Below, piece after piece: positions 1 through 64,000 of a stretch of DNA of 64,000 nt. The DNA is taken from assembly GCA_041658665.1 (NCBI GenBank), contig JBAZZR010000002.1, forward strand, positions 9,147-73,146, in the 5' to 3' direction. The notes under the pieces were generated by a model. That model was given only the letters and a program-made list of their open reading frames with translations, was not told where the DNA came from and ran no database searches. The translations under genes and the position numbers were made by a program. Within the stretch, counting starts at the first letter, position 1; every line of letters begins with the position of its first letter. Origin of the DNA: Patescibacteria group bacterium. Its GTDB lineage: Bacteria; Patescibacteriota; Patescibacteriia; Patescibacteriales; UBA12465.

Positions 1-360
1 TTGATCAACCCCGACCACGCCATAGCTCTTTTCCGCCGAGCCGTAAGAAACACTGGCGTTACCTTCAATGGCTCCTGTCGCGGCGGTAATATGTTGAGCT
101 TGGCTTAAAATAATTTCGGCGTCAGTGGTTTTTAATTTTGAACTGCTAGTAAATCCTCGACCGCGATTAGCCATTATCAAAATTGAATTAGCACTAAGAT
201 TATGGAACTGAGCATTAACAGAATCTTGAGCCCCTTTACCAATCGCAAAAACGGCAATCACAGTAGAGACGCCGATAATAATACCCAACATCGATAAAAG
301 ACTACGAGTCTTCTTAGCTAGTAACGAAGCGAAAGCCATTTTAATAATTTCCCAAGTCAT
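1..360 (-). CDS. ABC transporter permease, MacB/FtsX type (N-terminal part only; gene runs off the left edge)
   Basis: Own reverse-strand translation from ATG at 358-360: MTWEIIKMAFASLLAKKTRSLLSMLGIIIGVSTVIAVFAIGKGAQDSV..., a typical MacB-type N-terminal TM helix. The frame stays open to position 1. Directly follows the ATPase gene (stop at 362). Confidence 0.8.
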   Translation of the reverse strand, partial: MTWEIIKMAFASLLAKKTRSLLSMLGIIIGVSTVIAVFAIGKGAQDSVNAQFHNLSANSILIMANRGRGFTSSSKLKTTDAEIILSQAQHITAATGAIEGNASVSYGSAEKSYGVVGVDQ

Positions 361-361
361 A

Positions 362-1075
362 TTAGTATTTGCCTTTTAACTGATAATTATTATCAACAAC
401 CTGACCATCGCGTAAATAAATTATCCGATCGGCATATTTAGCTACTTCAGCAGTATGAGTAACCATAACAACCGTTCGCCCCTGATTCTTAAAATTAGTA
501 AAAATATCCATAACCTCCAAACCAGACCGCGAATCTAAGGCCCCGGTTGGTTCATCAGCTAAAATTATTTCCGGATCATTAACTAGAGAACGGCAAATCG
601 CCACTCGTTGTTGCTGCCCACCGGATAGTTCATTTGGTTTATGGTGCAACCGGTCAGACATGCCTACCGCTTGTAAAAGTTCTCGAGCTTTATTATTACG
701 TCTCTCCGGATTAGTGCCCGCGTAAATAGCCGGTAAAATAACGTTATCTAAAGCCGATAACCGGGAGAAAAGATTAAACTGCTGAAAAATAAAACCCATC
801 TTCTTATTCCTAATAAAAGCTAAAGTATAGTCATCCTTAACGTGACCAATATCTTCATTATCTAAAAAATACTGACCTTTAGTTAAAGGGTGCAAACAAC
901 CAATTATATTAAGCAGGGTTGTTTTGCCGCCACCGGATTCGCCCATAATCGCAACGAACTCCCCTTTTTTAATCTCTAAATCAATACCATTTAAAACGGG
1001 TATCTCCTCACCATTAGCTAAATAATAAGATTTATAGGCCTCGACTAATTTTATCGCTAGACTAGGATCACTCAT
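362..1075 (-). CDS. ABC transporter ATP-binding protein (MacB/LolD-like)
   Basis: Walker [13 protein letters not shown] signature LSGGQQQRV, Walker [12 protein letters not shown]. Sits in an operon with the adaptor and permease. Confidence 0.9.
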
Positions 1076-1100
1076 AATGTATAAATTTAAAACACTAGTC

Positions 1101-2966
1101 TTAATACAAAATTACATCGCCTTCTTTAAGACCGCTAATAATCTCCACTTTTTTACCGTCTGTGAAACCACTAATCACTGTCGTAAATTGGTGGTCAACC
1201 ATTTCCACCGCCGGATTACCGCCCACGTTACGAACCGCCTCCACTGGTACTGATAAAACATCTAGAGCCTGCGCGGTAATAAAATTAATTGAAGCAGTCA
1301 TGCCTTCTCTAATTTGCGAACCGCCGGTATTAGTTAACAGCACTCTAACCAAATAAGTAACAATACCATTAGCACTAGTCTCCGAAGTTAAAGAAATAAA
1401 ACTAACTTCTCCATTTAATTTCACGCCGTCAACAGCGTCAAAAGTAACATCGGCTTTATCGCCGACCTTAAGCTTACTAACATCTGCTTCCTCGATATTC
1501 GCTTCAATAAATAGCGTATCATTATTAATAATACTAACCACGGTTTTACTCGTACTACTATCTAAAATTATGTCACCTTTCTTATAATTTAACTGAGCAA
1601 TAACTCCATCAATTGGCGAAATTAAAGTCGCTTGGGCGACATTATATTTAGCGCGATCAACGGAAATCGCCGCTGAAGTTAGCTGGGCGCGCGCCGAAGC
1701 TAAATCGACCGCTCTGACCGGCGCCACCAGCGCCTTATAGTCATTCTCCGCCTGGCTTAAAGAAATCTCCCGCGACTTAAGAGTGATAGTCGCATTATTT
1801 ATATCCCGCTCGCTTTGTTTCTTAGTCGCCGCTAAGTCATTAAGCGCTTTATTATAAGAAATTTGTAAGCCATTTAAACTGGTCTCCGCGTTATTAACCG
1901 CCTGAGTAGCATTATTCAAACTAGATAAACTAGAGTTAACGCTAGAGCGATCACTATTAATAGTTGACTTAAAACTATCTAATTTAGTTTGAGAAAGATT
2001 GGCTGAAACAATTGTCGCGTCTAATAAATTCTGCATATCATACATTTGAGACTGTAGGAGACTTAAGGCTTGTTTAGTTTTAAGGGCTAAAGAATCAAGC
2101 GCCCCATTATCGCTACTATTTAAACTTAAAAGACTAGAATCTAAATCTAATTTTAAAGCCTTGGCTTGCAAATAACTAAATTTAGCCGTCGCTAAAGTAG
2201 CAGAATTTTTAACTCCTAAAACCGATTCGAACTCATCATTAACGGCTAAATCATCAATCCCTAAAATATTATCGGCGTCATGTAAAGCCCGCTGAAAAAG
2301 TACACTCACTGATTTGATAGAATCTAACAAACTAGAGTAAGCATCCTTTACAATCGCGCTGTCGCGAGCATTACTATTTAACTTCAAACTATTTTCCGCT
2401 GCTAAGAGAGCGCTGGCCGCGTTAGTTATTTGCTGACTGGCGCTTGATTTAACTTGTTCTAAACTAATCGTTGCTTGACTTAGAGAAACTTGCGCCTGAT
2501 CAATAGTGGTTTGCGCTTTACTTAACTCGCTATCCGTCGGTCCCGCCTGTTTAGAGCTTAGGCTAGCCAGAGCTGATTGATAACTAGCATAGGCATTACG
2601 CAATTCAAATTCTAGACTCTCGGTTTTGACAGCGGCGATTTTATCACCCTTTTTAACTTTATCCCCTTCTTTAACGTAAACATCTTTTACTTCTAAATTC
2701 CCGCTCACGGGGAAAGAAAGCTCGACTCCGTCTTTAGCCGTTACTTTTCCGTCGGACTGAACAGCAATTTTTATGTCTTCTTTTTTAACCGTCCATTTTT
2801 TTACTTGGACCACCGCGGCTTGACTAGTTTTAGAACTATTATAATAGTAATAAGCGCCGGCCAAGAGGAGTATAATAATAAAAACTAAAGCGGCTTTTTT
2901 ACTAAAAATAAATTGTCTAATGGCGCTGCGCTTTTTCCGACTTTCTTCTAGAATTGATTGAGCCAT
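1101..2966 (-). CDS. HlyD-family periplasmic adaptor (membrane fusion protein) with a very long coiled-coil
   Basis: N-terminal TM anchor, a lipoyl-like VKEGDKVKKGDKIA motif, a long Ser/Ala/Leu-rich coiled-coil and a C-terminal beta-barrel region. Lies upstream of the ABC ATPase and permease. Confidence 0.75.
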   Translation of the reverse strand: MAQSILEESRKKRSAIRQFIFSKKAALVFIIILLLAGAYYYYNSSKTSQAAVVQVKKWTVKKEDIKIAVQSDGKVTAKDGVELSFPVSGNLEVKDVYVKEGDKVKKGDKIAAVKTESLEFELRNAYASYQSALASLSSKQAGPTDSELSKAQTTIDQAQVSLSQATISLEQVKSSASQQITNAASALLAAENSLKLNSNARDSAIVKDAYSSLLDSIKSVSVLFQRALHDADNILGIDDLAVNDEFESVLGVKNSATLATAKFSYLQAKALKLDLDSSLLSLNSSDNGALDSLALKTKQALSLLQSQMYDMQNLLDATIVSANLSQTKLDSFKSTINSDRSSVNSSLSSLNNATQAVNNAETSLNGLQISYNKALNDLAATKKQSERDINNATITLKSREISLSQAENDYKALVAPVRAVDLASARAQLTSAAISVDRAKYNVAQATLISPIDGVIAQLNYKKGDIILDSSTSKTVVSIINNDTLFIEANIEEADVSKLKVGDKADVTFDAVDGVKLNGEVSFISLTSETSANGIVTYLVRVLLTNTGGSQIREGMTASINFITAQALDVLSVPVEAVRNVGGNPAVEMVDHQFTTVISGFTDGKKVEIISGLKEGDVILY

Positions 2967-2975
2967 ATATAATAA

Positions 2976-3629
2976 TTAGTTAATCAAGACGAATTCCGCC
3001 ACTTTCTTATCAGAAACACTACTACTCAGCCAAATAGTTATACTCTTATCCGCTGTGATATCATTTAAGGTCGCTTCCAACATTTCTCTATTTTGTTTAG
3101 TATCAACCGACGGCTTCAACATTTTAATACCAACCGGGATAATCACCTTCTCTTCGCCAGTACTGAGTTTCTTTAACTCTTCTAACATTTTAGTTCGATC
3201 AACGTCTTGGTCGTTAACACCGGGACTTCCCGGACCGCCAAAACCGCCTTGGCCGCCACGAGCGCCGCCAGCCATACGAGAGTTACCAGGACTTAAAGAA
3301 AAACGAGCCGAAGAAGAATTTGATTCACCGGATCTATTTTCGACCGTCGAGCTAGCTCGTCGGTTAATATTATCAATCTTTAAAATTGTAACTTCATTAC
3401 CAATTATCGATTTTACTATACCTCTAATATCGGCCGACCTTTGCGGCTGACCAAAATCAGGACGACGAGTCCCCGCTCCCGCCTGGCTAGGACTCTCCTG
3501 ACTAGAATTAGAAGAAATCTGGCCAGGGACTTGGCCACAAGCCGTTAAAAATAATAAAAGAGAAAAAACAGTCGTAAAAAATAGCGCTTTCCTCATAATT
3601 TTTGAGTTTAAAAAATTATTTAACAACAT
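2976..3629 (-). CDS. lipoprotein with a Gly/Ser-rich low-complexity centre, function unknown
   Basis: Signal peptide plus lipobox LFLTAC. The likely true start is MRKALFF (about 3596). Sits in the operon position ahead of the HlyD/ABC genes. Confidence 0.5.
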   Translation of the reverse strand: MLLNNFLNSKIMRKALFFTTVFSLLLFLTACGQVPGQISSNSSQESPSQAGAGTRRPDFGQPQRSADIRGIVKSIIGNEVTILKIDNINRRASSTVENRSGESNSSSARFSLSPGNSRMAGGARGGQGGFGGPGSPGVNDQDVDRTKMLEELKKLSTGEEKVIIPVGIKMLKPSVDTKQNREMLEATLNDITADKSITIWLSSSVSDKKVAEFVLIN

Positions 3630-3844
3630 CCTTTAGTAAAAATTCTAGTAAAAATACGCTGAAAGTCTTATATTAATACGCTAACATCAATAATTTTCTT
3701 CATAAATTAGCTAAAGAAATTAATGCTAAAACAGCCTACTAGCCGAGATATCAAGGCCGGTAGGCTGTATTTATTCTTTCGGGCTAATAAACGCCGGGAA
3801 AACGCTCCTTAAGCCGTAAATTTATTGGTTATCAATGCGTAAAT

Positions 3845-4360
3845 TTATTTGTTATTAATACCAGAATCTCTTAGTTCCATTCTTCCTAATCCCATTCCTT
3901 CAAAACCCATTCTCTCAATGCCTAAATCCTTCATAATTACAGCGGCTTGCTGTCTTAATTTATAAGCCTCGACTAATTTAGAAAAATTATCAGCCGTGAT
4001 TTTTGTAGTTAGAGCGCTGTTTGAGCCAACGGCCTTAAGCCAAGCTTGATAGTCGGAATTTTTTAGAGCGGCATCAATCGCCACTCGTTTAACCGACTGA
4101 TTCTGCTGTCTAAGAGCGGCCTCCGCTTTTAAAGAAGTCTTTTCGCTCTCCGTTAGCTTTTGTCCTTTCAGTTTATTCTGTCCCATTTTGAACCGCGTAT
4201 TTTTTATATTTTTAGAATCCTGATTTTTGGACAGTTCCGACTTAGCCGTTAAATTACTAAAACTGGTATCGGTCGCCGCTAAAGCCGATAAAGCGGTTCC
4301 GGATACTAGAGCTAAAACGGAGAAAGCGACTAAACTTTTCGCTAAATTATTTTTAATCAT
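3845..4360 (-). CDS. secreted helical protein, function unknown
   Basis: 171-aa ORF with an N-terminal signal-like segment (LVAFSVLALVSGTALSALA). A hairpin terminator lies downstream (about 3730-3770). Confidence 0.45.
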   Translation of the reverse strand: MIKNNLAKSLVAFSVLALVSGTALSALAATDTSFSNLTAKSELSKNQDSKNIKNTRFKMGQNKLKGQKLTESEKTSLKAEAALRQQNQSVKRVAIDAALKNSDYQAWLKAVGSNSALTTKITADNFSKLVEAYKLRQQAAVIMKDLGIERMGFEGMGLGRMELRDSGINNK

Positions 4361-4507
4361 ATGAGTATTTTGTCTCTTAAGAAAAGCCTTCCTAAGAGAT
4401 AAATTTAATTGTTAATTTATTAAGTTAGTTATTTTACTCTGGCCAAGATTTATGACGTCATCTGCTAACTAATACGCCCCTAACAAAAAACTTCTTCGCC
4501 TCTAAAA

Positions 4508-5335
4508 TTAATCTGCAGACGGACGACCCGGCGGCCGCTTAAAATCAGACGGGGGTGAACAGTCGTCATCCGGACAACGTTCGTGAATTATACGGCGCAT
4601 ACTCGGCCGCTTAAAAAATCCCCGGCCCGAATGGATCGTCTTCACTAAAGTAGAAGAAAATTTCTTCTCGGCGGAAGCCTGACCGACCATGCGAACAGGC
4701 GAACCAACAACTATCTCCGAATAATCATCATCATCGGCAGCGTAACTAACTTGCCAAAGTTCACCGGCGGGATCGATAATCGTAAAACTATTTTGCTTAC
4801 CTTGTTCGACGACTATTCCGGCCAAACGACCTTCTAAAGGGCTGGACCAAAAAGGCACCTGTTGATTTATGACGGTATCATACCAAGGAACCTGAGCCCC
4901 TAAAACATCATCGATTTCTTCGCCTAAGCCGGAGAGAAAAAATACAGCGCCTAGAATAACACTTACTAATATAGAAAATAAAGCAATAAACCAAACTGGA
5001 TACTTATAACCCCGCTTAGTATGTTTAAAATTATAATAAAGAATATAAACGAAAATGCCTAAAAAAATCAACCAAAAATAAGGCAAAGTCAGAAGAAAAA
5101 ATTCCCCGAAACTCTTCTGCGCCTGATCATATATTTCCCAGTCATTATATTTTAATAAGTAGAGTAGGACTGAAACAGCGGCCGCGCCGATAAGAAGCGC
5201 TAGAATTCCGGCGGCCCAAATAACATAATTTTTTAATAAAAAATGCCAGCGCGGTCGCGGCGCGATTTTCTCTTCTTTAATCTTCGCTACTAGCTTCTGA
5301 TCAAAGTTAAGTTCTGCTTGGTGATCTAAATCCAT
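4508..5335 (-). CDS. membrane protein, putative anti-sigma factor partner of the upstream ECF sigma
   Basis: Immediately downstream of the ECF sigma gene (10-nt gap). Short cytoplasmic N-terminus, several TM helices and an extracytoplasmic C-terminal domain. No zinc anti-sigma motif seen. Confidence 0.4.
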   Translation of the reverse strand: MDLDHQAELNFDQKLVAKIKEEKIAPRPRWHFLLKNYVIWAAGILALLIGAAAVSVLLYLLKYNDWEIYDQAQKSFGEFFLLTLPYFWLIFLGIFVYILYYNFKHTKRGYKYPVWFIALFSILVSVILGAVFFLSGLGEEIDDVLGAQVPWYDTVINQQVPFWSSPLEGRLAGIVVEQGKQNSFTIIDPAGELWQVSYAADDDDYSEIVVGSPVRMVGQASAEKKFSSTLVKTIHSGRGFFKRPSMRRIIHERCPDDDCSPPSDFKRPPGRPSAD

Positions 5336-5345
5336 ATAGATAAAA

Positions 5346-5930
5346 TTATAATTTCCAATCTTGTTTCTCTGACTCCTGTTTAAATTTCTGTTTAGCTTTG
5401 TTCATCATCGAGGCGACGGTGCCTAAAGGTTTTTTGATAATATCAGAAATTTCTTGATAATTTTTTTCCTCCAAAAATTTCAAAACTAAGATCTCGCGAT
5501 ATTTATCGTCCAGCTGACTAAGTACCTGATTAACCTTCGCCTGTAAAATATGGGTGTCGACACCCGCCATAATATCGATGTCGGCCGCTAAATTACGGGC
5601 GGCGGCGTCCTCAATATTAATCGAATAACCTTCCGGACGCGCTTTAAGTCGACGGTGGTGACTAATAACTTGATTATGGGTAATCCGATAGATCCAGGAA
5701 GAAAATTTTAGATCTTCATTAAAATCATTCAAGTTCAAATAAACTTTAATAAATACCTCCTGAAGAATATCTTCCGCCTCTTCCGGATCGATATTAGTCA
5801 AGCGCCAAATATAACTCAACAATCGCCCTTTATAACGATCAACTAAATACAAAAAATTATCCTGGTTTTCCAGGGTTAACTTAACTAATTCTTCGTCGCT
5901 CATATTCTGTCCCTGGTTTATTTCCAACAT
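5346..5930 (-). CDS. RNA polymerase ECF-type sigma-70 factor
   Basis: Region 2 (ILQEVFIKVYLNL...WIYRITHNQVISHHRR) and region 4 HTH (YQEISDIIKKPLGTVASMMNKAKQKF). Confidence 0.85.
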   Translation of the reverse strand: MLEINQGQNMSDEELVKLTLENQDNFLYLVDRYKGRLLSYIWRLTNIDPEEAEDILQEVFIKVYLNLNDFNEDLKFSSWIYRITHNQVISHHRRLKARPEGYSINIEDAAARNLAADIDIMAGVDTHILQAKVNQVLSQLDDKYREILVLKFLEEKNYQEISDIIKKPLGTVASMMNKAKQKFKQESEKQDWKL

Positions 5931-6012
5931 GCGCTTAGAATGGCCACCCTTGAATCATAGGCGGGTGCTGATTATATTACGTTATTATTCCCTCTTTTCT
6001 TCTCTAAAAAAT

Positions 6013-7293
6013 CTAAACGACTTGAGAATCATGTTTAATTGCTTCAATTAGTGCCTGCGAATCAGCAAATTTCTTCACTTCCCTAATTTTATGAGAAATT
6101 TTAACTATCACCGTTTCGCCATAAATATCGCCCGAAAAATCTTTAATCAAGACCTCGAGCGAAACCGGCTTATCAAAAACTTCTCTAAAACCGAAATGCA
6201 TAACTCCCGCATAACTCTTATCTTTAATAATGATATTAACGGCATAAACACCGTGCGGGATATCTAAATCCGTCTTATCGAGGTTAGCCGTGGGAAAACC
6301 TAACTTTTTCCCCCGACCAACGCCGCGAATAACTCGAGCCTTAAAAACAATCTGCCAAGCTTTACTCGCCAGCGAAGATTGGTAAAAAGCTAATAATAAA
6401 ACGAAGGCGGCGAAAGCTTGGGGCCAAGTAAGATAATTCTTATTAAACACATAGTCTAAAACCAACGAGGAAAGCGGCCAAAATAGTTCTAAAACTGTCG
6501 CTAGAGAAGCGGGGACTTTCTGTAAACCAAAATAATAAATAAACATCGCGCCCGCGCCGCTAGTTAAAACAATTAAGATTAGTAGTTCCCATTGGCTAGT
6601 CGATAACCCGCTAATCGCTCCGACTCGACCGCTGAACAATAAAATGGCCGACATTAAAAGTGAAGTAACGCCGAAACGTAAAGCGGCAACCGCCTTATAA
6701 TCTAAATGATTAGCGATTCGTTTTCCAAAAACAGTCGAAGAACCAAAGGAAAAAGCCGCAATAAAAGCGAATAGAGCGGCACTATGCCGCCAGTCTAGCG
6801 CCGCTAAATTTAAACCCGTTTTACCAAACGCTAAAAAGTAGGCCGCTAAAATAGCTAAACCCGCCCAAAGATAAAATTTCTTAGTTAATTTTTCTCCTAA
6901 AATGAGTCGCGACAATAAAATAGCAAAAATCGGCTGAAGCTTTTGTAAGATAACGATTAGGGCAAAACTTATGCCGCCGGCGGCAGCGATAAAAAAAGCC
7001 TTGGTGATCATAATCGTCCCAATAACGCCGCCAAAAATACTAATCCAGACTATCGCCAACCAGCTCGACCAGCTCAAGAATTTAATCTGACCGCGATAAA
7101 TATACACAAACGGACAAAGAATCAGAAAACCTAAAATATGCTCTAAAAAAACTATCAATTCCACCGGCGACTGATAAAATTTCGGACGAATAAAAAGACC
7201 ATCAATACTCCAAAGTAAGGCCGCCAGCATTATCGCTAGCGAGCCAACGAGAGTCCGCCGATCAATTAAAATATTCTTAAGAATTCTTTTCAT
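6013..7293 (-). CDS. EamA/DMT-family transporter fused to a C-terminal riboflavin kinase domain
   Basis: About 310 aa of 10-TM EamA-like sequence, then VIRGVGRGKKLGFPTANL...EVLIKDFSGDIYGETVIVKISHKIREVKKFADSQALIEAIKHD, the flavokinase (RibF C-terminal) signature. Confidence 0.8.
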   Translation of the reverse strand: MKRILKNILIDRRTLVGSLAIMLAALLWSIDGLFIRPKFYQSPVELIVFLEHILGFLILCPFVYIYRGQIKFLSWSSWLAIVWISIFGGVIGTIMITKAFFIAAAGGISFALIVILQKLQPIFAILLSRLILGEKLTKKFYLWAGLAILAAYFLAFGKTGLNLAALDWRHSAALFAFIAAFSFGSSTVFGKRIANHLDYKAVAALRFGVTSLLMSAILLFSGRVGAISGLSTSQWELLILIVLTSGAGAMFIYYFGLQKVPASLATVLELFWPLSSLVLDYVFNKNYLTWPQAFAAFVLLLAFYQSSLASKAWQIVFKARVIRGVGRGKKLGFPTANLDKTDLDIPHGVYAVNIIIKDKSYAGVMHFGFREVFDKPVSLEVLIKDFSGDIYGETVIVKISHKIREVKKFADSQALIEAIKHDSQVV

Positions 7294-7312
7294 ATCACCA
7301 AGGTATCTTCAT

Positions 7313-7555
7313 TTAATCCTTAGCTAGATCGGCTTTTTTTTCTTCAAATTCCTTTTTCTCAATTTCGCCCTTAGCGTAACGTTCTTTCAAAAGACTGAGA
7401 GCATTATTGCTTCGATGTTTATGGTGGCCTCTACCAGAATCGGCTAACCAACGAATGAAAACTATAAGAGCGTAAATTAGGAGAGCCCACCAAATGATCA
7501 TGAGAATTGGCCCAAAAAAACCAAACCCATAAGGATAATAACCAAAATTCATCAT
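7313..7555 (-). CDS. SHOCT-domain small membrane protein
   Basis: One TM helix followed by LSLLKERYAKGEIEKKEFEEKKADL (SHOCT-like C-terminus). Confidence 0.65.
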   Translation of the reverse strand: MMNFGYYPYGFGFFGPILMIIWWALLIYALIVFIRWLADSGRGHHKHRSNNALSLLKERYAKGEIEKKEFEEKKADLAKD

Positions 7556-7635
7556 ATTATTAAAATTATTTATATTAGATAACTATTATAGCATATTGCC
7601 TGGTTTATCTCGACTAAAAATTCTAATTATCATGA

Positions 7636-10600
7636 TTACGGTTGGAACTCAAAAGTCGGCCCGACAAAATGCATTTGATCTAAAACCGTGTCAGTTTTCG
7701 GCATGATGCCAGCAATTATCGCGCTCTGACCAGAAAAATCTTCAACAATATCGCCCACTTTACTAAATTCTTTTTCTTTAATCATCATCTGAGCATCGCT
7801 AAAACCAATATAAACGGGAAAATATTGCCGATTACTAAGCACTATTATATCAAAATTAGAAATATTATTTTTTAATTTTTCTGGTAAACTATTTTTATCA
7901 CCTTGATAAAAAATGTCGACCCCTGCCTCTTCGACGATTACTTTTAAATTAGCAACCCTCGTCATTTTAGCCAGCGTAGCCTTATTAACCAGGTGATAAT
8001 TATCAACTAAAGTTCCGGTCGGCTCCAATATCCCGACAATTTTAACAGTAGCTAGCCCAAAAAAATCCGTTAAACTATCACCCGGACCCTTAATTAAATT
8101 CTCTTTTTTCATCATCATCGCCTCGTCATAACCAATAATCATTTCATTATCGCCTAGGACTGAAACTCCCTCTTGAATTTTAACCAAATCGGGTAAACTG
8201 TCGACACCTAAAAATAATTTAGGATTATCGTCACCAAAGTTAATTTTGGTTTCATTCCCAGCCACAAAAGTATTAAGAGCTGAAGCGGTTTTGACCGAAA
8301 CGATAGCGGTCGAGCCGCCAGTCTCCATGCCCGAACTCAGCCGCGCAAATTCTAAGAAAGCTAGAGTAAAAACTATCACCATAACAACGGGAGCAATTAA
8401 TGATAAATAATTCCGCTTATTAGGTTTGAAATAACGAAGTAAAAGCGAATTGCCGACTACTGAGATAGAGCTCATCGCCATCGCTAAACCGGCTAACTCT
8501 GGTTTTAAAACCAAACCAAATTTAATGAAAAGACGAGCGGCAATCGGAATGCCAATCACATTATAAAATAAAGCAAAAAACATATTCTGCTTGATCTTAC
8601 TCATAGTCTCGCGGGAAAGCTGAAAAGCGCTCACAACATCATTTAAATCATTCTTCATAATTACAATCCCCCCCGTTTCCATCGCCACATCCGTGCCCGA
8701 ACCCATCGCGATACCGAGGTCGGCCTGTGCTAAAGCGGGCGCATCGTTAATCCCGTCGCCAACCATCGCGACCTTATTACCTCCCGCCTGTAATTTTCTG
8801 ACCTCACTGGCTTTATCTTCTGGCAAAACTTCCGCTAAAACATTGGTAATTCCGACTTGGCTAGCGATGGCTTTCGCCGTACGCTCGTTATCGCCGGTAA
8901 TCATATAAACCGTAAGACCTAGTTTTTTTAAGCGAGTGATCGCTTCCGACGAACTCGCTTTAACGGTATCAGCGACCGCGATCACGCCTAAGATTTTTTC
9001 TTTAGTAGCTAAAATCATCGCCGTTTTACCCGCCTCTTCTAGCTTAATCAATTTACGATTTAGCTTATCAATTGAGTGACCGAGGATATCGGTGACCAAA
9101 CGACGATTACCAAAATAATATTCGACCTTATCAATTAGACCCTTAACCCCGTGGCCCGCGATGGCTGAAAAATCGGTAACTTCATCCAGACTAATCGACT
9201 CCTGATTGGCGTGAGTATAAATCGCTTCCGCCAGAGGATGTTCAGAGAGTTTTTCAAGACTAGCAGCGATGGCTAAAATTTCCTCCTCCTCTAGATTTTC
9301 GAAAGCTATGATATCAGTTACTTCCGGCCGGCCGTAAGTTAAAGTACCCGTCTTATCAAAAACAATAGTCTTAATATGACAAGCCGCTTCTAACGGTTCC
9401 CCGCCTTTAATAAGTATTCCGTATTCCGCGCCCTTGCCTGTTCCGACCATTAGCGAAGTCGGCGTGGCTAAGCCGAGTGCGCAAGGACAAGCAATAACGA
9501 TAACTGAGGTAAAAGCCATGAGAGCGAAAGACAATGAAGCTCCTAAGAAAAAATACCAAACTAGAAAAGTAATAATCGCCAGACCAATAACCGTCGGCAC
9601 AAAAACGGCCGAAATTCGATCAGCGAAACCTTGAATCGGCGCTTTAGAACCCTGGGCTTCTTCCACTAAACGAATAATCTGGGCGAGCACGGTTTCACTG
9701 CCCACGCTAGTTACTTTAAATTCAAAGCTACCCGTTTTATTAATTGTGGCTCCGACTACTTTATCGCCTACTTTTTTCTCGACCGGCAGACTTTCCCCGC
9801 TAATCATCGATTCGTCTACGGCCGAGGAACCTTTAACTATTTGACCATCGACAGGAATTTTTTCACCAGGACGGACTAAAACAATATCGCCATGAATGAC
9901 TTCATCAATCGCAATATCTAGAGTCGAGCCATTACGAATTACCCGGGCCGTCTTAGCTTGCAGCCCCATTAATTTTTTAATCGCGTCGCCCGTCTTTCCT
10001 TTAGTACGAATTTCTAACCATTTGCCTAGAATAACAAAGGTGATTAAAAAGGCCGCTGTTTCAAAATATAATTCCGGGATCTTACCATTTAAACCAAGAA
10101 CCGACTGAGTCTTAATAAAATAGTTAATAAAATTAATTAAGCTATAAAGATAAGCCGTCGAAGTACCGATGGCAATCAGGCTATCCATGTTAAAAGTCTT
10201 CATCTTCAAGGCTGACCACATCCCCTTATAAAATCCCGCCCCAATAATAAACTGAACAGGCGTTGTTAAAATCAGCGAAACTATTCCGACCCAAGGTAAA
10301 ACCGCGGCTTGGCCGGGAATAGCGAAAAAATCCAGCAACATAAAGTAAAGCATCGGTAAACTAAGAGTAAAACTAAACCAAAATTTCTTAAAATAAAATT
10401 TAATCTCCTGCTCTCTCTTCCGGCGGTCATAATCATTATCTTTAGTATCGACGAGCTCGGCTTTATAACCAGCTTTTGCAATAGCTTCTAAAAAAGCTGG
10501 TAATTTCACTTGCGTTTCGTCGTAGACAATATTCGCTTTTTCCGCCGCAAAATTAACATTCGCCTGAGATACCCCCGGCACTTTCTTTAAAGATCGTTCA

Positions 10601-11298
10601 ATAATATTAGCGCAAGATGAACAATGCATCCCGAAAAGCGACAAACTAATTCTCTGGTTAGTGTTTTGTCCAGTTAGCGATTCCTTTTCCTTAACACCGC
10701 TAACGACCAAAGAAGGTGCCACTGATTTATTCGATTTATCATTAATACTACCACCAGACAATAATTCAAATAGACGAGCGATACTGACCGTCTTACCGAG
10801 CTGTCCAACTAAACGCTCAATCTCGGGACGATTTTCAGGAATGACAAACTCCGCTGAATGATTATTATTAATCACCCCTTCAAAATAAGTTTTTCCCTGA
10901 TCATTTTCCATAACTCGTCCTTCCGCCGCCGTTTTAGTTTCTAATTTTACACGCAGCGGTTCCGTATTCTTGGAATAACGGCTAGAAATATTAACCTCTT
11001 TTTTTTCTGGCGCTGTTTCCTCGGCCTGTCTATCTTTATTTTCTTCATCAAGAGAATTCGTCTTCATATCTACTGCCATCTCCGACTGGACCTTAGCCTG
11101 ATAACCGGCCTTATTAATAGCCCTTACGACCGCCGCTAAATTATTTTTCTCTTCATCAAGAATTAATTCGGCCGCCGCTTTTGACGAACTAACCGTAATA
11201 TCGCTTAATCCCGGTAAATCCGCCAGTTCCGCTTTAATTAAAGTCTCACAAGAAGAACAATGCATTCCTTCTATCTTCAATAGTATTTTCTTAATCAT
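7636..11298 (-). CDS. copA: copper-translocating P1B-type ATPase with two N-terminal HMA domains and a ~270-aa C-terminal extension
   Basis: GMHCSSC present twice, CPC motif ([12 protein letters not shown]), [15 protein letters not shown]. An extra TM helix and a duplicated module follow the normal end of the core ([10 protein letters not shown]). Confidence 0.9.
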
Positions 11299-11302
11299 AT
11301 AG

Positions 11303-11509
11303 TTATTTAATAATTGAATAAGGGGTGCCCACCAAACTTTTAGCTAAAACATCTAAGTCGAGATTATCCGCGCCAGAAATCCTAGTTTCACCGCTAGCTA
11401 AATCAATATTGACTTCAGCTACCTCCGGCACTTTTTTTAAATAATTACTAGCTAGTTTAACACAAGCCGAACAAGTTAAACCTGCTAATTGAAAAGTTAT
11501 TATCTTCAT
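11303..11509 (-). CDS. copZ: heavy-metal-associated (HMA) copper chaperone
   Basis: 68 aa with GLTCSAC metal-binding motif, adjacent to copA. Confidence 0.8.
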
Positions 11510-11528
11510 AATTTTAATAAATAATTAA

Positions 11529-13376
11529 TTATTCGACGATAACCGAACCGTAATTAATCATCCCCATACTACAAGTAATGTCGTAAGAACCGGGCGTAGT
11601 CGGGGTAAATTCCATCGTAATCGGCGTTCCCGCTCGTAATGGCACAACTTCATCATACAGTTGAGGAATGGTAATCGCGTAGCCGCAACCGCTACCGCTA
11701 TCGCGCACATCAATTTCGAGTCTAACTTTCGTCCCCGCCTTAACTTTAAAAATGGCTGGATCAAGATATTTAGCATCCGTATAAGTTGTCTTGATAATCT
11801 GAACCGCCTCTTGGCCAGAAACAGCTTGAGTCGTTGCTACGGCCACTGGACTAGAATCTATATTAGTTGGCCTTTTACCGCCGCCGCCACAACCACAGCC
11901 GCCGCCGCCCGTGCCACAAGTTCCGCCGCTATTACCACTAGCTATGGCCGCCGGAATAGCCGTAATATCAGCATTACTATTATTAACACTAGCGGGAATA
12001 TCACCACTAAAAACATCAAATACCCCGGTATACATTCCCATAGAACAAGAGAAAGGTAATTGACCAGATTCCGTTGGCGTAAATTCAATAATATTTTCCC
12101 CGGCCTTTAAAAACTTCTGAATCTTTAATTTAGGAATAAGGAGAACACTAGCACAAGAATAAGGCGCTTTCGCTTCAATAATCCATTTAACTGGCACGCC
12201 CTGCTTAATAGAAAACTGATTAGGCGAATAACCGCTATTAGTTTCCGTCATGCGGACAACCTGGACGCCGTTCTCTAGAGTCACATTAGGATCCTTATTA
12301 ATTCCTGAGGACTGTTTAACTCCGGCACTACCTAAAAAACCGGCGCTTAAACTCGCTAAAGTATAACCATTATTAAGGTTAAATAAAGCAAAAAATATTA
12401 CCGCTAAACCAGCAACTTTAAAAAACCGTTCTTTAAAAGAACCTTTAATTAAAGAAGTCAGACCGCCGATACTTAAAAGTCCTGGCGCCGTACCAAGAGC
12501 AAAGAGACCCATAACTAAAGCACCAGATCCAAAATTACCGGTACTAATTGCGTAAAGCTGCATCGCTTGAGTAAAGCCGCAGGGCAAGAAAAATGTTAGC
12601 GCCCCCATTAACATCGCCTTCTCATGACTATAAACCTCATGCTTGCGACTAGCTCCTAAGGCTCTACTAATCCCTTTTGGCAAAGATAATTTAAACTTAT
12701 TCAAACGCGGAAAAATATTAATGAGCTGTAAACCCATAACGAGCATTACTACCCCGACTAGCAGGGTCAGCAAACCATTAGCCAAAGGCGACAGCTGAAA
12801 AACCGTGCCGAGAACGCCGAGTAAACCGCCTAGAAAAGCATAAGATAAAATGCGGCCGATAGTGAAAAAAATATGCGGCCGAAATTTTTCCGCTGGCGTC
12901 GCCGTCGGATGATGTTCTACGAACTTAGTTGATAAGCCTAGAACTAACCCGCCGACTAAAGCCATACAAGTTGAAAAACCAGCCACGAGTCCGATAACAA
13001 TAATCAAACCAAAACTCGGATTACTAATATTAGGCGTGAGATTAATATTAGTCAGACCTAGACCTCTAAGAACAAGGTACAGGGCCATGAGCATTAAAAA
13101 AGCTACTCCGAGACTAGCGTATTCGCGCTTATCACGAGTAAGAAAAGGAAGCTCGTCCGTGGTGCCGACTTCGTAGCCGGCTTCAGCAATCGCTTGCTTA
13201 ATGAGATTCATATCTGGCGCACTATTCTTATAATGAATAGTCGCCTCGCCCGTTTTATAGTTTAAAGCTGCTGACTGAACCGACGCGAGCGCTTGAAGTT
13301 TTTCTTCGATCAAAATTTCACAAGAGCGGCAGTGCATACCCCGAATGGGTACTTTTAAATATTTATTATGAGACAT
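11529..13376 (-). CDS. HMA domain - polytopic DsbD_2/TauE-like membrane domain - two cupredoxin-like domains
   Basis: N-terminal GMHCRSC. Membrane Cys motifs GFSTCMAL and FFLPCGF. Two C-terminal beta domains each end in CSMGM, joined by a GGTCGTGGGGCGCGGGG linker. Confidence 0.7.
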   Translation of the reverse strand: MSHNKYLKVPIRGMHCRSCEILIEEKLQALASVQSAALNYKTGEATIHYKNSAPDMNLIKQAIAEAGYEVGTTDELPFLTRDKREYASLGVAFLMLMALYLVLRGLGLTNINLTPNISNPSFGLIIVIGLVAGFSTCMALVGGLVLGLSTKFVEHHPTATPAEKFRPHIFFTIGRILSYAFLGGLLGVLGTVFQLSPLANGLLTLLVGVVMLVMGLQLINIFPRLNKFKLSLPKGISRALGASRKHEVYSHEKAMLMGALTFFLPCGFTQAMQLYAISTGNFGSGALVMGLFALGTAPGLLSIGGLTSLIKGSFKERFFKVAGLAVIFFALFNLNNGYTLASLSAGFLGSAGVKQSSGINKDPNVTLENGVQVVRMTETNSGYSPNQFSIKQGVPVKWIIEAKAPYSCASVLLIPKLKIQKFLKAGENIIEFTPTESGQLPFSCSMGMYTGVFDVFSGDIPASVNNSNADITAIPAAIASGNSGGTCGTGGGGCGCGGGGKRPTNIDSSPVAVATTQAVSGQEAVQIIKTTYTDAKYLDPAIFKVKAGTKVRLEIDVRDSGSGCGYAITIPQLYDEVVPLRAGTPITMEFTPTTPGSYDITCSMGMINYGSVIVE

Positions 13377-13400
13377 AAAAATTGATTACTATTAATTAGA

Positions 13401-13438
13401 TAAAAAACCTCACTCGCTTAGTTTAAAAGCGAGTCAGG
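13401..13438 (-). terminator. hairpin plus T-run between the 155-aa gene and the 615-aa gene (terminator/attenuator)
   Basis: cctcactcgct/agcgagtcagg stem (10 bp, 1 mismatch), followed on the minus strand by TTTTTT. Only about 24 nt remain before the next start codon. Confidence 0.55.
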
Positions 13439-13457
13439 CCACTTAATAATAATCAGT

Positions 13458-13925
13458 CTACAAGCGAAGAACAGTCGAATTGAGCGCTAATAATTCCGGG
13501 GGCGGAATTAAAATAGGTTGATAAACAAAAGTTTTAAAAATAGTAGACGGAATTTGAGCGGGAATAAATATAATAACCGCGGCGAGCTTTTCGTTTCCTC
13601 CAGACTGGGAAAACGTCGCTAAACTACTATGAGCGCCGTCTAAACAACAGGGCAAAATATTTTTAGAGGAATGAGAAACCGGCCTATTATTCCGCTGGGG
13701 AGCCGACTCGACGCTGGAAATTTCTTTCGGCGGGTAAGTTTTTTGATCTTTGCCACAAACCGCCATATTATCCCCTGATTTGTTATCATTAGACTCGTCA
13801 ATGGCCGCTGACGCCGCCTCTATTTTCCAAACATTAAATAAAGCTTCAAAACAAAAACCGCTGCTTAAATGAAAAGCCGTAACTAATAAGACGAGGGCAA
13901 TAATTTTAATAAAATATTTTGACAC
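13458..13925 (-). CDS. membrane-anchored Cys/His-containing orphan in the cop operon
   Basis: 155-aa ORF with an N-terminal TM anchor and an LPCCLDGAHSS motif. Located between csoR and the metal-handling genes. Confidence 0.45.
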   Translation of the reverse strand: MSKYFIKIIALVLLVTAFHLSSGFCFEALFNVWKIEAASAAIDESNDNKSGDNMAVCGKDQKTYPPKEISSVESAPQRNNRPVSHSSKNILPCCLDGAHSSLATFSQSGGNEKLAAVIIFIPAQIPSTIFKTFVYQPILIPPPELLALNSTVLRL

Positions 13926-13946
13926 TGGTTGGTCGTAATTAAAAAA

Positions 13947-14225
13947 TTAATTAGTTTTACGAAAAACTTCCATTAACTCCGCGAGCGCCTTGTCTTTCCC
14001 ATTAGTCTTAATCGCCCGGACCACACAATGACTAATATGATTCTTAAGCAGGACTTCTTCCGCTTTCTTAATAGCGCTTTTAACCGCAGCGGTTTGTTGA
14101 AGAATATCAATACAGTAAACATCGCTTTCGACCATATCAATAACCTTCCGCAAATGACCATCCACGATTTTCAGGCGACGCGCGACGTCCTGTTTAGAAT
14201 TAAGCTTAGCTGGCTTCCTAGTCAT
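13947..14225 (-). CDS. csoR: CsoR/RcnR-family metal-sensing transcriptional repressor
   Basis: 92 aa with LKIVDGHLRKVIDMVESDVYCIDILQQTAAVKSAIKK...HISHCV, carrying the C-H-C ligand pattern typical of CsoR. Confidence 0.85.
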   Translation of the reverse strand: MTRKPAKLNSKQDVARRLKIVDGHLRKVIDMVESDVYCIDILQQTAAVKSAIKKAEEVLLKNHISHCVVRAIKTNGKDKALAELMEVFRKTN

Positions 14226-14257
14226 AATTAATTAAATATTTCGGTCTCTATTAAATA

Positions 14258-14278
14258 TCCACACCCCTAGGGGGAGGA
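14258..14278. promoter_or_regulatory. putative CsoR operator (GC-tract pseudo-palindrome)
   Basis: tccaca-CCCCTAGGGG-gagga. The perfect 10-bp palindrome is at 14264-14273, just downstream of the -10 box of the csoR promoter. Confidence 0.6.
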
Positions 14279-14285
14279 TGCTAGT

Positions 14286-14314
14286 ATTATATCCCTAATT
14301 AAAAAAAGTGTCAA
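14286..14314 (-). promoter_or_regulatory. sigma-70-type promoter of the csoR/cop operon
   Basis: The minus strand reads TTGACA (14309-14314), a 17-nt spacer, then TATAAT (14286-14291). Both hexamers match consensus. Confidence 0.6.
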
Positions 14315-14318
14315 AAAG

Positions 14319-15554
14319 TTACTCCGCCCCAACCGCGGCGCCGACCGCCTGGCCGGTACTCCAGGCCAACTGTAAATTATAACCGCCGGTTGGCCCCACT
14401 AAATCCAAGATTTCCCCCGCGATAAATAAATTAGAAATTATTTTAGAACGCAACGTACGCGAGTCGACTTCTTTTAAATCGACGCCGCCGCCCGTCGCCA
14501 TCGCCCGCTCATAGCCGGCGATAGCTTGAACTGTTAAATTAAGCTTTTTCATTAAACCAACCAAACGTTCTCGCTCTACTCGATTAAGCGAATTAGCTAA
14601 TTTATTACTACTAAACCCCGCTAAATTTAAAAGGGTCTCCGCTAAACGTAGCGGCACAAGGCCTTCTAGACTATTCTTCAAAAATTTATTATTACCCATT
14701 AGATCCGCTTGCAAACGCCGCGCTAAGTCATCTGACAAATACTGGGGTTGTAAATCTAGCGCTATTTGCCAATCAGCCGTCCGGTTAAAATCAATATAAC
14801 GACTAAGATTTAAAACCGCCGGTCCACTCAAACCAACGGCCGTAAAAATTATCGGTCCGCTTTCTTGCGCTATTTTTTTCCCTCGACAAAATAAACGTAA
14901 AGCGACCGTTTCTAAACTTAACCCCTCTAAATCTTTAACAAACTTTTCTTTAACTAAAATAGACCCGAGCGCCGGCCGCAGCGGTATAATCGTGTGGCCG
15001 AATTCTTGCAACCACTGATAGCCGTCGCCGCTAGAACCGGTCGCTGGATAAGATAAGCCGCCGGTCGCGAGCAAATAATTAACCGCCGCTATTTTTTGAC
15101 CACTGGACAAGATAAGACCCGTTATTTTTTTCTTAGCGAAAATAAATTTCTGAACGGGGTCGCCGGTCAGAATCAGGCCGCCGGAGCGTTTAACTCCGTC
15201 TACTAAAATATTTAAAACGTCGACCGCTCGATCACTCTGCGGAAAAACCTGGTTATCTTTTTCAATTTTAATTTTTAAACCGCGACTAGTAAAAAAATCA
15301 ATCGTTTCTGAGACGCCGAAACGACTAAAAGCCGAGAGTAAAAAACGACCAGCCGAGCCAAAACTGGCCGCGAGTTTATGATAATCCGGAATATTATTAG
15401 TAATATTGCAACGCCCCCCGCCGGTCATCAGTAATTTAAGCCCTAAACGTTCATTCTTTTCAATAAGAATAACCTTCTGGCCAGACTCGCCGGCGCGTAG
15501 CGCGGCCATTAATCCGGCCGGACCGCCACCGATTATCGCTAAATCGTATTTCAT
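14319..15554 (-). CDS. NAD(P)/FAD-dependent oxidoreductase, HI0933/YhiN (BaiN-like) family
   Basis: N-terminal YDLAIIGGGPAGLMAA dinucleotide fold; length and C-terminal GGYNLQ motif are typical of the family. Confidence 0.8.
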   Translation of the reverse strand: MKYDLAIIGGGPAGLMAALRAGESGQKVILIEKNERLGLKLLMTGGGRCNITNNIPDYHKLAASFGSAGRFLLSAFSRFGVSETIDFFTSRGLKIKIEKDNQVFPQSDRAVDVLNILVDGVKRSGGLILTGDPVQKFIFAKKKITGLILSSGQKIAAVNYLLATGGLSYPATGSSGDGYQWLQEFGHTIIPLRPALGSILVKEKFVKDLEGLSLETVALRLFCRGKKIAQESGPIIFTAVGLSGPAVLNLSRYIDFNRTADWQIALDLQPQYLSDDLARRLQADLMGNNKFLKNSLEGLVPLRLAETLLNLAGFSSNKLANSLNRVERERLVGLMKKLNLTVQAIAGYERAMATGGGVDLKEVDSRTLRSKIISNLFIAGEILDLVGPTGGYNLQLAWSTGQAVGAAVGAE

Positions 15555-15603
15555 AATTAAATCATGTAATTAAAAATACAGAACGGCTTCTGTATTTTTA
15601 TGT

Positions 15604-15677
15604 TGGCACGGGATGAGGGAATCGAACCCCCGCTAGAAGTTTTGGAGACTCCTGTACTACCACTATACGAATCCCGC
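15604..15677 (-). tRNA. tRNA-Trp (anticodon CCA), CCA end encoded
   Basis: Hand-folded cloverleaf: acceptor GCGGGAT/ATCCCGT, anticodon loop CTCCAAA, T-arm GGGGG-TTCGATT-CCCTC. Confidence 0.9.
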
Positions 15678-15748
15678 TTACTAAAACTTTATTATAAAGA
15701 CGAATAATATTTTTAGCAATACTTAACAATGCTTTAAACCGCGCCCTA

Positions 15749-16279
15749 TTAATAAGTCTCTACCCAAACTTCGAAATAACCTTGAACGTGTAGACAAGCC
15801 GGACAAACTTTCGGCGGCTCCGTCCCCTCATAAATCGCGCCACAATTCAAACATTTCCATTTTTTCACTTCCGGTTTTTTAAAAACTTCACCCTTTTCTA
15901 AATTAGCTAATAATTTACGATAACGGGCCTCATGCGCTTTTTCAACTTCGCCGATTTCCTTAAATAATTTAGCAATATCCGGATGCCCCTCTTCAAGCGC
16001 ATCTTTTTCCATCATTGGATACATAGTCGTATTTTCGTAATTCTCGCCGGCCACTGCCGCTTTTAAATTTTCGGCCAAATCCGGGCTAATAATTCCCAAC
16101 TGTTTAGCCCAAATCTTCGCGTGTTCCTTTTCGTTTAAAGCGGTCTCCGTAAAAAAATTAGCGATCTGCTCGTAACCGGCTTTACGGAAAACCGAAGCAA
16201 AATAATCATATTTATTACGAGCCATTGATTCGCCGGCAAAAGCGTCTTCTAAATTTTTTTTAGTTTTTACGCCTAACAT
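15749..16279 (-). CDS. rbr: rubrerythrin
   Basis: Ferritin-like diiron E..H motifs plus a C-terminal rubredoxin-like CLNCG...CPACLH. Confidence 0.9.
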   Translation of the reverse strand: MLGVKTKKNLEDAFAGESMARNKYDYFASVFRKAGYEQIANFFTETALNEKEHAKIWAKQLGIISPDLAENLKAAVAGENYENTTMYPMMEKDALEEGHPDIAKLFKEIGEVEKAHEARYRKLLANLEKGEVFKKPEVKKWKCLNCGAIYEGTEPPKVCPACLHVQGYFEVWVETY

Positions 16280-16412
16280 AATTTTATTACTTCCCTAAAA
16301 ATCTGTACTCTAATTTTTAGACAAGCCTTAAATTTATTTAACTAGTTTAAATACTTACCTTCTAAACTGATCTTCTAATTCCTAGCCTAATTCCCGGCTC
16401 TATGACCCATGT

Positions 16413-17486
16413 TTATTTTTCTGGCCGCGGTGTCTCATTCTCTAATAAATCACAAAACTCCATCTCATAAATATGAAACACGGTGACCGCCAAGGCGACT
16501 ACGAGCGGGCCAATGATAACGCCCCAAAAACCGAAGATAGCAATGCCGCCTAAAATAGCAAATAACACAAAAATTGGATTAATCTCGGCCTTATCCTTAA
16601 TCATGTAAGCAATAATAATATTATCAACCGTGCCAATTAGTAAGAAGCCCCAAATTAGAATAAAAACCCCCTGCCAAATAGCGCCACTTAGAATATAATA
16701 AATACCTAGAGGAACATAAAATAACGCCGAACCGATATAAGGCAAAAATGATAGAACGCCGATAATTACTCCGGCCAAAAAAGCCGGAAAACCAATGATT
16801 GCGAAACCCAGGGCGCCGATCAAACCCTGAGAAATAGCGGCCACAAAAGTCGAAATAAAAGTCGTCCGACTGACGGTTTGAAATTTTTCAAACAATTCGT
16901 GGTTATATCTTTCCGGTAAAGGCAGAAGATGCTTCAAGCGCTCTAACATTTCTTTCCCGTTAATAAAAAAGAAAAACATCGTCGCGATTATCAAAATTAA
17001 AGAAAAAATAAAATTAGTCGTTTCTTTTATAGCCACCGTCGCTAAAGCGATTAGCCAATCACTTAAATTTTTAAAAGCGTCTAACAGGGCGTTCTGCAAA
17101 GCGCCGCTCCGTAAATCGTAACCCTCGAAATAACGCAGTAATTTAGTCGGGACTACTCCGGATCGCAACCAACCATTAAGATCATTAGTACTAAAAAATT
17201 CTACGGCCTCGTTATAGGCGATGACTGATTGACTAGCGGCGTAGGCGACGATATTAATGGCGGGGATAATGACGATAACTAGTAACAATAAACACATAAG
17301 GCCAGCCGCTATTTTCCGACGGCCTTTTAATAATTTAGTAAAACGAACGAAAAGACCGTAGAAAACCGAAGCCAAAATAGCGGCGACAAAGATTTCCGTC
17401 AAAAATGGTTTAAAAATCCAGTAACAGGCAATAATCACTAAAACTACCAAAATGAGAATAAAGGGTTTAGCTAAATTTTTAGGCAT
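16413..17486 (-). CDS. AI-2E (PerM) family transporter
   Basis: 357 aa, about 8 TM helices, typical family length and C-terminal GGIAIFGFWGVIIGP region. Confidence 0.8.
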   Translation of the reverse strand: MPKNLAKPFILILVVLVIIACYWIFKPFLTEIFVAAILASVFYGLFVRFTKLLKGRRKIAAGLMCLLLLVIVIIPAINIVAYAASQSVIAYNEAVEFFSTNDLNGWLRSGVVPTKLLRYFEGYDLRSGALQNALLDAFKNLSDWLIALATVAIKETTNFIFSLILIIATMFFFFINGKEMLERLKHLLPLPERYNHELFEKFQTVSRTTFISTFVAAISQGLIGALGFAIIGFPAFLAGVIIGVLSFLPYIGSALFYVPLGIYYILSGAIWQGVFILIWGFLLIGTVDNIIIAYMIKDKAEINPIFVLFAILGGIAIFGFWGVIIGPLVVALAVTVFHIYEMEFCDLLENETPRPEK

Positions 17487-17522
17487 ATAATTAAAGCCGA
17501 CTACTCGGCTTATAATTAGTTG

Positions 17523-17720
17523 TTATTTAGTTTCTTTATGCGGCGTATTCTTTTTACAAAGCTTACAATATTTAGATAGCTCTAAACGCTCTTTAATAAT
17601 CTTTTTGTTCTTGTGAGAATGGTGGGTGACTGTTTTACAAACCGTACACTCCATTTTAATCATGTTATCTTGCGACATAATTTTATTAATTAATTTAATC
17701 GTATTCTTACGCTTAAACAA
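17523..17720 (-). CDS. rpmG: 50S ribosomal protein L33 (true start probably at 17678, MSQDN...)
   Basis: ECTVCKTVTHHSHKNKK...RLELSKYCKLCKKNTPHKETK matches the L33 zinc-ribbon pattern. Confidence 0.85.
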   Translation of the reverse strand: MFKRKNTIKLINKIMSQDNMIKMECTVCKTVTHHSHKNKKIIKERLELSKYCKLCKKNTPHKETK

Positions 17721-17764
17721 TATAAAAAAAACAAATAAAAGTCAAATTTCTTGGCTTATTTAAC

Positions 17765-18679
17765 TTATTTCTGGCAATGTGCGCAGTAGTGAGTTCCCCG
17801 CCCGGCGAGCTTAACTTTTAAAATAGCGTGGCCGCAATGGCTACATTTCTCTTTCGTCCGGCCATAAACCTTTAAATAGCGAGAGAAATTTCCTGACCGA
17901 CCGGCGGAATCGCGATAATCGCTAAAAGTCGTGCCGCGATTTATGATCGCGAGCCTAATGATCCTTTGAATAGACTGCCAAAGCTTTTTAATTTCCGACG
18001 CCGTGAGAGAAGAAGCTAAACGGGTTGGTAAAATCCGAGCGGCGAAAAGTGATTCATCGACATAAATATTGCCGAGTCCGGCAATTAGTTTTTGATCTAA
18101 TAAAGCCGCCTTAATTTTTATTTTTTTATTTTTAAAAATACGTTGCAAGGCCGAAACGGTAAAGGCGGGAGTTAACGGTTCCGGCCCGTAGTTACGGGCG
18201 ATAAGATTATCTAATTCTAATTTAGAGCTTAATTTCAAATAACCAAATTTTCGTAAATCATTAAAAAATAAACGCCCACCGGCCTTAAAATAAAAAATCG
18301 CTCGGGTATACTTATTAGGTAAATCACGGCTGATATTACTACTCTTAGCTAAACTATGGCCGCCCGCCACGACTAATTTCTTACTCTGATAAATAAGCTG
18401 GCCGGTCATCTTAAGATGAATTAAAAGATAATCAAAGGCGACCGCCTTATTTTTCTTATTTACTCGGGTCGATTTTTTAAGGGGGCTCAGACGAAAAATT
18501 AAAAGTTTGCCGCGCCTATCGACTCCGAGAATACGGCGAGCGGCGAGCTCGCGCTTAAAAAAAGTCGTCCGTGGCCAAACCATTTTAGGAGATAAAATAT
18601 CGACCGACAAAAAACGGCGGCCAGTTAAGGCGGCCGCTAAATCGCGACGAATAGTTTCAACTTCAGGTAGTTCTGGCAT
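17765..18679 (-). CDS. mutM: formamidopyrimidine-DNA glycosylase (Fpg/MutM)
   Basis: N-terminal MPELPEVE, H2TH region, C-terminal zinc finger CSHCG...CAHCQ. Confidence 0.9.
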   Translation of the reverse strand: MPELPEVETIRRDLAAALTGRRFLSVDILSPKMVWPRTTFFKRELAARRILGVDRRGKLLIFRLSPLKKSTRVNKKNKAVAFDYLLIHLKMTGQLIYQSKKLVVAGGHSLAKSSNISRDLPNKYTRAIFYFKAGGRLFFNDLRKFGYLKLSSKLELDNLIARNYGPEPLTPAFTVSALQRIFKNKKIKIKAALLDQKLIAGLGNIYVDESLFAARILPTRLASSLTASEIKKLWQSIQRIIRLAIINRGTTFSDYRDSAGRSGNFSRYLKVYGRTKEKCSHCGHAILKVKLAGRGTHYCAHCQK

Positions 18680-18921
18680 AGCCTAAAGAGAAAATAAAAG
18701 AATGAGAATGATAATAATAACTATCAGTTCAACCGCAAAAATTTTGGCTAATCCGATACCCGGTTTGTCCGGATTAATTAAAGGCATATAATTTATCAAG
18801 TGGAGAGCCTGGTATGATTTGGGAACCTGGCTCGTTAATAATAGATACGTTGATATTATAGCTTTAGACAAATAAAAAAGGAAGTCTGATGTTCTGACTT
18901 CCTTTAAACCTGAGCGAAGAT

Positions 18922-19104
18922 TTAGACTTTTTTAGTTCCAAGAACTAACAAAATTATAGCCCCCCATAACATATATGTAATTTTATGGGCTACGCTTGCC
19001 CAAAGTGGCGCAACTGCAAATTTAATTCCAACCGTGTCATCAACAAGGGCCGTGACAATTGCGCCCAAAACGATGATAATTGCTAATAAAACTAATTTTT
19101 TCAT
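18922..19104 (-). CDS. small two-TM membrane protein
   Basis: 60-aa hydrophobic ORF followed by a hairpin plus T-run (about 18872-18905). Confidence 0.4.
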   Translation of the reverse strand: MKKLVLLAIIIVLGAIVTALVDDTVGIKFAVAPLWASVAHKITYMLWGAIILLVLGTKKV

Positions 19105-19450
19105 GACATTTGTCCTTTATGGTTAATAAATAATTATTTGATTAATTACTAAATCCGCATAAATTTACACGAACTTGGTAATTAACCAAATTTAACCTTA
19201 TTTGTGAATGTTCTATTTTAATGTTTATATAATATCATATTTATATTAAAATGTCAATAGTTTAACAGGTTTAGTACAAAATTACCTAAAAACACCAACA
19301 AAAATCACAAAATACGGAACTTAGCCTTGCATGCAAGATGGTGCAACATCGTTTTCGTATACTGATATCATAAAGATTCCTTTCTTTTCTCTAACTTATC
19401 TATTAAACAGGGAAAAATAAAAAGACCCCAAAATGGGAGTCTTGACTTAA

Positions 19451-19536
19451 GGTGGGCCGAGAAGGATTCGAACCTTCGAAGGCACAAGGCCAGCAGATTT
19501 ACAGTCTGCCCCAGTTGACCGCTTTGGTATCGACCC
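19451..19536 (-). tRNA. tRNA-Tyr (anticodon GTA), long variable arm
   Basis: Acceptor GGGTCGA/TCGGCCC, anticodon arm GCAGA-CTGTAAA-TCTGC, T-arm GAAGG-TTCGAAT-CCTTC. Confidence 0.9.
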
Positions 19537-19707
19537 GCAAAGAAAATTTAAAGAAAAAACGTTCGCTGACTTATCTAAGCTTATTTATGATAAAAAAAAT
19601 ACCAGTACTTGTCAAACTTTTTTAAGCTCTGTGCATCACGGCTCAATAAAAGTCAAAAAAATACCGATAAGAAAAACTAGGCTCAACTAATATTTCTAAA
19701 TAGCCGG

Positions 19708-20100
19708 CTAATTAGCCTTAGTTAAAGCGCTTAAGACTACTCTGACTAATGCATAGGACGAAAAGACAACGGCTAACCCAATCGCCGACCACATCAGTAT
19801 CCCCTCTCCTTGTTTTATTTTCTCAGCGTTACCAGAAGAAGTCATCCAAACTAAACCGCCATAAACGAACATAAGCAGGGCGATAGAACCGACCACACCC
19901 ATAACCGAATCAATAATTTTACCAATCAGCTGTTGCGGCGTACTCGCTACCCCAGCCAAAGGATTACAAAGTTGATTCACCCCGCATTTAGTCGTAGCCG
20001 GATCACCAATATTAGTATTTACCTGAGCTAAAACTAAAGATGGCGCTAATAAAAATAAACTAAAAATAGCTATGAGAACAATATTTTTAACTTTGCTCAT
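19708..20100 (-). CDS. TrbC/VirB2-like (T4SS-pilin-type) small membrane protein common in CPR
   Basis: Signal peptide ...SLVLAQV, a Cys pair in the exposed part, and two C-terminal TM helices (GSIALLMFVYGGLVWM, AIGLAVVFSSYALV). Confidence 0.65.
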   Translation of the reverse strand: MSKVKNIVLIAIFSLFLLAPSLVLAQVNTNIGDPATTKCGVNQLCNPLAGVASTPQQLIGKIIDSVMGVVGSIALLMFVYGGLVWMTSSGNAEKIKQGEGILMWSAIGLAVVFSSYALVRVVLSALTKAN

Positions 20101-20157
20101 ATTGATTATTTATTTAATTATATATTAATTATAACTTTTTATTTAGATAAAGGCAAT

Positions 20158-20190
20158 AAAAAAAACCGCCTTTTTGAATTATGGCGGTTT
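20158..20190 (-). terminator. intrinsic terminator after the 285-aa gene
   Basis: aaaccgcc/ggcggttt stem followed by a long T-run on the minus strand. Confidence 0.6.
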
Positions 20191-20215
20191 AAGGATGTTG
20201 TCTCGGTAGGAGAGA

Positions 20216-21073
20216 CTAGTCCTCTTTGAATGGCGCAAGTTCGATCCTCGCTAGGATCGTATCTTGGCCTAAATTTTCAATTCTTACAGAAGAAGAGAAA
20301 TCGAGTTTCGGCACTCTCTTCGATTGCCCATCACTGAAATCGGCATACTGCCCATTTGATACTCTGTAGCGGAAATTACTGGTTTGGTTAGTCCCGTTAT
20401 AATTTTCACAGAAAACCGACAAATGTCCTTCCGGAACTTTTTTCCAGCCAGTTTTTTGGCCGGGTAAAAGAATGAACTTATAGGCTTCAAAGCCTAGTTG
20501 CTCATCCCGTTCCGCTACTTGTCGGTCGGTAGGGGCGTATTCTTTTCTCATCTGATCGAGCGCCCTTTGACGCTGAATCGATTGATTCCATTTATACTCG
20601 AAGTCATGGCGGAAACGTTCCGCGGCTTCGAGAGAATCAACGGCGATCAAATGATCATACCGTTTTATCGCGACCCACTTCGGACTGTTCTCATCAACAG
20701 TTCCGAAATCCCTTTTTTTGTAGAGACTCCAAAGCATGTCCATTTGAAGACCCATACTGTCAGTAGCTTGTGCCGCTTGAAAATCAGCGCGACTGTCAGC
20801 TACCTGATCAGCACGCTTTGATAAAGGGCTGCGAGCATCTAGAAACTGAAAGATTATCAAGAACAGAAAAAACAGGGTAGCAATTCTTCCCACCCATTTT
20901 GTCCTGTTATCAGTGATAACATTCAAGCCCGCCAGACTTCCGAAAAAGGCTGCAAATGTAATTACCAGTGATACTGGGTTGCCAGTAGCCTCTCTAAATA
21001 ACCATCCGATTATAGCACCGGCGATAGCGCCGCCGATAGCATACTTAATAATAGGGCTAATTTTCTTATCCAT
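20216..21073 (-). CDS. membrane-anchored orphan (Gly-zipper TM N-terminus plus soluble domain)
   Basis: 285-aa ORF starting GGAIAGAIIGW followed by TM helices. G/C-ending codons are visibly more frequent than in neighbouring genes. Confidence 0.5.
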   Translation of the reverse strand: MDKKISPIIKYAIGGAIAGAIIGWLFREATGNPVSLVITFAAFFGSLAGLNVITDNRTKWVGRIATLFFLFLIIFQFLDARSPLSKRADQVADSRADFQAAQATDSMGLQMDMLWSLYKKRDFGTVDENSPKWVAIKRYDHLIAVDSLEAAERFRHDFEYKWNQSIQRQRALDQMRKEYAPTDRQVAERDEQLGFEAYKFILLPGQKTGWKKVPEGHLSVFCENYNGTNQTSNFRYRVSNGQYADFSDGQSKRVPKLDFSSSVRIENLGQDTILARIELAPFKED

Positions 21074-21155
21074 TTTAAACTCCTTAATTTTTTTAACATT
21101 TTTTTTATTACATCAAACTGAGCCTTGAACACCTGAATACTAACTATGAGAGAGA

Positions 21156-21539
21156 CTACCTGCCAAATAGTTCTCGAACCATCTGGAGTATCTCCAGGAT
21201 GATCCATTTAAAGATCTTTTTGAACCCCTCTTCGGCATCAATCCTCTTGCGGATTTCACATCCGAGATCGATCCAGACTAATAGCGCTTCAACTAGCGCT
21301 ACAAAAACTAAGAACCAGAACACCCACAAAAGACTAGATTTCTGCTCAACCGGCGCAATCGCGTAGGTTGAATCAACATGTTCAGCTAGTCTATTATAGA
21401 ACTCCTCTTGCGTAGACAACCCCGTGTCTACTGATCTGAAAGTCTCTGAGCTTATCCAAGCTCTTTGAATTCCGAAAATTGCTAATATTACTACTAGCAA
21501 ACAAATGACTAAAAAAATAGCACCAATAATTTGTCTCAT
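21156..21539 (-). CDS. two-TM membrane orphan
   Basis: 127-aa ORF upstream of the 285-aa gene, preceded by phased T-tracts. Confidence 0.4.
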   Translation of the reverse strand: MRQIIGAIFLVICLLVVILAIFGIQRAWISSETFRSVDTGLSTQEEFYNRLAEHVDSTYAIAPVEQKSSLLWVFWFLVFVALVEALLVWIDLGCEIRKRIDAEEGFKKIFKWIILEILQMVRELFGR

Positions 21540-21743
21540 TTCTATTCCTTTTTTTATTTTTTTATTTTTTATTTACTTGTTAAATAACAACTTTTGCTAG
21601 ACACACCTACTACTCATTGTTAAAAGTATTATATCACTTTTTTATAATTATGTCAATATATTGACAAAACTACTAATATAAATCAAATAAAATTAACCTA
21701 ATAATAAACAAAAAATCGCCTAATAGACGATTTTTCAAAACTG

Positions 21744-21816
21744 AGCCGTTGACCGGGATTGAACCGGTGACCTTCTCCTTACCATGGAGATGCTCTACCA
21801 GCTGAGCTACAACGGC
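21744..21816 (-). tRNA. tRNA-Thr (anticodon GGT)
   Basis: Acceptor GCCGTTG/CAACGGC, anticodon arm TCTCC-ATGGTAA-GGAGA, T-arm ACCGG-TTCAATC-CCGGT. Confidence 0.9.
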
Positions 21817-21823
21817 GTATTTC

Positions 21824-21916
21824 AAACATTATTTTTTCACTTAAATGATTTCTGTGGCAAACTTCGCTAACGCTCATTTTGCTCTACGAAATCATATGCG
21901 TTCCAAAATAATGTTT
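21824..21916. repeat. three-tier nested inverted repeat (long imperfect hairpin) between the TPR gene and tRNA-Thr
   Basis: Outer arms aaacattatttt (21824-21835) / aaaataatgttt (21905-21916). Middle arms atgatttc (21845-21852) / gaaatcat (21888-21895). Inner arms gcaaa / tttgc. Confidence 0.6.
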
Positions 21917-21921
21917 TCAAT

Positions 21922-22737
21922 CTACACTATTTCGATTTTATCTATCTTCCCTTTCCATTCTTCTAATTTCTGATTTTCCGGATTAACCGCCGCTAGTCTA
22001 GTTAGAAAAGCCTGCGCTAATTCTTTATCTTTTTTCATTATACTTAAATCTAAAATTAAATCAAGATAACGGGGACTGTTTGGTTCTCGCTCGAGCGCTT
22101 CGTGCATATTTTCTAAAGCCTCTTCGAGGTTGTCGCTTTCTTTTTCGACACTAGCTAAACAAAAATGCAGTTCCGATACTTTAACATCGCTAGAATCGCC
22201 TAAATCTGATTTATTTTGACGAGCTAACTTTAGGGTATAATCGAAAGTTTGGCGGGCTTCGGCTAGTTTTTTCTGTTTATAATATAAATTTCCGAGGGCA
22301 AAAAAGGCGGCCAAATTCTTTTGATCGAGGCTAATTACCTCAACTAGTTTTTCTTCCGCGCCAACTTCGTCTTCTTTTTTAAGAGCTTCCTGAGCGGCTA
22401 ATAATAAACTCTTTATTTTTTTCTGTTTCTCGAGCCAAGGTAATTTGAGATTGACTTGATAACTATTTTTAAGCTTTTTGAGCTGCCCCTGGCGTAATCT
22501 CAAAAAAGCACTAAAACGTTTTATTAAATATAACCAAACTCGGCTGAAAGAACCGGTCCAACGGGCCAAATCCCGTTCGACTCGCGCTTTCATTATTTCT
22601 TCTTTAAATTTTGCTTCTTTTTCCCCGGGTATATTAACAACGTCGAGAATCGCTAGCGCCGGAAATTTTCTAATTACAATAAAAAGAATAACAAGTAACG
22701 CGGCGCTAAATAAAATGATAGAAATAATTACAAACAT
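21922..22737 (-). CDS. membrane-anchored TPR-repeat protein
   Basis: N-terminal TM helix followed by TPR-like repeats (FALGNLYYKQKKLAEARQTF...). Confidence 0.6.
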   Translation of the reverse strand: MFVIISIILFSAALLVILFIVIRKFPALAILDVVNIPGEKEAKFKEEIMKARVERDLARWTGSFSRVWLYLIKRFSAFLRLRQGQLKKLKNSYQVNLKLPWLEKQKKIKSLLLAAQEALKKEDEVGAEEKLVEVISLDQKNLAAFFALGNLYYKQKKLAEARQTFDYTLKLARQNKSDLGDSSDVKVSELHFCLASVEKESDNLEEALENMHEALEREPNSPRYLDLILDLSIMKKDKELAQAFLTRLAAVNPENQKLEEWKGKIDKIEIV

Positions 22738-23453
22738 ATTTTAATAAATTCTTCTTTAAGCGCCGCGCCGCCCACGAGCAGTCCATCAACGTCTTTTTCT
22801 TTTAAAAACTGCTGAGAGTTTTCGAAGTTAACGCTGCCGCCATACAAAACCCGAATATTTTTTTTCAAAATTTTAGCGGCTTGCTGCTTAATAAAAAAAA
22901 TAATAATCTGAGCCTCTAAAGGAATAATCGCCTGACCGGTGCCAATCGCCCAAAGCGGTTCATAAGCCACGACTAAATCAGAAGGCTTACTGATATTGAC
23001 TCCTTTTAAGCTATGGCGCAACTGTTCACTGATATAACTCTTAGCGCCGCCTTGTTCTTTCTCCGCTAATTTTTCACCGACACATAAAATTGGCACTAAT
23101 TTATTTTTGAGCGCAGCTTTAATTTTATTATTAACTATCTGACTACTTTCGTGTAACTGCTCGCGCCGTTCGCTATGGCCCAAAATAACATATTTTACGC
23201 CCTGCGCTTTTAAATTAAGCGGCGAAACTTCGCCGGTATAAGCGCCGAAATTATTAATAGCGCTATCCTGAGCGCCTAATTGTAATTGACTATTTTTTAA
23301 AACCCCGGCGACCGCGGCTAAAGACAAATAGTCGGGACAAATAACTACTTCGTTTCTTCGACTCTTAATTTTCTGCTTTATTTTTTTAGCTAAAACCAAA
23401 CTACCATTATAACTAAGCTGCATTTTCCAATTAGCGACAATTAATTTTTTCAT
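22728..23453 (-). CDS. tpiA: triose-phosphate isomerase
   Basis: ANWKM, GHSERR and YEPLWAIGTG motifs. Confidence 0.9.
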   Translation of the reverse strand: MKKLIVANWKMQLSYNGSLVLAKKIKQKIKSRRNEVVICPDYLSLAAVAGVLKNSQLQLGAQDSAINNFGAYTGEVSPLNLKAQGVKYVILGHSERREQLHESSQIVNNKIKAALKNKLVPILCVGEKLAEKEQGGAKSYISEQLRHSLKGVNISKPSDLVVAYEPLWAIGTGQAIIPLEAQIIIFFIKQQAAKILKKNIRVLYGGSVNFENSQQFLKEKDVDGLLVGGAALKEEFIKICL

Positions 23454-23491
23454 AGTTCGATTATAAAACTCAGAAAAATCTTTCCGGCGTT

Positions 23492-24427
23492 TTATATGAT
23501 ATTGACTTTTAATGATTTGGCCCAGGCCACTGTTTTCTCAATTCCTGCCGCCAGGCTAACTTCTGGCTCCCAGCCTAAAATATCTTTCGCCCGCTCGTAG
23601 CTTAAACAACTTCTTCGCTGTTCGCCCGATTTCGCCGGCGCGCTGATAACCATCATTTCTTGGCCTAAAGTTTTTTCTATCGCTTGCCGCACGGCGAGGA
23701 GATTAGTCTCAAAACCGGAACCAATATTTATTTCTCCCGGAAAGTTAATATCTTTAGCCAAACAAAAAGCGCGAACTACGTCGCTGACATAAACGAAGTC
23801 ACGCGTCTGTCGTCCGTCGCCATACTGCTGACTAGCTAATCCTTGCACGGCCTGATCAATAAAAATCGCGATGACGCCCGCCTCGCCGCCCTTAAACTGG
23901 CGCGGGCCGAAGACATTAGCGAAACGTAAAACCGTATAATCTAAACCATAAACTTTATAATAACAATGTAAATATTTTTCAAAGGCTAGTTTATGAATAC
24001 CATAAAAAGAAACGGGGTAAGTCGGCGCTGACTCCGGCGTCGGGATTTCCGCGGCGTCGCCATAAATCGCTCCGCCCGTGGAAGCAAAAATTATTTTTTT
24101 AACGTGAGCTAAACGACAATTTTCTAAAATATTTAATCCGCCTAAAAGATTAACCTGATTATCGTAAGTCGGATTAACCATTGATCGCGCGACTTCGATT
24201 TGAGCGGCTAAATGATAAACATATTCCGGTTTTTCGCTTTGAAAAATTTTAGCTACTTCTAAAGAGCCAATATCAACCTGATAAAATTTGGCCGCCGGAT
24301 TTAAATAATCTTTCCGACCTGAAGACAGGTCATCAATTATAATAACTTCATTCCCTTCAATAATTAATTGATCGACTAAAGTCGAACCGATAAAACCGGC
24401 GCCGCCGGTAACTAGGATTTTAGACAT
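23492..24427 (-). CDS. NAD-dependent sugar epimerase/dehydratase (GalE-like)
   Basis: VTGGAGFIGS Rossmann motif and the YxxxK catalytic motif (YGIHK). Confidence 0.85.
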   Translation of the reverse strand: MSKILVTGGAGFIGSTLVDQLIIEGNEVIIIDDLSSGRKDYLNPAAKFYQVDIGSLEVAKIFQSEKPEYVYHLAAQIEVARSMVNPTYDNQVNLLGGLNILENCRLAHVKKIIFASTGGAIYGDAAEIPTPESAPTYPVSFYGIHKLAFEKYLHCYYKVYGLDYTVLRFANVFGPRQFKGGEAGVIAIFIDQAVQGLASQQYGDGRQTRDFVYVSDVVRAFCLAKDINFPGEINIGSGFETNLLAVRQAIEKTLGQEMMVISAPAKSGEQRRSCLSYERAKDILGWEPEVSLAAGIEKTVAWAKSLKVNII

Positions 24428-24522
24428 ATACAGATATTATAGCACAAAGCGCCGGAGGGAAAAATAAAAAACGGATAATTTTGACAATCATCCGTCTAAG
24501 AAGTCCTCAACAATAGTGATAA

Positions 24523-24759
24523 CTAGGGTATAGCGATGGCTACTACCGCAAATATAAAAATTAGTGCAACGAATGCGATTCCCCAATTAAACAAGAACCT
24601 TTCCGCCGCGTGCAAAGGATAGGTCTTAGCCAAAGCGTTACGCAGCACGACCATTACTATCGATAAAGCGGCCGAGAGACTGATGATAAAAAGAACGAAT
24701 AAATTTTTCATTTCTTGCTCCGGGATATTAAAAAAATGGTTAATATTTAATTTAATCAC
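24523..24759 (-). CDS. small membrane protein (hypothetical)
   Basis: 78-aa ORF with two hydrophobic helices; no other support. Confidence 0.3.
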   Translation of the reverse strand: MIKLNINHFFNIPEQEMKNLFVLFIISLSAALSIVMVVLRNALAKTYPLHAAERFLFNWGIAFVALIFIFAVVAIAIP

Positions 24760-24841
24760 AAAAATAAATATCTGTCAAATGCCTATCAAACATAACGCTC
24801 TTTAGATTTACTTTAGTCCGCTGATATTATACAATTATATT

Positions 24842-26029
24842 ATGAATTCGACTAACATGAAAATCAAAACCGTATTTATCGGCGGCTGGTATCAAAGGAC
24901 GACGCTACATCTGTCGGAGATTTACGATTTCCTAGAGAGCGCTCAATCCCCCTTAGCCCTGGACCATAAAAAATTAAAGGATCTGCGCGACCGGCTAAGA
25001 CCGAAGAAGGTAGAGATGCGTATCCGGGAATTTGAGTATATCTATCTGCTGACTGAAAATGGCATTGAAACTAGAATTTTTGAAGATGGGCTCATCGTCT
25101 TAAACAAACCCGTTAAAAAAATAAAAGACGATTTGCAGACGATTGCCGCTTTTCACGAAAAAGAATTGTCCGCTGCTCTTAATTACCTATTTAGTTTGGG
25201 CGCCCCCGTCCCTAAAGAACTAGCAAAAATTGCGACCGTCTATCCCTATTTTATCTTATTACAAAAGGCTAGCTTGCCGGAAATTAACCGTCTCTTAAAA
25301 GAGTTGGGACAAAAAAAATATTTTGAAATCAAGAAACCGGAATTTGAAATTTATCGCGGCGATAAGATATATCTTATTAATAATCTTAAATCGACACCGG
25401 AAATTATCACTCGCCTAATCAACGAGCAGATTTTCGTTCGAGAATTTAAGATCCAATTACATCGTTACCTGAATCTGCATCGCATCATCTGGGAAAAAAT
25501 CGCCGCCGTCAAAGAGCGCGGCGAAATCACCGGTCAGGAAGCCGGACCGCTCAAGACTCAATTAGAGAGTTATAGCAAAACCGTGAGCTTAATCGGTAGC
25601 CGTATCAACCAGATGAACGTCTATTTAGGGACGCGCGAAAAAGTCATAAAAAATGACCCGACCCTAAAAAAAATTATTTCTGTCTTAGAATTTAAATATG
25701 AAACTCTTAATGATACCCTGGCTTACGTCAAAGAAATCTGGGTCATGACTAAAAATTATGTTGATAGCTCACTCAATCTTTTTGCGGCCATTCAGGCTAA
25801 AAGTACCGAGGCTTCCATAAAAAATTTAACGATCATTACTGTTACCGGCGTCGCGGCCACTTTCCTAAAATTATTCAGCGGCGACCTACCCAAATTTACG
25901 ACGAGTGGCTTGTTTTACTTCCTAATCTTAATCTTTGCCGGCTACTCAGCTGACGCTATAATTAGACTCATTTCTAGACGAAAAAAGTATAAAATAAAGG
26001 AAGCAATGATAAACAAAGATATTAATTAG
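24842..26029 (+). CDS. orphan with a soluble N-terminal/coiled-coil region and two C-terminal TM helices
   Basis: 395-aa ORF with a C-terminal TM pair (TIITVTGVAATFLKLF, LFYFLILIFAGYSADAII). Terminator downstream. Confidence 0.5.
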   Translation: MNSTNMKIKTVFIGGWYQRTTLHLSEIYDFLESAQSPLALDHKKLKDLRDRLRPKKVEMRIREFEYIYLLTENGIETRIFEDGLIVLNKPVKKIKDDLQTIAAFHEKELSAALNYLFSLGAPVPKELAKIATVYPYFILLQKASLPEINRLLKELGQKKYFEIKKPEFEIYRGDKIYLINNLKSTPEIITRLINEQIFVREFKIQLHRYLNLHRIIWEKIAAVKERGEITGQEAGPLKTQLESYSKTVSLIGSRINQMNVYLGTREKVIKNDPTLKKIISVLEFKYETLNDTLAYVKEIWVMTKNYVDSSLNLFAAIQAKSTEASIKNLTIITVTGVAATFLKLFSGDLPKFTTSGLFYFLILIFAGYSADAIIRLISRRKKYKIKEAMINKDIN

Positions 26030-26063
26030 TAATTATAGCTAATATTAAATAAAATATTATTAA

Positions 26064-26093
26064 AAATAGGGGTTGCCAAGCCCTATTTTTTTT
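26064..26093 (+). terminator. intrinsic terminator
   Basis: aataggg/ccctatt stem followed by T8. Confidence 0.6.
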
Positions 26094-26205
26094 GCTAATA
26101 TAGTAGTAGATAATAAGTTAAAAAATCAAGCAAAAAGGCCCTAAATCCACAACCCGCCGACGCGGCGGAAAACGGAGGAATTTTTTGTTTTAATGTTGAA
26201 TAAAT

Positions 26206-28269
26206 ATGAGTAAAGATGAAAATAAAAAAAGTAACTACGGCGCCGATCAAATTACCGTTCTCGAAGGTTTAGATCCGGTCAGAAAACGTCCCGGCATGTA
26301 TATCGGCTCGACCTCGGCCGCTGGTTTACATCATTTGATCTGGGAAGTAGTTGATAATTGCATTGACGAAGCGATGGCCGGTTATGCGACCGAAATTTCG
26401 GTTGCCCTGCTGCCGGACGGATTAGTCGAAGTAATCGATAACGGCCGCGGTATCCCCGTCGATAAACATAAAGTTACCGGCGTCTCGGCTCTAGAGACGG
26501 TTTTAACGAAACTTCATGCCGGCGGTAAATTCGGTGGCGAAGGCTATAAAGTTTCTGGCGGTTTGCACGGCGTCGGCGTTTCCGTCGTTAATGCTCTAAG
26601 CGAATACCTTAAGGCCGAAGTAAAACGCGATGGAAAGACCTGGATGCAAGAATATAAAATCGGTAAACCACTCAAACCCGCTAAACCGATTGGACCGGCC
26701 AAAGGAACCGGTACAACAATAACTTTTAAAGCCGATAAAACGATATTTACCGAACTAGAATATAGTTGGGGCAAAGTTCTAGACCGTTTAAGACAACAGG
26801 CCTATTTAACTAAAGGCATTACTATTAAAATCTTTGATCAGCGTGTCGGCCACCGTGCCAAAAAATATAAATTCCATTTCGAGGGCGGAATAAAATCCTA
26901 CGTTAAGTCCTTACACCGCAATAAAACCGTTAAGAACGAAACGGTTTTTTATGTGGATAAAGATACTAATAACTGTAAAGTCGAGGTTGCCCTACAATAT
27001 AATGATGAATATAACGAAACCGTTTTAACTTTCGCTAATAATATTCATAACCCTGAGGGCGGAACACATCTAGTCGGTTTTAGAACGGCGCTAACTCGTG
27101 TCCTAAATAATTATGCCCGCAATAAAAATATCCTTAAAGACAAGCAGGAAAACTTAACCGGCGATGACGTTCGCGAAGGTCTAACCGCGATTATTAGCGT
27201 TAAACTGCCGGAACCACAATTCGAAGGCCAAACTAAAGGCAAGCTCGGTAACGCGGAAATGAAGGGTTATGTCGAAAGTATTTTCGGAGAAAGTTTTAAT
27301 ACTTTTTTAGAAGAACATCCTAAAGAAGCCGAGGCGATAATTGGTAAATGCCTTTTATCGGCTCAGGCTCGCCTCGCGGCGCGAACGGCTCGTGCGACAA
27401 TTCTACGTAAAGGAGCGCTGGAAGGAATGACCCTACCCGGAAAATTAGCCGACTGCTCAAGCCGCCATCCCGAAGAATGTGAATTATATATTGTCGAAGG
27501 AGACTCGGCCGGCGGCAGTGCTAAACAAGGACGAAACCGCCGCTTCCAAGCGATTCTCCCCTTACGCGGAAAAATTTTAAATGTCGAAAGAGCGCGGCTC
27601 GATAAAATGCTCGCTAATAATGAAATTAAAAATCTTGTTATCGCCTTGGGCACTAATATTGACGATCAATTTGACTTAGAAAAACTGCGTTATCACCGCA
27701 TCATTATCATGACCGATGCCGATGTCGACGGTGCTCATATTCGAACTTTATTATTAACTTTATTCTTCCGCCATTTTACCCCGCTAGTAACCGGCGGCCA
27801 TATGTATATTGCGCAACCACCTTTATACCAGCTTAAAAAAGGAGCGACCGTTCGTTATGCTTATAATGATGAAGAAAAAGATAAACTTATTATTGAGCTC
27901 GGCGGCAGTTTAGAAGAAACAATTGAAGTCGGCGAAGAAAATGATGAAGGAGAAAAAGAGGAAATTATAACGACTAATGAATTAGAAGAAGCGACCAGCG
28001 CTAAAGGAAAAAATAAAAAAGGCGCCGAAGAAGCGACTAAAAAATCGACTAAAATATCTATCCAGCGTTATAAAGGTTTAGGGGAAATGAATCCCGGACA
28101 ATTATGGGAAACGACTATGGATCCCGAACGCCGAATAGTTAAACAAGTGACGGTTGAAGACGTGGCTAAAGCCGACCAGATTTTTGATATGCTCATGGGC
28201 GATAATGTCGCCCCGCGTAAAAACTTTATCCAGACTCATGCCCAAAAAGTAGAAAACCTGGATATTTAA
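26206..28269 (+). CDS. gyrB: DNA gyrase subunit B
   Basis: GHKL ATPase motifs (LHHLIWEVVDNCIDEA), Toprim (EGDSAGG, PLRGKILNVE, DADVDGAHI), QRYKGLGEMNP. Confidence 0.95.
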   Translation: MSKDENKKSNYGADQITVLEGLDPVRKRPGMYIGSTSAAGLHHLIWEVVDNCIDEAMAGYATEISVALLPDGLVEVIDNGRGIPVDKHKVTGVSALETVLTKLHAGGKFGGEGYKVSGGLHGVGVSVVNALSEYLKAEVKRDGKTWMQEYKIGKPLKPAKPIGPAKGTGTTITFKADKTIFTELEYSWGKVLDRLRQQAYLTKGITIKIFDQRVGHRAKKYKFHFEGGIKSYVKSLHRNKTVKNETVFYVDKDTNNCKVEVALQYNDEYNETVLTFANNIHNPEGGTHLVGFRTALTRVLNNYARNKNILKDKQENLTGDDVREGLTAIISVKLPEPQFEGQTKGKLGNAEMKGYVESIFGESFNTFLEEHPKEAEAIIGKCLLSAQARLAARTARATILRKGALEGMTLPGKLADCSSRHPEECELYIVEGDSAGGSAKQGRNRRFQAILPLRGKILNVERARLDKMLANNEIKNLVIALGTNIDDQFDLEKLRYHRIIIMTDADVDGAHIRTLLLTLFFRHFTPLVTGGHMYIAQPPLYQLKKGATVRYAYNDEEKDKLIIELGGSLEETIEVGEENDEGEKEEIITTNELEEATSAKGKNKKGAEEATKKSTKISIQRYKGLGEMNPGQLWETTMDPERRIVKQVTVEDVAKADQIFDMLMGDNVAPRKNFIQTHAQKVENLDI

Positions 28270-28319
28270 AAATAACCAATCTTAATTACTAAGCGCTAAG
28301 TCTACCAGCCCAACAAAAT

Positions 28320-28751
28320 ATGTATATTTATCTTCTCGCACCGATAATCGCCTTCACTTTCGCTCAAGGCTTAAAAATATTATTAAAATCCTGGCATCAT
28401 AAAATTACCTGGCGCGATGTCGTCGCTTATTCGGATATGCCCTCTGGTCATACCGCTGTCGTTACCTCTTTAGTCGCCATTCTCGGACTTAAACTAGGGC
28501 TAGAGTCGCCGGTCTTCGCGGTCGCTTTTGTTTTCGCTTCAATAGTCATTACCGACGCTATTGGGCTCCGTAATTATTTAGGCCAACACGGAAAAACTCT
28601 TAATATCCTAGTTAAAGATTTAAAAGAAGACGAATTTTTAGATAATAGCTATCCTAAATTATTAGAACACATCGGGCACACTCCTCTGCAAGTCGTTATT
28701 GGAACAATTATCGGTCTTTCGACCAGCGTCATCGGTTACTTATTATTCTAA
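28320..28751 (+). CDS. divergent PAP2 family membrane protein (DUF212-like)
   Basis: SDMPSGHTA, TDAIGLR and HIGHTPLQV motifs. Confidence 0.75.
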   Translation: MYIYLLAPIIAFTFAQGLKILLKSWHHKITWRDVVAYSDMPSGHTAVVTSLVAILGLKLGLESPVFAVAFVFASIVITDAIGLRNYLGQHGKTLNILVKDLKEDEFLDNSYPKLLEHIGHTPLQVVIGTIIGLSTSVIGYLLF

Positions 28752-29639
28752 TAAACTTTTCCCCGTCATTCCCGCCGGTTTTGGTAAATTCAAGATCTGT
28801 AAAATTGTTGGCGTTAAATCCGCCAAGGTTCCCGCGGGAGTAAGTAAACTTAAATCATTATTCAAAGGGTCAGCCAAACCAATGGTCTGGCCCTTAAAGT
28901 TTTGGCCAATAATAAAAAACGGCACGGGATTATTCGTCAAATCATAATCTCCTAAACCAGTACCCGGGTGATACATATGCTCGACGTTACCGCCAGCGGC
29001 GGCCATAAACATTATTCCTCCCTGAGCTAGAACAGTCGCGACAATTTTTTTCAAATTTTTATCTAGAATTTCAATCGCCGTCTTAACTTCGGAAAAATCG
29101 CCGGTTTTAGCCACTAAATCTAAATAAGGCAAAGAAGCAACAATAAAACTAGCACTATCAGCTTCCAAACTTTTAATTATTTCCCTAACGGCCCGCTTAA
29201 AAGCTAAAAGAGGCGACGTGGTCTGAGGGCTCGCTTGGGAAGAAATTATTACCCAATCTTCACCGCTTAATTTATCGTGCCCACCACCGTTAAAAAAATG
29301 AGTGAGAGCAGCGAATCTTTCCGTCTCAGAAATTTTCACTTGTTTCCAGCCCGCTTGTGACAGGGCTGATGATAAACTAGAATCAGTCGCGACCGCTTCA
29401 TCTTCAAGATCACGCCCAGTGCCAAGACTCAGATAACGAGCATTCCAAGACTTAGCGCCAGCAGCTAAAACCGCGACCGGATATTCTTTAATTAAATTTA
29501 AAATAGTCGGAGTTTTCGCTGCGGAGAACCCATTCGCTTCCCCGGCCGGCGCTACGGCCCAACCGTCAATTAAAAGCAAAAGCACCGGCTGACGCCGGGC
29601 TGAAGTATCTGACGAATTAAAATTATTTATGATCCTCAT
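28743..29639 (-). CDS. truncated, degenerate cofactor-independent phosphoglycerate mutase (iPGM)-like protein
   Basis: The N-terminus (VLLLLIDGWA) and C-terminus (NNPVPFFIIG...GTLADLTPTILQILNLPKPAGMTGKSLL) align to the iPGM phosphatase domain. The ~230-aa transferase domain is absent. Confidence 0.6.
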   Translation of the reverse strand: MRIINNFNSSDTSARRQPVLLLLIDGWAVAPAGEANGFSAAKTPTILNLIKEYPVAVLAAGAKSWNARYLSLGTGRDLEDEAVATDSSLSSALSQAGWKQVKISETERFAALTHFFNGGGHDKLSGEDWVIISSQASPQTTSPLLAFKRAVREIIKSLEADSASFIVASLPYLDLVAKTGDFSEVKTAIEILDKNLKKIVATVLAQGGIMFMAAAGGNVEHMYHPGTGLGDYDLTNNPVPFFIIGQNFKGQTIGLADPLNNDLSLLTPAGTLADLTPTILQILNLPKPAGMTGKSLLE

Positions 29640-30891
29640 AATTTTTAAGCAAGCTCGCTATCGTCAAGAGACGATTATATTTAACAATTCGTTCGCCGCG
29701 GCTTGGCGCGCCGGCTTTAATATAATCGGCGTTAAGCGCCACTGCTAAATCCGCTAAAAAGTCATCGTTAGTTTCTCCGCTACTGTGCGATAAAATAACT
29801 TTATAATTATGCTTTTGCGCTAATTGACAACAGCTAATAATTTCCGTTAAAGTCCCGATTTGCAAAGGTTTGATAACAATACTATTGGCGGCTTTCTCTT
29901 TTAAGCCCTCCCGCAGACGGTGAATATTAGAAGCAAAGACATCGCCGGCGGCAATAATCATTTTCTGATTAAATTCGGCGGTTAATTCCCGCCAAGCGCT
30001 CCAGTCCTCATCCGCTAAAGCATCTTCTAAATAACTAAGGGGATATTTTTTAAGCCACTCCTCATAAAGACCGACTAAATTAGCGGCGCTAAAATAAGCG
30101 TTATCGAGAGCAAAAAGATATTTATGGCTACTTTCTTCATATAATATAGAAGAACCAATATTAAGGCCTAAGCTAAAGTCGACTCCCGGCTGACGCCCTA
30201 CTCTCGTTCCGGCGGCTAAAATAAATTCTAGAGCTTCAATACTCGAATCGAGATCAGGTGCGTAACCACCCTCCGAACCAGTGTCCGTGTCGTAACCCGA
30301 CTCGTCTAAAACATCGCCTAATTCTTGAAAAATTTCGGAACCAAGTCGTAACATTTCTGAAAAATCCGATTTTTTAGGAATAATTAAAAATTCCTGAAAA
30401 TCTAAATTAGTGTCGCCGTAACGGCCGCCGTTAAAAAGACAAAAAATCGGAATCGGAATTCGAGGCGACGACAAAGCAAAGATCTTATTCAAATAAACAA
30501 ACAATTCTTGTTTGGCGTTTTGAGCGCCCGCCCGCGCACAAGCTACGGAAACCGCTAAAATAGTATTCGCTCCTAAATTATGTTTATCAGGCGTCCCGTC
30601 TAAATCCAGTAGAATTTGATCAAGCGCCGCTTGATCATCAATTTTTTTCCCTACTAAAGCCGTCGTGATTAAATCTTCAACTTTTTGGCTAGCAAGCCGC
30701 ATCCCTTGCCCGCCATAACGCTTCTTATCGCCGTCCCGTAATTCTCGAGCGGCATAAGGCGCAACGAAAACGCTGCTGGGCGAACTGGCAATCGCACTAA
30801 TTCCGTTATCGAGAACGACGGTCACAGCGATCGTTGGAAAACCTCGCGAATCTAAAATTTCTTGAGCCAATAATTTTTTTATTTTAGCCAT
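29623..30891 (-). CDS. eno: enolase (divergent)
   Basis: ILDSRGFPT, QEFLIIP, IKPLQIGTLTE, SHSSGETND and IKAGAPSRGERIVKYNRLL motifs. Confidence 0.8.
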   Translation of the reverse strand: MAKIKKLLAQEILDSRGFPTIAVTVVLDNGISAIASSPSSVFVAPYAARELRDGDKKRYGGQGMRLASQKVEDLITTALVGKKIDDQAALDQILLDLDGTPDKHNLGANTILAVSVACARAGAQNAKQELFVYLNKIFALSSPRIPIPIFCLFNGGRYGDTNLDFQEFLIIPKKSDFSEMLRLGSEIFQELGDVLDESGYDTDTGSEGGYAPDLDSSIEALEFILAAGTRVGRQPGVDFSLGLNIGSSILYEESSHKYLFALDNAYFSAANLVGLYEEWLKKYPLSYLEDALADEDWSAWRELTAEFNQKMIIAAGDVFASNIHRLREGLKEKAANSIVIKPLQIGTLTEIISCCQLAQKHNYKVILSHSSGETNDDFLADLAVALNADYIKAGAPSRGERIVKYNRLLTIASLLKNYEDHK

Positions 30892-30909
30892 AAGAATATA
30901 TTTTGTTAA

Positions 30910-32082
30910 CTACTTTATTATCTGTGATAAGCCCGGCAGCGGCGCGCCCCCTAAATAAGCGAGCATCGCACCACCCGCCGTCGAAACCCAGTCGACATAT
31001 TCGGTCATCTTAGTAAGTTTTAAAGCTTCGACCGTTTCGCCGCCTCCAACGACTCCATAGGCGCGCCCCGAAGAACGGGCGGCTAGTAAACGGGCAATCA
31101 TTAAAGTGCCATTTTTAAAACTCGCTTCTTCAAATTTCCCTAAGGGACCGTTCCAAATAAGCGTCTGCGCTTTTTTAATATAAACGGCATAAGCGGCAAT
31201 AGTCGCCGGACCAATATCTAAAATGGCATCAGTCTTTTTAACCCCGTCCGGACGGACTACTTTAGCCTGTCCTTGTTTATTTTTAATAACAACGTCAAGC
31301 GGCAGGATTATTTTAGAATCTAAACGCCCCCGTTTAAAAAATTTTTTAACCTCCCCTAAACTGTCAAGGTCGCTCAAAGATCGGCCGATTTCTAATTTTT
31401 TAAACTTAAAAAAATTATTAACTAAAGCGCCGCCTAAAAGAATTTGGCTAGCAGCCGGATAAAGCCGGGCAATTAAAGAAACCTTAGTTTGTATTTTGGC
31501 GCCCCCGATAATAACCACTAGGGGCTTCTTCGGTTTTAAAACTCGCTCCAGGGCGCTGAGCTCTTGTTCTAAGAGGAGGCCGGCATAAGCCGGGAGATAT
31601 TTTTTAATAGCGGAAAGAGAGGCTTGGTTGCGATGACAGACCGCAAAAGCGTCGTTAACATAAATATCCGCGCTCGCCGCGAACGCGGCGGCCAATTTTA
31701 AATCATTAGTATATTCGCCCGCCGCAAAGCGCAAATTTTCCAACATAATAACCTCGCCTGGTTTCATTTTTCGTGTTGCCGATTCGACTAGCGAACCGCT
31801 GACAGCGGGAATAAACTTCACGGGATGCTTTAAAAGCTGACGTAATCGAACCGCAATCGGCCGGACTGAGTAAGCCACGCTAGGCTTAGTGGGTTCACCT
31901 AAATGAGTGGCAATAATAACTCGCGCCCCCTGAGCCACTAAAAAATTCAAACTAGCTAAACCAACCTTAATCTTATAGTCCTCTTTAATCTTCCCTCGAA
32001 TAATTGGCACGTTAAAATCAACTCGTAAAAATACGGTTTTCCCGGTTAAATTTTTCAATTGTCGAATAGACCTAATCTTCAT
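30910..32082 (-). CDS. pgk: phosphoglycerate kinase
   Basis: RVDFNVP, THLGEP and GGGETVEAL motifs; typical length. Confidence 0.9.
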   Translation of the reverse strand: MKIRSIRQLKNLTGKTVFLRVDFNVPIIRGKIKEDYKIKVGLASLNFLVAQGARVIIATHLGEPTKPSVAYSVRPIAVRLRQLLKHPVKFIPAVSGSLVESATRKMKPGEVIMLENLRFAAGEYTNDLKLAAAFAASADIYVNDAFAVCHRNQASLSAIKKYLPAYAGLLLEQELSALERVLKPKKPLVVIIGGAKIQTKVSLIARLYPAASQILLGGALVNNFFKFKKLEIGRSLSDLDSLGEVKKFFKRGRLDSKIILPLDVVIKNKQGQAKVVRPDGVKKTDAILDIGPATIAAYAVYIKKAQTLIWNGPLGKFEEASFKNGTLMIARLLAARSSGRAYGVVGGGETVEALKLTKMTEYVDWVSTAGGAMLAYLGGAPLPGLSQIIK

Positions 32083-32117
32083 AGTTGATACTCTATGGAA
32101 ATACCTCGATTAATATT

Positions 32118-33266
32118 TTATTGAAGCGCCTTGAGAGTTACTTCGACTGCTTGTTCTAAGCCGCCGCGTTCGTAAGTTATAGTAATTTTATCACCGGCTC
32201 GATAAGCTGATAATAAATCTGCTAAATCATTAACATCATCAATTTTTTGATTATTAATCCAGGTAATTACATCACCGGCTTTAAGGCCGGCTGCACTCGC
32301 CGCGCCCCCCTTAACAACCGCCGCTTCACTAGCCGTCGAATAAAGCCAGGCCCCTTTATCTAAATTAACCGCGGCGGTCTTAATCTGACTTAAGTCTAAA
32401 TAATGAACGCCTAAAGAAGGCCGCTGGACCGAGTTATTAGTCGGCAAGAAATTCGCCAAATAATTATAAGAGAAAGCCGGGATAAGTTCCCGCTGATCGC
32501 TAATCACCGCAGCCAAATTACCGGCCAAATCAAAAACAAAAGAATTCTTAAAATTATTATCCCCCGCCCCCGCTAAACCCAAACGCGCCGCCGGGTAATC
32601 ACTGCTTAAAACATCCGGGCTCTTACTCAAGGAAGAAATAGCCGTCGGCCAAATATTATTAAAATTATCAATTGCCAACAAAGTTTGCCCCAAACTTAAT
32701 TCCGAACGAGGCACAATTTTTTTAATCGGTAAATTAGCCGCACCGGCTAAATGGAAAATCAGAGGATTCCCCGGAAAATTTTGCGCCGGGAGAATTTTAT
32801 CAATTTTATAAATCTGTCGATCACCGCTAATCGCGACATAATTTTTAAGCTTAAAATCAACTTTTAATTCTTGCGGCGCTAAAGCAATGGCCCAACCGTC
32901 GGTCGTCATAATAAAACCCACAAACAGTGGCTCGCTTAAACGATAGTAATCGGCTTTTTGAGAATCTTTATTCGCGCTCGGCGCTAATTCTTTAAAAATT
33001 CGAACAAAGATCGGTTTTAAGCCGGCTAAAGTTTCGGTAATTTTTAAATCTTGACTCACGATCACGTTTTTAGGATCACGAATGATAAAATCTGAGCCTC
33101 GGGCTTTTAAATCATTTAAGTTCAGCTCGCCGGAATAACTGGACGAATTAGTCGATAAATAAGCGCTAATCCAAACTCCGCTTAAAGAGCCCGCCGTCAG
33201 GCCGCAAGCGAGCGCCAATAAAACTACGATCCAAAAACGGGTATCAATAGAAAATTTATTAGTCAT
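32118..33266 (-). CDS. membrane-anchored PDZ-domain protein with an HtrA-like but apparently non-catalytic body
   Basis: N-terminal TM helix and C-terminal PDZ (GLKAGDVITWINNQKIDDVNDLADLL). No GNSGG-type serine motif found. Confidence 0.55.
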   Translation of the reverse strand: MTNKFSIDTRFWIVVLLALACGLTAGSLSGVWISAYLSTNSSSYSGELNLNDLKARGSDFIIRDPKNVIVSQDLKITETLAGLKPIFVRIFKELAPSANKDSQKADYYRLSEPLFVGFIMTTDGWAIALAPQELKVDFKLKNYVAISGDRQIYKIDKILPAQNFPGNPLIFHLAGAANLPIKKIVPRSELSLGQTLLAIDNFNNIWPTAISSLSKSPDVLSSDYPAARLGLAGAGDNNFKNSFVFDLAGNLAAVISDQRELIPAFSYNYLANFLPTNNSVQRPSLGVHYLDLSQIKTAAVNLDKGAWLYSTASEAAVVKGGAASAAGLKAGDVITWINNQKIDDVNDLADLLSAYRAGDKITITYERGGLEQAVEVTLKALQ

Positions 33267-33285
33267 AAAATATTTAAAGAATTAA

Positions 33286-34044
33286 TTATAACCAGCGCGC
33301 AGTGAGTAGTAAACCGATAAATAAAAGTAAACTAGCTATTAGAGGTAATTTAAGCGACTGCCTATTTAGTTGGCCCCGGCGCTCCAAGCGGATGATGGTT
33401 AAATCTAAATAATAGGCGAGAGCTAAAAATAAGGCGAGAATATTAAAATTAAGCGGTAATAAGGAAAAAGCCCAGGCGAGTTCAGTGAGAATTAAAACAT
33501 TAATACCGATTACGCTCTGACTCGGCCAAGCGCTTCCCGGTTTGAAAGATTTAAAATGAAACAATAAAAGGGCAATCACTAACGCCACGCTTAACAGCAT
33601 CAGCCATAAAGATAAATTAAAAAAAGTCGGTAAGATAAATAAAACGGCCGCCGTCGCAAAAACCACTAAAAAGCTGCCGGCAATACCTAAATTATCTAAT
33701 TTGTTGGACCACTGGGCTTCTTCCTGGTAATTAGCATAGTAATAGACCGCCCGCAAATAAATAAACAAAAAACTAAAAATCAAAAGAAACCCTAACTGAA
33801 TCCAAAAATAACCAATAATCACTGAAGTATAAGCAGCAAAACTAATAAAAAATAAAAGCGGCAAAATCATAAATAACAGCCAGTTAATCTTATTCGGCGG
33901 ACCAATATATTTAAGAGCTAAAACAATTAACAAGGCGCCTAAAGCTAAGGCGGAATAAAAAAAGGCCGGCACTCTTAAAAAAAGTTCACAAAGTAATAAA
34001 ACTAGTACGGGGACAATGATAGGAATTAAACGTTGATATTTCAT
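33286..34044 (-). CDS. polytopic membrane protein (hypothetical)
   Basis: 252-aa ORF with about 7 hydrophobic helices. Confidence 0.45.
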   Translation of the reverse strand: MKYQRLIPIIVPVLVLLLCELFLRVPAFFYSALALGALLIVLALKYIGPPNKINWLLFMILPLLFFISFAAYTSVIIGYFWIQLGFLLIFSFLFIYLRAVYYYANYQEEAQWSNKLDNLGIAGSFLVVFATAAVLFILPTFFNLSLWLMLLSVALVIALLLFHFKSFKPGSAWPSQSVIGINVLILTELAWAFSLLPLNFNILALFLALAYYLDLTIIRLERRGQLNRQSLKLPLIASLLLFIGLLLTARWL

Positions 34045-34047
34045 AAA

Positions 34048-36339
34048 TTATGGTTGGCTAGAAGTAGCGAGTAAAGCCGGATCATCGCCGGGAGGCGGGG
34101 GCGCAGTAGCCCCGGCCATATCCTCGGGTATAGTCGGAGTACTAGTAGGAGCGGCCGGTGTCTCGATTAAATAATCATTACCGCGCGTCGTCAACTCGAG
34201 ACTTTTAGTTTCGTCTAATTGAGCCAAAGAACTAATCTTCAAAAATTTATTAGAAAAACTAATAAAATTATCATTAAAATATAAAACACGTTTAACGGCA
34301 TTATCATAATAATCAAGCCCGGCCCAAGAATCAAATTGACCAAAATGTCCGCCGGCGGAATGATCGACTCGGCCTTTTAACTGTAAATGATCAGCCTCTG
34401 AAGAAAATACTAACGAACCGGCAAAGCTTAAACGTCCTTTAGAGTCGTGTAAAGTAGTCGGGAAAGATAATAAATTTTTATCCAACGAGTAGGCAAAGGC
34501 TTGATGGTCGCCGAAAGTTAAAGAACCACTAGCGGCATCGCCGATTAAAAAACTGTCCAGTTCTTTCGGCTTAGCTAAATCACTAAAATCAAATAAAGTT
34601 AATTTTAAACCTTTTATCTTCTGACTACTGCTCGCTTGACCCTCTAGCTCATAACCGAGACTAATTAATTTATTACCGCTAGCATCAGCCGGATAGAGAT
34701 AATTAGCTAAGCCATTAATTTTTAAAGCCCCTAAGACGGCCGGCTTAGTCGGATCAGCCATATTAATAACAAATAACGGGCTAGTAGTTTTCGCCGCCAC
34801 TAAATAAGCTCGGTTACCGATAAAACGAACATTAACAATTTTTTCTGTCGTCGCTAAATTTTCTAAGCTACCAATAGTTTTTAAATTTTTATCCAAAATA
34901 TAAATACTGCTATAAAAATCAGTAGCGCCGGCCAGCGCCGCGGGATAACTAGAATTTAAAGTCGCGACACTTAAATATTCTCCGTTCTCGTCGAGAGAAA
35001 ATTGATTTAATAAATGACCATTAATCTCGCCCTTAGCCCGATATTCTAATTTATTATTGTTCAAGGCAAACTTATAAAGACTTAGTTTATCGACTGACTT
35101 CAGCTGTTCGCTAAGCCGGTCGCCGAAATCCGCCTCGACCGCTAAATCCAGCGGCGCACGATCGTCCGCCGTTAGCGATTCTAAATAACCATTAATAATT
35201 AGAGCAACTTTTATTTTCTTCTCCCGATTATTTAAAACAAAACCGGGGGTCGCCTCTATTTTAGTAATTTTTTCCTGATCACTAGCGCTTAGTTTAGAAT
35301 ATACGACGGCGCGCGCTGCTTGCCTCTCTAAATCATATTCTTCAATATTAGGAGTATAACTAATATAAATATTATCCGAAGCAATATAAATATCTTGACC
35401 ACGGTCTAAAAGAAAAGCTTGGCCGCTCAAAGGTTCAGAATTATTAGTAATGTTTATCATCGCGATATTAGCGAAACGATAGGCCGTATAAGCGATATCA
35501 AAATAATAAACTTCGGGGACGAAACATTTCGCTACACCGGAGCATTTCTCGGGTAAAACTTGGCCGCTTTCAACTAGACGCGGCGTCAAAGTTTCACCGG
35601 CGATATAATTACTCTGGGTGCTAGTTAAAAAATAAACATAATCACCGACTAAGCGCGCCTCCTGATAAATACCCTCAAAGCTTAAATCTCGTAGCAACTG
35701 CGGATTAGCCGGATCCGTGACATCAAAAACTTTAAAAAAAGTATAAGGATTCTGACGTCGAAAACTTTGATAAAAATTCTGATCGGCGATCTGATTATCG
35801 TTACCAAAAATAGCTATCACATTACCCGCTAAAAATAAGCCGGTCGGTCGCGATTTAAAAACTATCCGGCTAATAATACTAGCGCTGGCGGCCGGCGCAG
35901 TCTTAGTAATAATCAGCTCGTCTTTAGCTAAAGCATAAGTGTAATTGCCATTAGTCTTAATTAAATCGGCCCGCTGAGCACCCGACGGTAAATTAGTAGT
36001 ATAGTCTAAATAGTTTTCTTGAGTGCTCAGTTCTGTTGACGCTAATAGAGGCGTCAGAGATCCGCTTAAGGCCGCTTTCTGAATTTTTATTTCTGAGCTG
36101 AGTTCTCCTTCGGAATTATTATTATCGGCCAAAAAACTAGCCAATTCTTCTAAACCATTAAATTTTTTTAAACCATTAGTATAGACTACTGGGGCGGCCG
36201 GACTTATTTCTGGACTGACCGTTTGGCTGGCGGGCGCCGGGGAATCTTTTTTAGCCCAAGGCCAAGACCACGAACAAGCGCTAGTCAAAAAAATAATCCC
36301 GACCAACAGAAAAGATAGTTTGATAAATTTAGTAGACAT
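34048..36339 (-). CDS. secreted lipoprotein with a C-terminal beta-propeller domain (COG4880-like)
   Basis: Lipobox LTSAC. The ADLIKTNGNYTYAL motif resembles the family hallmark. Long beta-rich body and a Pro-rich tail. Confidence 0.55.
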   Translation of the reverse strand: MSTKFIKLSFLLVGIIFLTSACSWSWPWAKKDSPAPASQTVSPEISPAAPVVYTNGLKKFNGLEELASFLADNNNSEGELSSEIKIQKAALSGSLTPLLASTELSTQENYLDYTTNLPSGAQRADLIKTNGNYTYALAKDELIITKTAPAASASIISRIVFKSRPTGLFLAGNVIAIFGNDNQIADQNFYQSFRRQNPYTFFKVFDVTDPANPQLLRDLSFEGIYQEARLVGDYVYFLTSTQSNYIAGETLTPRLVESGQVLPEKCSGVAKCFVPEVYYFDIAYTAYRFANIAMINITNNSEPLSGQAFLLDRGQDIYIASDNIYISYTPNIEEYDLERQAARAVVYSKLSASDQEKITKIEATPGFVLNNREKKIKVALIINGYLESLTADDRAPLDLAVEADFGDRLSEQLKSVDKLSLYKFALNNNKLEYRAKGEINGHLLNQFSLDENGEYLSVATLNSSYPAALAGATDFYSSIYILDKNLKTIGSLENLATTEKIVNVRFIGNRAYLVAAKTTSPLFVINMADPTKPAVLGALKINGLANYLYPADASGNKLISLGYELEGQASSSQKIKGLKLTLFDFSDLAKPKELDSFLIGDAASGSLTFGDHQAFAYSLDKNLLSFPTTLHDSKGRLSFAGSLVFSSEADHLQLKGRVDHSAGGHFGQFDSWAGLDYYDNAVKRVLYFNDNFISFSNKFLKISSLAQLDETKSLELTTRGNDYLIETPAAPTSTPTIPEDMAGATAPPPPGDDPALLATSSQP

Positions 36340-36411
36340 AAACTAAAAAATTAACACTAAAAATTTTAGAATTACCTTTATATTATAACATAAATTATAT
36401 CACAAATCAGC

Positions 36412-37137
36412 CTATTTGATAATGACAGTCGTACCAGTCGCTACTCGGTCAAAAAGATATTTAGCGTCACCGACTCCTAAGCGAATACAACCATGAGAAA
36501 CGGCTTGGCCTAAATGATTCGCCCCTTCGCGATAACCACCCGGCCAAATCGGTAATTCATGAATACCAAATTCCCCGCGATTAAGACCGAGCCAATAAGG
36601 CATCCATAATTTATAAGTTTTCGACCAAGCCTTCGACGATTTATTAATTACCGTAAAATTACCGCGCGGCGTCGGCATACTCGGTTTACCGGTTGAAACT
36701 ACCATCTTCTTCCAGGCTTGGCCAGCAATAAAATAAGTTAATTGTTGTTTCTTGGTATCGATTTCAATCCGGGGGACTAATTTTTTAGTTGAAGAAGATA
36801 GGGGATTATAAAGAGAATCAAGCTCTTCTTTATCTTTAAAGCCATCCCCGTCGGAATCCGGATCTAAAGGATTAGTTTTAAATTTTAGCTCCCAATAATC
36901 GCTTAAGCCATCGCTATCGGCATCACTTTTTTCTAATTTAAGCGGTCGCGAATTAAAAGGTGAATAATTATTTTTAAGTTCTAACTGATCAGAATAACCG
37001 TCACCGTCCGTATCAATATTATCTGAGTCACTCGCTAAAAGAGGCTGGGCCGAAAAAACAAAAAATAACAACATTATTATAAATTTTGCATAATCTAATT
37101 TTAAATAACCTAATTTTGAATTTATCGACCTACTCAT
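36412..37137 (-). CDS. L,D-transpeptidase (YkuD) with N-terminal thrombospondin-type-3-like Ca-binding repeats
   Basis: Repeats DTDGDGYSD, DADSDGLSD and DPDSDGDGFKD; catalytic SHGCIRL. Confidence 0.85.
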   Translation of the reverse strand: MSRSINSKLGYLKLDYAKFIIMLLFFVFSAQPLLASDSDNIDTDGDGYSDQLELKNNYSPFNSRPLKLEKSDADSDGLSDYWELKFKTNPLDPDSDGDGFKDKEELDSLYNPLSSSTKKLVPRIEIDTKKQQLTYFIAGQAWKKMVVSTGKPSMPTPRGNFTVINKSSKAWSKTYKLWMPYWLGLNRGEFGIHELPIWPGGYREGANHLGQAVSHGCIRLGVGDAKYLFDRVATGTTVIIK

Positions 37138-38768
37138 AGTTTAAGAGAACAATAATATTCACAACCGCAAAACTTTTGACGATAAAGACCAAGCTCTTTG
37201 GCTAAGTCCTGGCTAAGGCGGTAAGCGTTGTCAGCTTGAAAATCTTCGTCTAAAAAAGTTACCGCGTGAAGACCAGCAATTTCGCGGCTAATCGCTTTAA
37301 TCGCGGCGGCGTCCTTATAAGGACTAACTAATAAAGTAGTGCTAAAATAATCAAATTTCTCCTGGCTCGCGAGACGTCCCGTTGCCTCTAACCGGTCGCG
37401 ATAACAAATGCGGCAGCGCTCTCCTCGCTCGGCGTCAGCCGCCCGACCACTCGTTTTAGTCTGCCAAGCGCTATGTTCATAAGGCTCAATTAATAAACTA
37501 AAATTAAATTTCGCCGCCATCGCCTTAACCGCTGCTAAACGTTTTTCGTATTCTTCTAAAGAAGCTAAATTAGGATTATAAAAATACCAGGTTATAGAAA
37601 AACGAGACGCTAAACGATACTGACTAATATAAGTACCACAAGGGGCACAACAAATATGTAGAAGTAAAGTTTTTTTCAAATTAGGCGCCCCGTCGTTATC
37701 ACTACGAGTTCTGACCAGATTTTTCCTCGCCTGGCGCTGACGATCGAAAGCCCAAAAACCAATAACTAGTAAAAGCATAATCACGACGAGAACTAAAAGC
37801 GCTAAAAATTTTCCCCGACTTTGTAAAAAGAGTCCGCTCAAACCGAACACTAAAGACAAAATATAAAAAATTGAAACGGTCTGACGTTGGCTTAAGCCCA
37901 AATTAAGTAACCGGTGATGCAAATGTTCACGATCCGCGAAACGGAAAGGATTTTTTCCTAAGCTTAAACGGCGCATAATAGTCCAAACAACATCTAAAAT
38001 AGGAATACCCATAATCAGAAGAGCGATCGCGATCTTGGCTCCCGAAATAATCGCCAAAACGCCTAAGATATAACCTAAAAGAAGCGATCCTCCTTCGCCT
38101 AAAAAAATCTTAGCCGGATGCCAATTCCAAATTAAAAATCCTAAAGACGCTCCCGATAGAAGAATCGCGGCGAAAGCAATATCCGGCTGATAATAACGAG
38201 TAGTTAGAGTAAACAAAAAAATAATAAAACCGCCAATGGCGACTATCCCCGAAACTAAACCATCAACACCGTCTAAAAGCTTAGTCGTATACATCATTCC
38301 TAACAGCCAAAGACTAATGATAATAGGCGAGATAAAGAATAAAGAACGAAGATCAAGTAGCCCGCCTAACGGATTACTGAGCCGAACAATTTCTACTCCC
38401 CCGCCAATAACAGCGATAATCGCTAGTAGGGGAAAAATAATCTGACGCTGCGGCGCTAAGTTATAACGGTCGTCTAAAATGCCGCCAATACTAATAATTA
38501 AAGCGCCACCAAAAAAACCTAGTAAGTGAGACCACTCCAAATTTCCCGCCAAAAAATGCCGACTAAATAAAAACAATAAAATAAAATAGGCGCTAAAAAT
38601 AGCCAGGCCGCCTAAAAGCGGCGTCGCTTGAGTATGGATTTTTCTTCCTTGCGAAGGATTAGAATCTGGCCGATCTAAAACTTGCCAATAAAAAGCGAGC
38701 TGGCGGACGCCAGCACTGAGGAGCGCCGTTAAAACTAAAGCGGCTAAAAAAATTAAAAAATAAAACAT
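37134..38768 (-). CDS. GT4 (MraY/WecA-family) polyprenyl-phosphate sugar-phosphate transferase fused to epoxyqueuosine reductase QueH (DUF208)
   Basis: About 340 aa of 10-11 TM WecA-like sequence (DDRYNL, TTKLLDGVDGL). Then LLLHICCAPCG...FYNPNL...RCRICYRDRLE...LVSPYK...LGLYRQKFCGCEY, the QueH signature. Confidence 0.8.
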   Translation of the reverse strand: MFYFLIFLAALVLTALLSAGVRQLAFYWQVLDRPDSNPSQGRKIHTQATPLLGGLAIFSAYFILLFLFSRHFLAGNLEWSHLLGFFGGALIISIGGILDDRYNLAPQRQIIFPLLAIIAVIGGGVEIVRLSNPLGGLLDLRSLFFISPIIISLWLLGMMYTTKLLDGVDGLVSGIVAIGGFIIFLFTLTTRYYQPDIAFAAILLSGASLGFLIWNWHPAKIFLGEGGSLLLGYILGVLAIISGAKIAIALLIMGIPILDVVWTIMRRLSLGKNPFRFADREHLHHRLLNLGLSQRQTVSIFYILSLVFGLSGLFLQSRGKFLALLVLVVIMLLLVIGFWAFDRQRQARKNLVRTRSDNDGAPNLKKTLLLHICCAPCGTYISQYRLASRFSITWYFYNPNLASLEEYEKRLAAVKAMAAKFNFSLLIEPYEHSAWQTKTSGRAADAERGERCRICYRDRLEATGRLASQEKFDYFSTTLLVSPYKDAAAIKAISREIAGLHAVTFLDEDFQADNAYRLSQDLAKELGLYRQKFCGCEYYCSLKL

Positions 38769-38798
38769 GCCCGGAAAAAAATAAAAATAACCAAATAA

Positions 38799-41489
38799 TT
38801 ATAAAGCCAACGCCTTTTCGATTTTAATATTAGCTTGCTTATCAATAATAACATTATCGCGGCGCTTTAGTTCGCCACTCAGAATTTTAGTCGCAATAAT
38901 ATCTTCAACTTTATCTTGAAGCAGCCGGCGTAAAGGACGAGCGCCAAATTTAGGATCATATCCTTCTTTAGCTAGTATCTCTACCCCGGCCTTATCGGCT
39001 TTTAGCCCGATCCCCTTATCCGCTAAACTTTTCTTAATCTTTTTAAGCATTAAAGTCGCTACCGTAAAGACGTCTTCCTCACTTAACGGTTTAAAAACAA
39101 TAATGCCGTCGAAACGATTAATTAATTCCGGCCGCATGTACTGATTAAGCTGATTATCAATTAATTCTTGTTTAATTAAATTAAGAGCGGTTTTAGCTTT
39201 AATCTGTTCTTGAATATATAAAGCGCCAATATTAGAAGTCGCGATAATAATAGACTCGGCGAAACTAATCGTCCGCCCCTGCCCGTCCGTCAGTCGGCCG
39301 TCATCGAGCATTTGTAAAAATAAATTTAAAATATCGGGATTAGCTTTCTCGATTTCGTCTAAAAGAACTAACGAAAAAGGTTTTTTCCGAACCGCTTCCG
39401 TTAAATATCCTAGCGTCCCGTCGACATCGCCGATCATCTTCTTAATACTATCGGAAGATTGATATTCGCTCATGTCTAAACGCACTAAATAATCTTCATC
39501 GCCGAAATAAATCTCACTAACTGATTTGGCCAACTCCGTTTTACCGACACCGGTCGGACCAAGAAATAAAAAACTGGCAATCGGCCGTTTACTATCTTTC
39601 ATTTCCGCCCGCGCGCGTCGTAAACTCGCCGCGACGGCCCCGACCGCCTCTGACTGTCCGACTAAACGACGATGAATCTCACTTTCTAAGTTAAGTAATT
39701 TCTGACTCTCGGAAATGGTTACTTTACTAGCAGGGATACCGGTTAATTCGCTAATCGCCGCCGCGACCTGCTCTCGGCCACAAAAACATTTAGTCGGATC
39801 GTCTTTCAATTCTTGCGCCGTAATAATAGCGGCTTTTTCTAATAAATTAATGGCCTTAAGCGGTAAAAATTGATCATGCAAGTAACGACTCGACATGGCG
39901 ACCGCCTGCTCTAAAGCGCTATAAACGATATAAATATCATATTTTGATTCTAAAACGCCGACCTTACTCTCTAAAATTTGAATAGCTTCATCGAACTCCG
40001 GCTCTTTAACTCCAATAGTCGTTAGTCCGTTACCTAAGGCTTTATTTTCGATATAGCGAGTATAGTTTTCCGACGTCGCTGTCGCTAGACAATAAATCTG
40101 ACGACGCCCGAGAGATTCCGCTAGAACCTCAGACACATCCAGACTCTCCTGATTACCGGCGCTAATACCAATTAAATTTTCTATATTATTAATGTATAGT
40201 ATAATGTTGCCGGAACGAGCTAGTTCGTTTAAACTAGTGAGAAGGCGTTCTTGGGCTTGGCTCGGATCGGCCCCCGCCAGTAAACGTGAGACATCAAGCT
40301 CTACTAAACGCTTATCCTTTAAAAACGCCGGAACATTTTCTTCGACCATTAACTGCGCTAGGCCACTGACAATCGCCTTCTTGCCGACCCCCGATGGTCC
40401 GACTAAAAGGACCCCGTTATGTCCGCCGCTAAAAGATTCAAAAATAGAATTGATCTCTTTCTGCCGACCAACACAAATTTCTAAATTTCCCATCTTCGCC
40501 TCAATTGTTAAATCGTGACCAAAATGGTCGAGCGTTGGGGTCGCGATGGCGGTATAAGCGCGATTCATATTACTACCTGGTTTTAAAAGCGCTAAACGCC
40601 GATAATTATGATAACTCTCTAAAAGACGCCGGTTGACTCGAAACCAAGCGACGGTATTATAAATCTTCGCGAGATCAATTTCTAATTCATCTAAAATTTC
40701 CCTTAAAGAATCGTTCTTATCATAACAAAATAAAATAATATTTAAGACGTCGACACTGTTTTGCTGAAGACGACAGGCGTCAGCAAAAGCCGACACTAAA
40801 ATTTCCTGTAAATTCGCGGCTAATTCAATATGACCAAGTCTTTTTTTGTCGAACGGTTCAGCTAAATGTCGGTCGACTAAGCTTACTAATCTTTTAGCGT
40901 CAACATTTAAACGAATAAAAAGATTCTGAATTTCTTTATTTTTTAAAAGTACTCGAAAAAGATGAATAACTCCCACTTCTGATTGACGTAATGAATTCGC
41001 TAAAAGATAAGCCTCCTCAATTATTTTAAAACTACTAGCCGAATAAGCGCCCGCTACATTATATTTCCGACTAGATTTACGACTCGCCTGAGTTGGTTTT
41101 TTAGAATTTGCCGAAAAAAGTCGATAATTGATTTTTTGGTCAGAAATTTTAGCCCGGCTGACTGAATAGATTAAAAATAAATCAAACCATAAAGATAAAA
41201 CAAAAATAAAAATCAAAGGATCGAAATCATGAGCTAAAAGCGCCTTAAGGGGTTGAGCAATAAAGCCGACCCGATGCTGAAATAACCAGACGCCACCCGC
41301 TAACCAACCCACTAAAACAACGAGCCAATTCAAAAATCTCAAAAAATAAGTAATTTTTTCTTTAACGCGACCTAAACGTATTATTGAACCACGTAAATCG
41401 CTACCCCAAAAAATAAAACGACCCAAAAACCAGGCGCCGGGACGACCACTGTTTTGTTCGGCAGTAAAATTTAATTTCTCCATCGACAT
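38799..41489 (-). CDS. membrane-anchored Clp/Hsp100-family AAA+ protein with a degenerate first ATPase module
   Basis: N-terminal TM helices and Clp_N-like repeats. D1 has GPSGVGKK with Walker B ILYINNIENL (DE replaced by NN). D2 is intact ([26 protein letters not shown]). Confidence 0.8.
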   Translation of the reverse strand: MSMEKLNFTAEQNSGRPGAWFLGRFIFWGSDLRGSIIRLGRVKEKITYFLRFLNWLVVLVGWLAGGVWLFQHRVGFIAQPLKALLAHDFDPLIFIFVLSLWFDLFLIYSVSRAKISDQKINYRLFSANSKKPTQASRKSSRKYNVAGAYSASSFKIIEEAYLLANSLRQSEVGVIHLFRVLLKNKEIQNLFIRLNVDAKRLVSLVDRHLAEPFDKKRLGHIELAANLQEILVSAFADACRLQQNSVDVLNIILFCYDKNDSLREILDELEIDLAKIYNTVAWFRVNRRLLESYHNYRRLALLKPGSNMNRAYTAIATPTLDHFGHDLTIEAKMGNLEICVGRQKEINSIFESFSGGHNGVLLVGPSGVGKKAIVSGLAQLMVEENVPAFLKDKRLVELDVSRLLAGADPSQAQERLLTSLNELARSGNIILYINNIENLIGISAGNQESLDVSEVLAESLGRRQIYCLATATSENYTRYIENKALGNGLTTIGVKEPEFDEAIQILESKVGVLESKYDIYIVYSALEQAVAMSSRYLHDQFLPLKAINLLEKAAIITAQELKDDPTKCFCGREQVAAAISELTGIPASKVTISESQKLLNLESEIHRRLVGQSEAVGAVAASLRRARAEMKDSKRPIASFLFLGPTGVGKTELAKSVSEIYFGDEDYLVRLDMSEYQSSDSIKKMIGDVDGTLGYLTEAVRKKPFSLVLLDEIEKANPDILNLFLQMLDDGRLTDGQGRTISFAESIIIATSNIGALYIQEQIKAKTALNLIKQELIDNQLNQYMRPELINRFDGIIVFKPLSEEDVFTVATLMLKKIKKSLADKGIGLKADKAGVEILAKEGYDPKFGARPLRRLLQDKVEDIIATKILSGELKRRDNVIIDKQANIKIEKALAL

Positions 41490-41529
41490 ATAAGAGGCTG
41501 ACTAGATTGCCTAGCACAATCAAAAAAAT

Positions 41530-41898
41530 TTAATGTAAAAATTGAAAAACGGAAATTAGCAAAAGAAGAGGAAAAGACAAAAGCCAGGCAACTAAAATAA
41601 ATAAAACCACTAAAAACCAAACTAATAAAACCGCCCCCCGAAAAATAATTTGAATGAGGCGCATAATAAAACTGATAATTCGACTAGCCATATCGCGCTG
41701 GCCATACATCGGCACAAAAATATTCTTGAGCCAAATACTAAAACCGAGAGCTTTTTCTTGACCGCGCCAAAATTTCACTAAATTCTTAAGTAAGAGCATT
41801 AAACCGACGCTGTACCACCAAATTGGAAAATACAAAATTTCTCCTAAAATCTGAAAAATAATCTTGCCGCTATAAGTTAAAAAATTGTTTTCAAGCAT
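41530..41898 (-). CDS. small polytopic membrane protein, co-oriented upstream partner of the anchored Hsp100 paralog
   Basis: 122-aa hydrophobic ORF, 40 nt upstream of 41489. Confidence 0.45.
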   Translation of the reverse strand: MLENNFLTYSGKIIFQILGEILYFPIWWYSVGLMLLLKNLVKFWRGQEKALGFSIWLKNIFVPMYGQRDMASRIISFIMRLIQIIFRGAVLLVWFLVVLFILVAWLLSFPLLLLISVFQFLH

Positions 41899-41927
41899 AT
41901 CATTATAATAGCATGATTATTTTCCGA

Positions 41928-41956
41928 TTGACAACTAATCGGCCTTATATTATGAT
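41928..41956 (+). promoter_or_regulatory. sigma-70-type promoter of clpB
   Basis: TTGACA (41928-41933), 17-nt spacer, TATGAT (41951-41956). Confidence 0.55.
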
Positions 41957-41961
41957 ATAAA

Positions 41962-41988
41962 TTAGCAGTCTCTTAATAAGAGTGCTAA
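41962..41988. promoter_or_regulatory. CIRCE element (HrcA operator)
   Basis: TTAGCAGTC-N9-GAGTGCTAA versus the consensus TTAGCACTC-N9-GAGTGCTAA (1 mismatch). Lies between the promoter and the clpB start. Confidence 0.8.
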
Positions 41989-42007
41989 TAACTCTTACCA
42001 CAATTAT

Positions 42008-44659
42008 ATGCTTAATAATATGTTCAATAAATTCACGGATAAATCCCAAGAAGCTATCATTAACGCTCAAATAATCGCGACCAGCTACGGCCAAGCGAAT
42101 ATTGAGGCGGTTCATATCCTGCTTTCCCTTCTGCAACAGAATGAAAGTTTAATCAAGCCGATTTTAGAAAAAATGAAAATCGATCCGGAAATAATCGAAG
42201 AATATACAATTATTGCTATCCAAAAACTACCTCGCTTTAAAATAAACCCGAGCGGCGGCCCGGTACAGGCCGTCTCGGGTACAGCGGAAACAGCGGTGAT
42301 TTTAGAACGAGCGCAAAAAGAAGCTGACGGGATGAGCGATGATTTTATTTCTACTGAACATATTCTTCTCGCCTTGATCGGCGTTCCCTCGCCGGCCCAA
42401 ACTATTTTACTTAATTTTAAAGTCGACTACCAAAGCGTTAAAAATATCCTAAAAGAACTCCGCGGCTCGCAAACGATTACCGATCCCTTTCCGGAAAATA
42501 AATATAAAGTGCTAGAAAAATATACAACTAATCTAACCGAACTGGCCCGCCAGGAAAAACTTGACCCCGTCGTTGGTCGCGATCAGGAAATTCGCCGCAT
42601 TATGCAGGTACTTCTGCGCCGCACTAAAAATAATCCGGTTCTTATCGGCGAAGCCGGTACCGGTAAAACCGCGATTGTCGAAGGCTTAGCGCAAAGAATA
42701 ATTACCGGCGATGTTCCAGAAAATCTTAAAAATAAAGAAATAGTTACGCTTGACCTCGGCGCTTTAGTCGCCGGCGCCAAGTTCCGCGGCGAATTTGAAG
42801 ATCGCCTAAAAGCCGTTCTAAAAGAAGTAAAATCCCAAAATGGCCGCATCATCTTATTTATTGATGAACTCCATACTTTAATCGGCGCCGGCGCCTCGGA
42901 AGGATCGATGGACGCTTCTAATATGTTAAAGCCCGCTCTCGCCCGGGGCGAACTCCGGACTATTGGCGCGACGACGACTAAAGAATACCAAAAATATATC
43001 GAAAAAGACGCCGCGCTAGAAAGAAGATTCCAACCAATTTATGTCAGCGAACCTAGCGTGGACGATACTATTAGTATGCTCCGCGGACTTAAAGAAAAAT
43101 ATGAAGTCCATCACGGCGTTCGGATTACCGATAACGCCCTAATTGCGGCAGCCAAACTCTCTAATCGTTATATTAGCGATCGTTTTTTGCCCGACAAAGC
43201 CGTAGACTTAATCGACGAAGCGACTTCTTCGCTCCGGATGGAAATCGATTCCATGCCCGATGAACTCGATCAATTAAAAAGAAAAATAAATCAATTAGAA
43301 TTAAATAAAGCGGGGCTAATGACTACCGACAAAAAATCTTCGAAACTACGGACCTTAAATATCGAATTAGCTAAACTAAAAGAAAAAGCCGACCAATTAG
43401 AACTCCACTGGAACAACGAAAAAATGATTATCTCTCAAATTCGGGAATCAAAAAAAGCCATGGAGGATCTAAAAATAAAAGCGGAAATCGCTCAACGACA
43501 AGGCGCTGATTTAACCGAGGTCGCTAAAATAAAATACGGTCTAATCCCGGAACTGGAAAATAAAATTAAAAACTCTCAAGAAGAATTATTAAAGATTCAA
43601 AAAAAAGGACAAAGAATTTTAAAAGAAGAAGTTGATGAAGAAGATATCGCTAAAGTCGTCGCCCGCTGGACCGGTATTCCGGTCAATCGCATGTTGCAAG
43701 ACGAAATTTATAAATTAAGCGCCGCGGAAACCGCTTTGAATAAAGAAGTCGTGGGCCAAGACGAAGCGATTAAAGCAGTAGCTAACGCCCTCCGCCGCAG
43801 CCGCGCCGGCATTAACGAAGAAAAAAAACCAATCGGTTCTTTCTTATTTGTCGGACCGACCGGTGTCGGAAAAACCGAATTAGCTAAAGCGCTAGCTAAT
43901 TTTATTTTCGACGACGAAAAAGCCCTAATCCGTTTAGACATGAGCGAGTTTATGGAAAAACATAGCGTCGCGAAACTAATCGGCTCGCCTCCCGGCTACG
44001 TTGGTTATGACGAAGGCGGACAATTAACCGATCGCGTCCGCCGCCATCCTTATAGCGTCGTTTTGTTCGACGAAATTGAAAAAGCTCATCCGGATATGTT
44101 TAATATGCTTCTGCAAATTTTGGATGATGGACGCCTAACCGATTCTAAAGGACGAACAATCAATTTCAAAAATACCATAATTATCATGACTTCAAATCTG
44201 GGAAACGAAATTATCAAACAATATTCCATCGGCTTTAATGACGCGAGCGATAAAGACCAAGCCACTAAATTCCGAACCGAAGAGATGAAAGAAAAAATCG
44301 ATAAAATTTTGAAGAATCATTTTAAACTCGAATTTTTAAATCGCATCGACGAAATCGTCCTCTTCCGCAGTCTCACGCCCGAAGCGCTCGAGCGGATTGT
44401 TGATCTCGAATTACTAAAAGTGGAAAAAAGATTAGGTAATAAAAATATTCTAGTTAAAGTCAGCCCGAAAATCAAAAAACTCTTAGCCGAAAAGGGTTAT
44501 GATATAAGTTACGGCGCCCGCCCCTTAAAACGAATAATTCAAACAATGATTCTCGACGAATTAGCTTTAGAAATAATTGCCGGAAAAATAAAGGAAGGCG
44601 ATAAAGTAAAAATTGATTTAGAAGAAAAAGAAAAAGTAGTCTTAAGAGTGAATGGCTAA
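42008..44659 (+). CDS. clpB: chaperone ClpB (true start probably MFNKF at 42020)
   Basis: Clp_N domain, two intact AAA+ modules ([16 protein letters not shown]; [19 protein letters not shown]) and a long coiled-coil middle domain. Confidence 0.9.
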
Positions 44660-44768
44660 ATATCTCTAGCTATCATGTTTGGCCTAAAAAGCATCACTAA
44701 CAATGATGTTTTTTTAGTCAAAATTTCCTAGATTTGTCCGAAACAGAAAATTATATTATAATAGAGGG

Positions 44769-46274
44769 ATGTTAAATCTAAAAAGATATTATTATTTCAG
44801 CTTCGTTCTCCTGGCCTTATTTTTTTTAGGGGTGCCAGAGGCCGGGCGCGCTCAATTAGAAATTGATCCTAATTTTAATCCCGATAATATAATTACGGAC
44901 CGAGAGATGCTTAGTTATGATGCGATGAGTCTTGGCGATATTCAGAGATTTCTTGAAAATAAAGGTAGTTACTTGGCTAATTATTCGACTCTCAACACAC
45001 ACGGCGATCAAAAAACGGCCGCCGAAATAATTTATGACGCGACTCATAATAATTATGATTGCGATGACGCTATTTTAAGCGATAGCCCGACGGAAAACGA
45101 AAAAAAACTTAAATGTCAAAAAATAACAACGATTAATCCCAAGGCGCTATTAGTCCTCCTGCAAAAAGAAGAAAGTTTAATTGAAGACAGTAATCCGCCC
45201 CAAAGTCATCTCGATTGGGCTACTGGTTATTTTATTTACGATGGCATGCTAACTTGCACGCCTTATGACCGGTGTTGGAGATATAAAGGTTTTGGTAAAC
45301 AAGTTAACAGCGCCGCTCTCCAGTTTCTCGCTTACATGCAACAGCCTACTCGCTATAATTACCGCGCCGGCCAAACTTACTCTATAAGTAGTACAGTCCA
45401 GCCCTACTTAACAACGGCTAACCAGACAATGCTCGTTACTCCCCAAAACCAAGCCACGGCCGCTTTATATAATTACACTCCTCACGTCTTTAATGGCAAC
45501 TATAATTTTTATAAGCTGTGGAACCGCTATTTTCCTAAATCCTCTCAAATCTATCCCGACGGTTCTCTGTTACAAGCTAGAGGAAACCCGGGAGTCTGGT
45601 TAATTGAAAACGGTAAAAAAAGAGGCTTCACTAATTACTCGGCCTTTGTTTCCCGCTTTAAACCAAGTCAAATTGTTAAAGTAGAAGTAAATGACTTAGA
45701 TTATTATGCTACTGGCGAACCGATCCGATTCGCTAACTATTCTCTAGTTCAGACCCCGGACAAAAAAATCTATCTCTTAGTCGACAAAGAAAAAAGGCTT
45801 TTCGCGGACCAAACGGTCTTTAAAAAATTTGGTTTTAACCCCGTTGAAATTGAAAATGCCGCTCCGGAAGATCTAGTTGATTACAAAATCGGCAAAACTA
45901 TTACCGCTACTTCGACCTATGTGACCGGCGTCTTACTTCAAGATAGTAAAAACGGTTCTATTTATTATGTCGAAGATAAAACTAAAGCCGCGGTTGATAA
46001 AATTCTCCTAACCACTAAATATGTAGGGAAAAAGATCCTTAAAAAAACCACTAAAGAATTAGAGACTTACAAGACGATAGCGCCGGTTCTCCTCGATGAG
46101 GGCCAACTTGCTAAAACTGATAACTTTCCGACTATTTATTTAATTTCGGGTGGCAGAAAAAGACCTTTCGCTGATGACCAGACTTTTAATAGATTAGGTT
46201 ATAATCCAAAAAATGTTATTACGGCTTCATCGCAATTTCTTTATAACTATGATATGGGGGAAACGATTAAATAA
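44769..46274 (+). CDS. secreted protein, function unknown
   Basis: 501-aa ORF with an N-terminal signal-like helix. Terminator downstream. Confidence 0.5.
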   Translation: MLNLKRYYYFSFVLLALFFLGVPEAGRAQLEIDPNFNPDNIITDREMLSYDAMSLGDIQRFLENKGSYLANYSTLNTHGDQKTAAEIIYDATHNNYDCDDAILSDSPTENEKKLKCQKITTINPKALLVLLQKEESLIEDSNPPQSHLDWATGYFIYDGMLTCTPYDRCWRYKGFGKQVNSAALQFLAYMQQPTRYNYRAGQTYSISSTVQPYLTTANQTMLVTPQNQATAALYNYTPHVFNGNYNFYKLWNRYFPKSSQIYPDGSLLQARGNPGVWLIENGKKRGFTNYSAFVSRFKPSQIVKVEVNDLDYYATGEPIRFANYSLVQTPDKKIYLLVDKEKRLFADQTVFKKFGFNPVEIENAAPEDLVDYKIGKTITATSTYVTGVLLQDSKNGSIYYVEDKTKAAVDKILLTTKYVGKKILKKTTKELETYKTIAPVLLDEGQLAKTDNFPTIYLISGGRKRPFADDQTFNRLGYNPKNVITASSQFLYNYDMGETIK

Positions 46275-46343
46275 ATTGAGTCATTAAGAAAAACGGGCTC
46301 TAATAATAGACTAGAGGCTCTAATTAAAGAACTAAAAACTGGA

Positions 46344-46374
46344 AAATAGACACCTAAAAAGTGTCTATTTTATT
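46344..46374 (+). terminator. intrinsic terminator
   Basis: aaatagacac/gtgtctattt stem followed by a T-rich tail. Confidence 0.6.
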
Positions 46375-46466
46375 ACTCCTGTTTACACGTCATAAAACAT
46401 ATTGTGTGTCAACTTCCCCAAAAAAACAAAAAAGACTATACTAAAAATACCTAAAATACAGAATTT

Positions 46467-47267
46467 ATGCCACTGCTCATTAGCGCCTTATTACCCCATT
46501 CGCCTCTTTTAATCCCGGAAATCGGCCGGGCTAATTATGATTTTCTCGCTAAAACCGTAGCGGCCTATCAAGAAATAGAAACTGAACTAAAAACTCAGGA
46601 AATAAATACTCTGATTATTATCAGCCCGCATGGCCTTAAACAAGAAACGGCTTTTACTTTAAATGTCGCTCCCGAAATGTCTATTAATCTCCAGGACTTT
46701 GGCTTCATCCCGCCTAAAACTATTTTTAACGGCGATGCCCTCTTAGCCGATCAAATTCAAAAAACCCTAAGACCAGATTTCAGCCTCCAACTAATTTCCG
46801 AAGAAATCTTAGACTACGGCAGCGCCATTCCCTTATATCTATTTAAAAGCTTACTAAATAAAATAAAAATAATTACTATTTATCCGGCCAGCGATCTTAA
46901 CGACGAAACACAGTTTAAATTCGGCCAAGCCCTAAAAATAGTTTTAGAAAACAGCGATAAAAAAATCGCCCTGATTGCTTCGGGCGACCTGTCACATCGT
47001 CTGAAAAAAAAATCACCGGGCGGCTACTCGCCCAAAGGCGCTAAATTCGATAATAAATTAATTGAATTTCTCAGCGTCGCTGAAACGGCGGCCGAAAATA
47101 TCCTAACAATGGACACTAAACTAATAAAAGACGCGGGCGAATGCGGTTTACATCCTCTATTAATTTTACTAGGCGCTATCACAAGCCGAACTCGACAATC
47201 TCAGCTCCTAGCCTATCAAACTGATTTTGGTATCGGTTATTTAAGCTTCAACTTTAAACTCAATTAA
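46467..47267 (+). CDS. class III extradiol dioxygenase subunit B-like (LigB/MEMO-type) protein
   Basis: N-terminal LLPHSPLLIPEIG, IIISPHG and ASGDLSHRL motifs, typical of the LigB-like fold. Confidence 0.55.
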   Translation: MPLLISALLPHSPLLIPEIGRANYDFLAKTVAAYQEIETELKTQEINTLIIISPHGLKQETAFTLNVAPEMSINLQDFGFIPPKTIFNGDALLADQIQKTLRPDFSLQLISEEILDYGSAIPLYLFKSLLNKIKIITIYPASDLNDETQFKFGQALKIVLENSDKKIALIASGDLSHRLKKKSPGGYSPKGAKFDNKLIEFLSVAETAAENILTMDTKLIKDAGECGLHPLLILLGAITSRTRQSQLLAYQTDFGIGYLSFNFKLN

Positions 47268-47276
47268 AATAAATTC

Positions 47277-47537
47277 ATGTCGGATACTTTCCAGTCTTTT
47301 TCAGACATCATAAAAAATAAAAAAAATTGCCCCGCGCCGGCCTATCCCTGGCAAGATCTCGCGCTCCGAGTCATTAAAGAATTATCTATTCCTGGCTTCA
47401 AACGTAGCGCGATTTTTAAAGTTTGCAAAGAAAAAACTAGTCAACAAATCGAAATTGCTCTAACTGATACTAAAGAATTATGTTTGAGCGGCAGTAAATG
47501 GCAATATTTCTTTAAAATCATCGATCAAAAAAAATAA
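47277..47537 (+). CDS. small hypothetical protein
   Basis: 86-aa ORF tightly packed between neighbouring genes. Confidence 0.4.
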   Translation: MSDTFQSFSDIIKNKKNCPAPAYPWQDLALRVIKELSIPGFKRSAIFKVCKEKTSQQIEIALTDTKELCLSGSKWQYFFKIIDQKK

Positions 47538-47549
47538 TTATTTAACTAT

Positions 47550-48050
47550 ATGCCTAAACAATTAAATATAATTACTAATCCTCACCCCATCTTAAGGAAA
47601 ATATCGGCTCCCCTATCTTTAGAGATAATCAAAAGCCCAGAGTTCCGCAATCTTTTAGCGGATATGGAGGAAACCGTAATCCATAAAGACGGCGCCGGAC
47701 TAGCCGCTCCTCAAATCGGTCAAAATATTCGCTTAATACTAGTTCGCCATGAAAATAAAACCATCTTCTTAATCAACCCCCAGATTACTAAAAAGTCTTG
47801 GGCGAGAGAAATCGAAGAAGAGGGCTGTCTCTCCGTCCTCGACGAAAAGGGAGAAATTATTTATGCCCCCGTCGAGCGCCATAAAAAAATTAACTGTATT
47901 TATTTAGATAAGAATGGGGAGAAAAAAAAGTTAATGGCCGAAAAAATGTTAGCGCGCGTTTTACAACACGAAACGGACCACTTAGACGGCATACTTTTTA
48001 TCGACAAGATAGCGAAAACCAAAAAAAATAAACCTAAAAACAAAAAATAA
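47550..48050 (+). CDS. def: peptide deformylase
   Basis: GLAAPQIG, EGCLS and HETDH motifs. Confidence 0.9.
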   Translation: MPKQLNIITNPHPILRKISAPLSLEIIKSPEFRNLLADMEETVIHKDGAGLAAPQIGQNIRLILVRHENKTIFLINPQITKKSWAREIEEEGCLSVLDEKGEIIYAPVERHKKINCIYLDKNGEKKKLMAEKMLARVLQHETDHLDGILFIDKIAKTKKNKPKNKK

Positions 48051-48072
48051 TATATACCGTAAAAAATAATAT

Positions 48073-49050
48073 ATGCTGACTCAGGATGCTAAAAATAAAA
48101 CCCGCTTAATTTTTATGGGCACGCCAGATTTCGCTGTCCCTGGTTTAATGAGTTTAATAGCGACACCGGATTTTGCCATAATCGGCGTCTTTACGCAAAG
48201 CGATAAACCGATCGGACGAAAACAATTATTAACTCCAACGGCAATAAAAACGACGGCTCTCCAAAATAATTTAAAAATTTTCCAGCCAGTAAAAATAAAA
48301 ACCACCACGGAGATTATCCGCTCACTAAAACCAGACTTAATTGTGGTCATCGCTTATGGCCAAATAATCCCGCCCGATATTTTAGCTATCCCGACTTATG
48401 GCTGTCTTAATGTCCATGCTTCCCTCCTGCCGAAATATCGAGGAGCCGCTTGCCTCAACGTTCCGATCTTAAACGGTGATGAGGAAACGGGAATAACAAT
48501 CATGAAAATGGAGGCTGGTTTAGACACCGGGCCAATATTAAAACAGATAAAAATAAAATTGAACGGCCAAGAAACCTTAGAAACCGTTCATGATAAACTA
48601 GCGGCTTTGAGCGCTGACTTATTAATCCCGACCTTGCGCGATTTTCTAGCAAAAAAAATAAAACCAAAAGAACAAGATGAATCCCAGGCGAGCTATGTTA
48701 AAACCTTAAAAAAGGAGGACGGCCGCATAAACTGGAAAAAAACCGCGCTGGAAATAGAACGGAGTGTTCGCGCTTATAATCCTTGGCCGGGGACTTATAC
48801 TTTAATGATAACGGGCGACGACCAAGAATCTCATCATAAAATTATTAAAATATTAAAAACAGAACATCAACCATTAGCCATAAATAAATACAAAATTGGC
48901 GAGATATTTAAGGAAAATAATAAATTAATGATCCAATGTGGACAAGATTCTTTAGTTATATTAAACTTACAAATTGAAGGGAAAAAGGCTTTATCAGCCG
49001 AAGAATTTATCAGAGGCTATAGTAGCTTAATTGGACAAACCCTTAATTAA
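48073..49050 (+). CDS. fmt: methionyl-tRNA formyltransferase
   Basis: HASLLPKYRGAA motif, N-terminal formyltransferase fold, follows def. Confidence 0.9.
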   Translation: MLTQDAKNKTRLIFMGTPDFAVPGLMSLIATPDFAIIGVFTQSDKPIGRKQLLTPTAIKTTALQNNLKIFQPVKIKTTTEIIRSLKPDLIVVIAYGQIIPPDILAIPTYGCLNVHASLLPKYRGAACLNVPILNGDEETGITIMKMEAGLDTGPILKQIKIKLNGQETLETVHDKLAALSADLLIPTLRDFLAKKIKPKEQDESQASYVKTLKKEDGRINWKKTALEIERSVRAYNPWPGTYTLMITGDDQESHHKIIKILKTEHQPLAINKYKIGEIFKENNKLMIQCGQDSLVILNLQIEGKKALSAEEFIRGYSSLIGQTLN

Positions 49051-49054
49051 ATAT

Positions 49055-49126
49055 GGTCCCTTCGTCTAACGGTTAGGACGCCAGGTTCTCATCCTGGTAA
49101 CAGGGGTTCGATTCCCCTAGGGACTA
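49055..49126 (+). tRNA. tRNA-Glu (anticodon CTC)
   Basis: Acceptor GGTCCCT/AGGGACT, anticodon arm CCAGG-TTCTCAT-CCTGG, T-arm AGGGG-TTCGATT-CCCCT. Confidence 0.9.
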
Positions 49127-49170
49127 CTATTGGGGAACTAGCGTGTGCCAGTTCTCTTTTCGTTTGTAGA

Positions 49171-49245
49171 ATTAGGGAAATTTTAGGTGTTCGATTTCCT
49201 GTAAAATCAAAAAAAGGTTTTTCGAGAAAAATAAAGCTCCTGTAT
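49171..49245. repeat. degenerate/truncated copy (U0) of the cassette junction element, abutting tRNA-Glu
   Basis: Shares gtaaaatcaaaaaaagg and agctcc with U3 (tataaatcaaaaaaagctcc), plus a weak match to the right half of the core (gaaat, aaaattt). Confidence 0.4.
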
Positions 49246-49264
49246 CTATTGGTAAAATTGATAT

Positions 49265-49849
49265 TTAATTATTAATTTCAACATCTACCAAGCTATACGG
49301 AATCCCCTGTTCTTTAACTAAAGACTTAATTTTCTTTTGTTCCTGGCTATACATTTCTTGGAAAGTGGCAAAACCTCCTTGCACCAATCTTTTGTTGCGA
49401 TGAAGGGCCCAAACCGGGTGCACTCGCTCCTTGTGGGTCGAGCGCTCTTCTATCGCCTCTTCAGTAACGATCGGGACAAAGACGAAAGTCGGCAGATTTT
49501 TTAATTTATTAATGATTTTCTCGTACTGAGCTATCATGTCAGGACTGGATGAGACAGTAAAAATGGCGTAGGAGATATGGAATCGATTAAGTATAAAAAC
49601 CGCGTTGCTGTCATCGCGAAGAATTTTTTCACAATAATTTAAAAAGTGCTCATAAAAATTAAGCCTGATCGCATCGATATCTTCGATCCAAGCGTGTTTC
49701 CAGGTAAACAAAAGTTCTTCTTCATAATAATCATATATTGTCTTACCGGACAGCATTCCTTCAATTTGCTTTTGGAGAGTATTTTTTCCTGCACCGGCGA
49801 TTCCTTCAATTATAAATAATCTAGCGGCTGGCAATGATGTAATTTTCAT
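49265..49849 (-). CDS. P-loop NTPase, (deoxy)nucleoside/nucleotide-kinase-like
   Basis: Walker A FIIEGIAGAGKNTL near the N-terminus; size and layout resemble the dNK/dTMP-kinase fold. Confidence 0.55.
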   Translation of the reverse strand: MKITSLPAARLFIIEGIAGAGKNTLQKQIEGMLSGKTIYDYYEEELLFTWKHAWIEDIDAIRLNFYEHFLNYCEKILRDDSNAVFILNRFHISYAIFTVSSSPDMIAQYEKIINKLKNLPTFVFVPIVTEEAIEERSTHKERVHPVWALHRNKRLVQGGFATFQEMYSQEQKKIKSLVKEQGIPYSLVDVEINN

Positions 49850-49859
49850 ATCGAATAAA

Positions 49860-50975
49860 TTATTTACTCAAATTCTTATAAATTATTTCACCGTCATCCT
49901 TAATTTCAAAAATTCCCACCTCTCCCTCCGGTAGGTAATATAAATTAATTGTTCTTTTTTCGCCCGGGATGGTTTCATATTTGTCATGATCAATTGTTTG
50001 TCCTCCGAACAGACGCAACTTAGCTTTTCCCGATTCATCGAAATCTAAAAAGTTTATTCCCGCCGCCAAAGTTTCACGCGAAACATGCATGTGCCCACAA
50101 GCAACGTAAATATCTGCCTTTGCTGGTAGCCGGCGACATAGCTCCATAAGATATTTACTTACAGGCAAAAACTGTTTGTAGGGGACTCTTTCTGAATCTG
50201 GCAAATTAGCTTGTTTAACTTGTTTTTCATAAACTCCAGGTTTTTTTGGGCCTTTAAACGGAGTCTCGTGAGCAAAAATCAATATACTCTTTTTATCTTT
50301 ATTCAATTGAGCAAAATCATCAATGGTTTTTTCTAAACTATTAGTTTGTTCGGCATTCTTTTCGTCAACTTTAAATGAAGGCCAAAAAATAACGGAGGTC
50401 TTATCATCTAAAGGCAAATTCAAAGGCTTATCATAAGAATCCACTCCGGCTTCTTTTAACAATTCTTGTGTCGCTTCTAGTTTCTGAGGGAAGGGTCTAT
50501 CAGCATTTCCCATAATATGGCGAACATCACTTTTCAATTCTGAAAGTCGGCTGGTTACATCTTTAATAGATTGTCTCATGTCTGCCATTGCTTGATCTAA
50601 TTCGCCTCTACTTTTTGCCATCCATAAAGCATAAACGGCAATATCTTGTTCCATTCCTATATTTTTTTGTTGCTCCTTAAAAATATGATATTCTGGAGAT
50701 TCTATAATTTTAATATATTCCTCAACCTCCAATGATAGTTTATCCGTCTTTTTTTCTTTGTCATAACGTAAAGCCAGGCCCTTTGCTTCTTTAACATACT
50801 CAGAAAGTATTCCGCTACCCGCTAAATCCCCAATATGAACTATAAAGTCTAAATTCTCTCCGTGATTTTTTAAAGGCTCTAGGGCTTCATCGAGTTGTTG
50901 CCCTTTTCTTCCTTGGGTATCAGAAATAATGCCGAAACGGTAATTTTGATTCCCCATTTTATCAGGATTCATCAT
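49860..50975 (-). CDS. atypical calcineurin-type metallophosphoesterase with a ~100-aa helical insertion
   Basis: Motifs ISDTQG, HIGDLAGSG, GNADRP, FAHETP and ACGHMHV. Confidence 0.7.
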   Translation of the reverse strand: MMNPDKMGNQNYRFGIISDTQGRKGQQLDEALEPLKNHGENLDFIVHIGDLAGSGILSEYVKEAKGLALRYDKEKKTDKLSLEVEEYIKIIESPEYHIFKEQQKNIGMEQDIAVYALWMAKSRGELDQAMADMRQSIKDVTSRLSELKSDVRHIMGNADRPFPQKLEATQELLKEAGVDSYDKPLNLPLDDKTSVIFWPSFKVDEKNAEQTNSLEKTIDDFAQLNKDKKSILIFAHETPFKGPKKPGVYEKQVKQANLPDSERVPYKQFLPVSKYLMELCRRLPAKADIYVACGHMHVSRETLAAGINFLDFDESGKAKLRLFGGQTIDHDKYETIPGEKRTINLYYLPEGEVGIFEIKDDGEIIYKNLSK

Positions 50976-51063
50976 ACATTTATTTACATTATTTATCCCT
51001 TATTTTACATTTATAATAGCAAAAATTGACCTTTTTTGCAATATTTTTGATTTTTTACATAAT

Positions 51064-51199
51064 TCAATAAGTCTTAATAATTTCCGCCCATCTCCCAATC
51101 TCCTTAACCATCCCCTCAAAATTTTGAGAAATTTCAGACTTTAAGACTACCAATAAAAAAGCGGCAGTAATTTTACTCCGCTTTTTGTGTTAATTTTCC
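51064..51199. repeat. cassette junction element U1 (70-nt core 51081-51150 plus hairpin 51161-51181 plus T-run)
   Basis: Core is 56/70 identical to U2 and 57/70 to U3 (hand count). The hairpin gcggcagtaattttactccgc is flanked by A6 and T5. Shares the tgttaatttt tail with U3. Confidence 0.85.
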
Positions 51200-51924
51200 C
51201 TCAACCAAGTGTTTATGCCTATAATCGCGGCAAAACATAACTCTTGGTCAGAATGAAAATCGATGTTATGTAAATCAAATCGTTCTGATTTATCCGCATC
51301 ACGATTTTTAGTCCATGATAGCCAACGTCCGCTCATGTTCACTTGGATAAAGAATGATTCTCTGCTAATAGTAATTTGGTCGTAAGACAATTCTTCTTTG
51401 AAAAAATAATTATATACCCTCTTTAATTCAGAGATTACATAACTATTTAATGTTACCAAATCTTCATCGCTTAGAGAATAAAGTCTTTTTTTAAACCAAG
51501 GGTATAATTGCCCACCAATAGAATAACCACCCATTTGATAGCCCCCATCAAAAATAACGAAAGAGAGTGCCTGGTCATCCCAAACTGCTTCAGAAAAGAA
51601 TTCTTTTTCATAGAACATTTGTTCAACCACGTAATAGGTGGCTAAATAAACTGTTAGCAACATTTTCCGCATGGCTATATCATTATCTTTTTCTGGAAAG
51701 TTAAACTTATATATTATATAATCGTTTTCCTCTCCTTGTATTTTAAAACAACCGCCAAAACCGAACATTGCCCCGCCGATATGAAATTCCCCTAGATAAG
51801 AATACTTCTCCATCAAGGGGCTGTCGATCTTAAATAGCGCAACTGGCGCCGACTTATTTTGAAAAAAATTCTTATGAATTTTTAAAAAATAAGTATTTTC
51901 CTTGAGTATTAAATCTAGTATCAT
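51190..51924 (-). CDS. orphan protein, function unknown
   Basis: 244-aa ORF with an AAGGA ribosome-binding site upstream. I recognise no motif. Confidence 0.5.
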   Translation of the reverse strand: MILDLILKENTYFLKIHKNFFQNKSAPVALFKIDSPLMEKYSYLGEFHIGGAMFGFGGCFKIQGEENDYIIYKFNFPEKDNDIAMRKMLLTVYLATYYVVEQMFYEKEFFSEAVWDDQALSFVIFDGGYQMGGYSIGGQLYPWFKKRLYSLSDEDLVTLNSYVISELKRVYNYFFKEELSYDQITISRESFFIQVNMSGRWLSWTKNRDADKSERFDLHNIDFHSDQELCFAAIIGINTWLREN

Positions 51925-51989
51925 GATTTTTCCTTTTTAATGTGCAATATTTTATTTATTATTAACATTAGTATTAAATAGTTGATAAG

Positions 51990-52107
51990 TCAATTCTTTA
52001 AAACTTCCGCCCATTTCTCAATCTCCCCAATAATCCCGTCAAAATTTTGGCAAATGTTAGATCTTAAGACTACGAAATCAAACAACTCGTCTGAAGGCGA
52101 GTTTTTT
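51990..52107. repeat. cassette junction element U2 (70-nt core 52004-52073 plus hairpin 52084-52103 plus T6)
   Basis: Core is 56/70 identical to U1 and 54/70 to U3. Hairpin aactcg-tctgaagg-cgagtt is followed by tttttt. Confidence 0.85.
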
Positions 52108-52121
52108 GATATACTTTCAAT

Positions 52122-52859
52122 ATGAATAATTTTGGAAACTTTAGCAAACTAGAAAAAAATTATAAATTTATTAGACCTAGTTATCCGACCAGGGTAATTA
52201 GAGATATTTATTATCTCATCAAAACTCCGCATCCAATTATTTTGGATTTGGGATGCGGCACTGGAATTTCTACTCGACAAATGGCAAAAAAGAACTCAAG
52301 AATATTTGGCTGCGATATTGATGAAAAGATGTTTGCTAACGCTTCCAAGGATAAAAATATTACATATATTAAAGGTAGCGCGGAGAAACTCCCCTTTCCG
52401 GACAAAACCTTCGACCTTATAACTATGTTTGCCGCTTTCCACTGGTTTTCGAACAAAAAAGCAATAAATGAGATGCGTAGAGTTTTAAAACCAAAAGGAG
52501 CTATATATATAGTACAACAAAAACATACATCACCTTTCAGTCATGACCATAAAGAAATAATCAGTAAAGTGTTAGGAGCCACTATAAAAACAAAATATAG
52601 CAAAAGAAAATTTGAAGATGTTCTGGCACAAAATAATTTCGAAATCATTGAAAACAAAATCTATAAAACTATTAATAAATATACCTTAGGACAATTTCTT
52701 AAACTGTTGCAATCTTATAGTATTTGGAATGAAGTCCCAGTCTCAAAACGCAAACAAATTATAAAATTGTTCAAAAGTCACTTTAGAACAATGCTGAAAA
52801 ACGGCTTAATTCACGATGCAGCTGACCTTTATTTAATTTGTGCTAAACCAAACCTTTAA
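52122..52859 (+). CDS. class I SAM-dependent methyltransferase
   Basis: ILDLGCGTG motif I, FDLITMFAAFHWF, and LKPKGAIYIV post-II region. Confidence 0.85.
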   Translation: MNNFGNFSKLEKNYKFIRPSYPTRVIRDIYYLIKTPHPIILDLGCGTGISTRQMAKKNSRIFGCDIDEKMFANASKDKNITYIKGSAEKLPFPDKTFDLITMFAAFHWFSNKKAINEMRRVLKPKGAIYIVQQKHTSPFSHDHKEIISKVLGATIKTKYSKRKFEDVLAQNNFEIIENKIYKTINKYTLGQFLKLLQSYSIWNEVPVSKRKQIIKLFKSHFRTMLKNGLIHDAADLYLICAKPNL

Positions 52860-52882
52860 TACGAACCATAATTTAAAAAGTA

Positions 52883-53009
52883 CTATTTACAAATTTCCAT
52901 CCATTTCTCGATTTCCCCAACAATCTCATTAAAATTTTGAGAAATTTCAGACTTTAAGACTATAAATCAAAAAAAGCTCCATTTTTTGACGCCTTTTTTT
53001 GTTAATTTT
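52883..53009. repeat. cassette junction element U3 (70-nt core 52894-52963 plus weak A/T hairpin plus T-run)
   Basis: Core is 57/70 identical to U1 and 54/70 to U2. Its tail ...cctttttttgttaatttt matches the U1 tail. Confidence 0.85.
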
Positions 53010-53017
53010 ATTGACAA

Positions 53018-53521
53018 CTAATTTTTTAAATTAAAATCTAATACTTCCTGCACTTTATTTTCTAATTTATTAAAAACATTTTTTAGATGCGATCCCTTGA
53101 CCTGCACAGTCTTGGTCGGAATAACTGGACTGAACAATAACCAATCCTGCTCATAAATTTTGGGGTCGACATAAATATTATATTGAGAGTCGAAACCGAA
53201 CGGGTAAGCACAGCCAGGCTGTGCTCCAAAATGTTTATTCAACTCTTCGGGAGAACAAAGCTTAAGTTTTTTAACGCCTAATTTTTCTTTAATAACTTCA
53301 AAATTAATCTTCTGTCCATGCAAGGTAATATAAACAATCATACTGTCATCGGCTTTTAAAACTAAACACTTCATTTCTGTCCCGATGAAACCCGTTTCTT
53401 TCTGCACCTTGGCTAACTCCTCATAAGTTAAAGCCTCCCTATGAGAAAAGAGTTTATAATCGACACGACTATTATTAAGGAGATTTATTAGTTTTTCATA
53501 AATGTTTTTTGAGTCAGTCAT
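53018..53521 (-). CDS. YbaK/ProX-type aminoacyl-tRNA deacylase domain protein
   Basis: 167 aa with KCLVLK and GCAYPFG motifs, typical of the YbaK editing fold. Confidence 0.75.
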   Translation of the reverse strand: MTDSKNIYEKLINLLNNSRVDYKLFSHREALTYEELAKVQKETGFIGTEMKCLVLKADDSMIVYITLHGQKINFEVIKEKLGVKKLKLCSPEELNKHFGAQPGCAYPFGFDSQYNIYVDPKIYEQDWLLFSPVIPTKTVQVKGSHLKNVFNKLENKVQEVLDFNLKN

Positions 53522-53586
53522 ATATTAATCCCTAACCGCTTTATATAGAATATCGTGTCCGAATTTCGAAAGTCATGCCATCCGGC

Positions 53587-54183
53587 TTAATTAATTTTTT
53601 TGCTCCTCTCTCTCCAGACATGCCAAGCACTAGGTAAAATAGAAAGTACAATAATTAAAATAATTATCGGCAAAAGATATCGATCGACGCCTGGAATAAG
53701 ACTACCAAGAAAATAACCTAATAGAGATAAGCCGAGAGACCATAAGGCGCCGCCGATTAAATTATAAACAATAAAAGTTCGATAAGGCATAGTACCAACT
53801 CCGGCTAAAATCGGCACGAAGGTGCGAACGACCGGCAAGAAACGCGCTAAGACAATAGTCTTAGAGCCATGTTTCTTAAAAAATTTTTCTGCCTTATAAA
53901 CATTATTCTTATTGAAAAACCAGGAGTCCTCTTTACTAAAAATCGCCGGACCGATTTTTTCTCCAAACATATAGCCGGCACTATCGCCTAAAACGGCGGC
54001 TATAAAAGTTAAACCCATTAAGAGCCAAATATCTAAAAAACCTTGCGAAGCTAAAAAACCGGCGGTAAACAGTAAGCTATCGCCCGGAAAGAAAAAACCA
54101 ATAAGTAGCCCCGACTCGGCAAAAATAATCCCAAAGAGACCAAAATATCCCGCTGTTTTTATTAGGGCTACTAAATCAAACAT
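53587..54183 (-). CDS. DedA family membrane protein
   Basis: FFPGDSLLF and GDSAGYMFGEKIG motifs. Confidence 0.85.
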   Translation of the reverse strand: MFDLVALIKTAGYFGLFGIIFAESGLLIGFFFPGDSLLFTAGFLASQGFLDIWLLMGLTFIAAVLGDSAGYMFGEKIGPAIFSKEDSWFFNKNNVYKAEKFFKKHGSKTIVLARFLPVVRTFVPILAGVGTMPYRTFIVYNLIGGALWSLGLSLLGYFLGSLIPGVDRYLLPIIILIIVLSILPSAWHVWRERSKKIN

Positions 54184-54210
54184 AAATAAATAAAAATAAT
54201 AAAAATCAAA

Positions 54211-54669
54211 CTAATTTGATTTATCTAATTTCTTCTCTAAACGATCAAGCTGATCATTAATACTTCGTACCTCTACCATTAGTCGACTAATAGTAGAAAT
54301 ATCCGCTTTAATTTCCTGTTCGGTCTTTTCCGCTAATTTTTTCTCGCCCTTAAGCCCGGAAATAATAATTTCATTACCGATGAAACTAGAAACAAATAAA
54401 CCGACCAGGAGCAGTAAAATCATGCCAAATAGAATAGACAGCGGCCCGTCCCACCAAGGTAGAACACTCGCCGAAATTAAAGAAACGGCAGTCGCCTGGT
54501 CTTTAGCTAACGCATTCATTAAGAAATCAACCGTGTTCCAAATGCCCCGCCAAAAAATAATAATCCCAGCCCCGCCGATAAAAGCATAAACTAAAGGGTA
54601 ATGGCTTAAATAGGCTCTCACCTTATCTTCTAAACGATCACCAAAATTATAAAGTTTTTTTAGAATCAT
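54211..54669 (-). CDS. membrane protein with a C-terminal coiled coil (hypothetical)
   Basis: 152-aa ORF overlapping the terC stop by 23 nt. Confidence 0.4.
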   Translation of the reverse strand: MILKKLYNFGDRLEDKVRAYLSHYPLVYAFIGGAGIIIFWRGIWNTVDFLMNALAKDQATAVSLISASVLPWWDGPLSILFGMILLLLVGLFVSSFIGNEIIISGLKGEKKLAEKTEQEIKADISTISRLMVEVRSINDQLDRLEKKLDKSN

Positions 54670-55630
54670 AAACGGCTTGTAAATTATGTTGTTTAGATGT
54701 TAATAAAGATAAAATAATCGAAGAAACTAAAATTAAAATTATGACAAAAAATGAAGCGACCGAAGAAATATGAATATTAACTAGACTAGATAACATTTTA
54801 AAACCAATAAACAAAAGAATTAAAGCCAGACCCTTCTGCAGGTGGCGAAAACGTTGTAAAACATGATCAATCAGAAAAAATAAGGCTCGCAAACCTAAAA
54901 CCGCGAAAATGTTGGAAGTGAAAACAATAAAAAAACTTTGGGAAATAGCGAAAACCGCCGGAATAGAGTCAACTGCGAAAACTATATCGGTGGTCTCCAC
55001 TAAAAGAAGAATTAGAAATAAAGAAGTAAAAACTAAATGTCCCTTCTCTTTCACAAAAAAATGACCGTCATGATGAGCCGTACTAAACGGTAAGTAACGC
55101 CGCGCCGCCTTCATGATTCGATTGTTCTCGAGATTAAGATGTTTATTCTCCCGACTCGCGAAAAGACTTATCCCCGTATAAAGTAACACTAAACCAAAAA
55201 CATAAAGAACCCAATGAAATTGATAAATGATATAAGCGCCGGCGCTAATAAAAACCCCTCGAAATATCATCGCTCCCAGGATACCCCAAAATAAAGTCCG
55301 ATGATAATATTTCTCCTCTAATTTAAAATAATTAAAAATTAACATCATCACGAATAAATTGTCGACCGAGAGCATTTTTTCAGTAACATAGGCGCTAAGA
55401 AATTCCGCAGCGGGATCGCGCCCAATAAACCAAAAAATTAAACCAGCGAAAACTAAAGAAATACCGACCCAAAATAATGATTGATAAAGAGCTTCCTTAT
55501 ATTCGATGCGATGGCTTTTACGATTAAAATAGCCTAAATCTAAAATCAAAAAAATGCCAACAATGCTGACAAACAATAAAAATAAATAAGATTGGGCGGA
55601 ATGAAACATATCGTAATTTAAAAGTATCAT
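54647..55630 (-). CDS. TerC family integral membrane protein
   Basis: Paired TEKMLSVDNLFV and VETTDIVFAVDSIPAVFAI motifs. Confidence 0.85.
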   Translation of the reverse strand: MILLNYDMFHSAQSYLFLLFVSIVGIFLILDLGYFNRKSHRIEYKEALYQSLFWVGISLVFAGLIFWFIGRDPAAEFLSAYVTEKMLSVDNLFVMMLIFNYFKLEEKYYHRTLFWGILGAMIFRGVFISAGAYIIYQFHWVLYVFGLVLLYTGISLFASRENKHLNLENNRIMKAARRYLPFSTAHHDGHFFVKEKGHLVFTSLFLILLLVETTDIVFAVDSIPAVFAISQSFFIVFTSNIFAVLGLRALFFLIDHVLQRFRHLQKGLALILLFIGFKMLSSLVNIHISSVASFFVIILILVSSIILSLLTSKQHNLQAVYDSKKTL

Positions 55631-55789
55631 AAAATCAGGCTATAATCAAATTAATTCTCATAGTTTAACAGTGGCCTACCATTATTATCTGAATCATAAT
55701 CTCCCCGACTCTTGTCAAAAATAAAATCTTTTGATATTATCAAATCTGTAATAAAATTGGCTAATAAATAAGCCAGTTTATTTATAATC

Positions 55790-55865
55790 GCGCCTATAGC
55801 TCAGTTGGTAGAGCAACAGCCTTTTAAGCTGATGGTCGCTGGTTCGAATCCAGCTGGGCGCACCA
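55790..55865 (+). tRNA. tRNA-Lys (anticodon TTT), CCA encoded
   Basis: Acceptor GCGCCTA/TGGGCGC, anticodon loop CTTTTAA, T-arm GCTGG-TTCGAAT-CCAGC. Confidence 0.9.
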
Positions 55866-55894
55866 AAATCTAAAAAAACGCTGAACGGTGATTG

Positions 55895-55967
55895 GCCGAC
55901 TTAGCTCAGCTGGTAGAGCAGCTGTCTTGTAAACAGCAGGTCGTCGGTCCGAACCCGACAGTCGGCT
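55895..55967 (+). tRNA. tRNA-Thr (anticodon TGT) with an unusual T-loop (TCCGAAC)
   Basis: Acceptor GCCGACT/AGTCGGC, anticodon arm GCTGT-CTTGTAA-ACAGC, T-arm GTCGG-TCCGAAC-CCGAC. Confidence 0.85.
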
Positions 55968-55986
55968 CATAAACATTGATTACAGA

Positions 55987-56007
55987 AACCACCGAAAGGT
56001 GGTTTTT
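55987..56007 (+). terminator. intrinsic terminator of the tRNA-Lys/tRNA-Thr unit
   Basis: aaccacc-gaaa-ggtggtt followed by ttt. Confidence 0.7.
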
Positions 56008-56011
56008 GTTA

Positions 56012-56073
56012 TAAAAAAATCCCCCGGAATCCAAGAGCTTAGTTTTAAACTAAGTTCTAAGGATCCGAGGGGA
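56012..56073 (-). terminator. long hairpin plus T7 terminator of the frameshifted gene
   Basis: The minus strand reads tcccctcggatccttagaacttagtt-taaa-actaagctcttggattccggggga followed by ttttttt. Confidence 0.7.
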
Positions 56074-56085
56074 ATAAGGACAAGA

Positions 56086-56774
56086 TTAGGAAACCTGAAG
56101 CACTACAAGGCTGCGGGCAAAAAACCAGATGCCAACGTGCCAGACGTTCGGACGGCCGACAGAAAACGCACTCACATCCCAACCAACGCCGCTCCAGTGC
56201 ACGCGCACAACGCGAAGCGTACCAATAATATCCTTTACATAAAAATATTAGCCCTGTCATTGCGCAGACTACCACTTTCGTCATTAGGCCGAGCTTCCAT
56301 CGCAGCGTAAATCTCCGTTAATGTTATTTCGGCTGCTTCATTGCCGCCCAGTTTTTCTAAAATTGGACCATCAACCGAATCTTTACCAAGCCTGCGTCCG
56401 TAGATAATGCTGCCAATAAATGGGTCCTCGATCTTGCCGAGGAACCAATCCTTAAAGTTGTCGCCAAGGTACGCAATTTTAACCTTGGCTTTCTCTCCGA
56501 CATCTACCTTAAATTTATCTTTGGCGACAAATTTTTCGGTCGTTGCCGGGACAGTAAAAGTAGAAAAGAAACAGCTGAGCAAATTTGTAATTATCTGAAC
56601 TACGGGTTCAGCGCGATTTATGACGGCATTAACGAAAATGCTAATTGCCTCTTTTGTGTGGTTCATAAGCCACTGCGCGTCTTCCGACGGCAGCTTAGAA
56701 AATTCCTTTTGATATTCGACCAACCTCGCCGCTATCACCGGAATCTGTTGTTCTGTAGCCATTTTGGCCTCCAT
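56086..56774 (-). pseudogene. orphan gene interrupted by a -1 frameshift in a T5 run (56241-45); two frames together give about 228 aa
   Basis: Frame 0 ends ...RNDRANIFM* at 56235. The -1 frame continues, from the Tyr codon tat at 56239-56241, as YVKDIIGTLRVVRVHWSGVGWDVSAFSVGRPNVWHVGIWFFARSLVVLQVS* to the stop at 56086-56088. A strong terminator follows. Confidence 0.65.
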
Positions 56775-56824
56775 TTTTTACAGATGTTAATAATACATTC
56801 CGCGCTTCCCGGCGGATTTGGGTT

Positions 56825-56842
56825 ATACTCATTAATGAGTAT
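56825..56842. promoter_or_regulatory. perfect 18-bp palindrome (operator or 5' UTR hairpin)
   Basis: ATACTCATTAATGAGTAT, flanked by atttgg / ccaaat. Positioned at about +1 of the promoter below. Confidence 0.5.
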
Positions 56843-56848
56843 CCAAAT

Positions 56849-56877
56849 ATTACACCACATAATTATTTTTATGTCAA
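56849..56877 (-). promoter_or_regulatory. sigma-70-type promoter of the frameshifted gene
   Basis: The minus strand reads TTGACA (56872-56877), 17-nt spacer, TGTAAT (56849-56854). Confidence 0.5.
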
Positions 56878-56984
56878 TAAGTTAACAAACTGAGTAAAAA
56901 CTGCGTGTAAACAGCGCTTGAAAAATAAGCGTCCTTAAGTTAAAATAATAAAACAATAAAGACTGAATAAAACAATTATAACAT

Positions 56985-58385
56985 ATGGCTAATCAAGACC
57001 AGGGCCTCATCGCTAAAGTCCCGCCGCATAGTTTAGAGGCCGAAGAATCATTGCTCGGCTCTCTTCTAATTGATAAAGACGCTATTATTAAAGTCGCGGA
57101 TATAATCATGCCGCAAGATTTTTATAAAGACAGCCATAAAATAATTTACGACGCGATTAAAGAGTTATATGGCAATCAAGAGCCGATTGATATTATAACT
57201 CTCGCTAATCGCTTAGAAGATAAAAAACAAATAACGACAGTTGGTGGTCGCGCCTATTTAGCGCAACTAACTAATACGGTCGCCACTTCCGGAAACGTCG
57301 CTAACTACGCGAATATTATCCAGCGCAAAGCGACTTTAAGACGTCTGCAACAAGCCGCCGCCGAAATATCGACGATCAGTTTTGATGAGGAAAGAGAAAT
57401 TGATGAAATTTTAGATGAAACTGAAAAAAAAGTTTTTGGTGTTTCCCGAAAATATTTAAAAAATGCTTTCTTGCCAATTGATAACTTACTGACCGCCGCT
57501 TTTGAACGGATTGATGAACTCCATCGTTATAGCGGAAAATTACGCGGCCTCTCGACCGGTTTTCCTGATCTAGATAATTTATTAGCCGGGTTACAAAAAT
57601 CCGATTTAATAATTCTGGCTGCCCGTCCGAGCGTCGGCAAAACTTCTTTAGCTCTCGACATCGCTCGCCAAGCCGCTATTAAAAGTAAGGAGGGGGTCGG
57701 AATTTTTTCGTTAGAGATGAGTAAGGAACAGCTAGTCGATCGCCTTCTCTGTTCTCAGGCTAATGTCAGTTTATGGAAAATGCGCACGGGAAATTTATCG
57801 GATAAAGAGGAAGATAATGATTTCGCGCGTATCGGCGAAGCTATGGGTAAATTAGCAGAAGCGCCAATTTATATTGATGATTCGGGGACCTTATCAATTA
57901 TGGAAATAAGAGCCAAAGCTCGCCGCCTACAAATGGAAAAAGGTCTAGGACTAATCGTGATTGATTATTTACAATTAATGGAAGGCCGGGGAAAATATGG
58001 CGATAACCGCGTTCAAGAAATTGCCGAAATTAGTCGTGGTCTAAAATCTATTGCTCGCGAACTTAATATTCCGATTCTAGCTCTCGCCCAATTATCGCGC
58101 GCCGTAGAGTTAACTCATCCCGCAATTCCGAAACTTTCTCATTTACGTGACTCTGGCTCTATCGAGCAAGACGCCGATATTGTTATGTTTATTTACCGCA
58201 AAGCGGCCGACCGCGGTTATAATGTTAATGATCTCCCTCTTGATGAACGCCATAAAGCGGAAATTCATATCGCTAAACATCGCAATGGTCCGACTGGTAA
58301 AGTCGACCTATTTTTCGACGAAAATACCGTTAGTTTCAAAAGCTTCTCTAAAAATGCACCGGAGACAATGGCCACCGAATTCTAA
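56985..58385 (+). CDS. dnaB: replicative DNA helicase DnaB
   Basis: PPHSLEAEESLLGSLL N-terminus, Walker A ARPSVGKTSLAL, IVIDYLQLM and RDSGSIEQDAD motifs. Confidence 0.95.
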   Translation: MANQDQGLIAKVPPHSLEAEESLLGSLLIDKDAIIKVADIIMPQDFYKDSHKIIYDAIKELYGNQEPIDIITLANRLEDKKQITTVGGRAYLAQLTNTVATSGNVANYANIIQRKATLRRLQQAAAEISTISFDEEREIDEILDETEKKVFGVSRKYLKNAFLPIDNLLTAAFERIDELHRYSGKLRGLSTGFPDLDNLLAGLQKSDLIILAARPSVGKTSLALDIARQAAIKSKEGVGIFSLEMSKEQLVDRLLCSQANVSLWKMRTGNLSDKEEDNDFARIGEAMGKLAEAPIYIDDSGTLSIMEIRAKARRLQMEKGLGLIVIDYLQLMEGRGKYGDNRVQEIAEISRGLKSIARELNIPILALAQLSRAVELTHPAIPKLSHLRDSGSIEQDADIVMFIYRKAADRGYNVNDLPLDERHKAEIHIAKHRNGPTGKVDLFFDENTVSFKSFSKNAPETMATEF

Positions 58386-58476
58386 AATAAAAATCACCAA
58401 ACAAGTATTTGAAAATCTAAATATTTATAAAAATAATCAACTAACAACCGCTTAATGATCTAATCCCCTAAATAAT

Positions 58477-58755
58477 ATGTTTAATAAGTTAAAACAATTC
58501 AAAGATTTACGCAGTCAGGCTAAAGTCATGCAGAGCGCTCTCGCCCAAGAGAGCGTGACGGAAGAAAAAAACGGCGTGAAGTTAGTTCTAAACGGCAATA
58601 TGGAAATAGTCGAATTACATCTTAGCGACAGCTTAGGCAAAACCGCCCAAGAAGAAGCCTTAAAAAGCTGTTTCAATGAAGCCTTAAAGCGCACGCAGAG
58701 ATTAATGGCTAAAAAATTACAAGACATGGGCGGTATTCCCGGACTAAGTAGTTAG
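58477..58755 (+). CDS. ybaB: nucleoid-associated protein YbaB/EbfC family
   Basis: 92 aa, MFNKLKQFKDLRSQAKVMQ..., conserved position upstream of recR. Confidence 0.8.
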   Translation: MFNKLKQFKDLRSQAKVMQSALAQESVTEEKNGVKLVLNGNMEIVELHLSDSLGKTAQEEALKSCFNEALKRTQRLMAKKLQDMGGIPGLSS

Positions 58756-58781
58756 GCTTTAAAATATTTTTCTTTTTTAAA

Positions 58782-59378
58782 ATGCGTTACCCGGAAGCAA
58801 TCCAAAGTTTAATCGAAAAATTATCTGATCTGCCGAGCGTCGGCCCTAAGACCGCCGAACGTTATGTTTTTTATTTACTCAAACAAAATCCCGAAAAATT
58901 AAAAAATTTAGCGCTCGCTATTAGCGAACTTCTTGATAAAATAAAAATATGCCCGAGCTGTCTAATGATTAGCGCTGCTATTCCTTGTTCTATCTGCGCT
59001 GATAATGCTCGCCAGCCCGACTCCCTCTGTATCGTAGAGAATACTCAAAATATTTTGTCCTTAGAAGCGACTAAACAATATAACGGCCGCTACTTTGTGC
59101 TCGGCGGTTTAATTGATACTATTAATGGCGTCGGACCGGCCGATTTAAATATTGATAAGCTAGTTAGAAAAATAAAAAATGAAAATATTAAAGAATTAAT
59201 TATCGCCCTTAATTTTACTCTGGAAGGCGAAACAACGGCTCTCTATCTGACTAAGATTTTAGGAGAAAAAATAAAAATTAGTCGTCTAGCTAAGGGGCTA
59301 CCCGCGGGATCTAACTTAGAGTATGCCGATGAGTTAACTTTAGGGAGCGCCTTAAAGTATCGTAATAAATTAAACTAA
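58782..59378 (+). CDS. recR: recombination protein RecR
   Basis: HhH N-terminus (LPSVGPKTAERY), Cys4 zinc finger and Toprim domain. Confidence 0.9.
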   Translation: MRYPEAIQSLIEKLSDLPSVGPKTAERYVFYLLKQNPEKLKNLALAISELLDKIKICPSCLMISAAIPCSICADNARQPDSLCIVENTQNILSLEATKQYNGRYFVLGGLIDTINGVGPADLNIDKLVRKIKNENIKELIIALNFTLEGETTALYLTKILGEKIKISRLAKGLPAGSNLEYADELTLGSALKYRNKLN

Positions 59379-59387
59379 CGGCTGTTT

Positions 59388-59417
59388 AAAAAAATCCGCC
59401 TCATCAAGGCGGATTTT
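59388..59417. terminator. bidirectional intrinsic terminator between recR and rplU
   Basis: aaatccgcc-tcatcaa-ggcggattt flanked by an A-run and a T-run. Confidence 0.7.
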
Positions 59418-59439
59418 ATATTTCTCTAATAAAACAAAA

Positions 59440-59748
59440 TTAAGCAATTTTTAATATTTTAATAGCGCTCTTGAGTTGGCGATGACCAACCGTCTTCTTG
59501 TAACGAGTCTTATTCTTATATTTAACAACCGTTACTTTAGGATCCTTAGCTGTCTTGAGAAGCTCCCCTTCAACCTTTTCGCCTAAAGAAGGGCGGCCCA
59601 ATTCTAATTTAGCGCCATCGGCGATTAGTAAAGTATCGAATTTAAGCTTACTGCCCGATTCAGCGTCTAATTTTTCTACTTTAATAGTTTCTCCTTCCTG
59701 AACTTTGTATTGTTTCCCGCCGGTCTTGATTACTGCGATTTTTGCCAT
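59440..59748 (-). CDS. rplU: 50S ribosomal protein L21
   Basis: MAKIAVIKTGGKQYKVQEGETIKVEKL...VVKYKNKTRYKKTVGHRQ. Confidence 0.9.
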   Translation of the reverse strand: MAKIAVIKTGGKQYKVQEGETIKVEKLDAESGSKLKFDTLLIADGAKLELGRPSLGEKVEGELLKTAKDPKVTVVKYKNKTRYKKTVGHRQLKSAIKILKIA

Positions 59749-59872
59749 AAAATTTGAAAAATTAACAATTCTTTCTTAACATTACTCAATAATAACAAAT
59801 ATTTGAAAAATGTCAATAAATGAGCTAAGATAGGGAGAGGTAAGCTCAATTTATCTAAATTTTATCTACTCT

Positions 59873-61174
59873 ATGGCTAATTTATTAATAAAAGGCGGGA
59901 AAAAACTTCATGGCGCCTTAAAAACCAATGCCGCTAAAAATTCCGCGGTCGCAATTTTATGCGCGACGGTTATGATTAAAGGAAAGACCACGCTTATTGA
60001 CGTCCCTCGAATTGAAGAAGTCAAACGTATTATTGAAATTTTAAGTTCGCTCGGACTAAAAATAAGCTGGCGCGGCGAACATGGACTCGAAATTATTAAT
60101 GATGGCCATTTTTATCCGGAACAAATTGATCGGGAAGCTTTCTTAAAAACCCGCTCCGCCCTTCTTTTGATGAGCGCTTTGAGTGCTAATTTAAAAAATT
60201 TCTCTCTCCCAAAATCTGGCGGCTGCAAACTCGGTAAACGGACAGTTAATCCCTATATCCTCGCCCTCCGCTACCTCGGCATTAAAGTCAAAGAAACGGC
60301 CACGACCTATAATATTAGTTATAACCATAAAAAAGCGGCTAAATTCACGATGTATGAAGCTAGCGACACTGGTACGGAAAATACCATTATGGCGGCTATT
60401 GTAGCCCCGGGCGAAAGTATTATAAATTTTGCCTCCTCTAACTACATGGTTCAGGATTTGGTTTTTTTCTTAAAAAAAGCCGGGGCGAAAATTGAATGGT
60501 CGGGAACGAATTTAAAAATTATCGGCGTTAAAGAACTCCATCCTGTTAAAGATTACTCAATTATGCCTGATCCCATTGAATCAATGGCGTTTATTTCCTT
60601 AGCGATAACGACTAAATCAAATTTAAAAATTACCGACTGCCCAATAGATTTTTTACGCTTAGAAATAGAAAAATTGAAAGTGATGGGCCAAAAATTTAAA
60701 ATCAGCAAAATCTATAAATCTAAAAATAACCAATTCGATCTAGTCGATATAGAAATTATCCCTAGCCGCCTTAAAGCCTTAGCCGATAAACTTCATCCGC
60801 AACCCTACCCCGGATTAAATATCGATAACTTGCCTCTATTTATACCAATCCTAACCCAGGCCGAAGGCTCAACTCTAGTTCATGACTGGATTTATGAAAA
60901 TCGGGCAATTTATTATATCGAACTTAACCGTTTAGGCGCCGATATTATGCTTCACGATCCTCATCGCGTAACCGTCACCGGCCCAACCGAATTAAAACCG
61001 AATGAAATCGTCTGTCCGCCCGCGCTTCGACCGTCAATTAATATTTTAATCGCTATGCTAGCCGCTAAAGGACAATCGATTTTAAGAAATTCTTATTCTA
61101 TTGATCGCGGCTACGAAAATTTATACGAACGCCTTAATAATGTCGGAGCGGAAATAATTACTCTTGATCGTTAA
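59873..61174 (+). CDS. murA: UDP-N-acetylglucosamine 1-carboxyvinyltransferase
   Basis: KNSAVAILCA, catalytic-loop Cys (SGGCKLGKRTVNP), typical length. Confidence 0.85.
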   Translation: MANLLIKGGKKLHGALKTNAAKNSAVAILCATVMIKGKTTLIDVPRIEEVKRIIEILSSLGLKISWRGEHGLEIINDGHFYPEQIDREAFLKTRSALLLMSALSANLKNFSLPKSGGCKLGKRTVNPYILALRYLGIKVKETATTYNISYNHKKAAKFTMYEASDTGTENTIMAAIVAPGESIINFASSNYMVQDLVFFLKKAGAKIEWSGTNLKIIGVKELHPVKDYSIMPDPIESMAFISLAITTKSNLKITDCPIDFLRLEIEKLKVMGQKFKISKIYKSKNNQFDLVDIEIIPSRLKALADKLHPQPYPGLNIDNLPLFIPILTQAEGSTLVHDWIYENRAIYYIELNRLGADIMLHDPHRVTVTGPTELKPNEIVCPPALRPSINILIAMLAAKGQSILRNSYSIDRGYENLYERLNNVGAEIITLDR

Positions 61175-61177
61175 TTT

Positions 61178-62506
61178 ATGTCTAAAAAAACCCGCGATTA
61201 TATCTTTTGGATATTTTCGGTTATTTTTCTGCTCGGCACAATTTTTGTCTCTCTTTATGCTTCCGGTTATAAATTGAATTTAAGCTGGCCCCTCACCTTC
61301 AATCGTCTCTTACTTAAAACCGGCATGATTAGTATTGAGACGGAGCCACGCGGCGTAACTATTTTCCTAAATGGCGCCCTCCAAAAAAATTTTTCTTTAA
61401 ATCCTCTCAATAAAGAATATCTCACTACGCCGGCTAAAGTTAAAAATGTTAGTCCCGGAGAATATGATTTACGGCTAGAGTTAGACGGCTACTGGCCGCT
61501 TAATAAAAGAATTAGTGTTTACTCCGGACAAACTACTTTTGCCGAAAACATTAATCTTTTTCGATCGAATCTGCCCCTCCTAATTAGCAATTCGCCAATT
61601 AGCCAATTACAATTAAGCTCAAGCGGCCGTTATCTCTTTGTCGCCGCTCCGTCAAAAATAATAAATTTAAAAAATAATGAAACTCAAAACTTAAGCGGTG
61701 CGGCCGCCGCTAGTTACTGGCTCGAAAACGAAGATAAACTAGTTAGTGGCGGACAAATCTTTACACCCGACTCGTCGCGTAGCCTTAACTATGAACAGGT
61801 TATCGGCTTAGATGCCAAGAATTGGTACTACGCGTCCGAAGAAAAACGCCTCTACTATCAAAATAACGATTTAATAAGCTGTTTCGATATATCCAGCCAG
61901 CGCAATTCTCTAATCATCAGCGGCCACGATTATTCTGTTTATCGTCCCCATGGACAGATAATGTTTTTAATTGAAAATAAACTGGGTAAAACTAAACTCC
62001 AAAAATATTCTCTAGTAAACCAAAAAATAGAACAAGAAATATCTTTGCCCGCCGATGGACGCTATTTATTTAAAGACGATAGCGGCCAATACTTAAGTCT
62101 CTATGATGAAAAAAATCAGACCCTTTATCTAATCAATCCCGATAATATAAATTATATTACTAAAACCTTGAACCAGGCTATTAGCTGGCAGTGGATAGAT
62201 AAAAGTCATCTGTTCTATAATAATAACTGGGAAATTTATTTAGTCGATTTAGAAAATAATAATGAATCCTTACTCACCCGCTTGGGCGAAGAAATTCAGA
62301 CTATTATTTACAATAAAAATAATAATTATTTAATCTACACTAGCCGGAGCGGCTTACATGCTTACGATTTGCAAGTCGGAATAAGTACTAAAATTTTCTC
62401 CAACGAAACAGTGGTTTCTCCCGTCATCGATCAAAAAAATAATACTTTATATTTTTGGGCCAAAATCGACCAACAAGCTGGGGTATATAAGTTACGGCTG
62501 CAATAA
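61178..62506 (+). CDS. membrane-anchored PEGA-domain protein with a beta-propeller-like body
   Basis: N-terminal TM helix, a PEGA-like segment (ISIETEPRGVTIFLNG...GEYDLRLELDGYWP), then a repetitive beta-rich region. Confidence 0.6.
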   Translation: MSKKTRDYIFWIFSVIFLLGTIFVSLYASGYKLNLSWPLTFNRLLLKTGMISIETEPRGVTIFLNGALQKNFSLNPLNKEYLTTPAKVKNVSPGEYDLRLELDGYWPLNKRISVYSGQTTFAENINLFRSNLPLLISNSPISQLQLSSSGRYLFVAAPSKIINLKNNETQNLSGAAAASYWLENEDKLVSGGQIFTPDSSRSLNYEQVIGLDAKNWYYASEEKRLYYQNNDLISCFDISSQRNSLIISGHDYSVYRPHGQIMFLIENKLGKTKLQKYSLVNQKIEQEISLPADGRYLFKDDSGQYLSLYDEKNQTLYLINPDNINYITKTLNQAISWQWIDKSHLFYNNNWEIYLVDLENNNESLLTRLGEEIQTIIYNKNNNYLIYTSRSGLHAYDLQVGISTKIFSNETVVSPVIDQKNNTLYFWAKIDQQAGVYKLRLQ

Positions 62507-62510
62507 ATTA

Positions 62511-63386
62511 CTAGCGACTAGCTAACTGATTGATTAAATCCTGTAAATCCCGGCCGATTTCTTGATCTTTCAGGCCGAATTTCAAACTCGCTTTTAAAAA
62601 ATTAAATTTATTGCCGGTATCGAGCCACTCACCGGTAATTTTCTTCCCATAAACCGGGCGCCCTTTACTTAACATCTCATCAAAAGCGTCGGCTAAACGG
62701 ATTTCACCGGATTTACCGCTCTTCATCCGTTTGAGGACTTTAAAGACTTCAGGTGTAATCACATAAATACCCACCGCCGCTAAATTAGAAGGGGCGTCTT
62801 TCAGGCTAGGCTTTTCCACAAATCTCTTAATTCGATAATTACCGCCGCCTAAATCCAGGCCGTCAATCACTCCGAATTTATTAACTTCGGAATGAGCTAC
62901 TTCCGACAAACCAACGACTGATTGACCGTATTGTTCATAAGTTTGAATTACTTGATTAACCGGCGGCACGGTCGCATCGTATAAAGTATCTCCGAACATG
63001 ACTAAAACCGGCTCGTCCTCGCCGACTAAATGGGCGGCACAATTGATCGCGTGACCGTCGCCAAGCGGAATCGGCTGACGCACATAAGAAAAGCGCGCTA
63101 AATTTTCAATCTCTTTAACTTTTTTGAGTTGATCAAGCTTATTCTTCTCCACTAAAGTTTTTTCTAATTCGAAAGAATAATCAAAGTGATCCTCAATCGC
63201 CCGCTTACCGCGACCGGTAACAAAAATTACTTCTTCAATACCGGCCTTCACAACCTCTTCGACTAAATATTGAATAACCGGTTTATCAATAACCATGAGC
63301 ATCTCTTTCGGCTGAGCTTTCGTAGCGGGCAAGAACCGCGTGCCAAAACCGGCGACCGGAAAAATAGCTTTTTTTATTTTTTTCAT
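62511..63386 (-). CDS. galU: UTP--glucose-1-phosphate uridylyltransferase
   Basis: AIFPVAGFGTRFLPATKAQPKEML, VEKP and other motifs. Confidence 0.9.
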   Translation of the reverse strand: MKKIKKAIFPVAGFGTRFLPATKAQPKEMLMVIDKPVIQYLVEEVVKAGIEEVIFVTGRGKRAIEDHFDYSFELEKTLVEKNKLDQLKKVKEIENLARFSYVRQPIPLGDGHAINCAAHLVGEDEPVLVMFGDTLYDATVPPVNQVIQTYEQYGQSVVGLSEVAHSEVNKFGVIDGLDLGGGNYRIKRFVEKPSLKDAPSNLAAVGIYVITPEVFKVLKRMKSGKSGEIRLADAFDEMLSKGRPVYGKKITGEWLDTGNKFNFLKASLKFGLKDQEIGRDLQDLINQLASR

Positions 63387-63391
63387 AATAT

Positions 63392-64000
63392 TTATATTTT
63401 ACTATATGACGAGGGATTCTTAAACCCCCATTTCCAAAAATATTTTAACCAAGAACTAATATGATGTCGCGCTAAGGAGCTTAAAAAGATCGCTAAATAC
63501 CAAGGATATTTAGCGCTTTCCCGGGCGTGATCATGAATAATTAAAGCGTTCGGATTATAAACCACGGCTAAATTTTTCGCTCGAAACTGTCGCGCTAAAT
63601 CAGTATCTTCGAAATACATGAAATAACGTTCATCAAAAAGTGGCCGAAAAATCTGACCGGCCGAAAGAGTAATTTCCCGTTTAAACAGTAAACAAGACCC
63701 CATGAGCCAATCGACAGCCGCAATCGACTGATGATCAAAACTTTGCATGGTAAAATTATCTTGCGCCGCCTGGAAAAAACTACCAAGAAAAGTTCGACGC
63801 CAAAAAGGTAAAAAAAACTGCGGCCAGCGCAAACAAGTTTGTTGCAGAGAGCCGTCGGCCGACAAAGTCTTCGGACCAACGAGGCCGACGTCTGAGTGTC
63901 CCCGCAAGTACTCTAACAGGGTAAGAATCGCCCGCTCCTTAACAACCGTATCGGGATTAAGAACTAGAATAAATTCGCCGCGCGCCACGGCGATACCGAG
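63392..64000 (-). CDS. family 2 glycosyltransferase (C-terminal part; gene runs off the right edge)
   Basis: The frame stays open to position 64000 (...LGIAVARGEFILVLNPDTVV...). Contains FMYFEDTDL (ED motif region). Confidence 0.7.
   Translation of the reverse strand, partial: LGIAVARGEFILVLNPDTVVKERAILTLLEYLRGHSDVGLVGPKTLSADGSLQQTCLRWPQFFLPFWRRTFLGSFFQAAQDNFTMQSFDHQSIAAVDWLMGSCLLFKREITLSAGQIFRPLFDERYFMYFEDTDLARQFRAKNLAVVYNPNALIIHDHARESAKYPWYLAIFLSSLARHHISSWLKYFWKWGFKNPSSYSKI

Follow-up and report, generated by a model that had tools for sequence, protein, structure and literature searches.

The integrase of Mx8 is a tyrosine recombinase, and its target is the 3' end of a tRNA gene, a type of target which it has in common with the Patescibacteria family described here; the C-terminal segment that it exchanges is much longer than in that family. 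In the Mx8 intP/intX system, attP is located in the integrase coding sequence, and integration gives a recombinant int with a new 3' end, the enzyme not being inactivated, according to the part of PMC6070905 that cites Tojo 1996 and Magrini 1999. In the archaeal virus and plasmid integrases of the SSV type, known as 'suicidal', attP is also placed in the int ORF; when the element integrates into a tRNA gene, int is divided into two parts which flank it, the protein includes the translated att site, and in the authors' model a tandem integration would restore an intact int, an arrangement reported as not observed (PMC7253208). As regards large serine integrases, the general model is one of short att sites, in which attP and attB have few central bases in common (PMC3783163). 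The Patescibacteria integrase has the same Resolvase, Recombinase and Zn-ribbon architecture as phiC31, Bxb1, SPbeta SprA and TP901-1, and a Resolvase fold in place of the tyrosine recombinase catalytic domain, which it lacks. To our knowledge, in the large serine integrases described so far attP is not part of the int ORF, and the targets are mostly protein-coding genes or intergenic sites; the Patescibacteria family differs from the phiC31 type in that its targets are tRNA 3' ends and its attP is located within the 3' end of the integrase gene itself. Given its serine fold, it would work like the Mx8 and SSV systems and yet be a member of neither family; as judged from sequence, it is in all likelihood the serine-recombinase counterpart of Mx8 IntP/IntX and of the archaeal SSV-type integrases.

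Compared with Mx8, about 26 residues of a large serine recombinase are swapped for 12 tRNA-antisense residues and, unlike in Mx8, solo orphan ends pile up in arrays. Compared with the SSV type, the family is bacterial, belongs to another catalytic family and keeps about 95% of the protein intact, and the tandem array with a restored int, not observed for the SSV type, is present in one locus (L085). Tandem tRNA islands and integron arrays likewise show co-oriented repeats which part small accessory units by a fixed chromosomal site, but here the repeat is an integrase coding fragment and not a partial copy of a tRNA or an attC defined by its structure. In the literature, no work on integrons in Patescibacteria bearing on this element was found, nor any on tRNA-targeting serine integrases in Patescibacteria.

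The stretch of DNA analysed (the window) comprises 64,000 nucleotides of a Patescibacteria group bacterium (GCA_041658665.1, contig JBAZZR010000002.1, positions 9,147 to 73,146 of the forward strand). It contains three co-oriented blocks of about 85 bases, or junction elements, U1 (51064-51150), U2 (51990-52073) and U3 (52883-52963), which, when aligned as direct repeats (51074-51160, 51997-52083 and 52887-52973), show a pairwise identity of 76-80%. A pattern with 26 specified bases and up to 3 mismatches matched the window at these three places and nowhere else, where chance would give 0 matches; Patescibacteria MAGs and metagenomes supply at least 94 non-redundant relatives, and two pattern scans of viral contigs gave 0 matches for the element. 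In the approximately 26 loci with multiple blocks every block is co-oriented, and all block copies keep a minus-strand frame which reads VVLKSEISQNFNEIIGEIEKWAEIL, followed by 0-5 residues and a stop. In the window, repeat alignment and translation give VVLKSEISQNFEGMVKEIGRWAEIIKTY and a stop for U1, VVLRSNICQNFDGIIGEIEKWAEVLKN and a stop for U2, and IVLKSEISQNFNEIVGEIEKWMEICK and a stop for U3, all on the minus strand; these translations and stop codons, already contained in the original prediction, were reproduced by re-translation. The blocks are, with a probability that we place at about 85%, the cut-off last 26-28 codons plus stop of a serine integrase gene, left behind by insertions beside tRNA-Glu. 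Being severed integrase 3' ends, they would resemble protein ends and yet have no start codon.

The integrase in question is found in related loci, where a large serine recombinase of 507-533 aa (Resolvase, Recombinase, Zn-ribbon) reads on the minus strand into the 3' end of tRNA-Glu. The C-terminus of this integrated form is ...KRELAQASSPIVV-PRGIEPLLPG and a stop, the PRGIEPLLPG tail being antisense tRNA. In L016/L050, L048, L049 and L008, a minus-strand ORF of 524-540 codons enters tRNA-Glu in the frame that reads GTA GTC; that of L016 (83-1684) encodes a 533-aa protein with the C-terminus ...SLILQTKRELAQASSPIVVPRGIEPLLPG and a stop, and with the domains Resolvase PF00239 (E=1.5e-36), Recombinase PF07508 and Zn_ribbon_recom PF13408. 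When the L016 block (7706-7779) is joined to position 122, a single ORF is obtained which ends in ...ASSPIVVLKSEICQNFDEIIGEIEKWAEILKS and a stop, so that, with the element ends joined, the tRNA-antisense tail is swapped for ...SSPIVV-LKSEICQNF...WAEILKS and a stop. The L016 integrase has 296 homologues at E<=1e-30. Tails antisense to tRNA (GIEP, RIEL and similar) are present in 99 of the 115 full-length homologues, and four are unsplit (P0062, P0077, P0090 and P0114), rare forms which bear the native tail and end in ...[ED]I[KR][KR]W.... Moreover, every locus with a full integrase (L016, L008, L048, L049, L084) also contains a co-oriented block, 4.4-9.2 kb from the integrase, and mini-ORFs listed by gene callers, such as P0013, read ...FDFTKNQTPNLSLILQNKRELASASSPVVVLKSEICQNF..., that is, the integrase C-terminal region continuous with the block. 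The tandem array of L085 stands at a tRNA-Arg, to which one integrase is fused; a second is unsplit and runs into the adjacent block, and the third junction persists as a remnant.

Searches with the short peptide had pointed elsewhere. An X-padded consensus peptide against 5.8 billion proteins and a peptide profile against 1.84 billion representatives matched solely proteins of up to 105 aa, and a chimeric C-terminus query matched no long protein. The absence of any full-length homologue with this end, named in the original prediction as the outcome that would speak against a protein end, thus seemed established, until that reading was overturned by the integrase and by its unsplit homologues, P0062 among them. 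The peptide searches missed the integrase for two reasons: once integrated, the gene is split, and a 26-aa query does not reach unsplit forms that have diverged so far. As to the suggestion that each cassette had been captured by recombination within the 3' end of a shared target gene, the recombination inside a common gene's 3' end stands, but the identity of the target does not: the gene is the element's own serine integrase, and the chromosomal target is the tRNA-Glu 3' end.

In the window, tRNA-Glu(CTC) (49055-49127, plus strand; ARAGORN, Rfam, sequence and synteny) ends in ...CCCCTAGGGACTAC and is the chromosomal attachment site, the B half of attB/attL; it is placed downstream of def-fmt, an order which recurs in the syntenic loci L054, L039, L018, L002 and L047. 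On the minus strand, 49092-49247 is an integrase 3'-end remnant, ...LEKPFFDFTGNRTPKISLILQTKRELAHASSPIVV-PRGIEPLLPG and a stop, recognised by tblastn, translation and DNA identity: it is 85% identical to residues 456-507 of the L016 integrase (tblastn, E=5e-22), and its region shares 90.8% DNA identity with L016 33-237. About 52 integrase codons are left in the window, of which the last 12 (49092-49127) are antisense tRNA-Glu; 49128-49247 (about 40 codons) is the element-side (P') arm and contains a hairpin that doubles as the tRNA terminator. The remnant joined to U1 is gapless and collinear with residues 464-520 of the unsplit P0062 (56% identity, E=3e-19), and in tblastn P0062 residues 456-496 match the window at 49247-49125, while residues 496-520 match U2 and U3 (U2, residues 496-520, E=0.007; U3, residues 496-516, E=0.005). 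U1, the orphaned integrase C-terminal end, represents the P half of attP together with the core GACTAC (51145-51150); in U3 this core is degenerate (GACTAT).

Between these junctions lie the cargo genes. The first integrase-less unit spans 49128-51150 and carries a 194-aa ORF with no Pfam match and a 371-aa calcineurin-like metallophosphatase (49265-50975, minus strand; ORF list and Pfam). The cargo of unit 2 is a 244-aa ORF (51190-51924, minus strand), listed as an ORF and also with no Pfam match, a 91% identical copy of which is found directly after tRNA-Glu(UUC) in L052; that of unit 3 is a 245-aa class I SAM-dependent methyltransferase (52122-52859, plus strand; Pfam Methyltransf_11, E=7e-26). 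On this layout, three integrase-less units, each ended by a block, lie downstream of the tRNA in the window, U1-U3 being putative solo attR stumps between cargo genes. Units 2 and 3 contain no integrase remnant, so their origin as decayed elements, rather than as units mobilised in trans, is what we infer. The phase relation which had been pointed out between the U1 and U3 frames and the 244-aa and YbaK-like ORFs, respectively, is most likely a coincidence, since stop codons intervene and the neighbouring genes lie in either orientation.

From the observed sequence relationships, domain content, split and unsplit forms and sharing of junctions, a mechanism can be proposed, whose recombination chemistry, exact crossover dinucleotide and order of insertions we infer. 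In the free circular element, the integrase ORF would contain attP in its 3' end, and attP would recombine with the tRNA-Glu 3' end at the short common core GACTAC (GTAGTC, Val-Val, on the coding strand). In fact, GACTAC occurs both at the 3' end of tRNA-Glu and at the block's right edge, the att core being translated as GTA GTC (Val-Val) at the junction, and the ORF across the circular junction is continuous; for L016/L050 (Ga0265297), L048 and L049 the predicted attP junction is ...CAGACTTTAAGACTAC|TATTGGGGAACTGG.... Integration would cut the gene so that the body of the integrase stays by the tRNA and gains a 12-residue antisense-tRNA tail (PRGIEPLLPG), and the native tail (LKSEISQNF..EIEKW.EIL.) goes to the far end, attR, with neither promoter nor start codon. 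A block would then extend from the integrase stop codon on its left to the crossover point on its right. Repeated insertion at one tRNA would drive older units outward, building the arrays of co-oriented blocks. Neither a circular form nor a pair of empty and occupied sites within one population was seen.

The hairpin and T-run to the right of each block would represent the flank that lay downstream of the tRNA before insertion, i.e. the tRNA terminator. After U1, an A-run, a hairpin (stem 51161-51181) and a T-run form a bidirectional terminator (51154-51186; folding, L052 alignment and flank clustering), which is identical to the sequence directly after the tRNA-Glu(UUC) gene in L052 and belongs to the right-hand unit. 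A hairpin with a T-run follows U2 just upstream of the methyltransferase start codon (52084-52109; terminator scan and fold), and a weak A-run, hairpin and T-run separates U3 from the 3' end of the YbaK-like gene (52967-53008; fold). At least seven families of right-hand flank occur both after tRNA-Glu and after a block, in different genomes or loci rather than in one population; they include the flank of U1 (after tRNA-Glu(UUC) in L052) and that of the window tRNA-Glu (after blocks in L038 and L076).

As far as we know, canonical large serine integrases carry out attP x attB recombination only. Given this rule, repeated insertion at an occupied tRNA needs an explanation; that it occurs can be seen in L085.

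The minus strand of the block evolves as a coding end. In a set of 82 unique copies taken from other genomes, five codons (TTA, CTA, CTT, CTG and TTG) serve for Leu3, position 4 carries either K (AAG/AAA) or R (CGC/AGG/AGA/CGT), position 20 likewise either K or R, and Trp21 is invariant apart from 3 stops. In the block frame, non-synonymous codon pairs have a mean BLOSUM62 score of +0.19, a value reached by 1 of 1000 column shuffles, compared with -1.1 to -1.5 in the five other frames. The peptide measures 25-29 aa in 71 of 84 copies, and only 6 of the 84 have premature stops. The substitutions thus confirm the protein-like, conservative pattern first noticed in three copies and, together with the collinearity with the integrase, support diverged gene ends rather than the neutral decay of a duplication. 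The lack of a start codon also proved general, with an in-frame ATG in only 7 of 92 copies (any of ATG, GTG or TTG in 24) and an in-frame stop 0-1 codon before VVLK in 27. The synonymous excess is weak (129/130/188 changes at the three codon positions; synonymous fraction 0.25-0.32), and the unusual codons GGG, GTC and GCG are strongly conserved, which hints at an extra constraint at the DNA level or at a recent spread. The codon-position entropy of the first 24 copies (0.39/0.47/0.54) has a non-coding look, which is to be discounted since that sample was too uniform and broader sampling altered the picture.

This frame, with its conserved stop position and conservative replacements, could also be that of a free-standing protein of 26-32 aa forming an amphipathic helix and translated from a non-canonical start, and gene callers do list a few copies as proteins of 28-105 aa. 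Such a peptide is scarcely credible: the same rarity of ATG and frequency of preceding stops speak against it, the N-terminal extensions of the called proteins are mutually unrelated or are integrase remnants, a terminator stands immediately upstream of the frame, and the peptide is collinear with the C-terminus of the unsplit integrases. A plus-strand family of C/U-rich small RNAs of about 75 nt, each with its own intrinsic terminator, much as had been suggested, is very improbable too. A hairpin with a T-run does follow the block on the plus strand in 75 of 84 copies, a -10-like ATAATT box precedes U1 and U3, and the blocks are co-oriented with tRNA-Glu, but the terminator moves with the right-hand neighbour and not with the block, and the codon-like substitutions lie on the opposite strand. 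Furthermore, Rfam searches of the window and 16 loci, at the gathering threshold and up to E<=10, returned solely tRNAs and no match to a block. Folding of both strands of the three copies revealed nothing in common beyond the terminator, the z-scores being weak once this was left out, and the variable dinucleotide of the sole candidate stem is never compensated. The copies are unrelated to one another in their upstream sequence, and a further terminator 10-15 nt upstream, directly preceding the block, in L008, L009 and L018 means that some copies have no room for a promoter. The further suggestion of a protein-binding insulator found no support.

A third alternative, which partly overlaps with the severed-integrase reading and which we consider improbable, is that the blocks are more than scars, being live recombination sites of an integron-like cassette system, the integrase-less units (terminator, cargo, block) being mobilised in trans and captured at tRNA-Glu. 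Several units do occur in two contexts: the 244-aa unit after tRNA-Glu in L052 and after U1 in the window, a 267/339-aa unit after tRNA-Glu in L039 and after a block in L052, and a 277/359/147-aa unit after element B in L024 and after a block in L056. The cargo is of accessory type (Fic, PLD, Polbeta nucleotidyltransferase, DNA and SAM methyltransferases, HNH), and most block copies keep frame and core, premature stops being confined to those 6 of 84. Nevertheless, most arrays have no adjacent recombinase, no circular cassette was observed, and the blocks beside a shared unit with 92-97% identical cargo may differ by about 19%; moreover, since conservation does not extend rightward beyond the junction, the cassette units have no two-armed attP. 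No tyrosine integrase was found among the recurrent neighbours of the blocks, nor were IntI, attI or Pc. The integron attC, in which imperfect inverted repeats (R''/L''...L'/R') form a hairpin and which has intI and attI nearby, was rejected as a model, the block having no conserved fold and what is conserved being its sequence and coding frame.

Regarded as severed integrase ends, the blocks turn the seeming paradox of a conserved frame that lacks a start codon into a record from which past integrations can be read, and the strategy of an attP inside the ORF, known from the tyrosine integrases of Mx8 and of the archaeal SSV type, would also exist in bacteria with a different catalytic family. 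The family is a large one, with hundreds of Patescibacteria large serine recombinases, most of them with tRNA-antisense tails. Since the att core is translated, attP, attB, attL and attR should be legible from the sequence of each member, which may aid the mining of serine integrases with defined sites. It is useful as well for the annotation of CPR mobile DNA, where stumps and chimeric tails are now miscalled as hypothetical mini-proteins, and it flags the regions downstream of tRNA-Glu as hotspots of gene-content variation in reduced genomes. As a speculation with the odds against it, the native amphipathic helix (...EIEKW.EIL) and the tRNA-encoded tail could toggle the integrase between two states, one competent for integration and the other either competent for excision or silent, and orphan blocks may stay substrates for shuffling cargo units in trans. 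If so, the tail swap would be a gene-structural control of directionality, replacing or adding to a recombination directionality factor, and Patescibacteria tRNA-Glu would be an integron-like capture site for accessory genes.

Other ideas, namely IS200/IS605, a group II intron, a tmRNA-like element, translational bypass and rut sites, were dropped, their defining features being absent. A replication-linked orientation was also considered, but GC skew against block orientation (39 negative, 19 positive) was not decisive. Antisense tRNA genes to the right of some blocks were rejected, ARAGORN having found none there; the tRNA-like sequence at that position belongs to a separate structured element, element B, of which it is the 5' inverted T-arm copy.

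The window holds exactly three same-strand copies of the junction element, or block, at 51074-51160 (U1), 51997-52083 (U2) and 52887-52973 (U3), with pairwise identities of 76-80%; a relaxed pattern search, with 0 matches expected by chance, revealed no further copy in it. On the plus strand each copy is followed by an A-run, a hairpin whose sequence is unrelated among the copies, and a T-run. Their neighbours encode a metallophosphatase (371 aa), an unknown ORF (244 aa) and a YbaK-like protein (167 aa), all on the minus strand, and a SAM methyltransferase (245 aa) on the plus strand. The family was sampled by two pattern scans, one over the species genomes of GTDB (24 loci) and one over JGI metagenomes (58 loci), and a profile search over these loci gave around 110 copies, 94 of them non-redundant. 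The conserved block measures about 75 nt with both edges sharp, the right-hand hairpin and T-run are present in 75 of 84 copies, and no Rfam family matched it. Some 26 loci are multi-copy, each with 2-3 blocks, always co-oriented and spaced by 0.5-3 kb, while the genes between them lie in either orientation. As far as the records named a taxon, all loci belong to Patescibacteria. Many contigs with a Patescibacteria-type element and synteny (L002, L003, L005, L006, L010, L015, L017, L019, L021, L022, L024) bear the TPA title "uncultured Gammaproteobacteria bacterium", probably a taxonomic error.

The original prediction described a minus-strand frame which diverges like the end of a protein and yet has no start codon. 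Re-translation reproduced the peptides and stops of the three copies, and the paradox itself was fully borne out by frame statistics and start-codon counts. In 82 unique copies, non-synonymous differences scored on average +0.19 by BLOSUM62 in this frame versus -1.1 to -1.5 in the other five; only 1 of 1000 column shuffles attained the former value in any frame. Leu3 uses five codons in these copies, as does the Leu at position 25; K and R share position 4 (codons AAG, AAA, CGC, AGG, AGA and CGT) and likewise position 20, and Trp21 is invariant except for three stops. The peptide is 25-29 aa long in 71 of 84 copies. The synonymous excess is modest (129/130/188 changes by codon position), and codon periodicity was weak in the first, uniform sample of blocks. 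An in-frame ATG occurs in only 7 of 92 copies, and an in-frame stop lies 0-1 codon upstream in 27 of 92.

The nature of the junction emerged from the comparison with relative loci. The segment 51145-52073 of the window, comprising the first hairpin, the 244-aa gene and U2, matches a stretch of L052 at 91.7% identity. In that locus, the hairpin has on its left not a block but tRNA-Glu(UUC), encoded on the same strand. The tRNA gene ends in ...CCCCTAGGGACTAC and U1 in ...TTTAAGACTAC, so that homology begins at GACTAC. The right flank of the window tRNA-Glu(CTC) gene (49055-49127) also follows a block in L038 and L076, and its hairpin part only does so in L012/L059. When all sequences lying right of GACTAC were clustered, at least seven flank families proved to occur after both tRNA-Glu genes and blocks; therefore, either the 3' end of tRNA-Glu or the block can serve as the left partner in a site-specific junction. 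As for the wider setting, GC skew is below zero over the whole window (-0.01 to -0.19 across 1-64000), and its tRNA genes pass from the minus strand at 15.6-21.8 kb to the plus strand at 49-56 kb.

In several relative loci (L016/L050, L048, L049, L008), minus-strand ORFs of 524-540 codons enter tRNA-Glu in the GTA GTC frame. That of L016 (83-1684) encodes a large serine recombinase whose domains are Resolvase, Recombinase and Zn_ribbon_recom. The protein terminates in ...FDFTGNRTPKISLILQTKRELAQASSPIVV-PRGIEPLLPG, its final 12 residues being read from the antisense strand of the tRNA. The stretch KRELAQASSP comes from the "terminator" that follows this tRNA, and when the L016 block, co-oriented with the integrase and 7.6 kb off, is joined to the base after the tRNA, a single ORF results, ending in ...ASSPIVV-LKSEICQNFDEIIGEIEKWAEILKS. 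A co-oriented block lies 4.4-9.2 kb from the integrase in all five loci with a full integrase. A REP_ORF2-G2P gene, similar to rolling-circle replication initiators, accompanies the integrase in L016 (2018-2788), L084 (16509-17282) and L085 (4649-5440 and 10025-10810), and these elements thus resemble rolling-circle plasmids of integrative type or ssDNA-phage-like replicons.

The full-length gene anticipated by the original prediction escaped direct searches, since the block peptide against 5.8 billion proteins and its profile against 1.84 billion matched only proteins of up to 105 aa, always at the C-terminus and mostly with mutually unrelated N-termini. Some of these mini-proteins, such as P0013 (...FDFTKNQTPNLSLILQNKRELASASSPVVVLKSEICQNF...), are an integrase C-terminal region running on into the block. 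The reconstructed integrase, used as query, did retrieve unsplit genes. Among its 296 homologues at E<=1e-30, 115 are full-length; in 99 of these the tail is antisense to a tRNA (GIEP, RIEL or the like), and 12 others mostly carry similar tails missed by the strict pattern. Only P0062, P0077, P0090 and P0114 are longer, with a native terminal helix of the form ...[ED]I[KR][KR]W.... Residues 456-496 of P0062 correspond to window 49247-49125 and residues 496-520 to U2 and U3; once joined to U1, the integrase remnant of the window gives an ungapped alignment with P0062 residues 464-520 (56% identity, E=3e-19). P0062 comes from L085, where related elements form a tandem array at tRNA-Arg(TCT) (565-726, 6001-7578, 11204-12758): the tRNA-adjacent integrase is split and fused to the tRNA; its neighbour is unsplit, reconstituted by reading into the adjoining block; and a remnant persists of a third junction. 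Identity between the two integrases is about 85%. The tails of homologues P0038-P0157 differ (PRGIEPLLPG, PTGIEPVLPH, PRRIELLLPH, RGIEPRFSG, GIEPATNGLKGRCSTD), which suggests that integrase sub-lineages target different tRNA genes, and the attB of each could be readable from its own C-terminus.

With a probability of about 0.85, on the strength of these sequence comparisons, the integrase ORF harbours attP within its own 3' end, the gene would be split when the element integrates at the 3' end of the tRNA, and the block would be left as the attR-side stump. We infer the recombination itself, as well as the crossover dinucleotide. This model accounts for every feature in the original prediction: divergence would be protein-like because different lineages carry diverged integrases, the stops would align because each is the integrase stop codon, and start codon and Shine-Dalgarno site would be missing because the block is a stump. 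The sharp right edge would be the crossover point, the variable hairpin the former tRNA-downstream flank, hence a tRNA terminator, and co-orientation the outcome of successive insertions at one tRNA, including the re-use of an occupied one. The window elements would have lost their integrases; the region retains cargo, three solo blocks and, beside tRNA-Glu(CTC), the final ~40 integrase codons of element origin. The units that end in U2 and U3 may be decayed elements or may be mobilised by an enzyme acting in trans, and the exchange of tails might alter integrase activity. The earlier proposal of cassettes captured by recombination within the 3' end of a common target gene was close regarding the event, but named the wrong gene, which would be that of the large serine integrase.

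The closest precedents are phage Mx8 and the archaeal SSV-type integrases. In Mx8, attP is part of int, which acquires a new 3' end on integration and is not inactivated (PMC6070905), while the "suicidal" tyrosine integrases of SSV type are described as "so far restricted to archaea" (PMC7253208). The Patescibacteria family would work like both, although it is a member of neither because its catalytic domain is that of a serine recombinase. Compared with large serine recombinases, the architecture is alike, whereas attP placement and tRNA targets are atypical. A reconstituted tandem was predicted for archaeal suicidal integrases yet reported as not observed (PMC7253208), and that of L085 is of this kind. 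A literature search of incomplete coverage found no description of the arrangement, and large serine-integrase surveys may hold unremarked cases.

The region downstream of def-fmt-tRNA-Glu varies among syntenic genomes, and the cargo of related arrays is of accessory type (Fic, PLD, nucleotidyltransferase, methyltransferases, HNH). A four-gene unit (216, 322, 159 and 195 aa) recurs between two blocks in L054 (3130-5799), L045, L080, L044, L015 and L042; it includes a Polbeta-type nucleotidyltransferase adjoining the 159-aa protein, which has no Pfam match, and the two could be an MNT/HEPN-like toxin-antitoxin pair. In L085 (2111-4026), two N_methyl pilin-like genes are accompanied by a reverse transcriptase (RVT_1) and a bAvd-like gene, a set similar to a diversity-generating retroelement.

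A second conserved element (element B), GC-rich, of 130-190 nt and absent from the window, follows either tRNA-Glu or a block and its terminator (L024:2791-2968, L020:1546-1722, L006:95-271, L054:1510-1685, L055:631-806, L063:864-1042, L030:4947-5124, L078:6234-6422 and, on the minus strand, L048:1980-2168 and L061:889-1066). At the 5' end it carries the tRNA-Glu T-arm in inverted orientation (CTAGGGGAATCGAAC); at the 3' end the final 17 nt of tRNA-Glu are repeated directly (ATTCCCCTAGGGACTAC), followed by a terminator. No Rfam family matched it. RNAalifold found compensatory changes in 15 of 21 predicted pairs, and folding z-scores were -5 to -6. Element B could represent a new structured RNA or else a palindromic landing pad of pseudo-attB type.
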